NCBI GenBank assembly: GCA_048938855.1
Contig: JBHLLT010000005.1
Span: 1-64,000 of the forward strand
DNA: 64,000 nucleotides
Direction of reading: 5' to 3'
Source: Promethearchaeota archaeon
GTDB lineage: Archaea; Asgardarchaeota; Lokiarchaeia; Sigyniarchaeales; SOKP01
This document shows, in pieces, positions 1-64,000 of the stretch; positions within the stretch are counted from its first letter, which is position 1; each line of letters begins with the position of its first letter. Below the pieces are notes generated by a model. It did not search any database, was not told where the DNA came from, and saw only the letters and a program-made list of their open reading frames with translations. Position numbers and translations under genes: made by a program.

Positions 1-3
1 TAT

Positions 4-77
4 GGGCTATTGGCGCAGGCAGGTAGCGCAGCAGGCTCTTAACCTGACGGTCGGGGGTTCGAATCCCTCATAGCCCG
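4..77 (+). tRNA. tRNA-Lys (anticodon CTT)
   Basis: Acceptor GGGCTAT/ATAGCCC, anticodon arm CAGG-CT-CTT-AA-CCTG, T-loop GTTCGAATC; T-run follows. Confidence 0.95.
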
Positions 78-128
78 TAGGTACTCCCTTTTTTTAAATA
101 CAAATGAATAACAAAATGGTATTATCTT

Positions 129-767
129 ATGGTAAACACAGAAAAACTATTTATTACAAATGATGTGATAAAACTTGAAGCGGAGTACTTTTTATCACAT
201 CTCAATTTGAAAAATCCAGTAGTTCTAATTTGCCATCCTCATCCGCAATATGGGGGGAATATGTATAATAATGTTGTGTCTGGAGTCTTTAATAAACTAA
301 CTGAAAATGATATATCTTGTTTAAGATTTAACTTTAGAGGTGTAAGCAGATCAGCCGGTTCTCACTCAGATGGAACTGGAGAATTAACTGATGTGAAAAC
401 CTGTATAAATTTTTTAATAAATGAGAAAAAACATGAGAAAATAATTATATGTGGATATTCTTATGGTGCAGCTATAGGGTGTTCAGCTATAAATTATTCA
501 GATAAAGTTATTAGTTATATTTCCATCTCATTCCCTTGGGATTTCCTCGATTCAAAATTTAAAACTTTGTCCCAATCTGATAAACCAAAATTATTCATTC
601 AAGGTGATCTAGATACTATTGCTCGATATGAGGTGTTTGAAGTAAATTATGGGTTTTATAAAGACCCAAAAGTTAAAAAGATAATTGCTGGAGCAGACCA
701 TTTTTACTGGGGTTTTGAAGAACAAATCGCTAACGAAGTTCTAAACTTTTACAAATCCTTGATTTAG
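129..767 (+). CDS. alpha/beta hydrolase family protein
   Basis: CHPHPQYGGNM, RFNFRG, GYSYG nucleophile elbow, QGDLD and GADHF catalytic Asp/His. Confidence 0.9.
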   Translation: MVNTEKLFITNDVIKLEAEYFLSHLNLKNPVVLICHPHPQYGGNMYNNVVSGVFNKLTENDISCLRFNFRGVSRSAGSHSDGTGELTDVKTCINFLINEKKHEKIIICGYSYGAAIGCSAINYSDKVISYISISFPWDFLDSKFKTLSQSDKPKLFIQGDLDTIARYEVFEVNYGFYKDPKVKKIIAGADHFYWGFEEQIANEVLNFYKSLI

Positions 768-772
768 ATTTT

Positions 773-1810
773 TCAAGAAACTTTTAATAATACTTTCCCA
801 AATTGACTTCCCTGATTTAAATACTTCTCAGCATCTTTTGCCTCATCAAATTGATAGATTTTGTCAATAATAGGGTTCAATTTTCCTTTAAAGATCAGTC
901 TCATCACTTCATGAAATTCTCCTTGATTACTCATTGTAGATCCTTTTATCTGTAGATGCTTCCAAAAAATATTTGCTAAATTTAATTCAACTTGTACTCC
1001 AGTTGTAGCACCACACGTAATTAATCGACCCCCTGATCTTAGTAATCGAATACTGGAGTTAAATGTTGCATTTCCAACATTATCAATAACAATATCAATA
1101 CCACGTCTCTTAGTAATTTCTTTATATACGTATTGAGAATAATCCCTCACTTCTTTATAATTTATTACATAATCAGCTCCCAGTTTCTCTGCTTTTTCAA
1201 TTTTTTCTGATGAGCTAGTCGTTGCAACCACCTTTGCGCCTATATATTTTGCAATTTGAAGAGCTGCAGAAGAAACACCTCCTCCAACACCATGTATAAA
1301 CATAAATTCTCCCGGACGTGTCTTTCCTAAAGTAATTACCATTCTATAGGCTGTCAAAAACGTTAATGGAGCCGCTGCTGCTTTATCTAAAGGGAATGAT
1401 TTAGGAATTTTTAAAACATTAATCTCTGGCATTTTAAAAAATTTAGCAAATGTACCCCATATATGTTCGCCCTTAATCCCAAATTTTTTGCATAAAACTT
1501 GTTTTCCTGATAAGCAATTTACACATTTACCACACGAAATTCCGGGATTAATTGTGACTCTATCACCAATCTTTAGTGTAGACACATCAGATCCAATTTC
1601 TTTTACAACTCCACTCCCATCAGCACCAATCACATGAGGCATTCTTAAATTTAATCCTGACCACCCTTTAATAACAAATAAATCTAAATGATTCAAAGCT
1701 GCGAAATGAGTTTCGATTAATACATCATTTGAACCTATTTTTATATCATCAACTTCACCAATTTGAATATTATCTAAACTACCATGGTTAGAAATATATG
1801 CTGCTTTCAT
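773..1810 (-). CDS. zinc-binding alcohol dehydrogenase / quinone oxidoreductase (MDR family)
   Basis: CGKCVNCLSG..C structural Zn motif, GVGGGVS Rossmann loop, FGKVLL C-terminus. Confidence 0.9.
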   Translation of the reverse strand: MKAAYISNHGSLDNIQIGEVDDIKIGSNDVLIETHFAALNHLDLFVIKGWSGLNLRMPHVIGADGSGVVKEIGSDVSTLKIGDRVTINPGISCGKCVNCLSGKQVLCKKFGIKGEHIWGTFAKFFKMPEINVLKIPKSFPLDKAAAAPLTFLTAYRMVITLGKTRPGEFMFIHGVGGGVSSAALQIAKYIGAKVVATTSSSEKIEKAEKLGADYVINYKEVRDYSQYVYKEITKRRGIDIVIDNVGNATFNSSIRLLRSGGRLITCGATTGVQVELNLANIFWKHLQIKGSTMSNQGEFHEVMRLIFKGKLNPIIDKIYQFDEAKDAEKYLNQGSQFGKVLLKVS

Positions 1811-1909
1811 TGTAGATAGAAGGTTTTACTAATATTTTTGAATTTACTCTTTATAATTTAAAAATGAAATCCAGAAGAGAGATAAAAATATAAAGATTGA
1901 TAAAACGTA

Positions 1910-2308
1910 TTATAAACTTGAAAGCTTTTCTAAATCTGCCTGAGAATTATCAACTGCCCAATTAAGAAGTTGGTCAAAATAACGCTCCACATCTTCACTT
2001 TCAGGAGCTTTTGATAAAATTGCTAAAAGGAATTGATTTTTGTTATCAGGCATAATTATATTTCTCATCATTATGAAATCTTCTTTATATTTGATTTTCA
2101 TACTTTGGATTTCCGAAAGACCTAATTCCTCAGCAGCCTTATAAGCTGAATCACTTAATAAAGATCCCATAGCAGCTACGACACGTTCATCTATTTTTTC
2201 TTCTTTTTGAGAAGCTAGTACTAACCCTGTTGAAGTTGCAAAAAGGGATGCCCGAAAATTTCCATTTTCATTAAGTTCTTTAAGGACTAATTCAAGTCTG
2301 CTAACCAA
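1910..2308 (-). CDS. roadblock/LC7 domain protein (eukaryotic signature family)
   Basis: 132 aa with the roadblock pattern LFATSTGLVLAS...VAAMGSLL...AAEELGL; TTG start. Confidence 0.75.
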   Translation of the reverse strand: MVSRLELVLKELNENGNFRASLFATSTGLVLASQKEEKIDERVVAAMGSLLSDSAYKAAEELGLSEIQSMKIKYKEDFIMMRNIIMPDNKNQFLLAILSKAPESEDVERYFDQLLNWAVDNSQADLEKLSSL

Positions 2309-2574
2309 ATCTACACACTCTCAATAGAGATTTTTTAAATAATATCTTAAATAAAGGTTTTATATTTTATATATGCTTATTTTTTTCTTCTAATAAGCTT
2401 ACATAAAAATTCCTTGCATAAATAATATGAGTTCATTAGTATTTAAAATTATTCAGAGTAGAGATATAATTACTTGTCAAAGGTAGACTCTTCAATTTAA
2501 ATAAAAAACTCTTAATTTAAAAACTAAATATTTTGTATAATACATTAAAAACTAACTCGTAATTATACTCTTGC

Positions 2575-3093
2575 TTAGTTTTTAAGGGTGATTATAAATG
2601 TTGATATTATATCATTCTCATCAATATTCAAAGTAATTACAGTTGGTCTTGGTATTGGTTTCATAAATCCAGGTCGTTCTTGAGGTGCTTTTGGTTGAGT
2701 TGGAGATCCTGGATTGAGTAGAAGTAATTTATATTCTGTTCCTTTAATAATTGGCTGATGTGTATGACCATAAATAAGAATATTTAAATTGTGTTCTTTA
2801 GCAAATTCCTCAGTATTCTGTGGGAGTAGATGAACTACTCCAATGTTATATTTACCTATTGAAAATTTGATAAACTTTTCCAAATTTTCAATTTTATCCA
2901 AATTTCCTTTTACACATTTAGTTGGAGCAATTCTTTTTAATTCTTCTAAAAAGAAATTTTCACAAATATCTCCCACATGAATAATTTCGTCTACATCCTT
3001 AAAAGCTTCTTTAAGTTGTTTTATTAATTTAAAGATTTTGTCTTTACCATAATCATTTGTAATATGAGTATCGGAGATTATCCCCCACTTCAT
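2575..3093 (-). CDS. metallophosphoesterase (YfcE/MJ0936/Vps29-like)
   Basis: ISDTH, HVGD, VKGNLD, GHTH and NPGS motifs. Confidence 0.9.
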   Translation of the reverse strand: MKWGIISDTHITNDYGKDKIFKLIKQLKEAFKDVDEIIHVGDICENFFLEELKRIAPTKCVKGNLDKIENLEKFIKFSIGKYNIGVVHLLPQNTEEFAKEHNLNILIYGHTHQPIIKGTEYKLLLLNPGSPTQPKAPQERPGFMKPIPRPTVITLNIDENDIISTFIITLKN

Positions 3094-3108
3094 TAATTTA
3101 ACACTCCT

Positions 3109-4182
3109 CTAAATCGAGACCATAAAGCTCATTAGAAAAATTATCACACCCATCAAAATATCAAAAAGAACACGAACTATTGAATCTCCTTTAGTTTTTT
3201 CAAATTTATCTTCACGTTTAAAATATGTCTTAAGCATATTAATTCCAATTGAAAAACCTTCTTTGATTTGAGAGTAATACCATACGAATAAAATGCACCC
3301 AATAATTAGTAATGGATAATATAGGTAAAGCCCAACAACCGTAAAGTCATTACCTTGCAACAAACTCCAAACAGCATGAGCGGAAATTATATTATTAAGA
3401 GCATGCGCAATTATCACTGGAATTAACCATTTTCTTCTTAATACTAGTAAAGAAAGAATTATCCCTATAAAAAATGCCTGTATAAACCAGACAATTGGAA
3501 ACCAAAAAGGATACAAACGACTTATTGGATCAAGAAAATATGCAAAATGTCCTAATCCAAAAGAGAGAGAAGAGATTATAACAGCAGAGTATTTAAAGAA
3601 ATATACTCCTCCTCTTTTGGTAATTACACCCCTAAAGATTGTTTCTTCAGAAATTGCGATAGAAAGCTGAATTATTATTACTGAGATAAGGAATACAAAA
3701 TAATTAGGATCAAGTAGATAAATATCTGTTGCTTTAGAAGAAATGGCGATTGCTTGATATTCAAGCATCCCTGGAACTAATAAGTATCCAATAAAATCAA
3801 TTGGTAAGAAAACAAGGAAAAAAATCAATATACCATACAAGATCTGATATTTATAGTTCTTTTTTGACATATTATATAATTTTAAATGTCCGATAGCAGC
3901 TGAGACATCTTCTTCAATAATCAAATCTCTTTTTTGAGGTTCAAAAACCAAGTTGAACAAGAATAAAATAATTGGCACTCCTGCTAACACTATTATAGCT
4001 CTGAATGAATAAAATAATGTACCATAAAGAATGGAATGTTCACTAGTAAACAAGGGAATTATGAAGTATGGGATTAATAATAATGCAAATACTCCTATAA
4101 AAATCCAGAATAATTCATATATGAAAAAGCGAAATCTCTTTTTCATGATCTCTTTCTTTCTACTTTGACCTATTCGTGGCAT
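3109..4182 (-). CDS. CPBP/Abi (CAAX type II) intramembrane metalloprotease
   Basis: Multi-TM; EETIFRG, FGLGH and AHALNN motifs. Confidence 0.85.
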   Translation of the reverse strand: MPRIGQSRKKEIMKKRFRFFIYELFWIFIGVFALLLIPYFIIPLFTSEHSILYGTLFYSFRAIIVLAGVPIILFLFNLVFEPQKRDLIIEEDVSAAIGHLKLYNMSKKNYKYQILYGILIFFLVFLPIDFIGYLLVPGMLEYQAIAISSKATDIYLLDPNYFVFLISVIIIQLSIAISEETIFRGVITKRGGVYFFKYSAVIISSLSFGLGHFAYFLDPISRLYPFWFPIVWFIQAFFIGIILSLLVLRRKWLIPVIIAHALNNIISAHAVWSLLQGNDFTVVGLYLYYPLLIIGCILFVWYYSQIKEGFSIGINMLKTYFKREDKFEKTKGDSIVRVLFDILMGVIIFLMSFMVSI

Positions 4183-4294
4183 AGAATATCACTTTTCTAA
4201 TTTAGATAAAAAATAATTGAATTAAAAAATTATAAATTTTGTTAATTTAATCATAGTAAAATACAAATAATCATTTCTCTATAACTAAAACACT

Positions 4295-5485
4295 TTACTC
4301 ATAAGTAAAAGTACCAAATTCAGATTTTATTTCTATAACATTTTTACTTTTTAAAGGTGATTTTTCGCAAAATCCGATTATCTTCGAATCAACTTCATAT
4401 TTTCTCGCAATTTTTATAATCTCCGTGGCTGTAGATTCATTACATAGGATTTCCATTCTATGACCCATATTAAAAACATTAAACATCTCTTTCCATTGTG
4501 TTTCGGATGATCTTTGAATTAATTCGAATATTTTAGGAATTTTAAATAGATTATTTTTAATGTATTTTATCCGCTTTCCAAAATTTAGAATTTTTGTTTG
4601 ACCACCCCCTGTATTATGGATGATTCCATGTATATCATTTCTATAATTTGTCACCACTTCTTTAATTATCGGAGCATAAGTTCTTGTTGGTGATAATAAT
4701 GCTTTCCCTATTGATAAATCAATTTCACTGATGTTATCTGTTAATTTGAAGTTACCAAAAAATACATATTTCTCATCAAGATTTTGATCATAACATTCTG
4801 GATATTTTTTGTAATATTCATGTGAAAGCAAACCATGTCTCGCCAAAGTTAATCCGTTACTGCCAATTCCACTATTGTATTCATCTTCATAAGATGCTTT
4901 CCCATAGCTTACTAAACCAATTATTACGTCATTGTTTTTGATATTTCTCGCATCAATTACATCTTCTCTCTTCATTGTTGTGAAAGCAGTAGCATCAACT
5001 ACTAGTGTTTTAACAATATCTCCAATATCTGCAGTTTCACCACCGCACATCTTTACATTCAAACCGAGAGATGTTAGTTTTTCACTATACTCATAATACT
5101 CTTTTATAATAGTTCCAATAACATTAATATCTACATAATGACGATTTCGTCCTAGATTATTTGAAAAGTAGATGTTACCTATTGCTCCTACGCATAAAAT
5201 ATCATCAAGATTCATCACCATAGCATCCCTAACAATGCCTTTAAAAACTGATATATCTCCTGTTTCTTTATAATACATATATGCTAAGCTAGCCTTAGTA
5301 CCCGCACCGTCGGCGTGAAAAATAGCACAATAGTCTTTTCTATCATTAATATCTTCTATAATCCTACAAAAAGCTCCTGGAAACAAACCTTTATTAACTG
5401 ATTTTAGAACTTTGTGAACATCTTCCTTTTTTGATGAAACTCCTAAAGTATTATATAAATTATCATCTCCAGTCATATTAACCAA
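4295..5485 (-). CDS. purM: phosphoribosylformylglycinamidine cyclo-ligase (AIR synthase)
   Basis: HADGAGTK, GGETAD, SGIGSNG, LLSPTRTY, FNMGHR; adjacent to purB. Confidence 0.9.
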   Translation of the reverse strand: MVNMTGDDNLYNTLGVSSKKEDVHKVLKSVNKGLFPGAFCRIIEDINDRKDYCAIFHADGAGTKASLAYMYYKETGDISVFKGIVRDAMVMNLDDILCVGAIGNIYFSNNLGRNRHYVDINVIGTIIKEYYEYSEKLTSLGLNVKMCGGETADIGDIVKTLVVDATAFTTMKREDVIDARNIKNNDVIIGLVSYGKASYEDEYNSGIGSNGLTLARHGLLSHEYYKKYPECYDQNLDEKYVFFGNFKLTDNISEIDLSIGKALLSPTRTYAPIIKEVVTNYRNDIHGIIHNTGGGQTKILNFGKRIKYIKNNLFKIPKIFELIQRSSETQWKEMFNVFNMGHRMEILCNESTATEIIKIARKYEVDSKIIGFCEKSPLKSKNVIEIKSEFGTFTYE

Positions 5486-5488
5486 GCT

Positions 5489-6847
5489 TTAAATATCATA
5501 TTTAGCTTTTAGAGTTTTTACTAAATTATCTACTTGCTCAATAGCTTTACCAATGTATTTATGTGGATCAAACATCTCCTTTAGTTCTTCTTTTGAGAAC
5601 TTTTCCATAATTTGGTTGACTTCACTTAAGATGTCACTCATGTTTACTTTTTTTTCTCGAGCCTTAATAGATGCTTGTCTTAAAATTTCATGCCCTTCTT
5701 GCCTTCCTATTCCTCTATTTACTAATTGAACCATAACTTTTTCGGTAAGACAGGCACCTCTAGTAAGATTAAGATTTTCTTCAATTTTAATTTCATTAAA
5801 TTCTAATCCCATTAAATTTTGGGTTATCTGTTTAATCATATAATCTAATAATATAAAATTTTCTGCAAATATTACTCTCTCAGATGCAGAATTTGTAAGA
5901 TCTCTTTCATCCTCGAGCACTATATTATCCAAAGCAACTAATACATTAGATTTTAGAATCCTAGCTAAACTACAAATCCTTTCTGATTTATGAGGGTTTC
6001 TTTTATGAGGCATTGTAGAACTCCCAACTTGTGCTTTTTTAAAAGGTTCAAACATTTCCGCAATTTCATTTCTTTGTAAAACTCGATTCTCTCTTGCTAT
6101 TTTTGCTAACGTTTGACCAATAATACTAGTTAAAAAAATAACTTCAGCATGTCTATCTCTCTGAATTATTTGATTGGCAATCAGCACTGGGTTTAAATTA
6201 AGTTTTTTCATTACTATATCTTGTATTCTAATCCCATTTTCATCAAAACTAGCCATTGTTCCAACAGCCCCTGACATTTTACCAAATGAAATTCTATTTT
6301 TGATTTCAGAGATTCTTTCTAAATGTCTATTTACTTCATATGCCCATACACCAAATCTCATGCCATAAGTAGTAGGTATCGCATGCTGACCATGTGTTCT
6401 TCCTATACAAATTAACTTTTTTTTTTCTTCAGTAATATGAATTAGAATTTTTAATAATTCTAACATAGAATCATACAAGTAATTTAGTACTTCTTTTAAT
6501 TGCATGGCAGTGGCGGTGTCTTCAATATCATAACTTGTAGCTCCAAGGTGAACATATTTCCCAGCATTATTCTCACATTGTTCTGCTAATCCTTTAACCA
6601 TTGCCATTAAATCATGATGAATTTCTCCATCGATTTCCTTTACCCTTTCTAATTTTACATAAGTTAAATTCGCTTTTTTACTAATTTCATCAGCAACTTC
6701 TTGTGGAATATTTCCTATTTCAGCATGAGCTTGGGCTAATGCTGTTTCAACTTTCAACCAATTTTCTAATTTTTTTTCCTCAGTAAAATATTTAGCTATT
6801 TCTGTACGATAGCGTGTTTCAATTGGATGGATAAATTTATGATCCAT
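5489..6847 (-). CDS. purB: adenylosuccinate lyase
   Basis: HLGATSYD, GRTHGQHA, GSSTMPHKRNP signature. Confidence 0.95.
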   Translation of the reverse strand: MDHKFIHPIETRYRTEIAKYFTEEKKLENWLKVETALAQAHAEIGNIPQEVADEISKKANLTYVKLERVKEIDGEIHHDLMAMVKGLAEQCENNAGKYVHLGATSYDIEDTATAMQLKEVLNYLYDSMLELLKILIHITEEKKKLICIGRTHGQHAIPTTYGMRFGVWAYEVNRHLERISEIKNRISFGKMSGAVGTMASFDENGIRIQDIVMKKLNLNPVLIANQIIQRDRHAEVIFLTSIIGQTLAKIARENRVLQRNEIAEMFEPFKKAQVGSSTMPHKRNPHKSERICSLARILKSNVLVALDNIVLEDERDLTNSASERVIFAENFILLDYMIKQITQNLMGLEFNEIKIEENLNLTRGACLTEKVMVQLVNRGIGRQEGHEILRQASIKAREKKVNMSDILSEVNQIMEKFSKEELKEMFDPHKYIGKAIEQVDNLVKTLKAKYDI

Positions 6848-7204
6848 AATATCATCTCATATTTATGTAGTCCCAATTAAAATAATGAAACACTATGAAA
6901 TATATCTTATTTATTAGAGTTAAAATTACTTAATCAAATTTAATGAAGTATAGGAACAAGGAAATATATTACGAGAATAAATAGCGAGTTAGAATACCGT
7001 GGTGGTCAAGGCAATGAATTTCTCTTCTTATTTATTGTTTTATTTATGCTATACTTGCGAAACTTAATGATTCAATAGTTTATACCGTTAAATATTTGCT
7101 TATCTATTAAAAAAAGTGGACATTTTTATAGGAAGGTTTGAAGACATTTGTATTATGAACTAATATTATGAGAATGAGATAGGTTTAGAAAGGGAATAGC
7201 TATT

Positions 7205-7702
7205 ATGTTTAATTTATTACAAAACAAGATTAAAAGAAACGTATGTGGAATTTGTGAAGAGAAAATAGACAGAAACAAATGTTATGTTTTGTTGGAAGTT
7301 AAGATTGTTCCACCAATATTGTTGGTTTTTCACGTAGCTCATTTTTACGATTTGATTACGATCTTAGAAAATTACGTTAAGAAGCGCAGAGATGGAGTTT
7401 TTGAAAAATTTATACATTTAGGACTAGGAGAAGTTAAGGAAGAAAAGAGGTGGGCTAAGGAATTGGGAATTGAGGGAGAGTTTAAAAAGGATATCAACGA
7501 AATAATGACATTTAAGTTATATAATGAGTTAATAAAAGCGCTTGAGAAAGAGTTCGTATGTGATATGTTGGGGGAAAAAAAAACTTTTGAAGATTGCCTT
7601 AGGTGTATGAGTCATGATGCATTTGTGCAATGCGACAAAACTTTATTTTTTTCAATAAAACCTCATTTGGAGAAGTACAGAAAGGTGTTAAGGGAGGTTT
7701 GA
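7205..7702 (+). CDS. hypothetical protein with Cys/His clusters (possible Zn-binding)
   Basis: 165-aa ORF; CGICEE..C..HVAH and C..CLRC..C. Confidence 0.55.
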   Translation: MFNLLQNKIKRNVCGICEEKIDRNKCYVLLEVKIVPPILLVFHVAHFYDLITILENYVKKRRDGVFEKFIHLGLGEVKEEKRWAKELGIEGEFKKDINEIMTFKLYNELIKALEKEFVCDMLGEKKTFEDCLRCMSHDAFVQCDKTLFFSIKPHLEKYRKVLREV

Positions 7703-7914
7703 AACGGGAGAAGGGAGACAGAATAGAAGAGAAAGAAGAGGGAGGAAACAGGGGTATAGAGAGGTTAAACAGAGTCAAAGTTACGTTATCTCGCGTAAAT
7801 AAGAAGAACTATGCTAAAAAAAGAGAATTATATGGATCGAAAATTGAGGAAGCAATAAAGTTTGTTGACAAGGAGTTTGATTGGAAAAAGATTTTAGAAA
7901 AGAATAATAATTAA
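7699..7914 (+). CDS. small basic hypothetical protein (possible ribbon-helix-helix)
   Basis: In-frame TTG at 7699 overlaps the upstream stop; ORF track starts it at 7630; RVKVTLS followed by helical segment. Confidence 0.4.
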   Translation: MKREKGDRIEEKEEGGNRGIERLNRVKVTLSRVNKKNYAKKRELYGSKIEEAIKFVDKEFDWKKILEKNNN

Positions 7915-7970
7915 TTAAAATATGGATGGGACTTATCTTTTAAATGATAGAAAAAGAATAGATCTTTAAG

Positions 7971-8177
7971 ATGCATAGAGAAAATGGACAGAAATACTTT
8001 TTTTACAGATGCACTCATTGTGGTGAATGGTATTATACAAACAGAATAATTAAATCAAAAAAATGCTGGAAATGTAACCACTCTTTTTTATTTAATAAAT
8101 CTACAAAATTCTCACAAATTTGTACAATTAATGGTGCAATTACAATTGTTAAGAGGTTAAAAAGCAGAAATCAATAA
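7971..8177 (+). CDS. small zinc-ribbon protein (DUF1922-like)
   Basis: CTHCG...CWKCNH, 68 aa. Confidence 0.7.
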   Translation: MHRENGQKYFFYRCTHCGEWYYTNRIIKSKKCWKCNHSFLFNKSTKFSQICTINGAITIVKRLKSRNQ

Positions 8178-8277
8178 AAAAGAAACATATTTAAGCTATT
8201 CTTCTCTTTTTTTGGTGATATACTGACTTTCGCTATTTATTTAAATATTGTAGAAGAATTAACCTCAAACAAGAAAT

Positions 8278-9729
8278 ATGGAGATTTCAGACGATCTAAA
8301 AGCTATAGACGAGAATTTAATTAAACAATTAAATCAGATCGCCAAAAACAAAGTAGAATATTGGGATCTTAGAACTGAAGTGAATAATGGCACTAGTTTA
8401 GATTTCACTAATCAGAAAAGTAAGGAAATTTCTTCTTTTGAAATTATAGATTGTGGTATTAGAGCTTTTAAAAATGGTGGATGGGGATTTTCTGTATTAA
8501 AAGACTTACAAAAAGAAACCGTTAAGACAGGATTACAGAAAGCAATAAAATTAGCAAGACTCTCTGAATCTCTCACGAAAATTAAATTCAATATTGCCCA
8601 AAATAAACCATTAATAGCAAGTTTCACAGGTAAATCAAAGAATAATTTAGATGAGATAGATCTCGATGATAAAATAAAACTTGTTAAAAATCACGAAAAA
8701 ATTGCTGGAGAGTATTCAAAATACGTAAAAAATACTCATACAATCTATATGGATGGACATTCACAAGCCTTGTTTTTAAATTCATTTGGAAGTAAAGTGT
8801 TTCAAGATCTATCCTTTGTTCGATTATTTTGTATGGTCTTCACCAATAAAAATGGAACGACTCAGAGTTCGGTAAATTCTATTGCAGGTATTGGAGGATA
8901 TGAAATTGTAGAAACTGAAAAAGCTAATAATTTAAGTAAAAAAACTGCTAAAGAAGCATTAGAATTATTAGATGCAAAATCTCCAGTTGGTGGCAAATTG
9001 ACTGTGATTTCAGATTCTAAATTGACTGGAACCATAATCCATGAGGCATTTGGACATGCTTGTGAAGCTGACATAGTCTTAAATAATGAAAGTATCTTAA
9101 AAGGAATGATTGGTAATAAAGTTGCTTCTGAACAAGTAACCATAATAGACAATCCCTCAATGGGTCAAGCAGACCAATTCAATTTACCCTACGAGTTGTT
9201 TGGTAGCTATTTTGTGGATGATGAGGGAATTCCTGCACAAAAAACATTAATTATTGAAAATGGTACATTAAAAAATTATTTACATAACTTAGAGACCTCT
9301 TCAAGAATGGGTGTTCCTCCAAATGGACATGGAAGAGCATCCGTTAGTTCTGAAAGACCCCAAGTACGTATGGGTTTTACCTATTTAGAGCCAAAAAACT
9401 GGAGTTTAGATGAAATAATTGAAGAAACAAAGAATGGGATTTTATGTGAAGATTTTCAATATGGATATACCGATCCAACAACAGGTAATTTTCAATTCAA
9501 ATGCAGATTTTCATATAAAATTGAAAATGGAGAAAAGAAAGAAATTATGAGAGATGTTTCTCTTAGTGGGATGATCCTCGAAGTTTTAAATAAAATCTCA
9601 GCAATTGGGAATGAAAAAACTTTTAATTATTCTGTTGGTATTTGTGGAAAAGGAGGACAAAGAGTCAGAGTATGTGATGGAGCACCTTACATACGAATGG
9701 AAGATATAACTGTTGGAGGTTTGAGCTAA
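8278..9729 (+). CDS. tldD: TldD/PmbA family metalloprotease, catalytic subunit
   Basis: HEAFGHACEAD motif, DDEG, CGKGGQ. Confidence 0.9.
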   Translation: MEISDDLKAIDENLIKQLNQIAKNKVEYWDLRTEVNNGTSLDFTNQKSKEISSFEIIDCGIRAFKNGGWGFSVLKDLQKETVKTGLQKAIKLARLSESLTKIKFNIAQNKPLIASFTGKSKNNLDEIDLDDKIKLVKNHEKIAGEYSKYVKNTHTIYMDGHSQALFLNSFGSKVFQDLSFVRLFCMVFTNKNGTTQSSVNSIAGIGGYEIVETEKANNLSKKTAKEALELLDAKSPVGGKLTVISDSKLTGTIIHEAFGHACEADIVLNNESILKGMIGNKVASEQVTIIDNPSMGQADQFNLPYELFGSYFVDDEGIPAQKTLIIENGTLKNYLHNLETSSRMGVPPNGHGRASVSSERPQVRMGFTYLEPKNWSLDEIIEETKNGILCEDFQYGYTDPTTGNFQFKCRFSYKIENGEKKEIMRDVSLSGMILEVLNKISAIGNEKTFNYSVGICGKGGQRVRVCDGAPYIRMEDITVGGLS

Positions 9730-11103
9730 TTGGAGGATTCGGAAGTATATTCTTTATCAGATTTATGCTTCAAATTAGTTGAAAAAGAAAACTTAGGAAT
9801 AAAGTGTACAGAATTATACTTTGAAAAAAGTAATTATATAAACATTGAAATTGAAGAAAATTCAATAAAGAATAGTGAAACTGGAGAAGATCATGGTGTA
9901 TCAATTAGGGTGATCAACAAGAATGGTTCCTTAGGATTTGCATACTCAAATAAAATAGATAGAAAAACAATAGAGAAATTGTGTAAGAATGCTATCAAAA
10001 TGATGAGAGTTGCTACTCCAGATTCAGACTTTAAGGATTTACCAAAATCATATAAAAATTATCCTGCTGTTAATGGATTATATGATAAAAACTTAAAAGA
10101 TTTGCAAATTGAAGATTCAATAAGATATGCTCAAGAATTAATCGAAGTATGTAAAGAAGATGAAATGGCAATTTCTCAATCTGGGAATTTTGCATCTGGG
10201 TTTTCTAAAATATTTATTTTTAACTCTAATGGTTTAAATGTCTCAAGAAAGGAAACTAGCTGTTTAATCTCATCTAATATCATTGTGCAGAATAAAGTAA
10301 CTAATGAAACTTCTTCAGGATCTGAAAGACAAATAGAACGTGGTCTAAATAAATTAGACGCTATAAATGTAGCAAGTTTAGCACTTGAAGATGCAAAAAG
10401 GAATCTAAACAGAAAAAAAATTAATAATATGAAAGCACCTGTAATTTTGACACCAAAGGGAACAATCAGCTTAATATTAAGGCCAGTAGCAGCCGCAATT
10501 AATGCTGATACATTTCAGTATGAAAGAAGTTTCTTAGTAGACAAAAGAAATGAGAAAATAGGATCGGAATATTTAAATATTGAAGATAATGGATTAATCC
10601 ATGGTGCAGCGGGGTCTCAGATATTTGATGATGAAGGAGTTCCATGTAAAAATAAAAAAGTTATAGAAAGAGGAAAGTTCCTTAAAAGTGGATTATTACA
10701 TAATAGTTATACGGCAGGAAAGGAGGGAGTTGAAAGTACCGGCAATGCATCTCGTGGCTCTTATACCTCAATACCTTCAATTGGGATTACTAATTTTATC
10801 ATGAAACCAGGAGATTTAACATTCGATGAGATGATATCAGATATTAAAAACGGAATTTTATTAAATTATACAGGAGATTCGCCTAATATATCAACAGGTG
10901 ATTTTTCCGGTTTGATTTTACATGGAAATCTGATTCAAAATGGAGAAATTAAAGAGCCATTAAATGAAACTATGATAGGAATAAATCTAATGGAAATATT
11001 TCAAAAAATTGATGCTGTTTCAAGAGATTACAGAATTTATGGAGCATTTCAAGCTCCATGGGTAAGAATAAGTTCGATAAACATAATTGGTGGAGAAAAT
11101 TAA
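9730..11103 (+). CDS. pmbA: TldE/PmbA family protein
   Basis: FDDEG, STGNA, TGDFS; lacks HExxH; TTG start abuts tldD stop. Confidence 0.85.
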   Translation: MEDSEVYSLSDLCFKLVEKENLGIKCTELYFEKSNYINIEIEENSIKNSETGEDHGVSIRVINKNGSLGFAYSNKIDRKTIEKLCKNAIKMMRVATPDSDFKDLPKSYKNYPAVNGLYDKNLKDLQIEDSIRYAQELIEVCKEDEMAISQSGNFASGFSKIFIFNSNGLNVSRKETSCLISSNIIVQNKVTNETSSGSERQIERGLNKLDAINVASLALEDAKRNLNRKKINNMKAPVILTPKGTISLILRPVAAAINADTFQYERSFLVDKRNEKIGSEYLNIEDNGLIHGAAGSQIFDDEGVPCKNKKVIERGKFLKSGLLHNSYTAGKEGVESTGNASRGSYTSIPSIGITNFIMKPGDLTFDEMISDIKNGILLNYTGDSPNISTGDFSGLILHGNLIQNGEIKEPLNETMIGINLMEIFQKIDAVSRDYRIYGAFQAPWVRISSINIIGGEN

Positions 11104-11615
11104 TTAGTTATATTTAGATGCAAGTAATGTACAATAAAAAATGATTCAATCTCATGTTTAATTTGCCATAATTCGGCAATAATTATCTGATCCTCCCCAA
11201 CTTCTGAAAAAGATATATTATATTCTCCATAGATATGAAATTCATTAGGATTTAAGGAGAAATTCCCTATGGTTTGATATAATGTTCCATTTGATGGATT
11301 ATTTGAACTTAATAAAGTATCTTCATTTCCTTTTTTAATTTTAAATCCGAACATAAATTCTCTATTTAAATGATTTTCAACATTTAAATAAAATGAAATA
11401 GTCTCATTTGCAACAGCTTTAGTTGGATAGTTTCCTGCTTCTTGATTCTCATTTAAAATGCTATAAGCGATAAATCCTGGCTCAGGTGTTAGTATAAAAT
11501 AGATTACAAATCCTGACACAACAATTATCCCAAAAATAAGGCATAGTTTGAGTAATTTCTCGAAGTGATTATTCTGATCCTTTAATCTGTCACTCATAAT
11601 CTTTAAACCATGCAA
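11100..11615 (-). CDS. DUF1616-like membrane-anchored protein
   Basis: Single N-terminal TM then ILNENQEAGNYP..VENH; true start may be slightly downstream. Confidence 0.6.
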   Translation of the reverse strand: MHGLKIMSDRLKDQNNHFEKLLKLCLIFGIIVVSGFVIYFILTPEPGFIAYSILNENQEAGNYPTKAVANETISFYLNVENHLNREFMFGFKIKKGNEDTLLSSNNPSNGTLYQTIGNFSLNPNEFHIYGEYNISFSEVGEDQIIIAELWQIKHEIESFFIVHYLHLNITN

Positions 11616-12651
11616 TAGTTTTCCTTAATCCTTCTTCTAAGGATGTTGTTGGCTCCCAATTGAGAATATTCTTTGCCTTATCAATCACAGGACATCTATA
11701 GACAGGATCATCAATAGGTAATGGTTTAAAAACTATTTTTGAATTAGAATCGGTTAATTCTTTTATGATTCGGGCAAGTTCTAAAATTGTATATTCCTTA
11801 TTATTCCCTAAATTAATAACCTCTCCAATAGCTTCATCTTTATACACCATTTTAAGAATTCCTTCAATTTCATCAACTACATAAATAAATGATCTAGTCT
11901 GAGATCCATCTCCAAATATAGTTATATCTTCATCATGAAGGGCTTGATATATAAAATTAGGAATAACTCTCCCAAATTCTGAACCATGTCTTATTCTAGG
12001 TCCTGAAGTGTTAAAAATTCTAACAATTTTCGTTCTCATTTTATGTTGTAGTTCATAAGCTTTAACATAAGCCTCTCCAGCTCGCTTTGATTCATCATAA
12101 CAACTTCTGGGCCCAACAGGATTTACATGTCCAAAATAACTTTCTGGGGTCGGTATTGCTTCTTTTGGGGGATTTCCATAAACTTCAGATGTACTTGTAT
12201 AGAAAAAAATTGCATTATGGAATTTTGCAATCCCTAATGAATTCAATGTTCCTAATGTATTACTCCGAAGTATAGAGATTGGTTCCTTTTGAAATTCGAA
12301 AGGGGATGCCCTACTAGCCATATGCATAACAATATCAATTTTTTTAATGTCTCCTACACAAATTCCTAATGGGTGATAACTCATACCGAAATATATTGGA
12401 TAAGAAATATCATGATTGATAAAGCGAAAGTTTTCTTTGTCCATCAAATGAATTACGTTTTTAGGCTTTCCTGATGATAAATTATCTAAACAGATACAAT
12501 AAGCACCTTGTTCAACTAAGACATCGCAAACCCAGGAACCGAGAAACCCTGCACCTCCAGTTACCAAGATTATTTTGTTCTCAAAAGAAATATTATCTTT
12601 TTTGATTCTTTTAATTATCTCTTGAACATCTTGGCAAATATCATAGTTCAA
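11590..12651 (-). CDS. UDP-glucuronate decarboxylase-like NAD-dependent epimerase/dehydratase
   Basis: VTGGAGFLGS, STSEVYG, GPRSCYDESKR, DDP. Confidence 0.9.
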   Translation of the reverse strand: MNYDICQDVQEIIKRIKKDNISFENKIILVTGGAGFLGSWVCDVLVEQGAYCICLDNLSSGKPKNVIHLMDKENFRFINHDISYPIYFGMSYHPLGICVGDIKKIDIVMHMASRASPFEFQKEPISILRSNTLGTLNSLGIAKFHNAIFFYTSTSEVYGNPPKEAIPTPESYFGHVNPVGPRSCYDESKRAGEAYVKAYELQHKMRTKIVRIFNTSGPRIRHGSEFGRVIPNFIYQALHDEDITIFGDGSQTRSFIYVVDEIEGILKMVYKDEAIGEVINLGNNKEYTILELARIIKELTDSNSKIVFKPLPIDDPVYRCPVIDKAKNILNWEPTTSLEEGLRKTIAWFKDYE

Positions 12652-12824
12652 TTTTCATAACCTTCGTACGTTTTAATATAGTACTTCTTATTTATTGTAT
12701 TAAATAAATTTTTCTTTATGATCTCAACAGAGTGGAAGTATTATGTTTTAATTTCATAATCGAATTTTTAACAGAAGAAAAAGATCTATATCAACTATTT
12801 TTTAAAAATACCCAATATTTAAAG

Positions 12825-13409
12825 TTAATTTGTTTTTGAACCACAATATTGACAAAATTTTAACTCTGTAGGATAATGTTTCCCACATTGGGGACATTTT
12901 TTCAAAGAATTTTTAAGAATTTCTCGTCCTAACATTTCAAAAGCTTTTTCTACATTTTCACCTGTTTTAGCAGAAGTTGTTAAAATTTCTCCCTGAAATT
13001 TATATTTTTCGAATAGTTGTTGAGCATCCGCTTTCTTTACTTTTCTTTTTAAATCTGATTTAGCTTCAATTAAAATCTTTGTTTTAGGAGAATTAGGCAC
13101 GGATGAGATTACATTTATCCAATCATAAAGATCATTTAGAGAATCTTCATTTGTAACATCATATAACATTAAAGCACCTGAAGCTCCAGATACATAAGAT
13201 GGAAAAAGCAATCGGAATTTTTTTTCTCCTGCAAAATCCCAAATATTTAATAATATTTCAGTATCATCAACCAATACTTTTTTAGTTTCAAAATCAACTC
13301 CAATCGTAGAAAGTGTTGATTTTTCGAACTTTCCTGTAGCATATCTACGAATTAAACTCGTTTTTCCAACGTTCTTAGCTCCAGCAACGACGACTTTAAA
13401 TTTTATCAT
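12825..13409 (-). CDS. Rab-like small GTPase with C-terminal zinc ribbon
   Basis: GAKNVGKTS, STIGVDF, IWDFAG, TSAKTGENV; CPQC...CQYCG tail. Confidence 0.9.
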   Translation of the reverse strand: MIKFKVVVAGAKNVGKTSLIRRYATGKFEKSTLSTIGVDFETKKVLVDDTEILLNIWDFAGEKKFRLLFPSYVSGASGALMLYDVTNEDSLNDLYDWINVISSVPNSPKTKILIEAKSDLKRKVKKADAQQLFEKYKFQGEILTTSAKTGENVEKAFEMLGREILKNSLKKCPQCGKHYPTELKFCQYCGSKTN

Positions 13410-13543
13410 ATTTTACATCGCTCAACTTTTTTTAAAACTAGAAATTTTACTCAATTAAATTCAATAATATTATAAATTATTTTTGAAAATATTAAAAATC
13501 TTTTTTATTATATTAATAATTTAGAGGTTTTATTATTATCAAA

Positions 13544-15889
13544 TTATCTATTATTTTTATATTTATAACGGCTTAATTTATAGATTTCTTCAGCAATTTT
13601 TTTTCCAATTTTATCAATTTTTGTTAAATCGGGGATATCTGCTAAGAAAATATTTTGTATAGTCTTCAATTCTTTCAAAAGGTTTTTTGCTCGAAGTGTG
13701 TTTACACCAGGTATCCCCGCAACGATATATTCTAATAAATCTGATGTTTCTATAGGTGCCTTTTCAAATCTTAATTTGGGTGGAGATGATGTATCAGTTT
13801 GTTCTTTTCTTGCTAATTGATAGAGAAAATTAGCGGTTTCAATAACATTTTGAGTTTTATAAATTGTGATTCCTAAATTAAGAATTATCGATGTGATTGC
13901 ACCATAGAGTGCATTTTCACTTATATTTGAATCTTGAAATATATCTCCCTCAAGTATTAATATTGGTCTTGAAAAATTTTCACCAAGCTCACTCAATTCA
14001 GCAAAAAGCCGTCCATCAATGATAGAATCATTAAAATCTTTTGCAGATTTTCTTTCGATTCCTACCCTTTCCGAAATAACATAATCTGCAATTGATAACT
14101 GCTCTAACTTAATTCTAATACCCATTAAGGAAAGTGTTCTTACAACTGGAGATGCAGTTTCACGATTATCACAAATAATTTCAACATTTTCGGCATCCTT
14201 AATTTTACTAACTAAATTTAGATCAGGTACGTCATTTACTTTGGATTCATTCTTTTCATTATTCTCATCAGAAATAAAGTTGAAAAGATTAGATTGTCCT
14301 GACTTTGATTTAGAATCGGAATTTTTTATTTTGTCTAAACTTAAATGCATACTTTTTTCTTTAGATCTTTCTGCCCAATAATAACCTTCGTCTCTGGTCC
14401 CTTCAGCCATTAAAACATAAACTTTCCCTTCCTTTTTTCTACCAGTACGTCCACGACGTTGAATAGAACGAATAGCACTAGGAACTACATCATAAAACAC
14501 GACCAGATCGCATTCTTCAATATCTAAACCCTCTTCGGCAACGCTTGTACCAACCAGTGTGTTGTAAATTCCCTCCTTAAATTCATTAAGTAGATTTATT
14601 TGCTCTTTTTGAGTTAAACCTCTATCTGTTCCTCTAGTGGTCTGCCCGACAAACTTATGAATTTTAATTATTTTATTTTTTTCAAAAATTTTTACAATAT
14701 TATTAACAGAATCTCTAAAGTGGCAAAAAACAAGTATTCTTGAATCTGGATTTGATTTTATCTGATCCATTAATAGAGTTTGTAATTTCTCTATTTTAGG
14801 ATGGACAACTCCTTTAGAATAGAGTATGTTTATTAAATCTCTTGCATGCTTAAAATTTTTATCATAAAATAACTCCTTAAGGGATTTATTTGCGGTATTT
14901 TTCTTAATTTTCTCCTCATTCTTTTCAAAATAATCTTTAAGTGCACTTACACCTTGGGTTTCTATTAACTCAGTCATATGAGATAATCTTATGGCATTAG
15001 CTGTTATCTTTTTTGCATTAAACATTTGAAATTTTTCATCACTATTTCTTACTGTAGAAATTCTACGATTGATAATATTGCTAACTTTTAATAATTCTTT
15101 TCTGGTAACTTTATTTATATCATAGGACCCAATTAGTTCGTTTTCTTTTAAAATTTTATAACAATCTTTTAACATTTGCTCTAGGATGGTCTTAACTTCT
15201 AAAAAATCACTTGGAAGCTTAATTTTTATCCATTCATTGTCTACTTTATGAATATATGGTTTGACATCCATGTCTTTTTCTGTTCTGATTTCAATATGGT
15301 TTATAAATAAATTTTGCTTAATTTCGTTAATTTTGCCTTCAGTTGAACCTGGACTTGCTGTCAAACCTAGAATTTGAGAATTATTCGCTAGATCTACATA
15401 TTTTTTTGCTAAAAAACAATAAGCATAATCTCCAACAGCTCTATGACATTCATCAAAAATCATTAATGATACATCTTTGATTGAATATAACCCTGATATA
15501 AGATCGTTTTGCAGTACTTGAGGTGTCATAAAAGCCATTTTAATATCAGTCCATAGAGTTTTTCTTTTTTCTGGTGGGATTGAACCTGTAAGAGATATAA
15601 GAGATTCTTCAGGAAGTTCAATTAACTTTAAAAATGAGTTATAATGTTGATCTACTAAAGGTTTCGTGGGAGCTAAAAGAATTATTTTTGAATCTTTAAC
15701 TTCTGTTAATCTTTGTACTGCCAGCATTAAAGCTATGATAGTCTTACCTAGACCTGTAGGGATTACTACTAAACAATTTTTATTTAAACAATTAATAAAA
15801 ATACTTTCTTGGTATTCTCTTCGAGATATACTATTTTGTTTAATAAGAGGGTGAGAAATAAATCCTTCATTTGTAGCTACGAAAATCAC
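13544..15889 (-). CDS. hef: Hef (FANCM/Mph1-like DEAH helicase fused to ERCC4 nuclease)
   Basis: PTGLGKT, DECH, TASPG, QRRGRTGR, ERKS..D nuclease motif, C-terminal HhH. Confidence 0.93.
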   Translation of the reverse strand: MIFVATNEGFISHPLIKQNSISRREYQESIFINCLNKNCLVVIPTGLGKTIIALMLAVQRLTEVKDSKIILLAPTKPLVDQHYNSFLKLIELPEESLISLTGSIPPEKRKTLWTDIKMAFMTPQVLQNDLISGLYSIKDVSLMIFDECHRAVGDYAYCFLAKKYVDLANNSQILGLTASPGSTEGKINEIKQNLFINHIEIRTEKDMDVKPYIHKVDNEWIKIKLPSDFLEVKTILEQMLKDCYKILKENELIGSYDINKVTRKELLKVSNIINRRISTVRNSDEKFQMFNAKKITANAIRLSHMTELIETQGVSALKDYFEKNEEKIKKNTANKSLKELFYDKNFKHARDLINILYSKGVVHPKIEKLQTLLMDQIKSNPDSRILVFCHFRDSVNNIVKIFEKNKIIKIHKFVGQTTRGTDRGLTQKEQINLLNEFKEGIYNTLVGTSVAEEGLDIEECDLVVFYDVVPSAIRSIQRRGRTGRKKEGKVYVLMAEGTRDEGYYWAERSKEKSMHLSLDKIKNSDSKSKSGQSNLFNFISDENNEKNESKVNDVPDLNLVSKIKDAENVEIICDNRETASPVVRTLSLMGIRIKLEQLSIADYVISERVGIERKSAKDFNDSIIDGRLFAELSELGENFSRPILILEGDIFQDSNISENALYGAITSIILNLGITIYKTQNVIETANFLYQLARKEQTDTSSPPKLRFEKAPIETSDLLEYIVAGIPGVNTLRAKNLLKELKTIQNIFLADIPDLTKIDKIGKKIAEEIYKLSRYKYKNNR

Positions 15890-16079
15890 CAGTGAAGTTA
15901 AGGTTATTTAGATATTGAAGATAAAATTTAATTGAAATATTTAAACTAACAGACTTTACAAGATCATTAAAAAATACTTAAATTCTTAAATCGAATTAAC
16001 AATATTTTAATAAATTGAATTAATTATTGTGGAAAGAAAAATTTATTTCGTATGACTGACTTCTTTTAAATAGATTTCT

Positions 16080-16183
16080 GCGCGGGTGGTCTAGCGGTAT
16101 GACGACAAATTTTTTGCATACTGCATTGAAAACGTTAAACGCTCACACCGTGTAAATCGGGGGTTCAATTCCCCCCCTGCGCA
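16080..16183 (+). tRNA. tRNA-Val (anticodon CAC) with 32-nt intron in the anticodon stem (16107-16138)
   Basis: Acceptor GCGCGGG/CCTGCGC-A; removing the intron gives ACACG-CT-CAC-AC-CGTGT; T arm GGGGG-TTCAATT-CCCCC. Confidence 0.88.
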
Positions 16184-16281
16184 CTATAAGGCTAATAATC
16201 AATATTTATTTAATAAAACTCTTTAAAAACCATAAAAGTTATATGAAATTATGCATTTTCAAAAGTTAAATTACTCTTTCT

Positions 16282-16596
16282 TTGGGTTTAATTATGTCTA
16301 GTTTCTTGGAATCTCGAGATTTACGGAAGCAGTATAAAAAAGTCAGAGAATATGTTAAAATTGGACCAATCTTTCTCACTAGGTACGAAAAAGCCAGAAT
16401 AGTTGGTGCACGCGCATTACAACTAAGTTTTGGCGCTCCTATATTAATCGAGAAGCCTAAGCGTTTAATAGATCCTATAAAAATTGCACAAATTGAACTT
16501 AGGGCCGGGATTTTACCATTAACCATCAGACGTGAAAATCCGAGCGGAGAATTTCAAGATGTCCCTATAAGCAAATTAATATTAAAAAAGGATTAA
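16282..16596 (+). CDS. rpoK: DNA-directed RNA polymerase subunit K (Rpo6/RPB6)
   Basis: LTRYEKARIVGARALQLSFGAP...LPLTIRR. Confidence 0.95.
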   Translation: MGLIMSSFLESRDLRKQYKKVREYVKIGPIFLTRYEKARIVGARALQLSFGAPILIEKPKRLIDPIKIAQIELRAGILPLTIRRENPSGEFQDVPISKLILKKD

Positions 16597-16633
16597 ATTT
16601 TCAAATTTCAAAAAGATATAATTAGTTTACACT

Positions 16634-17065
16634 TTATTGAACACGATATTTTCCTCTTTCAGTCAAGAAATATACTGGTTTATTTCCAACTACTTCTGAT
16701 TCTAAATATCCTTTTGAAACTAAATCAACAAGAATCTTTTCTAATTCTACCTTCTTGAATCCAGGGAGTCCTAAAGGCATTCTTGATTGATTAGCAATAA
16801 TAGCAATTCTTTCTAAAAAAAGTCTTTTTCCCATAAATGTTTCAAGGATTGTAATTTCATCATTTGATAACCTTTCAAATTGGTCATGTTCCAAATAACT
16901 TTCCTTTAAAACTTGAGCTAGATCTTGAGTGTCTGGACTAATCACTTGTTTATGAGTTTCAACATGTTTTAAGGTAACTAGATCTTTAGCGACTAATTTT
17001 TTTTTCCCTTTTTTTGTATCTTCTTCGTTCTCTACTTCTGTAGGATGATTATTCTTATTTTCCAT
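16634..17065 (-). CDS. hypothetical protein with C-terminal winged helix
   Basis: LEKILVDLVSKGYLE...VYFLTERG is a typical wHTH wing; charged N-terminus. Confidence 0.7.
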   Translation of the reverse strand: MENKNNHPTEVENEEDTKKGKKKLVAKDLVTLKHVETHKQVISPDTQDLAQVLKESYLEHDQFERLSNDEITILETFMGKRLFLERIAIIANQSRMPLGLPGFKKVELEKILVDLVSKGYLESEVVGNKPVYFLTERGKYRVQ

Positions 17066-17140
17066 AATATTACCATAAGGAATTTAAATATAAATTTTTA
17101 TAATACTACAGTAATTAAATAAGCAATAGATCTATTATTA

Positions 17141-17674
17141 TTAATTTTTTTTGTAAGTATAGTAGAATTTTTCATTTCCTTTTAATGTCATAGCGATTCT
17201 ACCTTGCTTATTTAGATAATCTAAATAATTCTCAATAATATTTTCTCGTATATTTAAATTTTTCAATTCAATACAATAATGCGCTAAAGCATTAGCAGTA
17301 AATCCTTTTTCTTCATTGTTTAAGAAGTTAAGAATTATCCTTATTATCTTTTCATCGATTACCTTAATTTTGGAAGCTTTATGTTCTCTTAAAATAAGTC
17401 CAGCAGCTACGAATGAAATTATATTGCCTCCTCCAACAATTCCTCCAAGAATAACTAAGATCCCCGAAATTAGTGCAGCTTTCAAAGATAATAAACCCCC
17501 AACAATAGTAATTATACCCCCTATAATTGTTACAATTTGAAGTATCATTACAAAGTTTGGTCCAATCGAAGATAATTCCGGATACAAAGTTGGGATTGCA
17601 AAACTTATAAGTATAGTAAAAATCCCACCGATTATAGATATAATGATACCTGTTTTTTTTGAAATGGATTTCAC
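17141..17674 (-). CDS. membrane protein with C-terminal winged-helix-like domain
   Basis: About 3 Gly/Ile-rich TM segments then ILNFL..FTANAL..LDYLNKQGRI..FYY. Confidence 0.7.
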   Translation of the reverse strand: MKSISKKTGIIISIIGGIFTILISFAIPTLYPELSSIGPNFVMILQIVTIIGGIITIVGGLLSLKAALISGILVILGGIVGGGNIISFVAAGLILREHKASKIKVIDEKIIRIILNFLNNEEKGFTANALAHYCIELKNLNIRENIIENYLDYLNKQGRIAMTLKGNEKFYYTYKKN

Positions 17675-17791
17675 TTCTATTAAGAGTTTAATTCGTAATA
17701 AATAACAATAAGATTCTAAATAAAAAAATGTAATTAAATATTATAAATTTAAAAAAAGAAATATTGATTCAAATCTTTATATACATTTATC

Positions 17792-18358
17792 ATGAAAAAA
17801 GTCTTAGAGTTAAAAACTGGAGAGACAATAATCTTTAGACATTTAACTAAATCTGATGTTAACGGGGTTTGGAAAAATTTTAATGAGGTTATTGAAGAAG
17901 GTTTGTATTTACCTGTATTTTTTCCCGTAAGATCTCAATTAGAGAAAGACTCTTGGTATCATAATATCAAAAAAGAGAATGAAATTTGCATAGTTGCAGA
18001 AAATCCCAGTATCAAATCCCCCTACAACATTATTGGTCAATGTGAGATCTCTAATTCCAATTGGGATGCTGCTACACATGTGGGTACTTTAGGGATTATC
18101 GTAAAACAAAAATATCGAAACCAAAATATAGGGAGAACTCTTATCGATTTAGCTATTCGAGAATCTAAAAGGCTAAATAATAAAGAAAAAATCTTATTAA
18201 GCAGTTTTTCTACTAATGAGAGAGCTATCCATCTTTTTACAAAAGTTGGGTTTAAGATTATTGGAGTTAGAAAAAAGCAATTTCTAATGGATACAGAGTA
18301 TATTGATGAAGTTTTGATGGAACTTTGGATTGATGATTATATAACCCAAAATCTCTAA
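17792..18358 (+). CDS. GNAT family N-acetyltransferase
   Basis: GIIVKQKYRNQNIG motif A, NERAIHLFTKVGF. Confidence 0.88.
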   Translation: MKKVLELKTGETIIFRHLTKSDVNGVWKNFNEVIEEGLYLPVFFPVRSQLEKDSWYHNIKKENEICIVAENPSIKSPYNIIGQCEISNSNWDAATHVGTLGIIVKQKYRNQNIGRTLIDLAIRESKRLNNKEKILLSSFSTNERAIHLFTKVGFKIIGVRKKQFLMDTEYIDEVLMELWIDDYITQNL

Positions 18359-18482
18359 TAATGAATATCATTTTAGCAGCCTTAAACCACTTAAAATTAG
18401 CCATAATGATTGTATAGAAACCTATTAATAAGAATAGTCTATTAATTTTATTTAATAAAATATTATTAAGAATCATCATTTT

Positions 18483-19088
18483 ATGCTAAAATATAAAATT
18501 TGTATAGCAGGTTCTAAGGGTGTTGGAAAATCCTCCTTGATAACTAGGTATGTAGATGATACGTTTAATGAGAAATCAATGAAAACAATTGGAGTAGCTT
18601 TTAAAAGAAAGGAGATTAAGATAAAGGAAAACTTAAGTATTGAATTGAATATCTGGGATTTTGGAGGCGAACAAAAATATCGTATTCTGTTTCCTGCATA
18701 TGTAAATGGTGCTGCTGCTGCTTTATTACTTTATGATACAACGGATAAGAGTTCTTTAGATGATATTAAAAATTGGGTTCAAATCATTGACGATAATTCT
18801 AAAGAAATCATTAAGATAACAATTGGGACCAAAATAGACCTAAAAGAACAACGAGAAATTTCTAAAGCTGAAGCCATTAATATTAGTAAAAAATTCAATT
18901 GTTACGGTGACCCTATTGGTACTTCATCAAAAACGGGTGAAAATGTCAATAAAGCATTTCAAAATGTAGTAGAAGCAATTATCGAGCAAAAATTGCATGA
19001 ATGCAAAAATTGTGGAGAATACTTCTCTAAAAGATTAAAATATTGTAATTTTTGTGGGAAAGAAAGTACTATTAGTTCCATTACATAA
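18483..19088 (+). CDS. Rab-like small GTPase with C-terminal zinc ribbon
   Basis: GSKGVGKSS, TIGVAF, IWDFGG, TSSKTGENV; CKNC...CNFCG tail. Confidence 0.9.
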   Translation: MLKYKICIAGSKGVGKSSLITRYVDDTFNEKSMKTIGVAFKRKEIKIKENLSIELNIWDFGGEQKYRILFPAYVNGAAAALLLYDTTDKSSLDDIKNWVQIIDDNSKEIIKITIGTKIDLKEQREISKAEAINISKKFNCYGDPIGTSSKTGENVNKAFQNVVEAIIEQKLHECKNCGEYFSKRLKYCNFCGKESTISSIT

Positions 19089-19096
19089 TAAATATG

Positions 19097-19930
19097 TTAC
19101 AAATCCTCTTTCTCTCTCCTATAGAGTGATGGTGGAGGTCTAGCATTTTCTAATGGCTTACTTTTAAGCTTTTGAATAAAAACTTGAAGCTCCATTTTAG
19201 CATTTTCAATTGAGGATTCGATTTCTTGCTCAACATTCTCTGCACCAAGAACAAAATCTCCATGACTAGGAAAAAAACTGTTAATTCTTAATGTATTTAA
19301 AATGTGTAAGGAGTTAATATATTCAGAAATTGAACCGGACTCATAAATGTTAGTAATAGCTCCTTTATATAATGTATCACCTGTAAAGATGTATTGTTTA
19401 ACTGGTTCATAAAGACAAATACAACCAGATGTATGACCCGGAGTCTCAATTATTTTTAAAACTACATTTCCTAAATCAATGATGTTTCTATCTTCAAGCC
19501 ATATATTAATTTTCAAATTAGATAAATCTACACCCCATTTTTTACCTTTTGTTATCAATTCATCTGTATGTTGGATTTTTGTAGCAGCCCACCTATGTGC
19601 AGCAAATGGACAATGCAGATATGCATTAGAACTAATATGATCAAAGTGTTCATGAGTATTAATAACTAAATTAATATCTTCAATTTTTAAACCTATTTCA
19701 GTTGTAAGCAAATAATTAAGACTATTGAATTTAGTGATAATCCCTGTATCTATTAGTACATTTAAACTTTCACCAATAATTAGATAAACATGACAACCAG
19801 GTCCCCCTGTATGAAATTGATATATATTAGGTTTTATAAGGTTTAGTGTGTACCCTGCTTTCCCATAAATATCATCTTCTTTAATTAAACGTGGCCTAAA
19901 TATAACTGCTTCTTTGCCTTTATCCATCAC
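19097..19930 (-). CDS. MBL-fold metallo-hydrolase
   Basis: THEHFDH, TPGHTSG, TGDTL, PSHG. Confidence 0.88.
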   Translation of the reverse strand: MMDKGKEAVIFRPRLIKEDDIYGKAGYTLNLIKPNIYQFHTGGPGCHVYLIIGESLNVLIDTGIITKFNSLNYLLTTEIGLKIEDINLVINTHEHFDHISSNAYLHCPFAAHRWAATKIQHTDELITKGKKWGVDLSNLKINIWLEDRNIIDLGNVVLKIIETPGHTSGCICLYEPVKQYIFTGDTLYKGAITNIYESGSISEYINSLHILNTLRINSFFPSHGDFVLGAENVEQEIESSIENAKMELQVFIQKLKSKPLENARPPPSLYRREKEDL

Positions 19931-20007
19931 AAATCACATCAAATTATAATAATACAATTTTAAATATTGAGTATGTTAAGAACAATAAAAATCAAACTAT
20001 TTGAGTA

Positions 20008-21450
20008 TTAAGGAAACTTTAATCTCTTATGGTATTCATCTGAACTTTTTTGATCTAAAGGATTTTCATTCAAGAAAATGAAATTCAGATTTTTAAGATC
20101 TTCAACACTCTCTCTTCGGAATTCAATAATACTATTTCTCCCAAGATGTAACATGATAAGATGCTGTAATTTATTTAAATTCTCTACCCGTTTTAATTCG
20201 TTATTATCTAAATAAAGTTCTTGCAATTCTCTTAAATTCTGTAATCCCTCAATCTTTCCGATTCGGTTATAGGAAAGCTCTAATTTTTTTAAATTTAACA
20301 AATTCTCAAGAGATTCAATTTTTGTAATGGAGTTGTATGAGAGATATAATCCCTTTAATTTCTCAAGTAAATCTAAACCTTCAATTTTTGAGATTTTATT
20401 ACTATTTAGATATAACCACATTAAATTTTTTAAGTTTTGAAGACCTTTTATTCTTTCTATTCTATTAAAAGATAGATTTAGTCTTTCTAATTCAAGTAAG
20501 CTGTCAAGATTGTTTATATCTTCAATCTTATTGCGTGTCAGTTCTAAGGTCTTTAAATTAATTAAATTATCTAAATTTTCTATTTTACTTATTGAATTTT
20601 GATTTAATAATAATTTTTCTAAATTCTTTAATGCATTAACACCCTCAATACTCTTGATTCTATTATTTGATAAATTTACTTCTTCTAATTGTTGCAATAC
20701 ATCTAAATACTCAATTTTCTCCAAATTGTTATGAGATACATCTAAAGTTCGTAATTTTTTTAGAATCTGAACTCCATCCAGAGACATAAGATTATTACGA
20801 TGTAAATGAAGATGTTCTAACGCTTTCAATAAATTTAACGATTTAATGTCATTAATTTTAGTTATATTAGAACTTTCACAATTCAAATAGCTAATTCTGC
20901 CGTTTTTCAAGCTGACGTGGTAACCACATTTTTTCGTATAAAAATTATATAATATAAGATTTATGCAAATGTCTAGGTATATTTCTGGGATAACTTCATT
21001 AATATTATAGTTAAATATTTCTTTTGGGAAATTTTTTAACTTGGACTCAAATCCTTTTTTAATCGACTCTTTTAGATAATCAATTAATAATTTTCGAGCT
21101 TTTAAGCTTTCCATTGAATTTAAGGTTTTAATAGCAAAAATTTGCAATTCTACATTATCTAATCTATTCAATGTATATTTCATTAAAGGTAAAAGTTTCT
21201 TATTATGCAAATACTTCTCGTTTAATATCCTCCCAGCAATTAATCTTAGCTCTGTATCCTCATCAGATAGATATAAATGTTCAAAAAATCTGAAATTATT
21301 TCCTTCATCAATTAAACCATAATTCAATAAAGCATTTTGGCGCTTTTTTGGATCAGTTGAACTATCAATCCACTCCCTTAAAAGAGCTAATCCTTCTTTT
21401 TTTCCTATTCGGTCCAAATTTTCTTTAATATAATCTGGATGTAATTCCAT
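20008..21450 (-). CDS. leucine-rich repeat protein (SDS22-like LRRs) with HEAT-like N-terminus
   Basis: About 12 22-aa repeats LxxLxxLxLxxNxIxxIExL; helical N-terminal part. Confidence 0.88.
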   Translation of the reverse strand: MELHPDYIKENLDRIGKKEGLALLREWIDSSTDPKKRQNALLNYGLIDEGNNFRFFEHLYLSDEDTELRLIAGRILNEKYLHNKKLLPLMKYTLNRLDNVELQIFAIKTLNSMESLKARKLLIDYLKESIKKGFESKLKNFPKEIFNYNINEVIPEIYLDICINLILYNFYTKKCGYHVSLKNGRISYLNCESSNITKINDIKSLNLLKALEHLHLHRNNLMSLDGVQILKKLRTLDVSHNNLEKIEYLDVLQQLEEVNLSNNRIKSIEGVNALKNLEKLLLNQNSISKIENLDNLINLKTLELTRNKIEDINNLDSLLELERLNLSFNRIERIKGLQNLKNLMWLYLNSNKISKIEGLDLLEKLKGLYLSYNSITKIESLENLLNLKKLELSYNRIGKIEGLQNLRELQELYLDNNELKRVENLNKLQHLIMLHLGRNSIIEFRRESVEDLKNLNFIFLNENPLDQKSSDEYHKRLKFP

Positions 21451-21583
21451 ATTGAGAAATTATAAATTTGAAATTTTTGAATACTCCTTAATTAATGACA
21501 TATGATAGAATAAGTATAAATCTAATCTGTAATAAAATAATAAAAAAAAGAAAATAAAAAAGCTTAAAATATTAATTCCCTTT

Positions 21584-21632
21584 AAATTTAGAAGCAATGA
21601 TGGATAATCTGTGGTTCTATCTCCTTATATTC
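21584..21632 (-). repeat. degenerate copy of the actin 3' end (matches 23368-23416), followed on the minus strand by a similar T-rich terminator
   Basis: 43/49 nt identical; encodes EYKEIEPQIIHHCF* versus actin [14 protein letters not shown]. Confidence 0.85.
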
Positions 21633-21803
21633 GCAAGGATAAAGATATACTTCATCAATATCTTTATAAATTCTCTGATTTCATTTACATTTTGATATCT
21701 CTTAGTGATATTCAATATAAAGTTTATATTAATGGAGATTAAATAAAAAAAGAAAAAAGTTGATATTAATTAGTTTAGCTTATCATATTTTTAATATTAT
21801 CCT

Positions 21804-22922
21804 TTAATGTTCAGCATATATAAATTTCTTTTCAATAATTTTCTTATACATATCATCCATATTTTCTGCAGGTACAATCTCCTCTTCTTTTTTATAGAGC
21901 GTCATAGCATTTGAGCCACATGTCACAACACAATTTCCACACCCAATGCATCTATCTAAATTTACTTTAGACTTCTCATCGAACATTGTAATTGCATCCA
22001 TTTGACATCGCTCTACACAAGTTTCACATCCACTACATAATTCAGGATCTGACTGGGCATAAAAATTTGAAGAATAATATTCTGTAGGACGTGGGAACTT
22101 TTTAGCCATGGTTAAAACTCCACAGCAACAACCGCAACATGCACACAAAAACACAGGATTTTGATTGTTTTGTGGTTGGAGTACAAAACCTTCTTTTTGG
22201 TATTTATCTAATAGATCTAAGAGCACTTCCTTGGATACTTCCTCTGCAACACCATTTTCTATTGTAGCCTCAGCAAAATTATTAAACAAAATACAACAAC
22301 GACGCATATCTGATAATTTACATGGATCATCAATCAGATCGGCAGTTTGTCGACATACACATTCTATCAAAGAAATTCTTCTGACTTTGGTATTGATTAT
22401 ATCTCTTATATTATCATAAGTGCTCACATGATGTTCAGGCGTAAGACTTCTTTCGACTGGAACTGTATGAATTTGTGAGGGAGTGTCCTTACGATGGAAC
22501 TCTTTATAAAAAGTTTCCGTGGTATAATCATGCGCTAACTGGGCAAATTCTTTGGTCAATCTATTAACCTGATATTCAAATATTCCTACTGCCCATTGAG
22601 CTAAACTGTACATTTTTAGATTTTTCTCTTTGTCATAGAATAATGGGCCACCCGAAATTGATCCTTTTTCCGCTAATCTATCTAAAATTTTTTCTAATTC
22701 TTCTAAAGATATAGAAATGCCACTTCTATTCACTCGTCGATGAATTCTTTTTAAAGGTTCACCAATTGACCCCAAATTCATAGCGATTTTAGCTTCTTCA
22801 GTAGTGAATAACATTTTTAATAATCTAATTTCTTTTCCATCTTCAGATGATGGAAATCCAATGGGCATACTCTCATCAATTTTCTTATGGAGCTCATGAT
22901 ATATAGAATCTTCACTTACCAT
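21804..22922 (-). CDS. 4Fe-4S ferredoxin-domain protein (paralog of 41661..42776)
   Basis: CVCRQ, CACCGCCC, two CxxCxxCxxxC motifs; GGTGA SD upstream. Confidence 0.85.
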   Translation of the reverse strand: MVSEDSIYHELHKKIDESMPIGFPSSEDGKEIRLLKMLFTTEEAKIAMNLGSIGEPLKRIHRRVNRSGISISLEELEKILDRLAEKGSISGGPLFYDKEKNLKMYSLAQWAVGIFEYQVNRLTKEFAQLAHDYTTETFYKEFHRKDTPSQIHTVPVERSLTPEHHVSTYDNIRDIINTKVRRISLIECVCRQTADLIDDPCKLSDMRRCCILFNNFAEATIENGVAEEVSKEVLLDLLDKYQKEGFVLQPQNNQNPVFLCACCGCCCGVLTMAKKFPRPTEYYSSNFYAQSDPELCSGCETCVERCQMDAITMFDEKSKVNLDRCIGCGNCVVTCGSNAMTLYKKEEEIVPAENMDDMYKKIIEKKFIYAEH

Positions 22923-23371
22923 TCAAATCACCATTTATTTTGAAAATAGTTTTAATAAAAGTTGAATTTCAAACATAAAAAAGTAAAATAGATATATATG
23001 TTTTACAGTGTTTAAACATTGAATTCTCTTCGAGTCTATCCAAGAATCTAATGCTACTATTATTACGGATGTATGCCTAGCTCTTTATGTGGTTATAAAG
23101 TAGGAATACGTATATTTGAACGTATTTTAAAAGAAAATAAGAAAAAAGAGATAGTTAGAAATTTTAAGCAACATTTTTCGTAATATCTTTAACGAAATTA
23201 ATTTTGAATCATATTTCATAACTTACTTCATGAAAAAAACTGCGAAATTTCGCTTTTTTAGGTACTTAAATTTGATTCTTTTCAGGTGATTTTAGATTAT
23301 AACAACAATAAAAAAAAGAAAAGAAAAATAAAAAACTTATAAAATTTATTCCCATTGGTTTTGCATAAAAT

Positions 23372-24517
23372 CTAGAAGCAACGATGGATAACCTGGGGTC
23401 CCATCTCCTTATATTCCCTTCGGGTGACCCACATTCTATGGAATGTCTTCAAGGAACTTAAGATTGAACCACCAATCCATACCGAATACATACGCTCTGG
23501 TGGAGCTATGATTTTGACGTCTACACTTTCCGGGATTTGCTCTTTTATCTCTTTAGTTAATCTTTCCTTGATCCCCGGGAACATTGTTGACCCACCAGAC
23601 AATACGATGTTACTATACAAATCTCGGCGTAAGTCGACATCGCATTCTGAAATAGCACCAACAATTACGTCATCAAGAGGCTCTAATTCTTTACCAATGA
23701 CACTTGGATTAAAAAAGCATTCAGGAGCTAAAAATCGCTCTACACCGACGTTGATAGTCTCACCGTCAGGGAGCATGTAACTCTTTTCCATTCCGGCAAC
23801 TTTCTTCGAGAGCATCATCTCTTTCTCAGGATCTATAGCGACATAACATAGTTTCTCCTTTATATCTCGCACGATCTCCTTCTCGGCTGATGTGGTAAAA
23901 GAGTAACCTTTTTGTCTCAACAACCTCTGTAAATAGGTAGTAATATCCCGACCGGCAAGATCGATTCTTTGAATCGCATGACTTAGGGCGAAACCCTCGA
24001 AAATTGGTACGACGTGGGAAACCCCATCACCAATATCTATAACACATCCAGTAGTACGACCAGAAGCATAAAGACTCAATACTGCTTGCATGGCTACATA
24101 AAGAGCAGGTGTATTGAAAGTCTCAAACATAATTTCAGCCATTTTTTCACGGTTAGGTCGAGGGTTTAATGGAGCTTCTGTTAAGAGTACTGGGTGTTCA
24201 CTTGGATCGATTCTTAAGTCAGTGTAAAATGTATAATGCCAGATTTTCTCCATAGCTGTCCAGTCTTCTATGATACCATGTTCAACAGGGAACATTAACT
24301 TTAAAACGCCTTTTAATTGCATTGCTTCCTCACCAATGTAGTATTCCCGAGTATAATGCTCGACATCAGTCATGATGCTTTCATATTTAGGATACCCAAT
24401 GAGTGTAGGAAAGACTGACCGAGGTTGATCTTCACCAGCAAATCCATTTTTAGAAATTCCGGTACCGTTATCGACAACCAGGGCTTTTGCGTTCAAAAAG
24501 CTTTCTTCCTCTGCCAT
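23372..24517 (-). CDS. actin (Lokiactin, eukaryote-like)
   Basis: [63 protein letters not shown]-terminal CF; visibly higher GC than flanks. Confidence 0.97.
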
Positions 24518-25074
24518 ATTTCTAATTCAGCTCTTAATTTTAATTTTATATATTTTGGATTATAATTATGTATATTTTATATTACTTGTGGTAATTCTAA
24601 TTTTTATATTTTTATCAAAAAATTGTTTTTTAAAAGAACAATTTATGCGTAAAATACAAAATTTAATAATCTAATAAATTATGTATTTATAAATTTTTTT
24701 AAACCAGAAACAAAAACTACCCTAGTTTTAGAGGATTTATAAATAAATTAGGAATAATCTTAGAGAACTTGACTGATACATCAGCGTATTACAATCTAAT
24801 CATATTTCCATTGTTTACTAGGTTTATAACAAATGATGTGTAATTTTTTAGAAATAAGAAAAAACTGTTATAAAAAAAATAATGTATAACTTTTTTTCTC
24901 AAACCTTGAGTATCACGGTGATAATTTAAAAGGATAAAATAATGAAAAAATTTGAAGGTATTTTCCAGAAAATCAATAAGAACATTTATTTAATTGAGAC
25001 ACTAATTAGTAACTTGATAAGAAAGACCCTTCTTTCCTAATTATCTAATTTAATACTAAAGGGGATTCAATAAA

Positions 25075-26049
25075 TTGCCAGAAAGTGGAACAATATTATA
25101 CGATTTAAATAAGGTGTTTATACCATGTCGAACTGTCTTAGAAATGGAAGCTTTAACTTCATTATTTCTTGAATATTATAATTATGATGACATTAAGGAA
25201 TTACCCCAAAGTCAACCCACAAGCCAGAAATTAATAGAGAAATTTCATGTGCTAGAGTGCCACCCTCTCGAACACATCATTGAATATTTTATTGATGTTG
25301 TAGTAAATAAATTGAAACCTATTGTAATGTATGCTAGGGAGCATCATGATAGATTTAGAATGGGAAATGTAGAAGCGTATACTAAGACAAGACTCTGCTT
25401 ATTTTTTGCCTTACATAGGCTAAAATTAAAATTTTTAATTATTAAGAACTTTATGGACAATTTTAAAGAAAACAGCTTTAAACTAGACTCCTCTAAAGAT
25501 CAAAGTAGTCTGGGAGCGCATTCTTTTCTTTCTTCTTTTTATGAAGCCTATTACCATAAAAATGAAATGAATCTCAAACTTATGTTATCTTCAAAAAGAA
25601 TATCAGAAAGGGTAAGTGAATTAATGGATACGTCCAATACTATTACTAATGAAGATATAGTCAATGCTATAACTTTTAAAAAGTTCCTTGATGATAAAAA
25701 TAGAATTAAATTTATTATGAAAGAAATTAAGGCATCATTATTTGTTTGTAAATTGATGTTTGCTCAAATGGATGTATATACTCCTTTTACATTGGCAAAA
25801 GAAGTCAATATTGATGCCGAGGAGATAATGATAAGCCAAGATTTTATTCCAGAACTCATTCCTGCAATGTCTCAATGCTATGTTGGAAATCATATGGACC
25901 AACTTAAAGATTGTTTTACTGCTTATGAATTTATGATGAATAGAGTTTTAGAAGGGATAAATTATGCAGTTGAAATAGCTTCAGGTGGAGCAATTATACT
26001 CGATTTAGAGACGACAATCTATAATACTGGAAATATTTTTGAACTTTAG
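25075..26049 (+). CDS. hypothetical protein, divergent from actin
   Basis: 324-aa ORF, TTG start after AAAGGGGA; no recognisable motif. Confidence 0.75.
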   Translation: MPESGTILYDLNKVFIPCRTVLEMEALTSLFLEYYNYDDIKELPQSQPTSQKLIEKFHVLECHPLEHIIEYFIDVVVNKLKPIVMYAREHHDRFRMGNVEAYTKTRLCLFFALHRLKLKFLIIKNFMDNFKENSFKLDSSKDQSSLGAHSFLSSFYEAYYHKNEMNLKLMLSSKRISERVSELMDTSNTITNEDIVNAITFKKFLDDKNRIKFIMKEIKASLFVCKLMFAQMDVYTPFTLAKEVNIDAEEIMISQDFIPELIPAMSQCYVGNHMDQLKDCFTAYEFMMNRVLEGINYAVEIASGGAIILDLETTIYNTGNIFEL

Positions 26050-26144
26050 TATAGTTTGATTTTCATAAAAATTGGGCTCATTAAATATTATATAAGATAG
26101 AGTCTATTTTTCATTCAAGAAGTAAAAAAAGCAAGTCTATTAAC

Positions 26145-26282
26145 ATGAAGAATGAAAAATTAGAAATCAAACGTGAAGAATGGGAATATTTACGACAATA
26201 TAGACAAGCACCATTTCAGAAAAGATATTTGGAAATGTTAAACGAAAAAGAGTTAATGAGTACCCCGGAATCCCACAATTAA
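26145..26282 (+). CDS. possible small protein (45 aa, MKNEKLEIKREEWEYLRQY...), not in ORF track
   Basis: ATG..TAA open frame with charged helical composition. Confidence 0.35.
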   Translation: MKNEKLEIKREEWEYLRQYRQAPFQKRYLEMLNEKELMSTPESHN

Positions 26283-26331
26283 GCAAAGATATGATATAAA
26301 AAAAGTAAATTCAAAGCATAAAAATAGATCC

Positions 26332-27441
26332 CTATTTATTTTTTAGAGTTTCTTCCGCTCTTTCTATTTTCTTATTAGACCATTCGCTAACTTTGGCTAA
26401 CAATTCCATTTTATTATTTGGTCTATTCACTTCAAGTGGTTCTTTAATATAACCCTTGTTTAGAGCACTATTATAAACTTCTTCTCCAATTTTTGTTCTA
26501 ACTATTACCGTTGTTAACTTTTCTGGTGAACCAACCCCACCAAAAGAAATATCTGCATAAATATTGGAAAAATCAGCACAACCATAACATGCAGGACGAC
26601 CAATTTCGTGTAATTCTGAAAATGGTATTGTTAACGTATCTCCATTATTGAAATACAATATGAGGTTTTCTCGTACATTCATACTTTCGACTTCTTCAAA
26701 TGAAAAATTGAATTTTTCTTCTAATTTTTTTCTATCCTCATCATGAAATGAGAAGTTTAGATAGCAAAACAGACCAAAAGTATACTTAACTATATGTGCC
26801 GGGAGGATACTTAATGCTTGCATTTTTCTAATTGAATTAATTTGACATGGGGTACCAACCAGTGCTATATTTAACAAATCAGAACTCCTGACTTTTTTCA
26901 AGGCTACATTAGCAGGTATGAATGTATTATAATTTTCTAATCCAACAACTTGGCTAGAAAAGTCAAAATGAGACCCCGCAGCTTCGAGAAAATCCTCTTT
27001 ACTAGTAGCTAAAAATGAAGTTCGATTAAATGGCCCCTTCCTTTTACATACTATTGCACCATCGATTAGCTTTTTGTCTAATAAATAGTTTAAAATTGCT
27101 GTAATAGCACCCCCATCAGTTGCCCTCTTTCTAATTTCTTCAGAGGTAGCATGACAAGAAGCAATTCTTATTTCATTTCCTATAGGAGGATCGTAATTAT
27201 ATAATTTATTTAATTGATCGTTCAACACATGTGTCTGTGGACACACATAATAACAAATACCACATTTAAGACATTTATCTTTGTTCACATATTTAGGAGG
27301 TCCTGATTCTGACATCTCAATTGCTTTAATTTCACCTGCTGAACAGAAACTAACACACCCTCCACATTCTCCACAGAGGCCTTTTTCATGAACTTCTAAA
27401 ATCAAATCTTCAAACGTTTTTGAAACTGGACTAGCAGCCAT
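26332..27441 (-). CDS. FrhB/FdhB-type F420-binding subunit with N-terminal 2x[4Fe-4S]
   Basis: CGECGGCVSFC, ATDGGAIT, VGTPCQ, GLFC, C..CADF..ADISFG. Confidence 0.85.
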   Translation of the reverse strand: MAASPVSKTFEDLILEVHEKGLCGECGGCVSFCSAGEIKAIEMSESGPPKYVNKDKCLKCGICYYVCPQTHVLNDQLNKLYNYDPPIGNEIRIASCHATSEEIRKRATDGGAITAILNYLLDKKLIDGAIVCKRKGPFNRTSFLATSKEDFLEAAGSHFDFSSQVVGLENYNTFIPANVALKKVRSSDLLNIALVGTPCQINSIRKMQALSILPAHIVKYTFGLFCYLNFSFHDEDRKKLEEKFNFSFEEVESMNVRENLILYFNNGDTLTIPFSELHEIGRPACYGCADFSNIYADISFGGVGSPEKLTTVIVRTKIGEEVYNSALNKGYIKEPLEVNRPNNKMELLAKVSEWSNKKIERAEETLKNK

Positions 27442-27492
27442 TTTTCTTAACCCAATTTTAATAATTTTTTAAATAAATTTTCTTTAATTAAT

Positions 27493-28332
27493 TTAATATT
27501 CTTTTGGCATTTTATTAAGCTCCGCGAGGGTAAAAACTGGGCCATCAACGCACACATACTTGTTTCCGATATTACATCGCCCGCATTTTCCAATCCCACA
27601 CTTCATGCGCATTTCTAGAGATTGAAGGACCTGTTCCGACCCCCAATTTAATTCTTCCATGACAGCAATTGTAGTTTTAATCATGATAGGTGGTCCACAG
27701 ATAACTGCAATAGCATTATTGGAACTTGGAGCAACTTTCTTGACTATTGGTGCTACAAATCCAACTTCTTCAGTCCATCCCTCTGCTTCACGATCAATAG
27801 TTAAAACTACCTTGATATCATCTCGTTTTTTCCATTCATCTAATATATTTCGGTATAATACTTCTCCTGGGTCACGATTACCGTAAATTACTGTAATTTC
27901 ACCATAATCTTTTCGATTTTTTTCATCAAGTAAATATATTACAAGTGATCTGAGTGTTGAGAATGCGAAACCGCCTCCAATAACTACTATATTTTTTCCT
28001 TTCATCTCTTCTACTGGCCAACCGTTTCCACATGGACCTCGTATCCCTACTACATCTCCTATTTCACAATTATGAAATGCTGAAGTTACAGTACCCATTT
28101 TTTTAATAGTAAATTTAATTGTCCCCTCTTCGGTTGGAGATGATGCAATACCAATTGGGCATTCACCTTTTCCAATTAAGCTGATTTCGGCGAATTGTCC
28201 CGGAATATAATTAAAATTCTTGTAATCTTCTTCTTTATTAAATTCTAATTCGATTGTTTTGATGTCATTTAGTTTATTCTCAGAGACTATTGATTTTACT
28301 TTTGTAAGATATGGTATATAAGGATTAGGCAC
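27493..28332 (-). CDS. FAD/NAD-binding [2Fe-2S] subunit (FlxA / AsrB / sulfhydrogenase gamma-like)
   Basis: PGQF, RGPCGNGW, CGPPIM, MKCGIGKCGRC...VCVDGPVF. Confidence 0.88.
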   Translation of the reverse strand: MPNPYIPYLTKVKSIVSENKLNDIKTIELEFNKEEDYKNFNYIPGQFAEISLIGKGECPIGIASSPTEEGTIKFTIKKMGTVTSAFHNCEIGDVVGIRGPCGNGWPVEEMKGKNIVVIGGGFAFSTLRSLVIYLLDEKNRKDYGEITVIYGNRDPGEVLYRNILDEWKKRDDIKVVLTIDREAEGWTEEVGFVAPIVKKVAPSSNNAIAVICGPPIMIKTTIAVMEELNWGSEQVLQSLEMRMKCGIGKCGRCNIGNKYVCVDGPVFTLAELNKMPKEY

Positions 28333-29386
28333 TTATTTTTTCACCCTCCTTCTTTTCTACTTTTTTTATTTTATTTAGTATTACTCGAAGATCATTATTA
28401 GCTGGGCAAACATAGACACATCTACCACAGCCAACGCATCCTAATAAATCATAATTTGTTGGATAATAGCTAAATTTATGCATAATTCGATTTCTACAGC
28501 GTTGGATTTTAGTATCTCTTGGATTATGTCCACTGGTTTCCATTGTATAAAGACAGGATTGACAAGTATCCCAAATTCTAATTCTTCTCCCTCGGTTATT
28601 ATATTGATCAGTTTCATCAATTACGTCAAAACAAGTACATGTTGGACATAAATAAGAACAAGAACCACATCCAATACAAGCTTCACTTATTTCATCCCAT
28701 ACAGGATCTTCAAAACATGTAGATAGATTCTCAACAACTTTATCGACATCAATTTTAGTAGTTATTGATTCTTCTGCTTTCTTAGCTAATTCTTCTGCTT
28801 TCTTCAGATCATCTTTAGAAGCATCAGAAAGCCATGATAACTTCTGAACTAAACTTTTTCCTTTATCACTGATTGCTTCAACTAAATATTCATCTCCTAA
28901 ATCAGTTAGAAATACATCCATATTTTCCTTATTAAATGGATTCCCATTGACAGAAGTACAAAAACATGTGCTTCTTGGAGTATTACAACCGATTCCAATA
29001 AGTAGTGAATTTTCTTTTTTCTTTAAATAGATTTCATCTTTCCAATTTCCATGAAATGAAAAGAAGTTCGCAAATAATTCAAAACTATAAGCATCACAAG
29101 GACGAATTCCAAAGATCAAGATCTTCCGATCTAAATTCTGTCTATCAGTAATCTCAACATCTTTATCATCCAAAGTATATTCAAATAACACTTCATTTTG
29201 AGGAAATAATACTGATTTCGGTGGTATCTTTGAATTCAAATAATCCAAAACAATATCATTTGAGTCTTCAATCTTCTCAAACGCTATGTTTCCCTTTTTA
29301 TTTATAGGAGCATAAAAATCATACTCTGCTGATAATTCACTATATAATTTTCCTATTTGATCCTTTTTCAATTTCTTTTGTTCCAT
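28325..29386 (-). CDS. 4Fe-4S subunit (FlxB / AsrA / sulfhydrogenase beta-like)
   Basis: GIRPCD, CFC, CIGCGSCSYLCPTCTCF, WDTC, CVGCGRCVYVCP. Confidence 0.85.
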   Translation of the reverse strand: MEQKKLKKDQIGKLYSELSAEYDFYAPINKKGNIAFEKIEDSNDIVLDYLNSKIPPKSVLFPQNEVLFEYTLDDKDVEITDRQNLDRKILIFGIRPCDAYSFELFANFFSFHGNWKDEIYLKKKENSLLIGIGCNTPRSTCFCTSVNGNPFNKENMDVFLTDLGDEYLVEAISDKGKSLVQKLSWLSDASKDDLKKAEELAKKAEESITTKIDVDKVVENLSTCFEDPVWDEISEACIGCGSCSYLCPTCTCFDVIDETDQYNNRGRRIRIWDTCQSCLYTMETSGHNPRDTKIQRCRNRIMHKFSYYPTNYDLLGCVGCGRCVYVCPANNDLRVILNKIKKVEKKEGEKISA

Positions 29387-29402
29387 TCTTCAAATCACCT
29401 TT

Positions 29403-30425
29403 TTAATCTTCCTCCAACATAAATTCTTCTGCATCCTCCATTTTGAAGTCCATCATTGGAGGAACTGTTTCAGCATTGAGTCCTGAAGTGTAATCAAATC
29501 GTTCTTTAACGATTTTTTCTAATTTTCTTGTAATGAAATTCAAATCTATACCAACAGGACATACTGATGAGCATGCTCCGCACGCTACACATCTACCTGC
29601 TAGATGTTGTGCCCGGACTAAATGAAATGTAAATATATCTTGATATTCCGTAGTTTTTCCAAACCAAATAGGTTTATTTTGGTCTACAAAACAAAGATTA
29701 CAATAACATACTGGACAAGCCTGACGACAACTGTAGCATAGAGTACATTCTTGTAAAATGTCTTTAATATAAGCCCATTTCTCCTCAGCAGATTTTGATT
29801 CAAATTCTGCGATATCTGCAAATTCATCATGAATTGAGGTTAATTCTTGGCACTCACCAACACATGACTCTCCAGTGGAAGAAGGCGTTTTTACTTGGCA
29901 AACTTTGCATAGTTCATTAATATATTGATCATATGGGAATTTTTTCTCCCAATCTCTTCCCTTTACAATAATATCATCCCCAGATATTGAAACCTCAAGA
30001 ATTTCTTTTTCACCTATTTCTAGATCTATTTTACTCCTGTTAATAATGCCGTTACAATTAAACCCAATCATCTTTACTTTGTCTATATCTACTTGTTTCT
30101 CAGCAGCTAGAACATTTACAGCCCTAGCTACACAACCTTTCGCGACAATGCCAATTTTTAGAGGCTTTCTCTCTGAATCGCAAAGTTGGGGCATTAATGG
30201 AGCTAAATATCGTGCTAAATTAATATAACATAAATTATTCCAAATTAATTTGTCTATATCTTCTGCTTTTCTAATAATGATTGGTGTAGTGCTCAAAGGT
30301 ACAGTACCTTGAGAATACCCAATTATAACATCAACTTGATTTTCGCTAAGCAATTTCTTAGCATTTTCTCTTATTGAATCGGTAATTGCCTTATTATCTG
30401 TCTCAATTCCCATATTTAACACCAC
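29403..30425 (-). CDS. 4Fe-4S dicluster subunit (FlxC-like)
   Basis: KGC, CTLCYSCRQACPVCYC, HLAGRCVACGACSSVCP; located between mvhD and flxB-like genes. Confidence 0.75.
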   Translation of the reverse strand: MVLNMGIETDNKAITDSIRENAKKLLSENQVDVIIGYSQGTVPLSTTPIIIRKAEDIDKLIWNNLCYINLARYLAPLMPQLCDSERKPLKIGIVAKGCVARAVNVLAAEKQVDIDKVKMIGFNCNGIINRSKIDLEIGEKEILEVSISGDDIIVKGRDWEKKFPYDQYINELCKVCQVKTPSSTGESCVGECQELTSIHDEFADIAEFESKSAEEKWAYIKDILQECTLCYSCRQACPVCYCNLCFVDQNKPIWFGKTTEYQDIFTFHLVRAQHLAGRCVACGACSSVCPVGIDLNFITRKLEKIVKERFDYTSGLNAETVPPMMDFKMEDAEEFMLEED

Positions 30426-30871
30426 TCCCTTTGAAATTTAGTATTTGGTCCTAATTCTTTAACTAATTTTGTAGCTTTCTTTACTAGGGTAGCAAATCGC
30501 TCACCCTCTGCAGCAGATGCCCACATAAAATTAACCCTCCCAGATTCAATCCCGAAAAATTCTAAAAGTTCTTTTAAAATTGCAAATCGCCTACGGGCTA
30601 CTAGGTTTCCACTAATATAATGACAATCTCCAGGATGGCAACCACTTACGAGTACACCATCCCAACCATCAATCAAACTCTTTATTATAAAATATGGATT
30701 AACTCTACCGCTACATGGTACACGAACGATTCTTATATTGGGAGGATACTGAATCCTACTCACACCTGCTAGATCTGCTCCAGCATAAGAACACCAATTA
30801 CATAGAAATGCGATTATTTTCGGTTCCCAATTCTTATCAACATTCTTTTCTTCTAAAACTGTTTCAGTCAT
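30416..30871 (-). CDS. mvhD: MvhD/FlxD [2Fe-2S] subunit
   Basis: FLCNWCSYAGADLAG, CSGRV, GCHPGDCHY. Confidence 0.92.
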   Translation of the reverse strand: MTETVLEEKNVDKNWEPKIIAFLCNWCSYAGADLAGVSRIQYPPNIRIVRVPCSGRVNPYFIIKSLIDGWDGVLVSGCHPGDCHYISGNLVARRRFAILKELLEFFGIESGRVNFMWASAAEGERFATLVKKATKLVKELGPNTKFQREWC

Positions 30872-30889
30872 TTTTAAACCTCTTTTAAT

Positions 30890-33800
30890 TTAACCTATTC
30901 GGCCTGTTATCATTTCATATATTTGCTCACTTGTAAATCCTAAAATATCGATGGCACTACATCGACAATTCCCACTACAAGCTCCACATCCTTTACATAA
31001 TGCTTGATTAATTGATGCCACTAATCCAAAACGTCTATCTTCAATTAACTCTATTGCATTATATGCACAATTGTCTACACACATTCCACAACCTATACAA
31101 CGAGACATGTCAATTACCGCTGTTTTTCCTTCCGCTTCAATTTCATCTTTGGAAAGAATTGTACATGCTCTTGATACCGCTGCATTAGCTTGTGAAATAG
31201 AATCTTCAATAGTTTTTGGACAGTGAGCTAATCCTGCAACAAAAACACCTTCTGTTGCAAAATCTACAGGACGAAGCTTAACATGGGCTTCTAAATAAAA
31301 ATTATCATCATTTAAGGGTACTTTTAACATTTTAGCAAGTTCTTCATTTTCCTCGTGTGATGCTACAATTCCAGCACTTAATACTAATAAATCTGTGGGG
31401 ATTGATAAATCTCCCGCTTTAGTGGTTTTTACTTTCACATTTAATTTGGAGTCCTCAGCAACAATTTCTGGAGGATGATCTTCGTCATATCGAAGGAAAA
31501 TGACACCCTCTTCTCTTGCTTGTCTATAATATTTTTCCTTAAACCCATAAGTTCTAATATCTCGAAATAGAATTGTAACTTCTGTAGATGGATTTAACTT
31601 TTTAACCAATAGAGCATTTTTAATAGCTTCTGCACAACACATTTTACTACAGTAAGGGTGTTCATCATTTCTTGAACCAACACATTGGATCATTACTACT
31701 GATTTTTTATTCTTAAGAATACTATCAGTGTTTAACAATTCTTCGAATTTAGATTGCAAAATTATATTATTATTTTGACCATATAAGAACTCTTTTGGTT
31801 CATATTCTTTAGCACCTGTAGCTAAAACCACGACACCATGTTCAAATTCTGCTCGTTCTTTTTTAGGGCCATGTATTACTGAAGTTTTGAAATTTCCGAT
31901 ATATCCATCTAAACTTTCTATTTCAGCATCGGTATAAACATGAATAAATTTATTAGATTTAACTTTTTCAACTACTTCTTTTAAATAAGCTTGAACATCT
32001 CCTCCCTCAAGAGTGTGATAAATATTTCTGGCAAACCCGCCTAATTCTGCTTCTTTTTCAACTAAGTAAGTCTCAATTTCTTGACTCCCAAAATTTAATG
32101 CAGCTGTGATACCACTTATTCCCCCACCAATTACCATTGCCTTCCTCGTAACTCCTAACTTAATTCTATCTATTGGTGCTATTCTTCTTGCCTTGTTTAC
32201 AGCCATTCTAACTAGATCTTTTGCTTTCTGAGTAGCTTCTACTGGTTGATTCATATGAACCCAAGAACACTGATCTCTTATATTAGCCATTTGAAATAGG
32301 TATCTATTTAATCCTGCTTCCCTAATTGTTTCTTGGAATAATGGTTCATGAGTTCTTGGGGTACAAGACGCTACAATCACTCTATTAAGGTGATAATCTT
32401 CAATGGTCTCCTTTATTATTCCTTGAGTATCAGCAGAACAAGTATATAGATTACGATCAGCTATTACCACATTTGGAAGGGTACTAGCATATTTTGTCAC
32501 TTCTGGTACATCTACATACCCACCAATGTTAATCCCACAATGGCAAATAAATACACCAATGCGAGGAGGTTGTCCTGCAACAAAAATTTCAGGAGGGAGT
32601 GATTTTTCTGTTATTAAAGTTCCTCTCTTTTGATATAAAAGTTGGTTAACGCATCCTGCTGCAGCGCTTGCTTGAGTAACTGTCTCAGGTATATCTTTTG
32701 GCTGAGAAAAAGCACCACAAGCAAAAATACCTGGTTTAGTAGTCTGAACTGGATTAAATATATCTGTTTTTGCAAAACCAAATTCATTTAGTTCTATACC
32801 AAATTTATCAGCGAGGTATTTAGCATCATCAGGAGGATTTAATCCGACTCCTAAAACGACCATATTAAAGACTTCTTCAATTACTTTTCCATCTTCAGTT
32901 TCATACCGAAGTTTTAAATCTTTAGTCTCAGGTATTTCGACAACTGAAGAAATCCTACTTCGAATATATCTAATACCATATTCTTCTTGAGCTCTAATAA
33001 TATATTTATCAAAGTCTTTTCCATAAGCTCTAATATCCATACTAAAAATAGTAGGTTTTACTTCATGCTGATGTTCATGAGCAATCACAGCCTCTTTTGC
33101 CGTATACATACAACAAACTGAAGAACAATAAGGTTGACCCTCTCCTGAATAATCACGAGATCCTACACACTGAAGGAAAGCTACCTTTTTAGGAATATCA
33201 CCATCAGAAGGTCGGAGAACTCTACCTGCGTAAGGACCGCTTGCACTTAATATACGTTCAAATTCAATAGAAGTAACTACATTTTTATAAGTACTATATC
33301 CATATTTATTGACAGCTTTAGGGATAAATTCATCAAAACCAGGTGCTAGTACTATAGATCCAACATTGATATCGATAATTTCATCCTCACGTTCATATTC
33401 TACTGCTTTGGCTTTACAAACACCAGCACACACTCCACAGCCGATACAATAATCTTTATTAATCGCATAAACAAGTGGGACCGCTTGAGGATATTTTACA
33501 GAAGTAGCATGATATTTAGCTAAACCTTCATTAAAGATATCAATAGCCTCAACAGGACAATTTCTCCCACAAACTCCACATCCTGTACATATATCAGGAT
33601 TAATATATAGAGATTTTTTTTTCACTTTTACAATGAAATTACCTGCTTCTCCAGAGACGTCTAAAATTTCACAATTTATACTCAGATCGATGTTCTGGTG
33701 GCGTCCAGTCTCTACGAGCTTCGGTGATACAATACACATCGCGCAATCATTTGTGGGAAACGTCTTATCCAATTGGGCCATTACTCCACCAATACTGGTT

Positions 33801-33907
33801 GAAGATTCAATTAAATAAACTTTATAACCGGAATCGCCTAAATCTAGTGCTGCTTGAGAACCCCCTATTCCAGCACCAACAACCATAACTGCTCCTACTT
33901 TTTCCAT
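30890..33907 (-). CDS. hdrA: large heterodisulfide reductase subunit A-like flavoprotein (two FAD modules)
   Basis: GAGIGG, LDKTFPTNDC, QCVGSR..CSSVCC, CHCGINIG, SCTPRTHE, FYLEAHVKLRP, C-terminal ferredoxin. Confidence 0.92.
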   Translation of the reverse strand: MEKVGAVMVVGAGIGGSQAALDLGDSGYKVYLIESSTSIGGVMAQLDKTFPTNDCAMCIVSPKLVETGRHQNIDLSINCEILDVSGEAGNFIVKVKKKSLYINPDICTGCGVCGRNCPVEAIDIFNEGLAKYHATSVKYPQAVPLVYAINKDYCIGCGVCAGVCKAKAVEYEREDEIIDINVGSIVLAPGFDEFIPKAVNKYGYSTYKNVVTSIEFERILSASGPYAGRVLRPSDGDIPKKVAFLQCVGSRDYSGEGQPYCSSVCCMYTAKEAVIAHEHQHEVKPTIFSMDIRAYGKDFDKYIIRAQEEYGIRYIRSRISSVVEIPETKDLKLRYETEDGKVIEEVFNMVVLGVGLNPPDDAKYLADKFGIELNEFGFAKTDIFNPVQTTKPGIFACGAFSQPKDIPETVTQASAAAGCVNQLLYQKRGTLITEKSLPPEIFVAGQPPRIGVFICHCGINIGGYVDVPEVTKYASTLPNVVIADRNLYTCSADTQGIIKETIEDYHLNRVIVASCTPRTHEPLFQETIREAGLNRYLFQMANIRDQCSWVHMNQPVEATQKAKDLVRMAVNKARRIAPIDRIKLGVTRKAMVIGGGISGITAALNFGSQEIETYLVEKEAELGGFARNIYHTLEGGDVQAYLKEVVEKVKSNKFIHVYTDAEIESLDGYIGNFKTSVIHGPKKERAEFEHGVVVLATGAKEYEPKEFLYGQNNNIILQSKFEELLNTDSILKNKKSVVMIQCVGSRNDEHPYCSKMCCAEAIKNALLVKKLNPSTEVTILFRDIRTYGFKEKYYRQAREEGVIFLRYDEDHPPEIVAEDSKLNVKVKTTKAGDLSIPTDLLVLSAGIVASHEENEELAKMLKVPLNDDNFYLEAHVKLRPVDFATEGVFVAGLAHCPKTIEDSISQANAAVSRACTILSKDEIEAEGKTAVIDMSRCIGCGMCVDNCAYNAIELIEDRRFGLVASINQALCKGCGACSGNCRCSAIDILGFTSEQIYEMITGRIG

Positions 33908-33919
33908 ATTTTATCCTCC

Positions 33920-34681
33920 TTATAATTTGTGAAACATTGGTGTAATTCCAATTATTTCTCCGAAGTCGACTTGACCCCGAGTTTTTAAAACCGTCATATG
34001 ATCTAATACAATACTGGGATCTATATCTAATTCAGCTGCTAAATCCTTTACAGACCTTCTATCCTTTTCTAATGAAATTAAGATTCTATGGCGTTCAAAT
34101 TCTTCTACAATTGCTGAATTAAATATTTCATTAAATTTTTCAAGTGGAACTTTTTCGCCATATACATTTTCTTGTTCTGTAATTTTTCTTTCTCGTCCCA
34201 CAAGAGCTCGCATACGATCGTCTCCCGCAGCATCTTCGATAGCTCTTAATTTCTCAAGAATTTCTTTTTCAGGGTTTTGCCCTCCTGCTGGAGATGGTCC
34301 TAAAGCTCTAATATGTTCTGTAAATTCTGTTATAACAGAAGCATATCTAGCTCCTTCCGAGGCGGATACCCAATCTAATCTTACTCTATTATCAAAATCA
34401 ATAAGTTTTAGGAATCGTTTAACCATATCAAATTTTTTCTCAGCTTCATAATTACCCTCGAGATAATGACAATCTCCTAAATGACATCCTAAAACAATTA
34501 CTCCATCCGCTCCAACTCGGAGAGCTTCAAATATAAACTTGGGGTCTACTCGACCACTACACATAACTCTTATTACTCTAATATTTGGTGGATATTGCAT
34601 TCTACTGACTCCAGCTAAATCTGCTCCTGCATAGGAACACCAATTACATAAGAAACCTAAAATTTTTGGTTCAAAACTCAT
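33920..34681 (-). CDS. mvhD: MvhD with ~120-aa C-terminal extension ending in an HTH-like segment
   Basis: CNWCSYAGADLAG, GCHLGDCHY; extension SVKDLAAELDIDPSIVLDHMTVL. Confidence 0.88.
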   Translation of the reverse strand: MSFEPKILGFLCNWCSYAGADLAGVSRMQYPPNIRVIRVMCSGRVDPKFIFEALRVGADGVIVLGCHLGDCHYLEGNYEAEKKFDMVKRFLKLIDFDNRVRLDWVSASEGARYASVITEFTEHIRALGPSPAGGQNPEKEILEKLRAIEDAAGDDRMRALVGRERKITEQENVYGEKVPLEKFNEIFNSAIVEEFERHRILISLEKDRRSVKDLAAELDIDPSIVLDHMTVLKTRGQVDFGEIIGITPMFHKL

Positions 34682-34684
34682 ATC

Positions 34685-36367
34685 TTATTTACCTCCAAAT
34701 GCATAAATTTCTGATAGTATTTGCTCATCAGTGAAATGTCTTATAATAATTGCGTGATTTGTACAAGTAGCTCCACAAACCCCGCAACCTTTACAAAGAA
34801 CTTGAGTTATTTCGATTTCATCATCCTCATTTTTACTTATAGCTTTATATGGACAAATAGTTACACAAACTTCACATCCAGTACATAAGCTTTTATTATA
34901 TTCTGGTAGAAATGAGGTTGCACCCTCAACTTCAATTGTATCATGGGAGATGATAGTACTTGCTCTAGCCGCTGCTGCATAACCTTGAGTTATTGATTCT
35001 GTAATATCAACAGGCCATTTTGCTGCTCCGCATACAAAAACTCCATCTGTAGCAAAATCCATGGGGCGTAACTTCACATGAGCTTCCAAGAAGAAATTAT
35101 TTGCTTCTAACGGAACCTTTAGTTTTTGAGCTAATTCTTTATTATCATCATTAGCGATTAATGGAGTTGATAAAACGAGGAGATCATAAGGGATACTTAT
35201 GTCTTCGCCAATATATTCATTAAATACTTTTATAGTATTTTCTTCTACAACAGGTAATTTCTCTAAATTGTAACTCATAAAAATAATTCCTGCTTCTCGT
35301 GCTCTCCTATAATATTGTTCATAATAAGTTCCAGGAGTATACAAGTCTCTAAATAGTATTGTAATATTTGCTTCGGGATTCCTTTCTTTGATTAGTAATG
35401 CATTTTTTAAGGCCGTCATGCAACATACATTAGAACAATAGACCCTCTCATCGTTACGAGCGCCTACACATTGTATCATTACAATATTTTGAGCCTTAAC
35501 TTCATTGTTTTTTAGTTTATTTTCTAATTCATATTGAGTAATTCTAATATTCCCATCATAACTAAATTTACCTGTAGGAGTCAATAATGAAGCTCCAACA
35601 GCAACAACAATAACACCTATAGTCAAATTCATACTTTTACCATTCTGATCAACTTCAATCTCATAATTCCCTACGAATCCACCAATATTTTTCACCTTTG
35701 CTGAAGTGTAAACAGTTAAATTAGGATTACTTTCGACTCTTTTCTTCAGACTTGCTAGAAGTTCAGAGGCATCTTGTTTTGTAGGGAATAATTTATTGAT
35801 AATATTAAGTTTCCCACCCAATTGATTTGCTTTTTCTACTAAATGAGTTTCAAATCCCTGATTAGCTAAGCTAAGAGCTGATGTCATTCCTGCAACTCCT
35901 CCTCCTATAACCATAGCTGTGGGAGTTGCATCGACTACAATATTATCGAGTGCCTTAAGTCTAGCTGCTTTAGCCACACCCATTCGAATAACTTCTTTAG
36001 CTTTTTCAAAAGCTTCTTTTGGGTATTTCATATGAACCCATGTACATTGATCTCTGATATTTACAAACTGAAAGAGATATTCATTTAAACCCTCATCTTT
36101 AATACAATCACGAAAGAGAGGTTCATGAGTTCTTGGAGTACATGAAGCAACTACTACCCGATTTAAATTATGTTCTTTTATTCCATTTTTAATTTGGGTT
36201 AATCCTGTTTCTGAACAAGTATATAAATTGTCTTCAGTAAATACCACATTAGGTAAAGTTTTAGCATATTCTGCTACTTCTTTAACATTTATTAATCCAC
36301 CTATATTACTCCCACAACTACAAACGAAAACTCCTATACGGGGTTCTTCTTCTCCTTTTTCAGACAT
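34685..36367 (-). CDS. hdrA: HdrA-like protein (corresponds to C-terminal half of large HdrA; QmoB-like)
   Basis: CSCGSNIG, SCTPRTHE, GGGVAG, QCVGAR..CSNVCC, FFLEAHVKLRP. Confidence 0.88.
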   Translation of the reverse strand: MSEKGEEEPRIGVFVCSCGSNIGGLINVKEVAEYAKTLPNVVFTEDNLYTCSETGLTQIKNGIKEHNLNRVVVASCTPRTHEPLFRDCIKDEGLNEYLFQFVNIRDQCTWVHMKYPKEAFEKAKEVIRMGVAKAARLKALDNIVVDATPTAMVIGGGVAGMTSALSLANQGFETHLVEKANQLGGKLNIINKLFPTKQDASELLASLKKRVESNPNLTVYTSAKVKNIGGFVGNYEIEVDQNGKSMNLTIGVIVVAVGASLLTPTGKFSYDGNIRITQYELENKLKNNEVKAQNIVMIQCVGARNDERVYCSNVCCMTALKNALLIKERNPEANITILFRDLYTPGTYYEQYYRRAREAGIIFMSYNLEKLPVVEENTIKVFNEYIGEDISIPYDLLVLSTPLIANDDNKELAQKLKVPLEANNFFLEAHVKLRPMDFATDGVFVCGAAKWPVDITESITQGYAAAARASTIISHDTIEVEGATSFLPEYNKSLCTGCEVCVTICPYKAISKNEDDEIEITQVLCKGCGVCGATCTNHAIIIRHFTDEQILSEIYAFGGK

Positions 36368-36374
36368 AATCTTT

Positions 36375-37679
36375 TTATCCTCCTTTTATTACTTCTGCTG
36401 CTCTTGCTGCTGCCCCACTTGCTTCAGCAACAGAGCGAGGAATATCCATTGGTTCACGAGCACAACCACATGTGAAAATACCCGCTACACTCGTTTCTAC
36501 CGGAAAGAATGGATCTGTTTTGATAAAATTATATTCATTTAATTCAATTCCTAATGCTTCTGCTAATTTCTCAATCCCTTGAGATGGAATAATACATGTT
36601 GCTAACACAGCTATGTCTACTGTCATCTGTTTAATTTTCCCGGTATCATAATCCTCATAAGTAATGACAGGGTTTTCTTTCTCATCAATATCAATATGAG
36701 ATACTTTACTTTTTATATATTTAATATTATATTCACCTGCGCCTCGTCGGAGAAATGATTGAAATCCTTTCCCACCCGCTCTCATATCAATATAAAACAT
36801 ATATGATTCCAAATCATTATTATGTTCGTATGCTATCATTGCTGCTTTCGTACAATACATGCAGCAGATAGAAGAACAATATTTTTGATCTCTATCCGAT
36901 CGTGAACCTATACATTGTAAAAACGCTAATTTTTTTGGCTCTTCACCATCAGATAACCTTCTTAAGTGACCGTCAAGAGGTCCTGAAGCACAAATTAATC
37001 GTTCAAATTCTAAAGAAGTTACCACATTTTTATGTTTCTTATAACCATATTTTGTAAGTGGATTGACGTCTTCCATTAAACCGTAGCCGGGCGCAACAAT
37101 TATACAACCAATATTTTCTATTTCTAAAATTTCATCTTTTTGTGTAAGATCTATAGCTTCTGCACCGCAATTCGTAGCACATAACCCACATATACCATAA
37201 TTTAGATATACACATGAATTCTTATCGACAATATGAACAGGAGGAACTGCTGAAGGAAAGGGTATGTAAACAGCTGCCATATTTTTTAAATTAGCATCAA
37301 AGTAATTTGGAATCCCTCGTACAGGGCAAATTTTAGCACAATCCCCACAATTTGTACAAGCATCCTCTTTTACAAAACGAGCACGTTTAAGAACTTCTAC
37401 TGCAAAATCCCCACTTGTACCCTCTATCTTTTGTACTTCTGAAAGAGTATAAAGATTAATATTTGGATGTCTATAACATTCCGATAATTTCGGTGCCAAA
37501 ATACAAATTGAACAGTCTAAAGTTGGAAATGTTTTGTCTAATTGTGCCATTTTTCCTCCAATAACGGGACTTTTTTCAATTAAATGGACTTTTATTCCCA
37601 TATCTCCCAAATCCAACGCTGCTTGAATTCCTGCAATACCTGCTCCAATAATAAGAGCACTTTTAGAATTTTCTACCAT
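36375..37679 (-). CDS. hdrA: HdrA-like protein (corresponds to N-terminal half of large HdrA; QmoA-like with ferredoxin insert)
   Basis: GAGIAG, LDKTFPTLDC, QCIGSR..CSSICC, PMDIPRSV. Confidence 0.88.
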   Translation of the reverse strand: MVENSKSALIIGAGIAGIQAALDLGDMGIKVHLIEKSPVIGGKMAQLDKTFPTLDCSICILAPKLSECYRHPNINLYTLSEVQKIEGTSGDFAVEVLKRARFVKEDACTNCGDCAKICPVRGIPNYFDANLKNMAAVYIPFPSAVPPVHIVDKNSCVYLNYGICGLCATNCGAEAIDLTQKDEILEIENIGCIIVAPGYGLMEDVNPLTKYGYKKHKNVVTSLEFERLICASGPLDGHLRRLSDGEEPKKLAFLQCIGSRSDRDQKYCSSICCMYCTKAAMIAYEHNNDLESYMFYIDMRAGGKGFQSFLRRGAGEYNIKYIKSKVSHIDIDEKENPVITYEDYDTGKIKQMTVDIAVLATCIIPSQGIEKLAEALGIELNEYNFIKTDPFFPVETSVAGIFTCGCAREPMDIPRSVAEASGAAARAAEVIKGG

Positions 37680-37696
37680 TCAAAACACCATTTTAT

Positions 37697-38794
37697 TTAT
37701 TTTTTACTAACCTTATCTGTTGTCATTCTTTTTAATAAATCAAGCTTGCTTCCTTTCCATACATCTATAGGTGACTTTGTCGGAACAAACCTTTGCACAT
37801 ATCCGTCATTAATAGCATTGGTAATTAATTCTTGACCATTTACTGTTCTAACGATTATCATTGAATTCTGTTGGACTGCTCCAGAACCACCAAAACTGAT
37901 ATCTGCAAATCGACTTGTAAATTCATCACATTCTTTACAGTGATTTCTTACAGCTGGATCGAATTTATGAAGTTCAACTTCCTTGACTTCATTAGCTTTG
38001 TTAGTAATAAAGAAATTCTTTTTAATATTCATCTTAGCTATATCCTTCGGTTCTAATCCAGTTTCAACTTTTACAAGCTCAAATAATTTGTCATAATCAT
38101 AGTTCTCCATACAGAACAGACCAAAAACATATTTAATAACATGAGTGGGGCTGATGTTTAAAAGTTGCATTTTTCGCACGGCTCTGCATTGACATGGAGT
38201 TCCAACAAAAGCCATACGTAATTGGTTAATATCATAAATTTGATGGTGTTTTTCTACTATATCTTCGGCGATCTCATACAAATCTTTTAATGGAAGTAGG
38301 TTTGATGAGATTGTATATCTGGTACCAGAAGATTTAAATAAGTCTTCTTTATTATAGATGATCTTAGGAATAGGTTTTAGATTATCATCAAACTCCGAAA
38401 CAACTGCACCATCAATTTCATTTTTATCAAATAAATACATTAAAAGAGAGGTAACTAAACCCCCATCTTGTCCAACTTCTTTTATTTTTGCATCAGTAGT
38501 CTTTGCTGCAAGTATATCGGTGACATAGCCCATTTCATCTTTAATTTTATACTGATTTTTTATCTTTTCCATTAAAGGATCAGTTTGTGGACAAATATAA
38601 TAACAATACCCACACTCTTTACAGTTCTCAACACTTTTATCCGTTTTAAACTTAGGGGTATAATTATCCATCTCAATAACATCAAATGCTTGACTTTCAC
38701 AATATGCTATGCAAGCACCGCAAGCACAACATCTATTTACTGAGATTACATCATTTTCTAAATTCTCAAATGTCTTTTTTTCTGCTAATCCCAT
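37697..38794 (-). CDS. FrhB/FdhB-type F420-binding subunit with N-terminal 2x[4Fe-4S]
   Basis: CCACGAC, GQDGGLVT, VGTPCQ, GLFCMENY, CKECDEF..ADISFG. Confidence 0.87.
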   Translation of the reverse strand: MGLAEKKTFENLENDVISVNRCCACGACIAYCESQAFDVIEMDNYTPKFKTDKSVENCKECGYCYYICPQTDPLMEKIKNQYKIKDEMGYVTDILAAKTTDAKIKEVGQDGGLVTSLLMYLFDKNEIDGAVVSEFDDNLKPIPKIIYNKEDLFKSSGTRYTISSNLLPLKDLYEIAEDIVEKHHQIYDINQLRMAFVGTPCQCRAVRKMQLLNISPTHVIKYVFGLFCMENYDYDKLFELVKVETGLEPKDIAKMNIKKNFFITNKANEVKEVELHKFDPAVRNHCKECDEFTSRFADISFGGSGAVQQNSMIIVRTVNGQELITNAINDGYVQRFVPTKSPIDVWKGSKLDLLKRMTTDKVSKK

Positions 38795-38851
38795 TTTTAG
38801 CCAATTATTTGTTTTAAATTAATTATTTTATTGAATAAAATTTATAATATT

Positions 38852-39715
38852 CTAAAATCCTTCTAATAATTCTTTAGCTTTAACTCGATGAAAATTAAAC
38901 CCTAGTTCTTCAGGTTTAAAACCAAAAGCAAGTGCTACTAGTTCCGAAAGATAGAAAACTGGAAAATCATAACCAACTTCTTTATCTTTACTCAATTCTC
39001 GTTGATTAAAATCAAATTGTTGAAAACATGCTGGACATACAAGGGTGATACAATTTGCCCCTGATTCCTGGATGGATTTGAATTTATTATCGATCATTTT
39101 AAGTGAGATGTCCTTATCTGATTTCTCAAGAGGATTTCCACAACATTCCATTTTCATCTCGTAATCTAAGGAATCTGCCCCTAATGCTCTAACAATTTCA
39201 TCAATAGTTAATGGATTAAAAGGATCATCCCAATTAATAACCTCAGAAGGTCTTAAATAATGACACCCATAATGAACTGCTACTTTAAATCCGTTTAACG
39301 GATGTACTACGTTCTCTCTAACTTTATCAAGGTTTTCATATAGAACCTGAGCAAAATGCTTTACTTCTGTGGTTCCATCATATTTTTTCCCAACTTTCTT
39401 TAAAATGGTATTTACTTCATCCTTGACTTCTGAATCATTTCTAATACTGTAATTCACTCCTTTAAGAGTTTCTACACACCCAGAACAAAATGATACAATT
39501 CCGCCATTATTATTTGATAAACTTAAATTTCTAGCTCCTAATGCTAACCAGGTTTTATGATCTATAAGTTCTATCCCTGTAGGATCGGGACAACAACTGA
39601 ATCCATCAACATCGTTTAATTTAATTCCCAACTTCTCAAATATTTTTCTTGAGGATGCTTCTAAGAATGGAAGCCTCGCTGGAATCACACACCCTAAAAA
39701 TAAATCATACGACAT
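38852..39715 (-). CDS. hdrB: heterodisulfide reductase subunit B
   Basis: FLGC, SCCP, HYGCHYLRP, CCG, CPACFQQFD. Confidence 0.92.
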   Translation of the reverse strand: MSYDLFLGCVIPARLPFLEASSRKIFEKLGIKLNDVDGFSCCPDPTGIELIDHKTWLALGARNLSLSNNNGGIVSFCSGCVETLKGVNYSIRNDSEVKDEVNTILKKVGKKYDGTTEVKHFAQVLYENLDKVRENVVHPLNGFKVAVHYGCHYLRPSEVINWDDPFNPLTIDEIVRALGADSLDYEMKMECCGNPLEKSDKDISLKMIDNKFKSIQESGANCITLVCPACFQQFDFNQRELSKDKEVGYDFPVFYLSELVALAFGFKPEELGFNFHRVKAKELLEGF

Positions 39716-39718
39716 TTT

Positions 39719-40216
39719 TTATGCCCCCTCCTTTGGTATATTACTTTCAAAATTAGTTTCTTTTAATATCTTCTTAATTTCATCAACAGGTGCTGTTTTT
39801 ATTGATGGAAGTCCCAATTTCTCCCGTCTGGTTATAATGGCTTTCGAGTATGGAAGCGCAACTCCGTTTTCGAGAACAGCTCTTCCTTGTGAGATAAAAG
39901 CCTCAGGAACATTCCCCGTATCAAAGCACTTATTTTTGATTAATGTAAAAATTTCAGTTAGCTCGACTTTTTGAGGACATAACTCAACACAAGTCTGACA
40001 AGTAGAACAAAGCCAAGGATTAGGATCTTGCTTTTCTACCAGCTTATCTTGTAATCCTAAAATGGCTTCTTCAATAATCTTTCGAGGATTATAACTTCCT
40101 TGAGTAATCAGAGCAACAGGGCAACCACCACTACAAGTACTACATTGATAGCAGTAGCTTAAAGAAGCATTATGTTTCAATACCTCATTTCGAAACTCAA
40201 AATTTATTACAGACAT
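39719..40216 (-). CDS. hdrC: heterodisulfide reductase subunit C
   Basis: CYQCSTCSGGCP, WLCSTCQTCVELCP. Confidence 0.92.
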   Translation of the reverse strand: MSVINFEFRNEVLKHNASLSYCYQCSTCSGGCPVALITQGSYNPRKIIEEAILGLQDKLVEKQDPNPWLCSTCQTCVELCPQKVELTEIFTLIKNKCFDTGNVPEAFISQGRAVLENGVALPYSKAIITRREKLGLPSIKTAPVDEIKKILKETNFESNIPKEGA

Positions 40217-40448
40217 GTCTAAAAGTTTTAATTTCCATCTACTTAGATGGTTAGTAAAATAATAGAGATTTAATAAATTTTTTAGAAAATTTCAATAACC
40301 AAATCGTTTATATTAGTTATACATTATCGAAATCATTAGCTTCATAGCCCAAATTGACAACCACATTCCCCTAATCGAATATTTCTTTTAATGTTGGTAA
40401 TTTTTTGTTCCCTGGTTTTTGGAATGATACATAAAAAATAAATTTGCT

Positions 40449-40634
40449 GATCAAGGGCGATCATAAACCCTTAAAATTGTTTAAGAATTCTAATTATAGT
40501 TTTCATGATCGATCATAAAAATCATTCTGATCGATCTCAGTAATTTTAATGATTCTTTATGAAAAAAAATGCTTTTTTTCTCTATGACTGATCAAGATCT
40601 ATCACATGGATCCAATAATCGACATCACATGATC
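40449..40634. promoter_or_regulatory. GATC-dense regulatory region (10 GATC in 186 bp) between hdrC and a divergent small ORF
   Basis: GATC at 40449, 40459, 40507, 40511, 40529, 40533, 40590, 40596, 40609 and 40631. Confidence 0.6.
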
Positions 40635-40782
40635 GATTTTTTCACTAAATATCATTTTCGAAACATAAAATGTCGAAAAGCGGTAATATTTAAATATGAA
40701 AAGTGATAATTATATTTTAGTGATAAATTATAATTAATATTATGAGAAGTTTTATAAAAAATTAATATATAATTTATAAGAA

Positions 40783-41052
40783 GTGATAAAAAAAATGTGT
40801 AATAATTGTAATTGCGATTCATATGACCAATGTTCTATAGTAGGTTATATGCCCATTGGATTCTGTTGTACTAGGTGCTATCTATATGATGAGGTGCACA
40901 CATGTCTAGAATGCTCGGTGAAAGGGAAAGTCTCGAAAATTGAGGCTGTTAGTGCGAAAATTGAAGATGGCGTTTTAAAAGTCGTAGTTAAGAAGGATGA
41001 GAAGGAAGTACCTTTAATAATTGACTTAGATAAACAGCTTGGTTCTGAGTAG
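40783..41052 (+). CDS. small Cys-rich protein with HSP20-like C-terminal motif
   Basis: 9 Cys in first 44 aa; VSAKIEDGVLKVVVKK; start could be ATG at 40795. Confidence 0.7.
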   Translation: MIKKMCNNCNCDSYDQCSIVGYMPIGFCCTRCYLYDEVHTCLECSVKGKVSKIEAVSAKIEDGVLKVVVKKDEKEVPLIIDLDKQLGSE

Positions 41053-41098
41053 AATTTAAAATAATTATTTATGATATTTTCCTTTGTTCGAGTTACTT

Positions 41099-41143
41099 GA
41101 TCAGTTCCCTGACAAACCCTTGAATAGAATGAGTGTGTGAGGT
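41099..41143 (+). repeat. 45-bp element, copy 1 (inverted copy at 49239-49283)
   Basis: GATCAGTTCCCTGACAAACCCTTGAATAGAATGAGTGTGTGAGGT; 44/45 identical to the reverse complement of copy 2. Confidence 0.92.
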
Positions 41144-41224
41144 ATTTAGTCATCGGAAAGATTTAGGGGTTCACCTATTTTTTATATGCTATCTAAATCT
41201 TATATTAAATTATTGGTTTGAGCT

Positions 41225-41656
41225 TCAAATTTTATTTCGGTCCATTATTGTTAATTCCATCACAATTTGACCCCATCCACCACATTTCAGTCCAACATCA
41301 AAGCAACTTGATCTCTTAAAACGCATATTATTTGGATTTACACCAGCCATTAGTAATTCACCAGCTGCAAATATCACTTTGTCTAATTCTGCCAATGCAT
41401 AAATACAAATTTTTTTCGGACTAAGTTTTGTTAGAAGATTCCCTGCACCATCAAAATAAAATTTATCTCCTACTTTATGTTGGCTATTACACCCATGAGA
41501 TTTTATTACTTCAATGACAAAAGTTTTTCCAATTAATTTAAATGAATTTGATAACACATCATGATTTCGGGGATTTTCAAGAAATAACTCCAATTCTTCA
41601 GTGGTATAACCGAAATTATTCTTAATATTTTCTTTCATCTCCTCACTAATTTTCAT
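41225..41656 (-). CDS. conserved hypothetical Cys-containing protein (TIGR04076-like)
   Basis: GCNSQHKVGDKF, ICIYAL, SCFDVG..CGGWG. Confidence 0.65.
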   Translation of the reverse strand: MKISEEMKENIKNNFGYTTEELELFLENPRNHDVLSNSFKLIGKTFVIEVIKSHGCNSQHKVGDKFYFDGAGNLLTKLSPKKICIYALAELDKVIFAAGELLMAGVNPNNMRFKRSSCFDVGLKCGGWGQIVMELTIMDRNKI

Positions 41657-41660
41657 AAAT

Positions 41661-42776
41661 TCACCGCTTTTTAGTTTGTGCTAATTCTGCTTTTGCATTC
41701 ATAATCGCTATGTAAGTTTCCTTTGTGTTCGATGGTGGTATTACTTCTAACTCGTTCTTTACTAATTTTATCGCATCTTCGGGACATGTAGGAATGCATA
41801 CTCCACACCCAATACATCTCTCTAAATTTATTTGACTTAAATCCTCAATTATGGATATCGCATCCATATTACATCTCTCCTCACAAGTTCCACATCCTAA
41901 ACATAAATCACTATCAATAGTTGCATGGAAATTAGTTGCAAAAAGTCTAGCAGGGTTATCAAAACGTTTTTGATTTGTTAATACTTCACAACAGCAACCA
42001 CAACAATTACATATTACAAAAGGTTTTTGAGAATTTGATGGTTGAGGTACTAAGCCAACTTCTTCAAACTCCCTTATTAATTCATAGGCTTTTTCTTTTG
42101 AAATGAACTCCGCTTCTCCTTTTTCATAGAATGTTTTAGCGGCAGATCCAAATGTCATACATGTTTTTCTGAGATCTGTTTTTTTACAAGGATCATCAAT
42201 CATATCATGGGCTTTACGACAAATACAATCCATTATACCAATATAGCTGGACATGTCAATTATTTCTCGAATCTGATCGTATGAGGCAATATTCATATCA
42301 ACAAGAACAGCTTTTTCAACTGGGATAGTGCGCAGTTGAGGAATACCTGAGATGTTATATTCCTTTTCAAAATAAGCTTCTTTGAAATACTGAAAGACAT
42401 TAGTTATCAATTCTGGAGTAAGACGACCTAATTGGAATTCATATATGCCAGGAACAAAAGGAGCCAGCAAAAATAATTTTTCACCATTATTCAACGCCCT
42501 TATAATAGTACCTTTTTCATACATCTTTTCTAATTTATTTTCTAATTCTTCTAAAGATAGATCTTTATTCCTTAATTTCCGATGAACTTTTTTTAGCTGC
42601 TGTGGTGTAAAGTTGAGCTTCATAGCCAATTGCGCTTCTTCTTCAGTAAATAACAATTTTAATATTTCAATTTCAACTCCGGAATTAGAAGTTGGAAGTC
42701 CTACAGGCATTTTATTAATATAATCTAACAATTCAAAATAAATACTATTAGATTCACTCATTTTGTATATCACCAT
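41661..42776 (-). CDS. 4Fe-4S ferredoxin-domain protein (paralog of 21804..22922)
   Basis: CICRK, CNCCGCCC, two CxxCxxCxxxC motifs. Confidence 0.85.
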   Translation of the reverse strand: MVIYKMSESNSIYFELLDYINKMPVGLPTSNSGVEIEILKLLFTEEEAQLAMKLNFTPQQLKKVHRKLRNKDLSLEELENKLEKMYEKGTIIRALNNGEKLFLLAPFVPGIYEFQLGRLTPELITNVFQYFKEAYFEKEYNISGIPQLRTIPVEKAVLVDMNIASYDQIREIIDMSSYIGIMDCICRKAHDMIDDPCKKTDLRKTCMTFGSAAKTFYEKGEAEFISKEKAYELIREFEEVGLVPQPSNSQKPFVICNCCGCCCEVLTNQKRFDNPARLFATNFHATIDSDLCLGCGTCEERCNMDAISIIEDLSQINLERCIGCGVCIPTCPEDAIKLVKNELEVIPPSNTKETYIAIMNAKAELAQTKKR

Positions 42777-42809
42777 TTTATGAATTATATAAAAAGCTCT
42801 TTATAATCG

Positions 42810-42844
42810 TTAATCGATCAAAAACAACTAAATTTAAGTTGTAA
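42810..42844. promoter_or_regulatory. candidate operator, copy 1 (copy 2 at 44959-44993)
   Basis: TTAATCGATCAAAAACAACTAAATTTAAGTTGTAA; 32/35 identical to copy 2; contains dyad ACAACT-N7-AGTTGT. Confidence 0.65.
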
Positions 42845-42923
42845 TTCGATTGCTTTTTCTCTCAGAAAAGAAATTTTATTGTTCAATAACCTTAATGATT
42901 TACAATAAGAAATTGAAAAAAAA

Positions 42924-43265
42924 TTATAATTTATCAAGTTTTTGCAATTTTAGCATTTCAGGCATGGTAGCTTTTAATTTTATTTTCTTTTGCTGGTATG
43001 CCTTAAAACCCGATATTTCTTTTTTTGCCAAAGCTATAAATGTTTCTGTACTCATTATATATTCAATATCTGGGTTCTCAATTTTTCCTTCGACAACAGG
43101 TCCAGGTTGGCCATTGACAAGTTTGAGGTTATAATACTCATCTATGTCAGTAAAATGATATTGCAAGATTTTATTCCAATTCTTAAAACTTTTAACAACT
43201 TTCTCATGAGTATATTTCTTGGATTGCTCATCAAGATATTTTAATAATTCTTCTTTATCAACCAT
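42924..43265 (-). CDS. SCP2 sterol/lipid-binding domain protein
   Basis: EGKIENPDIEYIMSTETFIALAKKEISGFKAYQQKKIKL. Confidence 0.8.
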   Translation of the reverse strand: MVDKEELLKYLDEQSKKYTHEKVVKSFKNWNKILQYHFTDIDEYYNLKLVNGQPGPVVEGKIENPDIEYIMSTETFIALAKKEISGFKAYQQKKIKLKATMPEMLKLQKLDKL

Positions 43266-43298
43266 TCAAAGCACCATAATTACATTAATTGAAATTGA

Positions 43299-43559
43299 TC
43301 ATCCATAAGTAAATTTCACGCCTGTACCACCAACAGGTTCACCAAAAATAACAGCATCAACTTCGCATACATTCCAACAAGCACCGCATTCTACACATTG
43401 TTTTAGATTTGAAGGTCGATAAACATTACCATCCTGTTGCCATACATCACGAGTACAAAACTTAGCGCACAAACCGCAACCTGTGCATTTCTCTTCATCG
43501 ACTTTTATAAATTCTCCCGTGTCACCGGGATAATAATCTACAATCATTTCTATCTTCAT
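43299..43559 (-). CDS. ferredoxin (FixX-like)
   Basis: CTGCGLCAKFC, CVECGACWNVC, C-terminal GGTGVKFTYG; overlaps FixC-like stop. Confidence 0.88.
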   Translation of the reverse strand: MKIEMIVDYYPGDTGEFIKVDEEKCTGCGLCAKFCTRDVWQQDGNVYRPSNLKQCVECGACWNVCEVDAVIFGEPVGGTGVKFTYG

Positions 43560-44881
43560 TTTGATCGCCTCTTTTCATAGATATCGTTGAAATCTGTTCC
43601 AACTTGCCTATAAGGTTGAATAAACTCGAGAAAATCGTATGCTTCTGTTACAAGGTCCATATCATCTTCTTCTGCTCCTGTAATCCACTTATTATGTATA
43701 ACATTTGTAATGAAACCTCCAGAAATTACGACGTTTTGTATCATTTCTGATATTTCTTTATCGGTTTTTGATAAAATCGATTCTTTGTTCATTTGTCCAA
43801 CATAATGAAAAGACTGCATGAAGGTATTTTGCTCCAGTAATTCTTCATATGTTTCGCTTAGTTTTTGTTCAGACAAATTTTTGGTTTCAATTGCCTCTTT
43901 AGCTGCTTTTGCAGCATAGATCCCAGTAAAAAATGCTTCTGGCATCCCTTCGCCCAAAAAGGGTATAACAAATCCTCCAGCTTCGCCAGTTAAAATAAGA
44001 CCATTTTTAACTCTCTTTTCTAAGGGCTCATCATATTCTAAATGGAGCCCCCACGCAACAATTTTTCCTCCCTCGAGTTTTTTCTTTACGATTGGTAGAT
44101 TAAGAAAATTCTCCATATATGTATTTACGGATGGGAAATTTGCATTGAGAAGATTTTGATCCATATATCCCCCTGTTCCTATCGTCACTACTTCTCTTTT
44201 AGGAAATATCCAAGGCCATGTCTTGTATTGTATCCCGGGCGCGAGATAATATTCAATACAATCACCAAAACGTTCATCTATCACTTCTTTGCCTAAATGA
44301 ACAGCAACAGTAACATATAAGATCATATTTGTTCCAGATCTTTTCGTTATTAATCCCGCTTTTCTACCAACTATTGAATTAACACCCCCAGCATCAATAA
44401 CTACTTTACAGTAAAATTTTTCTCCAGAATCGGTCACCACCCCTTTAATATATCCATCTTCTTCTATTATATCTACAATGGTTGTCCCTAATTTTACTTC
44501 TGCCCCTGCTTTCTCAGCTTGTTCCGTGTGCCATGCATCAAAATGATCTCTGCGTACAGACAATAAGAGAATTCCTCCCGTAGGAATTTCATGGATTGTA
44601 GTTGATCGATCTTCAGTAATATGATGCATTCTAATTTCACTTATTTCTCTCTCAACTGGACCTTCCATAATATAGTGTAAATCTGGGTCAATTAAAGCAG
44701 CCGCATTTAAACAGGTTCCCGAGACATTTTTTTCTCCAGGAACTTGAGATTTTTCAAGTAATAAAACTTTCAATCCCAGTTCCGCAGCTTTTTTTGCAGC
44801 AGCAGGACCGGCACATCCTGCACCAATAACGAGGCAATCATATTCATTTTTATTCATCTTAATATTCATCCTTCCTTGCAA
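43556..44881 (-). CDS. FixC / geranylgeranyl reductase-like FAD oxidoreductase
   Basis: IGAGCAG, PGEKNVSG, RRDHFDAW, WIFPK, GEAGG..PFLGEG; true start may be a downstream Met. Confidence 0.85.
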   Translation of the reverse strand: MQGRMNIKMNKNEYDCLVIGAGCAGPAAAKKAAELGLKVLLLEKSQVPGEKNVSGTCLNAAALIDPDLHYIMEGPVEREISEIRMHHITEDRSTTIHEIPTGGILLLSVRRDHFDAWHTEQAEKAGAEVKLGTTIVDIIEEDGYIKGVVTDSGEKFYCKVVIDAGGVNSIVGRKAGLITKRSGTNMILYVTVAVHLGKEVIDERFGDCIEYYLAPGIQYKTWPWIFPKREVVTIGTGGYMDQNLLNANFPSVNTYMENFLNLPIVKKKLEGGKIVAWGLHLEYDEPLEKRVKNGLILTGEAGGFVIPFLGEGMPEAFFTGIYAAKAAKEAIETKNLSEQKLSETYEELLEQNTFMQSFHYVGQMNKESILSKTDKEISEMIQNVVISGGFITNVIHNKWITGAEEDDMDLVTEAYDFLEFIQPYRQVGTDFNDIYEKRRSK

Positions 44882-44958
44882 TAAAATAATTATCAGAAAC
44901 TACTTTCACTTTTAAATTTTGTATGAGATTCCGATATATAAGAATCTCTATGTAATGA

Positions 44959-44993
44959 TTAATTGATCAAAAACAACTAGATTTAAGTTATAA
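44959..44993. promoter_or_regulatory. candidate operator, copy 2, in the divergent fixC-like/trmB promoter
   Basis: TTAATTGATCAAAAACAACTAGATTTAAGTTATAA. Confidence 0.65.
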
Positions 44994-45009
44994 ATCATAT
45001 TGATGAATA

Positions 45010-45921
45010 TTGATGTCTGATTTCTTATTAGAAGATTTAAAAGAATTTTTGAATGATGCAAATCTCTCGACCTATGAAGTTAATGCGTATATTGCTCTTC
45101 TAACATCCTCAAGAATGAATCTTCCATCTGCTAGAGAAATTTCTTCAGAATCAGGCGTACCAAGTGGTAGAATTTATGAAGTTTTGGAAGAATTAAATAC
45201 TAAGGGACTAATCGAAATCGTTGAATCACGTCCAAAAAAATATAAGGCTTATTCTCTGAATAAAGGTTTAGATAATTTAATTAAATACCAATCAACTGAA
45301 ACTAAAAGAAAAATTGATCATCTTCACAATCGAGCAAAATTACTTGAATCAGAATTGTATAAAGCTGAGGTTTTTATTCACAAAGAGCCTTCGAAGATAT
45401 TTTGGTCCACAGCTTTCGGTACTCAATCAATTCTCTCTTTATATGCAAAATATATTAATGAAGCGAAAGAAGAGATCATTTTTAATGAATTTATCAATAA
45501 AAGCACCTTGAAAGTATTACCATTTGGAAAAGTAATTTATGAGCCCATGAGAAAAGCAGTCGAACGAGGTGTAACCGTTAAGGATCTTTGGTCTTTCGAG
45601 TATGATGAACGTCCATTATCTAAAGAAGAACAGATTCAAAATGCTAACATATTTAAAGAAATTATTAAAATTCAAGAAGATCTTTATGATCTATCCCCTA
45701 AATTACCAGGATTTAAAATGAAATATATCTTTCATAGAACTCCAACTTATTTTGATATATTTGATAAAAGGAGAATTGTTTTTAAGCTGCAAAATCCTCT
45801 TAAGCCATACCAGATTTTTGCTACCATGAATGTGGTAGATCCTATTTTAGCTAAGGATCTAAGAGCTAAATACCTCCAAATGTGGACCTTTGATGCACTT
45901 GACGCAGAAGGGTTTCTATAA
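45010..45921 (+). CDS. TrmB family transcriptional regulator
   Basis: LSTYEVNAYIALL..SAREISSESGVPSGRIYEVLEELNTKGLI..RPKKY. Confidence 0.88.
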   Translation: MMSDFLLEDLKEFLNDANLSTYEVNAYIALLTSSRMNLPSAREISSESGVPSGRIYEVLEELNTKGLIEIVESRPKKYKAYSLNKGLDNLIKYQSTETKRKIDHLHNRAKLLESELYKAEVFIHKEPSKIFWSTAFGTQSILSLYAKYINEAKEEIIFNEFINKSTLKVLPFGKVIYEPMRKAVERGVTVKDLWSFEYDERPLSKEEQIQNANIFKEIIKIQEDLYDLSPKLPGFKMKYIFHRTPTYFDIFDKRRIVFKLQNPLKPYQIFATMNVVDPILAKDLRAKYLQMWTFDALDAEGFL

Positions 45922-46149
45922 TTCCCACGCGGAATGTCGTAAAATTGCACCTGTTGGGCACACATCTTGGCAAGCCATACAATCAGTGCATTCCCCAATA
46001 TTTTCTGCAATTACTTTCCCATCTACTAATTCATAAACTTCAACTGGACACGAATTAATACAATCTTCAGCTCCAATGCATTTATCCAAGTCAATCTCAA
46101 CCCAATGATCTTCTTCCTCCCACTTTTTAATATCAGTCATTAAAAACAC
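45916..46149 (-). CDS. ferredoxin
   Basis: CIGAEDCINSCP, CTDCMACQDVCP; probable start at the Met at 46140 after GGAG. Confidence 0.88.
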   Translation of the reverse strand: MFLMTDIKKWEEEDHWVEIDLDKCIGAEDCINSCPVEVYELVDGKVIAENIGECTDCMACQDVCPTGAILRHSAWEL

Positions 46150-46299
46150 AACTCCTACAATAATATTGTTAAATCTATTATATGGTTTATTTAATTAAGT
46201 CTAACTAAAAGTTATAAATCTAATTGTTATAAAAATATTTATATTTGTACAATAAGTTCATAATAATAGACTAGTAAGATATTAAAGGCAATTAATAGA

Positions 46300-47055
46300 T
46301 TAATTGACCTTTTGAATCTTATCTCTCAATTCTAATACTCTTTCAGGTAAATTCGAAAAGATAGCATCGACGTATTCTCCATTATATTTCATATTAAGGA
46401 AATTGTTTATTGACCTTTCAAACAAGATACCCCATATATAAAACTTAAAACCCATATCTTTAACTTTCCTAAATAAATCGTAATTTGCGTAATTAAAATT
46501 AACATTAATTCCTTGGACATTAAGCTTTCTCATATTCTCTAATTCTAAGTGCTCCTCTTTAATATTTGTATGCTTTAAGAAAATAGAATTAACTAATGTA
46601 ACATTCTGATTAAACTCTCTAATCTTAGAAAAGATAGTTGGAAGAGGGTGGGGGTATGTGGAAGGTTTTGCAATTTCTATTTTATTACCTAAATTAAATT
46701 TTTCAGCAAGTTCAATTATTTTTATGCCTACTTCGGGTTCAATTATGTCAAAGTGATACTTTATATTATATTCTTTAAATTCCTTGAAAACTTCACGAAG
46801 AGTTGGGATTGTCTCACCATTCTCTAATTTAAACCCTTTAATCTCTTCGATTGTTAACTCACTCATTCGAACATCGTTTCCATTTCTTTTAAGACTTTCA
46901 TAAAAACTTAGAACTATTTCTCCCTCTTTTGATAATTTAGCCTCTGTTTTTAAACCATCGACGCCCATCTCTATTGCATTCTGAAATGAAGAGAGGGTGT
47001 TTTGTACACCTGTAAATCCAGCACCTCTATGACCCCAAATAAATGTTTTATGCAA
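46300..47055 (-). CDS. glycerophosphodiester phosphodiesterase family protein (divergent)
   Basis: GHRGA, NTLSSF, IPTLREV, VDAIFSNLP; usual E-x-D metal motif appears as KTE. Confidence 0.8.
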   Translation of the reverse strand: MHKTFIWGHRGAGFTGVQNTLSSFQNAIEMGVDGLKTEAKLSKEGEIVLSFYESLKRNGNDVRMSELTIEEIKGFKLENGETIPTLREVFKEFKEYNIKYHFDIIEPEVGIKIIELAEKFNLGNKIEIAKPSTYPHPLPTIFSKIREFNQNVTLVNSIFLKHTNIKEEHLELENMRKLNVQGINVNFNYANYDLFRKVKDMGFKFYIWGILFERSINNFLNMKYNGEYVDAIFSNLPERVLELRDKIQKVN

Positions 47056-47587
47056 CAGTTAACACCTCCTGTTCTTTACTAATTTCTAAACCTAATTTAA
47101 GTAAATCAAAATAAACTACACCATATTGTAAATCGCCCTCAAATTTAAGATTCCCTGCAAAAAACTCACTAAAAGCATCTGCATTTCCAAGAAGAATTTG
47201 ATTCATTGTCTTTTGAGGACAGGTTATAAAGATATTTGCCCCTTCTATTTCGCCTTTCCCACACTTAAATTCTCCTTCGCCAAAAACAACCCAATAATTA
47301 AAGTCTGAATTGAACAATTTTGTTTGAACAATATTTTTTTTTAAAAAACCCAACTCTCCAAAAAATTCATCGTTTTCGCTGGCTAAATTCTCAAGAATTT
47401 TGTTAGATTCCATAATTCTTTTATTAACACAGCAGTTCTCACAAATAAATTCACTTAATGAAATAATTCCACAATTATCCATGTAACATTCCCACTGATT
47501 TGTTTCATGGTTAACGGTAATACTATATCCGCATTGCAATGGCAGAGTCTCTACTACTTTACCACATCTACTACATGTTAAACTCAT
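47048..47587 (-). CDS. Cys-rich N-terminal domain fused to SCP2 domain
   Basis: 8 Cys in first 53 aa; GNADAFSEFFAGNLKFEGDL SCP2 signature. Confidence 0.78.
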   Translation of the reverse strand: MSLTCSRCGKVVETLPLQCGYSITVNHETNQWECYMDNCGIISLSEFICENCCVNKRIMESNKILENLASENDEFFGELGFLKKNIVQTKLFNSDFNYWVVFGEGEFKCGKGEIEGANIFITCPQKTMNQILLGNADAFSEFFAGNLKFEGDLQYGVVYFDLLKLGLEISKEQEVLTVA

Positions 47588-47925
47588 TTTAATATCACCA
47601 TTTTAGTATAAATTTCATATAGATTCCACTAATAACTTAAGTTATTAAGTATCATCATTATTTTTTAAGTAGAAAAGAAAGAAAACGATAATTTTCCTAA
47701 CGTCTTTTGTGAAAATATTTTATAAGATATTATTATGAATAAAAAATGGTATGATTTTAGCTCTAACGCCCCATTAAATACTTAAATTAAAAAAGTAAGT
47801 ATTGTTCAATAGACAAATGTACATTTAAATACTTGATACGTTATTATTAGCATGAAATTTAATGCTGCACCATTACAAACTAATTATTAAATTTTAATTT
47901 AAATAGGAATGAAGGGTGATTAAAA

Positions 47926-48384
47926 ATTTCAGGTGAATTAACCCGAATTAGAAGAAACTATACAAATTGGGATAGTTGGTTAGGTATCGCTTACATTATT
48001 CTTGGAATAATAGATGTCATCTTTATCTTATTTGGAATCATATATAATTTCCTGCTATATCAAATCTTATCATATGTTTTCACTATTACAATTTCCATAC
48101 TCGTCTATCTTTTCCTTAAAGGAAGAATTTCATTCAAAAAGAAATCTACAGAATACAACCTATTAACAAAGCAACAAATTTACAACTATTTAAAAACAAA
48201 TGCTACAAATACTTATACCGCAGAAATGATACTGATAGATCTAAAAGAAAACATACATGACAAGGCATTTAAAAGGTTTGTAATCAAGCATTATCATTAC
48301 ATCCTAGCAGAAATGCTTACAGATAAACTAATTGAAACTACTAAAAGAAATGGACTAGAACTCTATTTTTTCCCAAGCTCATAA
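47926..48384 (+). CDS. 2-TM membrane protein with C-terminal winged helix; non-canonical ATT start; absent from ORF track
   Basis: 152 sense codons open; GGGTGA SD 6 nt upstream; in-frame TGA at 47917 excludes an earlier start; T-run after stop. Confidence 0.7.
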   Translation: MSGELTRIRRNYTNWDSWLGIAYIILGIIDVIFILFGIIYNFLLYQILSYVFTITISILVYLFLKGRISFKKKSTEYNLLTKQQIYNYLKTNATNTYTAEMILIDLKENIHDKAFKRFVIKHYHYILAEMLTDKLIETTKRNGLELYFFPSS

Positions 48385-48613
48385 TAATTTTTTTTTCTTT
48401 TTTTGTAAATCAATACCTGAATCATACAACTTTTATATATCTTTAAATTGCCAAAAGCGGGGAAAAAAACAAAAACTTATACCAGCATCAGATATAATAC
48501 CTAAAAGTATTTGTCCCTATTGGGGTAAATCAATTTCACTTAACGCTAGCTTTTGTAGTAAGTATGGCAAAATTATCAAAAATAATATTCCATGAGAGAA
48601 TATTTATTTAATT

Positions 48614-48832
48614 GATCAATATACTATAATCCGTGATTGATTTCGCCATTGATGATCATTTTGCTATATTTAATTTTACAATTATTGACATTCAATCAAG
48701 TATATTTTCTATATGTGACTACTTACCAAAATTAATCTAGATTGATATCGGCGATGAATGATCATCTCCATTATCTCTATATTTACAATTAGTCATATAG
48801 ATTATCTAAAACGATCATATTTATATACGATC
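48614..48832. promoter_or_regulatory. second GATC-enriched upstream region (ATTGATCAAT, ATGATCAT x2, ACGATCAT x2)
   Basis: GATC at 48614, 48654, 48760, 48813 and 48829. Confidence 0.5.
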
Positions 48833-48866
48833 ATTTACATAAGTTACTTGAGGTGAGTAAGTTATT

Positions 48867-49133
48867 ATGAACAGTTTAAAATCGAAAGAAAAAGCAGTCA
48901 AAAATTTTGAAAATATAAAAGACGCCTTAAGAGGTTTATATGACATTTTGGATCTAACTCTGAGTGATAATGAATTTTATTATGAGGCGGGGAAGGACAA
49001 TATTACCGCAGTGTATAAGAATCTTATCGAGCTATTGTTGAATGAGTATGGACTCAGGAATCTTTTAAAGAAGATCCAAAACTCTGAAGTTGAATTAAAC
49101 ATTGTACTGAACGAGTTTTTAGCAAATGCGTAA
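48867..49133 (+). CDS. small helical hypothetical protein (88 aa)
   Basis: Strong SD GAGGTGA, ATG start, amphipathic helical pattern. Confidence 0.75.
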   Translation: MNSLKSKEKAVKNFENIKDALRGLYDILDLTLSDNEFYYEAGKDNITAVYKNLIELLLNEYGLRNLLKKIQNSEVELNIVLNEFLANA

Positions 49134-49206
49134 GAACTCTTATTTCGAATTTTAATTTTTCTTACAAACTAATATTAATGAACTAAACTAAACACGCAAT
49201 TTTACC

Positions 49207-49283
49207 ATCAGTTCCCTGTGCGTAAGCTTTGAGTACTCACCTCACACACTCATTCTATTCAAGGTTTTGTCAGGGAACTGATC
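49207..49283 (-). repeat. 45-bp element copy 2 (49239-49283) inside a 76-nt hairpin with 12-bp terminal inverted repeat; candidate structured RNA
   Basis: ATCAGTTCCCTG (49207-49218) / CAGGGAACTGAT (49271-49282); inner GTGTGTGAG/CTTACGCAC stem pairs fully only on the minus strand (G-U). Confidence 0.85.
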
Positions 49284-49430
49284 TTTTCTCTTTTAAATTT
49301 ACATCACGGCTGAAAAAATTAACAGATAGAAGTTTCAAAATATATCAGAAAGTTCATTTAAATTTAAAAAAAAATCTCGATTTTTACTGATTTAGTAAAA
49401 TTTTCTAATGTTCCCTCCAATAAGAAATCA

Positions 49431-49486
49431 ACCCTCCTTTTTGAGAAAGGGTCTCTCTTTAAAAAAAAAAAAATAAAAAAAAAAAG
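49431..49486 (-). terminator. long T-tract with adjacent imperfect hairpin, likely terminator of 49567..50082
   Basis: ACCCT..AGGGT dyad and ~24 A on + strand (T-run on -). Confidence 0.5.
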
Positions 49487-49566
49487 AATTTAGGAATGAA
49501 GTAAATATGAAATTAATGTTCCAATAATGCATTTACTTTTAACGCTAGTTTTAACCATTAAACCTC

Positions 49567-50082
49567 CTAAAAATGTATCAATTTTATTATATCGGTACCT
49601 TCAAAACCTTTACCATCAATCAATTCTCCAGTAATGGTTATAGTACAGAATCCTAGGGACGGAAGTACATTTTTAACTGAAGCTCTGTTAAATTTGACCA
49701 TTAATTCTAAATGATTATTGAATTCAAGAATTTCAGATTTTGGCTCAGCAGGTATTAATTCATTTAGTAAAACCGAGTCCAGAACTATATTATTAACATC
49801 ATATCCCATGCTTAATGAAATATATACAGTGATCCATTTACCTTTACTTTTAAAGTTTAATGCATCTGGATCAACGTTAATATTTGCTTGTATGGGATCA
49901 CCAGGTTTTTCTTCACCTGGTTTTTCCTCACCAGGAACATTGTCAGGTTTAGTACCATCAAAAGTATTATCTTTTGAATATTGTGCTTCTCCTAAGAATA
50001 TGCCCAAACATGCTGGAAATCCTATCCCCAACCCTATAATAATTAACCCCGAAATTATTTTTTTCATAAAACTCACTAACAA
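49567..50082 (-). CDS. membrane-anchored/secreted protein with PGEEK repeats and beta-rich C-terminal domain
   Basis: N-terminal hydrophobic helix, PGEEKPGEEKPG linker, VDPDALNFKSKGKWITVYI domain. Confidence 0.75.
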   Translation of the reverse strand: MLVSFMKKIISGLIIIGLGIGFPACLGIFLGEAQYSKDNTFDGTKPDNVPGEEKPGEEKPGDPIQANINVDPDALNFKSKGKWITVYISLSMGYDVNNIVLDSVLLNELIPAEPKSEILEFNNHLELMVKFNRASVKNVLPSLGFCTITITGELIDGKGFEGTDIIKLIHF

Positions 50083-50410
50083 GTAAAATTAAGGCAAAAT
50101 GCAAATGGTGTTTTACATATATAAATCTATGCTAAAATTTCAATCCATTTGTCATTTTATTCGCGGAAATTAATGGAAAATCGTATTCTAAAAAATTCCT
50201 AATATCTTTTTCCTTTTTTTCCTATGAATTGGGGAAAAATATGTTTACATTTCAGTAAAACTAAATTATAAAAAAATTTTGTAAAATAAAAAAGGCTAAA
50301 TTTATTATAATAATGTATATTTTAAGCGGCAATAGTTTTGATATCTTAATAATCTTAATATCTAATAATCTGAAACATCACTTCCAACTGACTTCTTATT
50401 TGATTATAAA

Positions 50411-50797
50411 CTATTTCCTGTATGTGGGATTTTTGATATCCCTTTCTCTAATCGTCGATACAAGATTATGAAAATTTTCTTTAAAATTTATCAGATTTGA
50501 ATATTCACGAAATTTTAAATAAGGGTTATAAAGAAAACTGACAATCTTGAATCTTCCTTTTCTAGGAAGCCATTTTTTTTCAGAGATCTCATTATAAAGC
50601 CTAAATAAGGCCTGATCTGATTTTAATCCTAATTTTATGGAGGTCATATAGATTCTTACCATTTGAGATTCATTTTCTTTACGTTTTAATAATTTTATTT
50701 GAATTTCAAATTGAATAAAATACGGGGATCTTAGTTTAACAATTAATTTGTCATGTAATAATCCTCTAATCAGAGGAATAGATATTGTTAAAATCAT
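50411..50797 (-). CDS. basic hypothetical protein
   Basis: 128-aa ATG ORF filling otherwise empty DNA; no motifs. Confidence 0.45.
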   Translation of the reverse strand: MILTISIPLIRGLLHDKLIVKLRSPYFIQFEIQIKLLKRKENESQMVRIYMTSIKLGLKSDQALFRLYNEISEKKWLPRKGRFKIVSFLYNPYLKFREYSNLINFKENFHNLVSTIRERDIKNPTYRK

Positions 50798-50926
50798 GTA
50801 GATTATAATTAATCTTGATGATTAGATTACATTTGTTATATTATTCTAATTAGTCTTAAGAAAAAGAATAAAATTTTTATAAAATAATCCTATATTTAAA
50901 ATCCCGTATAACATAGAAAATCCTAA

Positions 50927-51946
50927 TTGGTGAGTTTCATTTCTCAAACAATTTTAAAATTAGAAAATGTTTCTAAGAAGTTTGGAAATTTAACAGCTGT
51001 TAACAATATAAGTATAGAAGTTAAAAAAGGTGAAGTAATTGGATTTGTTGGGCCAAATGGAGCTGGTAAAACCACAACATTAAAATTAATTGCGAGACTA
51101 ATCAGACCAACTTCTGGAGAAATTTACATATTAAACAACCAGGATAAATTACAAAATCTTAAAGAAAAATTCGAAAATCTTGTCGATATGGGTTTCTTGA
51201 TAGATATTCCTCATTTTTACAATTCAACACCTTATCAATTATTAAAATATGTTGGAAATCTTAAGAATTATCCTAAAAAGAAATTAAAACTAAGAATTGA
51301 TCAATTATTGACATCCTTTAATTTAATTAGATGGAAATATAAGAAGGTCAAAAATTTCTCCAAAGGAATGAATCAGAAATTAGGGTTTATCGCAGCAATT
51401 ATTCATGATCCTGAAATTATAATATTAGATGAACCTCAAACTGGATTAGATCCTATTGCTCGAATTAATGTACGAAAGAATATAAAAGAACTTCAAAAAA
51501 ATGGAAAAACTATATTTATTTCTTCTCATATGTTATTTGAAATTACTGAAGTTTGTGATAAAATTGCATTAATAAATGAAGGCTCAATTATTGCATTTGA
51601 TACTTTAGAAAATCTAGAGAATTTACTTGTGACTAAGGAAATTGTCTGTGAACTTTCAAAACCAATCACAATAGAAAAAAAAGACTCAATAATAACAAAA
51701 CTCGTTCAACATCTTGAACCGTACTTAGATATAACAATTTCAGAAAATCCTGTTATATATAATCCACAAGAGAAGAAAATCATTATCTATTATAATGGTA
51801 AACAGGAATCAAGATCTGAGATATTAAACATTTTAATTAATGAATTTAAATCAGAATTTGCTATTGATTCATTCTCTAAACCAAAAACGTCTCAACTAGA
51901 GAAATTATATACTCAATTAATAAATGGAAATAAAAAAAAAACATAA
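50927..51946 (+). CDS. ABC-2 type transporter ATP-binding protein
   Basis: GPNGAGKTT, FSKGM, ILDEP, SSH. Confidence 0.92.
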   Translation: MVSFISQTILKLENVSKKFGNLTAVNNISIEVKKGEVIGFVGPNGAGKTTTLKLIARLIRPTSGEIYILNNQDKLQNLKEKFENLVDMGFLIDIPHFYNSTPYQLLKYVGNLKNYPKKKLKLRIDQLLTSFNLIRWKYKKVKNFSKGMNQKLGFIAAIIHDPEIIILDEPQTGLDPIARINVRKNIKELQKNGKTIFISSHMLFEITEVCDKIALINEGSIIAFDTLENLENLLVTKEIVCELSKPITIEKKDSIITKLVQHLEPYLDITISENPVIYNPQEKKIIIYYNGKQESRSEILNILINEFKSEFAIDSFSKPKTSQLEKLYTQLINGNKKKT

Positions 51947-51961
51947 ATAAAGTGTGTAAAA

Positions 51962-52762
51962 ATGGATTTATTAAATAATTTATATTTTGAAATAAAACCT
52001 ATTTTTCATACTTTCACTTTTGAAATAAGACTACAATTGAAAAAATTTGTTATCTTTTCAGGAATATCTATTCTTATATTATTCTTAGATCAATTTATAA
52101 GAACTATCCAAACACAGTTTTTAGATGATCAATTTTACTTCTATAAATATGGATTGGGTCCTTTTACTTTAATTATTAGTTTTGCTGTTTCTTTTTTATT
52201 TGGTGGTATTATTTGTTCTGAGTTTAAAAATAAGACAGGTTTAGAAATTATACCTTTAATTCATAGATATAAATTAATTCTCGGAAAATATCTTGCAAAT
52301 TCACTATTAGTTATTGGTATTATTTCAGTTTATTATTTAACTATGGCTCTTTTTGCTTATTATTTCTTTGCTGGGCCGCTACTCAAAACTTTATTATATA
52401 GTTTTAGTTTTGCAGTATTATATGCTTTAGCATTAGGTAGCATTGCGACTTTTTTAAGTTCTTTTTTACGATCAATCATACCCATAATTTTAATAATTGT
52501 AGGATATACTTTCATAGGAGATTTAATTATTACATCTATTATTAGAGGCATTAATAACCAGTTAGAACCATTATTTTCTTTCGATTATCTTTTTAATATA
52601 GTAGAGAATATTTTATATCCCAATTTCACTCAGTGGAATAGACTTAGTCCTTCCGGAATTTGGATGTTTCCAAGTATTGAAGGAGCATTAATTATATTAT
52701 CGCTTTACATTGTATCATTTCTTGTTTTAAGTATTTTATTATTTAAACGTAGGGAATTTTAA
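51962..52762 (+). CDS. ABC-2 type transporter permease
   Basis: About 6 TM, ICSEFKNKTG..LILGKY, ends FKRREF. Confidence 0.85.
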   Translation: MDLLNNLYFEIKPIFHTFTFEIRLQLKKFVIFSGISILILFLDQFIRTIQTQFLDDQFYFYKYGLGPFTLIISFAVSFLFGGIICSEFKNKTGLEIIPLIHRYKLILGKYLANSLLVIGIISVYYLTMALFAYYFFAGPLLKTLLYSFSFAVLYALALGSIATFLSSFLRSIIPIILIIVGYTFIGDLIITSIIRGINNQLEPLFSFDYLFNIVENILYPNFTQWNRLSPSGIWMFPSIEGALIILSLYIVSFLVLSILLFKRREF

Positions 52763-52809
52763 TATTAAAAAAATGAAAATTGAATTGATAAATAAAATGG
52801 GATAAATAA

Positions 52810-53781
52810 ATGATAGAAAAAAAATGGATAGCTCCAAAAATGATTATTATTTTGATAATTATAATTCCATTAATAAATCTCATCTTAATTTCTGTAGTAC
52901 ATGCTGATACACCCTACTTAAATGATTTGGAAATCGGCACACAATTATTACAAGTTAAAAAATATGATGTTGAAACTTGGAAAAACACGGTAGATAACGA
53001 ATCAACTCCTAGTGATTGGTTTGGGGGAGATGCCGATAAAATTGGAGCTAAGAGTAAAATTACACTAAATGTTTTTTTTGATAGGAATGTAACTGCAAAT
53101 TCTTTGTTTGCAAGTGTGGTAATTCCACAAAATTATTTACCAATTTATGAATTAATTAGAGATTATGGATATGGTGAAAATTATATTGAAAACCATTATC
53201 CGAATGTATATGAAGTCTGGAGTTATTATTCTAGTTTCTGGAGATTTACAACTAAAGAATTCAAATGGAATGCAATTAGCAAATATTCATATATCTTTAA
53301 ATTTCCCCAAGATGCTTCATCACTATTAAACGATTATAATAATTTTTCTGGAATAATAAATAATGATACTGTGCTACAGTCATTAAATTACTCTTTACCA
53401 ATTCTCAGTGGAGATGATATAGTTTTACAATTAATAACTAAAAGACTTGCAGTAGGTAATCCGAAAAATCAATATATATCTTCATTTATAAATGCTGTTG
53501 GATGCATAAACGCAACAATTCAAGGCAATTCTCTCATTTTGCAAAGATATGGAGAAAAAAGTTATTCTGTTGAAGCAACTTACAAAACTCAAGGCTTTCT
53601 CGATAATATTATTGTTAAGGACTCAGAGGGTTATATTTTTTATAAAATTTCAAGTCTTTATCCAAAAGTCATATTTTACATTCTTATAGGAATAATTTCT
53701 ATTTCCATTTTAGGAGTAGTTACTGTTCTAATTATCAGGAAATACAAGCTAGAAAAATATTTTAAACAAAATAGAGAATAA
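52810..53781 (+). CDS. secreted protein with C-terminal TM anchor
   Basis: Signal-like N-terminus ending VVHA, C-terminal hydrophobic helix plus basic tail. Confidence 0.75.
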   Translation: MIEKKWIAPKMIIILIIIIPLINLILISVVHADTPYLNDLEIGTQLLQVKKYDVETWKNTVDNESTPSDWFGGDADKIGAKSKITLNVFFDRNVTANSLFASVVIPQNYLPIYELIRDYGYGENYIENHYPNVYEVWSYYSSFWRFTTKEFKWNAISKYSYIFKFPQDASSLLNDYNNFSGIINNDTVLQSLNYSLPILSGDDIVLQLITKRLAVGNPKNQYISSFINAVGCINATIQGNSLILQRYGEKSYSVEATYKTQGFLDNIIVKDSEGYIFYKISSLYPKVIFYILIGIISISILGVVTVLIIRKYKLEKYFKQNRE

Positions 53782-53913
53782 ATAGAACATATAATATTAT
53801 TTCATGGAATTGGACCTTCTGGGTATCTGAGTGGTAATAATCAAGAATAAATATATAAAAATTCGATCTTTAAGATCGAAATCTTTTTTGTTAATAATAC
53901 TAATGAGTGCCGT

Positions 53914-55419
53914 TTAATGATGAATGGGGCGACCTTTTTTATGGATAGACGTCCCTACTACCGCTTCGCTACCTTCCAGAACCATTTCTGATATGGTGGG
54001 GTGACTATGTATGGTTTCCCCAATATCATGAATGGTTAATCCATGTTGCATTGCTAATGCAATTTCAGCTATCAATTCAGGGGCTTCGGCTCCAATACAT
54101 GAGGCTCCAAGAATTTTATAGGTAGTTTTATCTGCAAGAACCATTATGAAACCTTCTTCTTCTCCCATACATTTAGCTTTACCAAGAGATTGATATGGAA
54201 ACTGCCCCATTAATACATCAAAACCTAAATTTTTTGCCACTTTCCTTCTATATCCAACAGATCCTATATTCGGAGAAGTAAATATTGTAGCAGGGACAAC
54301 TTTATAGTCCGTCTTCATTTCATCTACAGGAAATCCACCAATACTACTTAAAGCATTTGCTACAGCAACATCACCTTCGTAACTTGCTACATGGGCTAGC
54401 ATAATCCCTCCTGTAACATCCCCTATAGCATATATTCCTTTAGTTGCTGTTTCTAAAGTATTTGGCTTTACTTTAATGGCACCTCTATCTGTTTCAATAC
54501 CTAAATTCTCGAGTCCTATACTTTTGGATTCTTTACAGCGCCCTATCGAGACTAAACATAAATCAGCTTCAAATAATTGTTTTTCAGCATTTTCTACTTG
54601 ATCTCGTGGAACCTCTGCAGAACAGGTAGTAGCTTTCACACCATTTCCTGTATTTTCCACAGATAATACATTTTTTGAGGTGTGAATTTCGATACCCAGA
54701 TTTTCAAATTTTTTCTGCAGTACTTTTACAATCATTGGTTCTTCAGTAGCAATAGGAGAAGAAAGATATTCCAATAAAGTAACCTTACTACCAAAAGTAG
54801 CAAAAATATTAGCAAATTCACAACCAATGACTCCCGCTCCTATTATCAATAATTGTTCTGGTACTGTCTTAAAATTAGGATCTAAGATATCATCACTCGT
54901 TAATATTCTTTTATGATCGATATTGAAAGCTGGAATTAGTGCCGGAGATGAACCAGTAGCAATTATCACTCGTTTTGCTTTAATATTTACACTTTTTTCA
55001 CCTTCAACTGAAATTTCAAACTCTGTATCAATATTTCCTCCAATTATTTTCCCAAATCCATGATAAATATCATTCTTCCAACTCCTCTCCAAAGCTTCGA
55101 TTCCCTCTACCAATTCTTTAACAACTTTATTTTTCCGTTCCACTGCTTTTGAAAAAGATAATTTAAAATCCGATACTTCTAGTCCAAATTCATCAGCTTT
55201 CTTGATTTTTTCAATTAAATGAGCTGAAGCAAATAAAGCTTTTGTGGGAATACATCCTCTATTAAGACATGTACCTCCTAGTTTATCTTTCTCAATTAAT
55301 GCAACTTTTGCACCATATTGGGCAGCTCTAATAGCTCCATGATAACCACCAGGACCAGCTCCAATAATTGCTAAATCGTATAGTTTATCACTCATTTTAT
55401 CATCAATTATTTTTATCAA
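53914..55419 (-). CDS. lpdA: dihydrolipoamide dehydrogenase
   Basis: GAGPGGY, GGTCLNRGCIPTK, HSHPTISE. Confidence 0.93.
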   Translation of the reverse strand: MIKIIDDKMSDKLYDLAIIGAGPGGYHGAIRAAQYGAKVALIEKDKLGGTCLNRGCIPTKALFASAHLIEKIKKADEFGLEVSDFKLSFSKAVERKNKVVKELVEGIEALERSWKNDIYHGFGKIIGGNIDTEFEISVEGEKSVNIKAKRVIIATGSSPALIPAFNIDHKRILTSDDILDPNFKTVPEQLLIIGAGVIGCEFANIFATFGSKVTLLEYLSSPIATEEPMIVKVLQKKFENLGIEIHTSKNVLSVENTGNGVKATTCSAEVPRDQVENAEKQLFEADLCLVSIGRCKESKSIGLENLGIETDRGAIKVKPNTLETATKGIYAIGDVTGGIMLAHVASYEGDVAVANALSSIGGFPVDEMKTDYKVVPATIFTSPNIGSVGYRRKVAKNLGFDVLMGQFPYQSLGKAKCMGEEEGFIMVLADKTTYKILGASCIGAEAPELIAEIALAMQHGLTIHDIGETIHSHPTISEMVLEGSEAVVGTSIHKKGRPIHH

Positions 55420-55785
55420 ATGAGGTTATGAAATAAAATTTTAACGATTAATATTTAATTTAAATTCTTCTATGTAAGTAAAAATATTCAAAATATTAAT
55501 TTTTTTTTAAAAAATAAATAATTCATTTATCGATATTAGTCATTGATATGATTGCAAAACGTACATCATATCATTTGATCCCTAACACTGTATAAATAAA
55601 TTTGAGATTAGGGATAATAGATCTACAAGTATTTAAAAAAACATTATTATATATAATAACGTCTCAAAAGATTTTCTCTTTCTTTCTTTTATGGTATGGA
55701 TTAATAAACGAATTATCATAATTTAATAGTAAAGCTAACATTTTTTTTATTGAATTGATTCAAAACTCATTATATTCTCATAAAA

Positions 55786-56205
55786 ATGGACATAATTGAT
55801 CAAAAAATATTAGAACTCCTTGAAGAAAATAGTCGATTGTCATTCAATGAGATCTCTGAAAAAATAAATAAAACAGAAGCAACTGTTAGGAGAAGAGTAA
55901 AAAGGCTCAAAGATGAGGGAATAATTCAAAAATTTACAATTGAGTATGATATCGATACGGGTCAGAAATTATCCGCAACTATTAAAATTGAGCCTGATTT
56001 TAAAGATATTAAAAGAATTGTGAAAGAACTATCAAATATTGAAGAGATTTCTAATATTTGGAGGTTATCAGGTGATTGTGGTTTACTTTTAAAAGTTGAT
56101 ATTATCTCTATTGATAGATTCAACCCATTAATTGAGGATAAAATATCACAAATAGCTGGAATAAAGATTATCGAGACGTGTATTATTACTGATATTATTA
56201 AGTAA
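55786..56205 (+). CDS. Lrp/AsnC family transcriptional regulator
   Basis: MDIIDQKILELLEENSRLSF..TVRRRVKRLKDEGII, LSGDCGLL. Confidence 0.92.
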   Translation: MDIIDQKILELLEENSRLSFNEISEKINKTEATVRRRVKRLKDEGIIQKFTIEYDIDTGQKLSATIKIEPDFKDIKRIVKELSNIEEISNIWRLSGDCGLLLKVDIISIDRFNPLIEDKISQIAGIKIIETCIITDIIK

Positions 56206-56417
56206 TGAATATTGAATCTTTTTTATATATCTTAAAAATTATAATTTGAATATCACTTTTTAATAATATAAAGGAGAAACAGTTTAATATACATAAAGAA
56301 CACAAAAAATAAATAATATTAACAATAAGAATCTTTGAAATTTAATTCAAAGAAAAAAGTATTTAAGGATAATAAAAGATAATTTAGAAAAAGGAATGGG
56401 TTTCGATCTAAGATAAG

Positions 56418-56957
56418 GTGTTAAAGATAGAAGAGAAGCAAGCATTTAAATTATGCATTTTCGGTGCAGGGGGAGTTGGTAAGACAACGCTAATAAGACG
56501 ATTTGTAACAAAAGTATTCGAGGAAGATATAAAGATGACAATTGGAGCGGATTTTAGCATAAAAAATTTAACGCTTGATGAAGGTACTGTTACACTTCGA
56601 ATTTGGGATTTTGCAGGAGAAGAACGTTTCAGAGTGCTTTTACCTAGTTTTGCTAAGGGTGCTAAAGGTGGTATTTTCATGTTCGATACGACAAGGTATT
56701 CAAGTATCAAAGATATTGATGACTGGCTTTCTATCTTTGAATATTTTGGTTCTGAGTCAAAAACAAAAATACCAATCATTATGGTTGGGGGTAAGGTAGA
56801 TCTTAGAGATAAAAAATCTATAGAAACCGAAGAAGCTATGGAATTATCGAATAGATATGGGCTATCTGGTTATTTTGAGTGTTCATCTAAAACTGGGGAA
56901 AATATAGAGGAAATTTTTGAGTTTATTACTCGTAAGATGATTGAACATTCCAAGTAA
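56418..56957 (+). CDS. Rab-like small GTPase
   Basis: GAGGVGKTT, TIGADF, IWDFAG.ERF, ECSSKTGENI. Confidence 0.92.
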   Translation: MLKIEEKQAFKLCIFGAGGVGKTTLIRRFVTKVFEEDIKMTIGADFSIKNLTLDEGTVTLRIWDFAGEERFRVLLPSFAKGAKGGIFMFDTTRYSSIKDIDDWLSIFEYFGSESKTKIPIIMVGGKVDLRDKKSIETEEAMELSNRYGLSGYFECSSKTGENIEEIFEFITRKMIEHSK

Positions 56958-57005
56958 AAGGATGGAATATCCATGAAAATTTAATATTATCTGTTATAAA
57001 ATTCA

Positions 57006-57536
57006 TTACGTTCTTTTAATAACTTTGACTAAACCTTTTTTTCTCAGCTCTTCCATCATTTTTTCTATTTCTTTTCGACTTATTTGTGCTATTTCTGCAA
57101 CTTGCTCAATTGTATTCATTCCATCACAAACTTTTAATACTTTAAACTGGTCTTTATTAAGCATTCCCAATTGTACAGCCATAGGTGAAACTTCCTTAAC
57201 TACAATTGGGATTCTAACTTCAGATCCTTCTTGAAGAGCTTCGGCACCAATTTCTTCTGTGCTTGGTGATTCTCCAAAAAATGATTTAACACCAGTTACA
57301 TCAAAATTATCATTAATATAGACATAAACAGTATGTTCTTGCCCAGAACGGTCATCAATGTCTTCTGGATCAGGATTAGGATTTGAATGTTTAAATTCCT
57401 TAGCATAAATCCCCATTTTTAAGCCATCGATGATTTCGTCCTTATCTACTCGTAAAGAAACCATATCCTCGCATATATCGCACCATGCCCATGCTTCTAT
57501 TAATGAGAAATACTTCTTGACTTTGTTTTCTGGCAT
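57006..57536 (-). CDS. protein with CxxC..H..H N-terminal domain and C-terminal winged helix
   Basis: WCDIC..KH..EHTVYVYI; VLKVCDGMNTIEQVAEIA..MEELRKKGLV. Confidence 0.75.
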   Translation of the reverse strand: MPENKVKKYFSLIEAWAWCDICEDMVSLRVDKDEIIDGLKMGIYAKEFKHSNPNPDPEDIDDRSGQEHTVYVYINDNFDVTGVKSFFGESPSTEEIGAEALQEGSEVRIPIVVKEVSPMAVQLGMLNKDQFKVLKVCDGMNTIEQVAEIAQISRKEIEKMMEELRKKGLVKVIKRT

Positions 57537-57799
57537 CTTAGATCTCTTTATACTATTAATATTATTATATGCAAATAATGGTGTGTATCCATTTAAAATT
57601 TAATTTGCATGTTTGTTCTATAATGAATAAATCAATTTAAATCAACCAGTAAATAATTCATTAAGACTTATTTTTATTCTAATAAGAGCTAGTTCAAAAC
57701 CATAAATAATTAAAGTTATAACTTATTCTATTATCTAATTTTAAATTATGTTTATTAATTTAAATCTAAATTTAATCTAAGATTGCAAGTGATATATCA

Positions 57800-57976
57800 A
57801 TGTCAACGTACAAACGGAATGTCTGTTTTGGTTGTGGCAGACCAATAACTCCTTATGAAGCAGCAGTTCATTTTCCATGTCCTTCATGCGGAGACGTAAC
57901 AATATGGAGATGCGAACGCTGCAGGGAAATGGGAAAAGAGTATCGTTGTTTGAAATGTGACTTTTCAGGACCTTAA
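57800..57976 (+). CDS. small double zinc-ribbon protein (DUF1610/HVO_2753-like), not in ORF track
   Basis: MSTYKRNVCFGCGRPITPYEAAVHFPCPSCGDVTIWRCERCREMGKEYRCLKCDFSGP; this family commonly precedes EF-1beta in archaea. Confidence 0.88.
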   Translation: MSTYKRNVCFGCGRPITPYEAAVHFPCPSCGDVTIWRCERCREMGKEYRCLKCDFSGP

Positions 57977-58001
57977 ATTTAATATTAGAGGTGGTTTGAT
58001 A

Positions 58002-58268
58002 ATGGGAGATTTTGTTGCTATGATTGATATTGTGCCTGAAGATACAGATATAAACTTTGAAGTTTTTGTAGGGAAACTAAAGAATGTATTACCCGAAACT
58101 TGTCTAATTGAACATTATGACATATTACCCGTTGCATTTGGATTAAAAAAAGCTAGATTAAGAGTTAGATATCCAGAAGAATGGGGCGGAACTGATAAAC
58201 TTGAAGAATTATTTAAGCAAGTTGAAGGTATACAAGGTATTGAAGGGATAGCTTTTTCAAAAGCATGA
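58002..58268 (+). CDS. ef1b: translation elongation factor 1-beta
   Basis: PVAFGLKK motif, 88 aa, ATG at 58002 after GAGGTGG SD. Confidence 0.9.
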   Translation: MGDFVAMIDIVPEDTDINFEVFVGKLKNVLPETCLIEHYDILPVAFGLKKARLRVRYPEEWGGTDKLEELFKQVEGIQGIEGIAFSKA

Positions 58269-58302
58269 AAAGAACAATATAACAATATTTTAATTAATTG
58301 TT

Positions 58303-60168
58303 TTAATTAATTCTTTTAAATAACTTATCTAATTCTTTATACGAGAAAAATCTCATTGTAGGTCTTCCATGAGCACAATGAAAGGAATCTTTACACTTAG
58401 CTAATTGGATTAGTAATTCACGAATATCTTTTAAGGAGAGATCATCTCCTCCTCTAATACTTTTATGACATGATAAATAATTAATGATCTCCTCCTTAGC
58501 TTCCGCAAAACTTTTATCTTTACCAATTTCAGAAATATCACTTACAATTTCCTTTATAATATTGATATTTGGAACCTTCCTCATTATTACGGGAATATCT
58601 CTTATAATGAAGGTGTTCCCGCCAAAATATTCAAAGGTAAAACCCAATTTAAGGATTTCATTTAGATTTGACTCTAAGAATATCTTTTCACTAGGTGTAA
58701 CTTCGATCTTTAATGGAGAAATTAGTTTTTGTTTATTTTGTTTTAAATTTTCATATTCCCTAAGAAACTTCTCTTTATTAATTCGTTCTGAAGCAGCGTG
58801 TTGATCCAAAATAAATAATCCCTCTTCATCATTCTCATTAGTTCCCTCAAGCACAACATATATTTTGTTATTTAACTGGCCTGTACTAGATATTAATCGT
58901 AATTTAGGGAAATTTTCAGAAATTATATACTTCCTTCTTAAAAAGGATTCAGGCAAATTCTTTTTAGCGTCAATTTCTCTAATTTCCTCATCGTCTAAAC
59001 TAAGTTGTACTCTTTCTTCAGAAAAACTCAAATTGTTCTGGGATGACTTCTCTATTATTTTTTCTATAGTTTGAGGTTCGTTTAATGGTTCTTTTAAGTC
59101 ATTTTCTTGTCTATCTGTTTCTGGGATAAAATCTTCTAATTCAGTTGATATAAATTTAGCTTCCTTGAATATGAATTTATCTTGAACAATACTCTGAATT
59201 ACATTATAGACTTTATTATATATAGCATCTTCCCTTTCGAACCTCACATAAAGTTTTTTAGGATGTACATTAAAATCTATTACAGAAGGATCAAGATCAA
59301 GAAAGATAATAAAAAACGGATATTTGCTTACCATTAATGTTCCTTCATATGCTTCACTTATCGCCCTAAATAATGCATCACTTATGATATAGCGTCGATT
59401 TATAAATAAACTTGAATAAGATCTGTTTTTTTTAGCAATTTGGGGATGTCCAAGCAACCCATATATCCTAAATTGATCATTTTCATCCCTATAATCAAAA
59501 GGTTCCATAAATTTAGCAATTTTTTTCCCATAGATGTGAAATACAGTGGTTTTTAAATCGTTTGAAGCAGGGCAATTGAGTATATCTAAATCATTGTGAC
59601 GATAAATAAAATGAAGTTCTGGGTAAGACAAAGAATATCTCTGAATAATATCTGTTATGTGACTCAATTCAGTAGCATCAGTTTTAAGAAACTTTTGTCT
59701 GGCGGGAAGGTTGTAAAAAAGATTAGAAACCTGAATTTTCGTACCAATCGGACAAGAAACTTTTTTCTTATCTACGATTTTTCCACCCTCAATCAATAAT
59801 TGAACTCCTTTCTCTTCATCTTTAACTCTAGAAGTAATATCCACCTTACTTACCGCTGCAATACTAGCCAACGCTTCTCCCCTAAAACCTAGGGTAGAGA
59901 GGTTTTCTAAATCCATAATACTTCTAATTTTACTGCTTGTATGTCGTTCAAAAGCTAATTCAAGGTCTTCAGATGGGATTCCAAAGCCATTATCAATTAC
60001 TTGGATAAAAGATTTACCAGCTCTTTTTACAATTACTCTAATCTCATTTGCGTTAGCATCAATACTATTCTCAATAAGTTCCTTTACAATATTAGCAGGT
60101 CTATCAACTACTTCTCCTGCTGCTATCTTCTCAGCATCAATTATTTTTTTAATTTTTCTTTCATTCAA
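58303..60168 (-). CDS. mutL: DNA mismatch repair protein MutL
   Basis: IAAGEVVDRP, GFRGEAL, DQHAASER endonuclease motif, CAHGRPT. Confidence 0.95.
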   Translation of the reverse strand: MNERKIKKIIDAEKIAAGEVVDRPANIVKELIENSIDANANEIRVIVKRAGKSFIQVIDNGFGIPSEDLELAFERHTSSKIRSIMDLENLSTLGFRGEALASIAAVSKVDITSRVKDEEKGVQLLIEGGKIVDKKKVSCPIGTKIQVSNLFYNLPARQKFLKTDATELSHITDIIQRYSLSYPELHFIYRHNDLDILNCPASNDLKTTVFHIYGKKIAKFMEPFDYRDENDQFRIYGLLGHPQIAKKNRSYSSLFINRRYIISDALFRAISEAYEGTLMVSKYPFFIIFLDLDPSVIDFNVHPKKLYVRFEREDAIYNKVYNVIQSIVQDKFIFKEAKFISTELEDFIPETDRQENDLKEPLNEPQTIEKIIEKSSQNNLSFSEERVQLSLDDEEIREIDAKKNLPESFLRRKYIISENFPKLRLISSTGQLNNKIYVVLEGTNENDEEGLFILDQHAASERINKEKFLREYENLKQNKQKLISPLKIEVTPSEKIFLESNLNEILKLGFTFEYFGGNTFIIRDIPVIMRKVPNINIIKEIVSDISEIGKDKSFAEAKEEIINYLSCHKSIRGGDDLSLKDIRELLIQLAKCKDSFHCAHGRPTMRFFSYKELDKLFKRIN

Positions 60169-60375
60169 TGTAACTATCTAATTTTCAATCGTTAATCCAT
60201 AGATTGTTTAAGAATATTAAGCTAATATAATTCTCATTGCAATCAAATTTAAAATAATACACTATTAAAGTTTAAATAATTTTAGATTGAGATCGTCTTT
60301 CTTTATCTATTTTATTGAAAGTAAGTCTTTTAAATTTCCTTTAATACTTTATTATAATTCTATTATTTGTGAATT

Positions 60376-61302
60376 ATGAGCATTCAAGATTTATCGAACC
60401 AAGAGGAAAAATCCTCTTTTCAAGTGTATATCATTTGTATTTTTATAACCATCACAATTATCCTCATTGAATTAAGAATCTTCCTATATTTCTTTGAGAT
60501 TTCTGAATGGATGCAAAGCACTAAAGATATTGATTTTTATATCCTTAATGAAGGTATGGACAATGGTTTAATTAATTTCTATAACGATATTCTCATTTCA
60601 AATTGGCCACCCTACTATCTATATTTCTGGTATTTTATATTTTATCCGATTTATTTAATTCCTCCCGTAATTGGTGTTTATGTTTGGGATATTCTACGAT
60701 TAGTTTTAGTAATTCTTATTATCAGAAAATCACCAAAAGTATTTAAAAATAGAAAAGATTTATTAATTTTTTATATTCTGAGTATGGTCGGCTATAGTAT
60801 TGATGCATACTATAATAATGTTAATTTTTTGATAGCCTTCTTCTTATTTTATTCATTTGTATTTTTGGAAAAAAATAAAAAATGGATTTCTGGAATATTA
60901 TTTACCCTATCAACATTTAAAATAACAGCATTATTGTTTCTTCCAGTTCTACTCATTGTTAAAAAGATAAAATGGAAAGAATTAATTTACTATTTAACTC
61001 CTCTAATAATCTTATGCATTCCTTACATCATTTTTCCCGATTACTTCTGGCAAATGGTTGGAAATTGGTTTCACAGGGATGAAACAGTTCAAGGCCTTTT
61101 TGGAAGTTTCGATTCAATTATGTGGAAGGCTTTACAGCCCTCGCATTTGATGTTCATATCACTGTTATTAATAATATTTTTAGAGAATATAAAACGGGAG
61201 GATCGAAGAAATTTATACCGGTTTTTTCTTGTATCTTTTATTACAGTATATTACATTTATTTAACTACAATAGTTTTTATAATACCCGTTGTTTTTGGTT
61301 AG
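60376..61302 (+). CDS. polytopic membrane protein, GT87-like glycosyltransferase
   Basis: DIDF..., PPYYLY, NVNFL, FKIT lysine in TM, multiple TM. Confidence 0.6.
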   Translation: MSIQDLSNQEEKSSFQVYIICIFITITIILIELRIFLYFFEISEWMQSTKDIDFYILNEGMDNGLINFYNDILISNWPPYYLYFWYFIFYPIYLIPPVIGVYVWDILRLVLVILIIRKSPKVFKNRKDLLIFYILSMVGYSIDAYYNNVNFLIAFFLFYSFVFLEKNKKWISGILFTLSTFKITALLFLPVLLIVKKIKWKELIYYLTPLIILCIPYIIFPDYFWQMVGNWFHRDETVQGLFGSFDSIMWKALQPSHLMFISLLLIIFLENIKREDRRNLYRFFLVSFITVYYIYLTTIVFIIPVVFG

Positions 61303-64000
61303 CTGAATTTTACTATCTTATTTTTTAGTTCAAGTAGTTTTTCTTTTAAAGATTTTGGAATATCAGATTCTATATTAATTTTATTAATTATGTCTCGTAA
61401 ATCCTCCAATTTTTCTTTGTTATTAATGGGAGCGAATAAACTTGTTTGAACATATTTCTTCTTTTTTGGAATTTTTTCTTTTTCAGCTTTAATATTCAGT
61501 TCTAATTCTTTAATATCTCTCTTTTTTTTCTCGAGATCTTTTTCTGTTCTAGTTAGATCTTCACTGCATTCTTTTAGTAATTGTGTTAAAGATTTCAATT
61601 CCACATTTAACTTTTCAAGTTCAGCTTTTTTTTCATTAATTAATTTATCATAATGCTTACTGGGTGATGTTGTTTCACCATTTTCTCTTACAGTTGTTCT
61701 AAATGGATCTTTTTCTTCTATCTGTTCAAGAATTTCAAATGCTCTAATTATAACATCATCTGGAATTCCAGCTAATTTTGCTACATGAATACCATAAGAT
61801 TTATCTGTACTCCCTTGTTTTAATGTTCGGACAAAATTGATGCTTCCATCTTCATTTTCAATGATATCTAAATGATAGTTCTTAACTCCTTGAAGATTAA
61901 TTTCTGTTAACTGATGATAATGGGTGCTAAATAGAGTTTTAACTCCTAAATCGTGTAGTTTTTCAAGAGTAGCCATCGCAATACTTTGCCCATCACTAGT
62001 GCTAGTTCCTCTCCCTAATTCGTCTATAATTATAAGGCTTCGAGGAGTAGCATAATTGAGAATTTTTGCGGTTTCAGTCATTTCAATCATAAAAGTGCTT
62101 AATTTTCTGGCAAGATCATCTGAAGCGCCTATTCGAGTAAAAATTTGATCAATTATTCCGATTGTGGCCGATTTTGCTGGAACAAAGCAGCCCATTTGGG
62201 TAATAATACATAATAAAGCCACTTGCCTAAGATATGTACTCTTACCTGCCATATTTGGACCAGTAATAATTAACAATTGATCAGTTTCGTTATCTAAATA
62301 ACAGTCATTAGGTATAAACTGTTCATCAAAATTAATCTGCTCGACAACGGGATGTCTACCCGCTTTAATTATAATTTTATTGCCATTATTTATTATTGGT
62401 TTACAATAATTATACTGCTCTGCAATTTCGGCAAAGCATGCTAAAACATCAATGATTGCTATATTATGAGCCGTCTCAAGAATGTTGATAGTTTCCTGTT
62501 CAACCTTCTCTCTAATGATGTTGAAAATTTCATATTCTAAATCGTTGATTTTTTCTTCTGCATTTAGGATTTTCTCTTCAAGTTCTTTCAATTTTTTTGT
62601 TGTATATCTTTTTGCATTTTTTAGTGTTGCTCTTTCAATATATTCTTCAGGAACATTTTTGATATTAGTCAGTGTTTTTAAGGTTATTTCGATATAGTAG
62701 CCGAGAATATTATTATACCTAACTTTTAAGCCAGTTGTTAAATTCCAAATTTTTTTTTGTGCTTGTTCATATTCAAGTATATATTTTTTCCCATTATCAA
62801 TAATATCTCTAAGTTCATCAACTTCGTCATTAAAGCCATTTTTAATGATATTTCCCTCTTTAATAGTAATAGGGGGATTGTCCTTAATGGAGATGCCAAT
62901 TAAATCTTTAACTTCATTAAAAGCTGAAATTTTTTTTAGGAAATCTGAAATTTCAGGGATTTCAGCCTTTTCTAATAATTCCTTAATTTTGGGAATTTCT
63001 TCTAAAGAATTTTTAATGTTTATTAAATCTCGAGCGTTTGTACGACCACTATAATTAATTCTATTAATAAATCTTTCAAGATCCCCGATCACTTTCAATT
63101 TTTCCCTTAAGTCTGATCTTAAAAAAATATCATCTTTAAATTTCTGAACTATATTAAGTCGCTGATTAATTTCATCAATATCAGTCAAAGGTTGTAGAAT
63201 AAATTTTTTTAACAAACGAGCTCCCATTGGAGTATGAGTGTGATTAAAAATAGAGTATAATGTTGAATCTTTTCCTCTCTCCCATAAAGAATTAATTAAT
63301 TCTAAGTTTCTTTGAGTGATATAATCTAGGTGAAGTATATTTTTTTCTTGAATTACACTAACTTTGAAAATATTTGGAATTACATCTCGCTGAGTATCTT
63401 TTAAAAAGGCTAGAAGTCCTCCAGCTGCCTGAACAGCCATTTCTTTCTCTTCTAGACCAAAACTATTTAAATTATTGATTTTAAAGTGGCGAGTAATTAA
63501 CGTATAAGCTTCCTCATATAAAAAAACATGTTCTTCATAAGATTTTATAATTGCATTGGTTAAATCTGTTAAAATTATAAAAAGTCTCTCATCTTTTTTT
63601 AAATCAGGAGGTGCTATTAGCTCAACAGGATCATACTGTGAAAATAAGCTAAGTAATTTTTCTTGTGGATCCTGCTCTTTAAATGAAAACTCTGTAGCAA
63701 TAAATTCACCTGTCGAAATATCAGCAAAAGCAACACCAAAACCATTTCTCTCTTTGACTATGGAAGAAATATAATTGTTTTCATTTGCTTTTAATAAATT
63801 GGGTTCTATTATTGTACCTGGGGAAAGTATACGTGTAACTCCCCGTTTTACGATTCTTCCTTTCACTGTAGCGGGATCTTCAAGTTGATCAACTATTACT
63901 AAAGTTTCACCGAAGTTCATTAAATTATTAAAATAATTATGACCGGCATGGTGTGGGATACCTGCTAGAGGAACATCTCCTCTTTTTGTAAGTGTTATTC
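61299..64000 (-). CDS. mutS: DNA mismatch repair protein MutS (5' end beyond window)
   Basis: TGPNMAGKSTY, DELGRGTS, STHY, SYGIHVAKLAG; frame stays open to the window edge (..ITLTKRGDVPLAGIPHH..). Confidence 0.95.
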   Translation of the reverse strand, partial: ITLTKRGDVPLAGIPHHAGHNYFNNLMNFGETLVIVDQLEDPATVKGRIVKRGVTRILSPGTIIEPNLLKANENNYISSIVKERNGFGVAFADISTGEFIATEFSFKEQDPQEKLLSLFSQYDPVELIAPPDLKKDERLFIILTDLTNAIIKSYEEHVFLYEEAYTLITRHFKINNLNSFGLEEKEMAVQAAGGLLAFLKDTQRDVIPNIFKVSVIQEKNILHLDYITQRNLELINSLWERGKDSTLYSIFNHTHTPMGARLLKKFILQPLTDIDEINQRLNIVQKFKDDIFLRSDLREKLKVIGDLERFINRINYSGRTNARDLINIKNSLEEIPKIKELLEKAEIPEISDFLKKISAFNEVKDLIGISIKDNPPITIKEGNIIKNGFNDEVDELRDIIDNGKKYILEYEQAQKKIWNLTTGLKVRYNNILGYYIEITLKTLTNIKNVPEEYIERATLKNAKRYTTKKLKELEEKILNAEEKINDLEYEIFNIIREKVEQETINILETAHNIAIIDVLACFAEIAEQYNYCKPIINNGNKIIIKAGRHPVVEQINFDEQFIPNDCYLDNETDQLLIITGPNMAGKSTYLRQVALLCIITQMGCFVPAKSATIGIIDQIFTRIGASDDLARKLSTFMIEMTETAKILNYATPRSLIIIDELGRGTSTSDGQSIAMATLEKLHDLGVKTLFSTHYHQLTEINLQGVKNYHLDIIENEDGSINFVRTLKQGSTDKSYGIHVAKLAGIPDDVIIRAFEILEQIEEKDPFRTTVRENGETTSPSKHYDKLINEKKAELEKLNVELKSLTQLLKECSEDLTRTEKDLEKKKRDIKELELNIKAEKEKIPKKKKYVQTSLFAPINNKEKLEDLRDIINKINIESDIPKSLKEKLLELKNKIVKFS

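Follow-up and report, generated by a model that had tools for sequence, protein, structure and literature searches.

Plasmid R1 carries the hok/sok type I toxin-antitoxin system, in which the hok mRNA folds back on itself (fbi/tac): its 3′ end pairs with the 5′ translation-initiation region, and the message stays untranslated until that 3′ end is removed or displaced. In the par locus of pAD1 in Enterococcus (RNA I/RNA II, Fst toxin), complementarity is supplied by direct repeats of a second RNA. A third kind of control is found in the bacterial RNAs RsaE/RoxS and CcsR/‘Cuckoo’, whose hairpin loops carry a C/U-rich sequence complementary to G-rich ribosome-binding sites. Asgard archaea are the closest prokaryotic relatives of eukaryotes; to our knowledge, almost nothing is known about their post-transcriptional control, and few cis-acting elements of 3′ UTRs are on record for any archaeon. 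Here we describe a locus of a Lokiarchaeia genome where, as in hok, an element at the 3′ side of a gene is complementary to the gene’s own 5′ translation-initiation region, in this case over 11 nt, perfectly and with covariation. The gene encodes a small protein, p88, and the element, EL, would make the locus a compact and well-delimited case of post-transcriptional control, open to experiment.

A repeat, a hairpin and two small proteins

The window, by which we mean the whole stretch of 64,000 nucleotides that was analysed, comes from a 97%-complete Lokiarchaeia (Asgard archaea) genome of 3.95 Mb in 93 contigs. An initial annotation, made from the letters alone, had pointed out a 45-bp sequence present on opposite strands (41099-41143, plus; 49239-49283, minus) with 44/45 identical positions, and this was borne out, with shuffled sequences giving no such repeat. 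The accompanying open reading frames (40783/40795-41052 and 48867-49133) are present, and the distances that it gave from them to the repeat, 46 and 105 nt, were correct. The genome-wide blastn check that it proposed for the 45-mer, run together with a covariance model on all 93 contigs, returned 2 copies, no more, at the same locus. The repeat reaches 54 nt at 91% once mismatches are allowed, and identity between the copies stops abruptly at the ends of the 45-mer. The GATC with which the element was said to begin is there in the source sequence but is not conserved, CTGACC standing at that spot in most relatives.

The annotation described the two sites as twin modules, which holds insofar as both repeats are present, but only one of them belongs to a complete hairpin. 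This is EL (49207-49282, plus strand), which is 76 nt long, is conserved in relatives and has a minimum free energy of −31.6 kcal/mol (z −7.3). The P1 stem pairs 49207-49218 with 49271-49282, and an inner stem follows, and then a 20-nt loop that contains the segment UACUCACCUCA (49234-49244). Read from the sequence, a terminator-like T-rich run lies 3′ of the hairpin (49284-49299, plus strand), and in most EL copies this tail is CCCTTTT(A)CTTTTT. Across the relatives, EL comes immediately after p88, in the same orientation, starting 55-110 nt beyond the p88 stop codon, as a two-stem hairpin of about 76 nt followed by a U-run. At each of three positions of P1, six sequences have U-G wobbles that would become C-A mismatches on the opposite strand; because they fit the p88 sense strand only, that is the strand on which EL acts. 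Covariation within the stems is weak since the stems are nearly invariant. EL occurs in 24 of the 54 genomes of the genus and in 3 of 42 of a sister genus. Each of these genomes has 1-6 copies, all at a single locus, and searches of the three further families of the order did not find it. A scan of 39000-51000 against Rfam 15 gave no match at E up to 1, and a tRNA search of the region found none. This pattern is best explained if EL is a structured RNA, specific to the lineage and produced from the p88 sense strand.

The second site (41099-41143, minus strand) holds a partial copy made up only of the loop remainder, the P2 3′ arm and the P1 3′ arm. Read in the EL sense it has neither the 5′ arm nor the U-run; it sits 46 nt beyond the stop codon of a gene for a Cys-rich protein, antisense to that gene, and its score with the covariance model is low (E 4.7e-7, 41087-41185, minus strand). 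This copy is missing the left portion of the 11-mer described below and is unable to mask the p88 Shine-Dalgarno (SD) sequence. Every EL-bearing relative has one copy at the equivalent place beside the Cys-rich gene. We dropped an assignment of this copy as the 3′ element of a same-strand 143-aa open reading frame (41225-41656), because the minus-strand neighbour varies by species while the Cys-rich gene is constant. A plus-strand hairpin suggested for this site (41115-41125 with 41161-41171) is absent from the minimum-energy fold, and the region is shuffle-like in folding (z −0.04). The half-copies in genomes G005, G066 and G008 do fold into long hairpins.

The initial annotation was wrong to call the two products orphan microproteins, as both are conserved in Promethearchaeota. 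The p88 gene (48867-49133, plus strand) encodes an 88-aa helical protein with homologues in 79 protein clusters; orthologues of at least 74% identity are present in 21 of the 54 genomes of the genus. The annotation had proposed asking whether homologues keep the element, and EL is present in every one of the 21 genus genomes that have a true p88 orthologue. Distant homologues (45-55% identity) are without EL and without the GAGUA extension of the SD sequence. The predicted model (pLDDT 89) describes p88 as a soluble helical protein and found no fold match in the PDB. The Cys-rich gene (40795-41052, plus strand; 41 of 54 genus genomes) encodes an 85-aa protein of 104 protein clusters, all of Promethearchaeota type. 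According to alignment and model, its N-terminal half has eight invariant Cys, with no confident fold predicted, and its C-terminal domain has three strands. Neither protein drew a lead from the ESM Atlas or Pfam. A type I toxin-antitoxin pair was rejected for want of a small hydrophobic membrane toxin, p88 being soluble and helical by model and the other protein Cys-rich and not hydrophobic.

Pairing between the hairpin loop and the p88 ribosome-binding site

The loop segment UACUCACCUCA is the exact 11-nt complement of UGAGGUGAGUA, the SD segment of p88 (48849-48859, plus strand), which lies about 385 nt upstream. This 11-mer occurs in the genome only twice, at the p88 SD and, in reverse-complement form, within the loop of EL. 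The calculated duplex energy is −18.6 kcal/mol for the loop with the SD, as against −11.5 for the SD with the 16S tail. One metagenome scan yielded 7 loci. In an alignment of 29 loci, 99.1% of the cells are paired and breaks occur at the terminal pair only. One pair changes from G-C to G-U (2 loci) and on to A-U (2 loci), another from U-A to C-G (1 locus), and two further changes are wobbles; the covariation amounts to two independent double changes and four wobble cells, most of the 29 loci being invariant. Where G changes to A in the SD, pairing with the loop is restored and pairing with the 16S tail is weakened. In 7-26 of 500 trials, shuffles did as well as the real alignment when the whole structure was scored. 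The loop and the 16S tail have UCACCUC in common, and because the loop so resembles the anti-SD, some complementarity is expected with any strong SD. Matches of 8 nt to the loop are found at about 25 genes genome-wide and the 11-nt match at p88 only, no other gene exceeding 8 nt. Judging from the alignment, the long-range pairing is maintained by compensatory changes and G-U intermediates. The pairing of GAG/GUGAGUA with AUACUCACCU also looks like that of a eukaryotic 5′ splice site with the 5′ end of U1 snRNA, a curiosity without functional support.

Since its loop is complementary to the ribosome-binding site of p88, EL is probably a regulator of that gene's translation rather than a mobile element or a switch that flips DNA. 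In the model that we favour, with a probability of roughly 0.55, EL represses p88 translation through this pairing. Read-through past the T-runs after the stop codon would yield p88 transcripts with EL in their 3′ UTR; such transcripts would fold 5′ end to 3′ end, masking the ribosome-binding site, so that translation is repressed or timed, and transcripts that are shorter, or have the loop occupied, would be translated. T5-T6 runs lie between the p88 stop codon and EL and could terminate most p88 transcripts ahead of it. The Cys-rich gene is the ancestral convergent neighbour, and its read-through transcript would be antisense to EL. In the source genome, the EL loop and 3′ arm still have a 45-nt complement in the 3′ flank of the Cys-rich gene, which could therefore compete for the loop, and the convergent transcript possibly modulates the repression.

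Two other readings of EL also begin from an RNA hairpin. It might be a backstop terminator or insulator between convergent genes, copied along with inserted DNA, the match between loop and SD being functionless; we regard this as unlikely but worth keeping in view. A hairpin with a U-run in a convergent intergenic region would suit a terminator, archaeal genes often end at T-runs, and traces of the p88 3′ end persist in additional copies, a pattern that segmental duplication would produce. A plain terminator, however, would not be expected to keep a 20-nt loop sequence invariant across two genera, nor a match of 11 nt that is unique genome-wide and whose changes are compensated or wobble-neutral, and the GAGUA extension of the SD is found together with EL. 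Somewhat more doubtful is the idea that EL is an independent small RNA gene, transcribed from a promoter of its own and acting in trans on the p88 ribosome-binding site, in the manner of the bacterial anti-SD-loop sRNAs. The evidence from loop-SD pairing serves it as well as it serves our favoured model, the mRNA may stop short of EL, at the T-runs that follow the p88 stop codon, and some clades have an A/T-rich TATA-like box 23-35 nt before the first stem. Yet no promoter element has conserved sequence or spacing across clades, EL is constantly right behind p88 on the same strand, and only a single gene genome-wide has a match longer than 8 nt.

Gene layout, inversion and GATC boxes

In genomes G059, G075, G096 and G114, p88 and the Cys-rich gene are convergent with one common EL, and in many public MAGs the two genes have adjacent locus tags. 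Among relatives, 13 layouts have direct copies, 4 a single copy and 2 inverted copies (G000 and G011), the inverted arrangement being confined to the source genome and one sister species. The cargo between the copies ranges from 0.4 to 17 kb, its content depending on the clade. Comparison of these layouts indicates that the ancestral one is a convergent gene pair with one common hairpin. The 8-kb bracketing in the source genome is then best explained as a by-product of insertions between the genes and a lineage-specific inversion of the p88-EL module.

The initial annotation had offered a different account, in which 41144-49238, a segment of lipid and redox genes, is a DNA switch that flips between the two copies, these serving as inverted recombination sites. 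The 44/45 inverted repeat does bracket that segment, and the near-identity of the copies suggests exchange between them, but the prevalence of direct and single-copy layouts fails to support such a switch. The cargo has the same orientation in both ‘inverted’ species, and the change from direct to inverted requires breakpoints outside the repeats. The annotation itself had reported no recombinase in the window, and rightly: a profile search of the source genome for serine recombinases (PF00239) gave no match, and the only tyrosine recombinase (PF00589) lies on another contig, C57. We consider the switch hardly credible, and with it a false lead, the inverted repeats around the lipid/redox genes, is removed. 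It is scarcely more probable, and still very improbable, that EL is the site of a mobile or integrative element (a MITE, an att core or an attC-like cassette site) with integrated cargo between its copies. The clade-specific cargo of variable length, the sharp break of identity at the 45-mer ends and genome G003, where six EL copies lie behind unrelated genes, would all fit such a site; the six copies are nevertheless within one locus, as are the 1-6 copies of every genome. On its left side, the duplicated piece begins anywhere from within the loop to as far as 90 nt into the p88 coding sequence, and there is therefore no fixed core. Nor is there an integrase near the locus, an Rfam match, or a target-site duplication common to the flanks of the EL copies that were compared. 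A MITE or REP-type dispersed repeat was rejected because there are 2 copies here and 1-6 in relatives, at a single locus, and an integron attC site because the locus contig has no tyrosine recombinase and the cargo genes carry promoter-like regions of their own.

Both small genes have GATC sites upstream, ten and five, as the initial annotation had counted. The ten sites of array 1 (40449-40634; TGATCA and GATCGATC boxes), between a divergent hdrC-like operon and the Cys-rich gene, form the densest GATC cluster genome-wide (the runner-up has 6 per 200 bp), with boxes at conserved positions in 7 species. A predicted TATA box of the Cys-rich gene, TTTAAATA (40689-40696, plus strand), is an invariant block in the 7-species alignment. 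Array 2, with five sites in 48614-48832, is at chance level by count alone, since the genome has 24 clusters with 5 or more sites per 200 bp; the boxes of this array are nevertheless conserved in relatives. It belongs to a p88 upstream region (48608-48834) conserved across 8 species, which includes a TTAATTGATCAA box (48608-48619), two GATCAT boxes (48813-48818 and 48829-48834) on either side of the TATA box TTTATATA (48820-48827), and further GATCA boxes. A paralogue in the source genome has an upstream region resembling that of p88. The TTAATYGATCAA box has five intergenic occurrences genome-wide, three of them within the locus, including one in the Fer4 (371-aa) operon's promoter region (42810-42821, part of direct repeat D4) and one, at 44959-44970, between a FixC-like operon and a TrmB-family gene (45010-45921). 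TGATCA-type palindromes showed no intergenic enrichment in a genome-wide count. These GATC-centred boxes of both genes and the two intervening operons probably bind one transcription factor. A Dam-type methylation switch such as that of pap or agn43 was rejected: the profile of D12-class methyltransferases (PF02086) had no match in the 97%-complete genome, and control genomes gave matches.

The annotation’s other proposal, a structured RNA under a GATC-reading factor, came nearer, in that a conserved RNA-strand hairpin is tied to both genes in about 25 species and both promoters have conserved GATC boxes; it missed the difference between partial and complete copies, the pairing of the loop with p88 and the ancestral convergent layout. 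These elements could be joined in a three-layer circuit, in which a GATC-box factor co-transcribes both genes, end-pairing locks the p88 message and the antisense 3′ end of the Cys-rich gene opens the lock. We offer the circuit as speculation, improbable in its entirety; if it were true, p88 would be made only while both genes are transcribed, and it would be the first switch of mRNA end-pairing and antisense release in Asgard archaea.

Comparison with known systems

EL appears to represent an uncatalogued RNA hairpin family whose loop co-evolves with the ribosome-binding site of the preceding gene, and which is linked to two conserved Promethearchaeota-specific small proteins and a probable common promoter code of GATC boxes. 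With invertible switches of the fimS and hin type, the locus shares short inverted repeats around a gene-containing segment in the source genome, but it has no adjacent recombinase, the repeats in relatives are mostly direct, and they are parts of an RNA hairpin. Like RsaE/RoxS and CcsR, EL exposes a C/U-rich anti-SD sequence in a hairpin loop; unlike them, it has no evident promoter or regulon and no Rfam match, and lies within the 3′ region of its one dedicated 11-nt target. The likeness to hok is one of arrangement, EL being archaeal and without sequence homology. The hok toxin is small and hydrophobic, whereas p88 is a predicted soluble helical protein of 88 aa, and neither a Sok-like antisense gene nor a mok-like leader open reading frame was seen at the p88 locus. 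The par locus has the geometry of the single-EL layout of G059 and genus g14. It differs in its Fst toxin, toxicity not being indicated here, and in that both partners here code for conserved proteins of 85-88 aa, and the segment complementary to the SD is the terminator loop of the same gene.

Hairpin, partial copy and their conservation

The inverted 45-mer pair of the initial annotation is confirmed: the copies at 41099-41143 (+) and 49239-49283 (-) differ by one mismatch, shuffles give no match, and the repeat lengthens to 54 nt (91%) when mismatches are allowed. A genome-wide BLASTN with both copies and their flanks, as well as a covariance model built from 16 copies, found these two window copies and no third in the 3.95-Mb genome (97% complete, 93 contigs). 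The symmetry of twin modules fails; copy 2 is a complete hairpin and copy 1 is partial. The complete hairpin, here EL (49207-49282, +), lies behind p88, an 88-aa gene (48867-49133, +). Its outer stem is formed by 49207-49218 and 49271-49282 and encloses an inner stem capped by a 20-nt loop, and a T-rich run lies 3' of the hairpin; the fold energy is -31.6 kcal/mol (z -7.3), and Rfam holds no match. The U-G wobbles of the outer stem would be C-A mismatches if the other strand were read, which shows that the element works on the sense strand of its upstream gene. Copy 1, beside a Cys-rich gene (40795-41052, +), keeps just the 3' arms and part of the loop, is without the 5' arm, the U-run and the left part of the loop's p88-complementary 11-mer, folds like shuffles on either strand, and is not a working EL. 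The ORFs of 91 aa (40878-41153, -) and 53 aa (49229-49390, +) that overlap the two copies gave no Pfam hit and are unlikely to be real genes.

The EL finding is real and conserved. Sequence comparison shows EL retained in relatives, and the covariance model detects it in 24 of 54 genus genomes and 3 of 42 sister-genus genomes, with no hit in any of three further families searched within the order; each genome carries 1-6 copies, all inside one locus. The names given to matching proteins in public records put the organism within Lokiarchaeia/Promethearchaeota. True p88 orthologues occur in 21 of the 54 genus genomes, and all 21 have EL. Neither gene is the orphan that had been proposed: p88 homologues form 79 protein clusters (identity 66-100%), with ~90-aa paralogues making up a wider family, and the Cys-rich gene is found in 41/54 genus genomes. 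For p88 the structure model shows a helical bundle at high confidence (pLDDT 89) that matches no PDB fold. The Cys-rich protein, 85 aa when started at the ATG at 40795, combines eight invariant cysteines with a small beta domain; Pfam and the ESM Atlas returned no function for either protein. No EL follows one 89-aa p88 paralogue (~30% identity), which lies outside the window on contig C79 of this genome (125717-126395).

Pairing of the loop with the Shine-Dalgarno sequence

An 11-mer containing the p88 Shine-Dalgarno sequence (SD; 48849-48859) occurs twice genome-wide, the second time as its reverse complement in the EL loop (49234-49244), and the predicted loop-SD duplex reaches -18.6 kcal/mol against -11.5 for the same SD with the 16S tail. 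We aligned 29 p88 transcripts from SD to EL (this genus, its sister genus and metagenome loci) and scored 11 long-range pairs: pairing holds in 99.1% of cells and falls to about 45% when the 3' partner is shifted by one column. At pair 14:442, 25 loci have G-C, two G-U and two A-U, the loop C-to-U change standing alone in two loci and together with an SD G-to-A change in G075 and G096. Pair 22:434 reads C-G in G059 and U-A in the other 28 loci. Two more single changes are wobbles, and breakage is confined to the terminal pair. Since the G-to-A change in the SD restores loop pairing at the cost of weaker pairing to the 16S tail, the constraint appears to be loop-SD pairing and not ribosome binding. 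In this sample the double changes represent two events, most loci are invariant, and in 7-26 of 500 trials a shuffle scored as well for the whole structure. More distant p88 homologues (45-55% identity) have a plain SD, with neither the GAGUA extension nor the hairpin. The two pairing sequences, GAG/GUGAGUA (48849-48859) and AUACUCACCU (49232-49244), resemble the eukaryotic 5' splice-site consensus and the U1 snRNA 5' end, a likeness that most probably arises by chance from a Shine-Dalgarno core followed by GUA.

Locus layout and GATC boxes

Three layouts were seen. In G059, G075, G096 and G114, p88 and the Cys-rich gene are convergent, ~200 nt apart, with one EL between them; in 13 genomes p88 and its EL are followed by 0.4-17 kb of varying cargo, then a second, direct EL and the convergent Cys-rich gene; and in this genome and G011 the p88-EL module is turned round, giving an inverted repeat. 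Locus tags of the two genes are adjacent in many public MAGs. The initial annotation considered that the inverted repeats might flip 41144-49238. Cargo differs by clade. Remnants of the p88 C-terminus precede several extra EL copies, and the left boundary of the duplicated piece varies, lying in the loop at one extreme and 90 nt within the p88 coding sequence at the other, so that the extra copies fit segmental duplication and insertion instead of a fixed recombination core. Given this variable boundary, the identical cargo orientation in both inverted species and the absence of a recombinase at the locus (the genome has no serine recombinase, and its single tyrosine recombinase is on another contig), flipping is unsupported. 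The G003 locus (L009, C7:74500-94499) has six EL copies within 18 kb (at 1374, 5593, 8147, 9457, 10774 and 18582), behind a ferredoxin, a 132-aa ORF, two leucine-rich-repeat genes, p88 and a p88 remnant; several are preceded by the last p88 codons, and the locus resembles a hot spot where duplication and insertion have recurred.

GATC enrichment, claimed upstream of both genes, holds by count for one. Against a genome-wide rate of 3.0 per kb, array 1 (10 sites in 40449-40634) is the genome's densest cluster, the runner-up having 6 per 200 bp; array 2 (5 sites in 48614-48832) is at chance by count, since the genome has 24 clusters that reach 5 per 200 bp or more. Of the other 6-site clusters, the four on other contigs are within coding sequence; the remaining one is on the same contig but falls outside the window, upstream of a p88 paralogue. 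The C79 paralogue has 8 GATC sites in 333 bp of upstream sequence apparently related to that of p88. Upstream of the Cys gene the entire region, GATC boxes included, is alignable across seven species, ~270 nt are conserved upstream of p88 with a TATA box between two GATCAT boxes, and in outgroup genomes both gene families have the same ATGATCAT box directly before TTTAAATA. As the boxes are conserved at both genes and no Dam-class methyltransferase was found in the genome, the arrays would most simply be operators for one DNA-binding factor, for which the local TrmB-family gene is a candidate by position only. TTAATYGATCAA has five intergenic sites in the genome, three of them in the locus (42810, 44959, 48608); the first two sit in a duplicated, promoter-like 62-nt segment (42786-42847 and 44935-44996, 84% identical) preceding a Fer4 operon and a FixC-like operon, and the third is upstream of p88. 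In genus members without EL (L095 and L096, from G012 and G043, and L051 and L057), the Cys and p88-like genes lie on different contigs, yet both start with the same ATGATCAT-ATTTAAATA promoter module.

Proposed masking of the ribosome-binding site

In our best reading EL RNA would mask the p88 ribosome-binding site. A cis form, in which EL would be a 3' UTR element pairing the 5' and 3' ends of one transcript, is favoured over the less likely action in trans as an sRNA: EL always stands immediately 3' of p88 and on its strand, and the aligned loci share no conserved promoter ahead of EL. Runs of T5-T6 follow the p88 stop codon and could terminate many transcripts early, yielding two isoforms, one short and translatable, the other long and self-masked. 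Read-through from the Cys-rich gene would be antisense to EL and could occupy its loop; in this genome a 45-nt EL complement lies between the Cys-gene stop codon and a U6 run (41178-41183). EL copies are more similar within genomes (0.81) than across them (0.64), which fits either gene conversion or selection for complementarity. This Cys-transcript step is weakly suggested, because copies match at only 0.62-0.68 in some clades.

EL defines a new family of RNA elements in Asgard archaea, one whose pairing partner is specific and testable. The toxin of hok and par has no counterpart at this locus. The closest analogues of EL, none of them homologous to it, are the end-pairing of hok mRNA, the bacterial sRNAs with anti-SD loops, and par (PMC4147584) with its convergent RNA I and RNA II.
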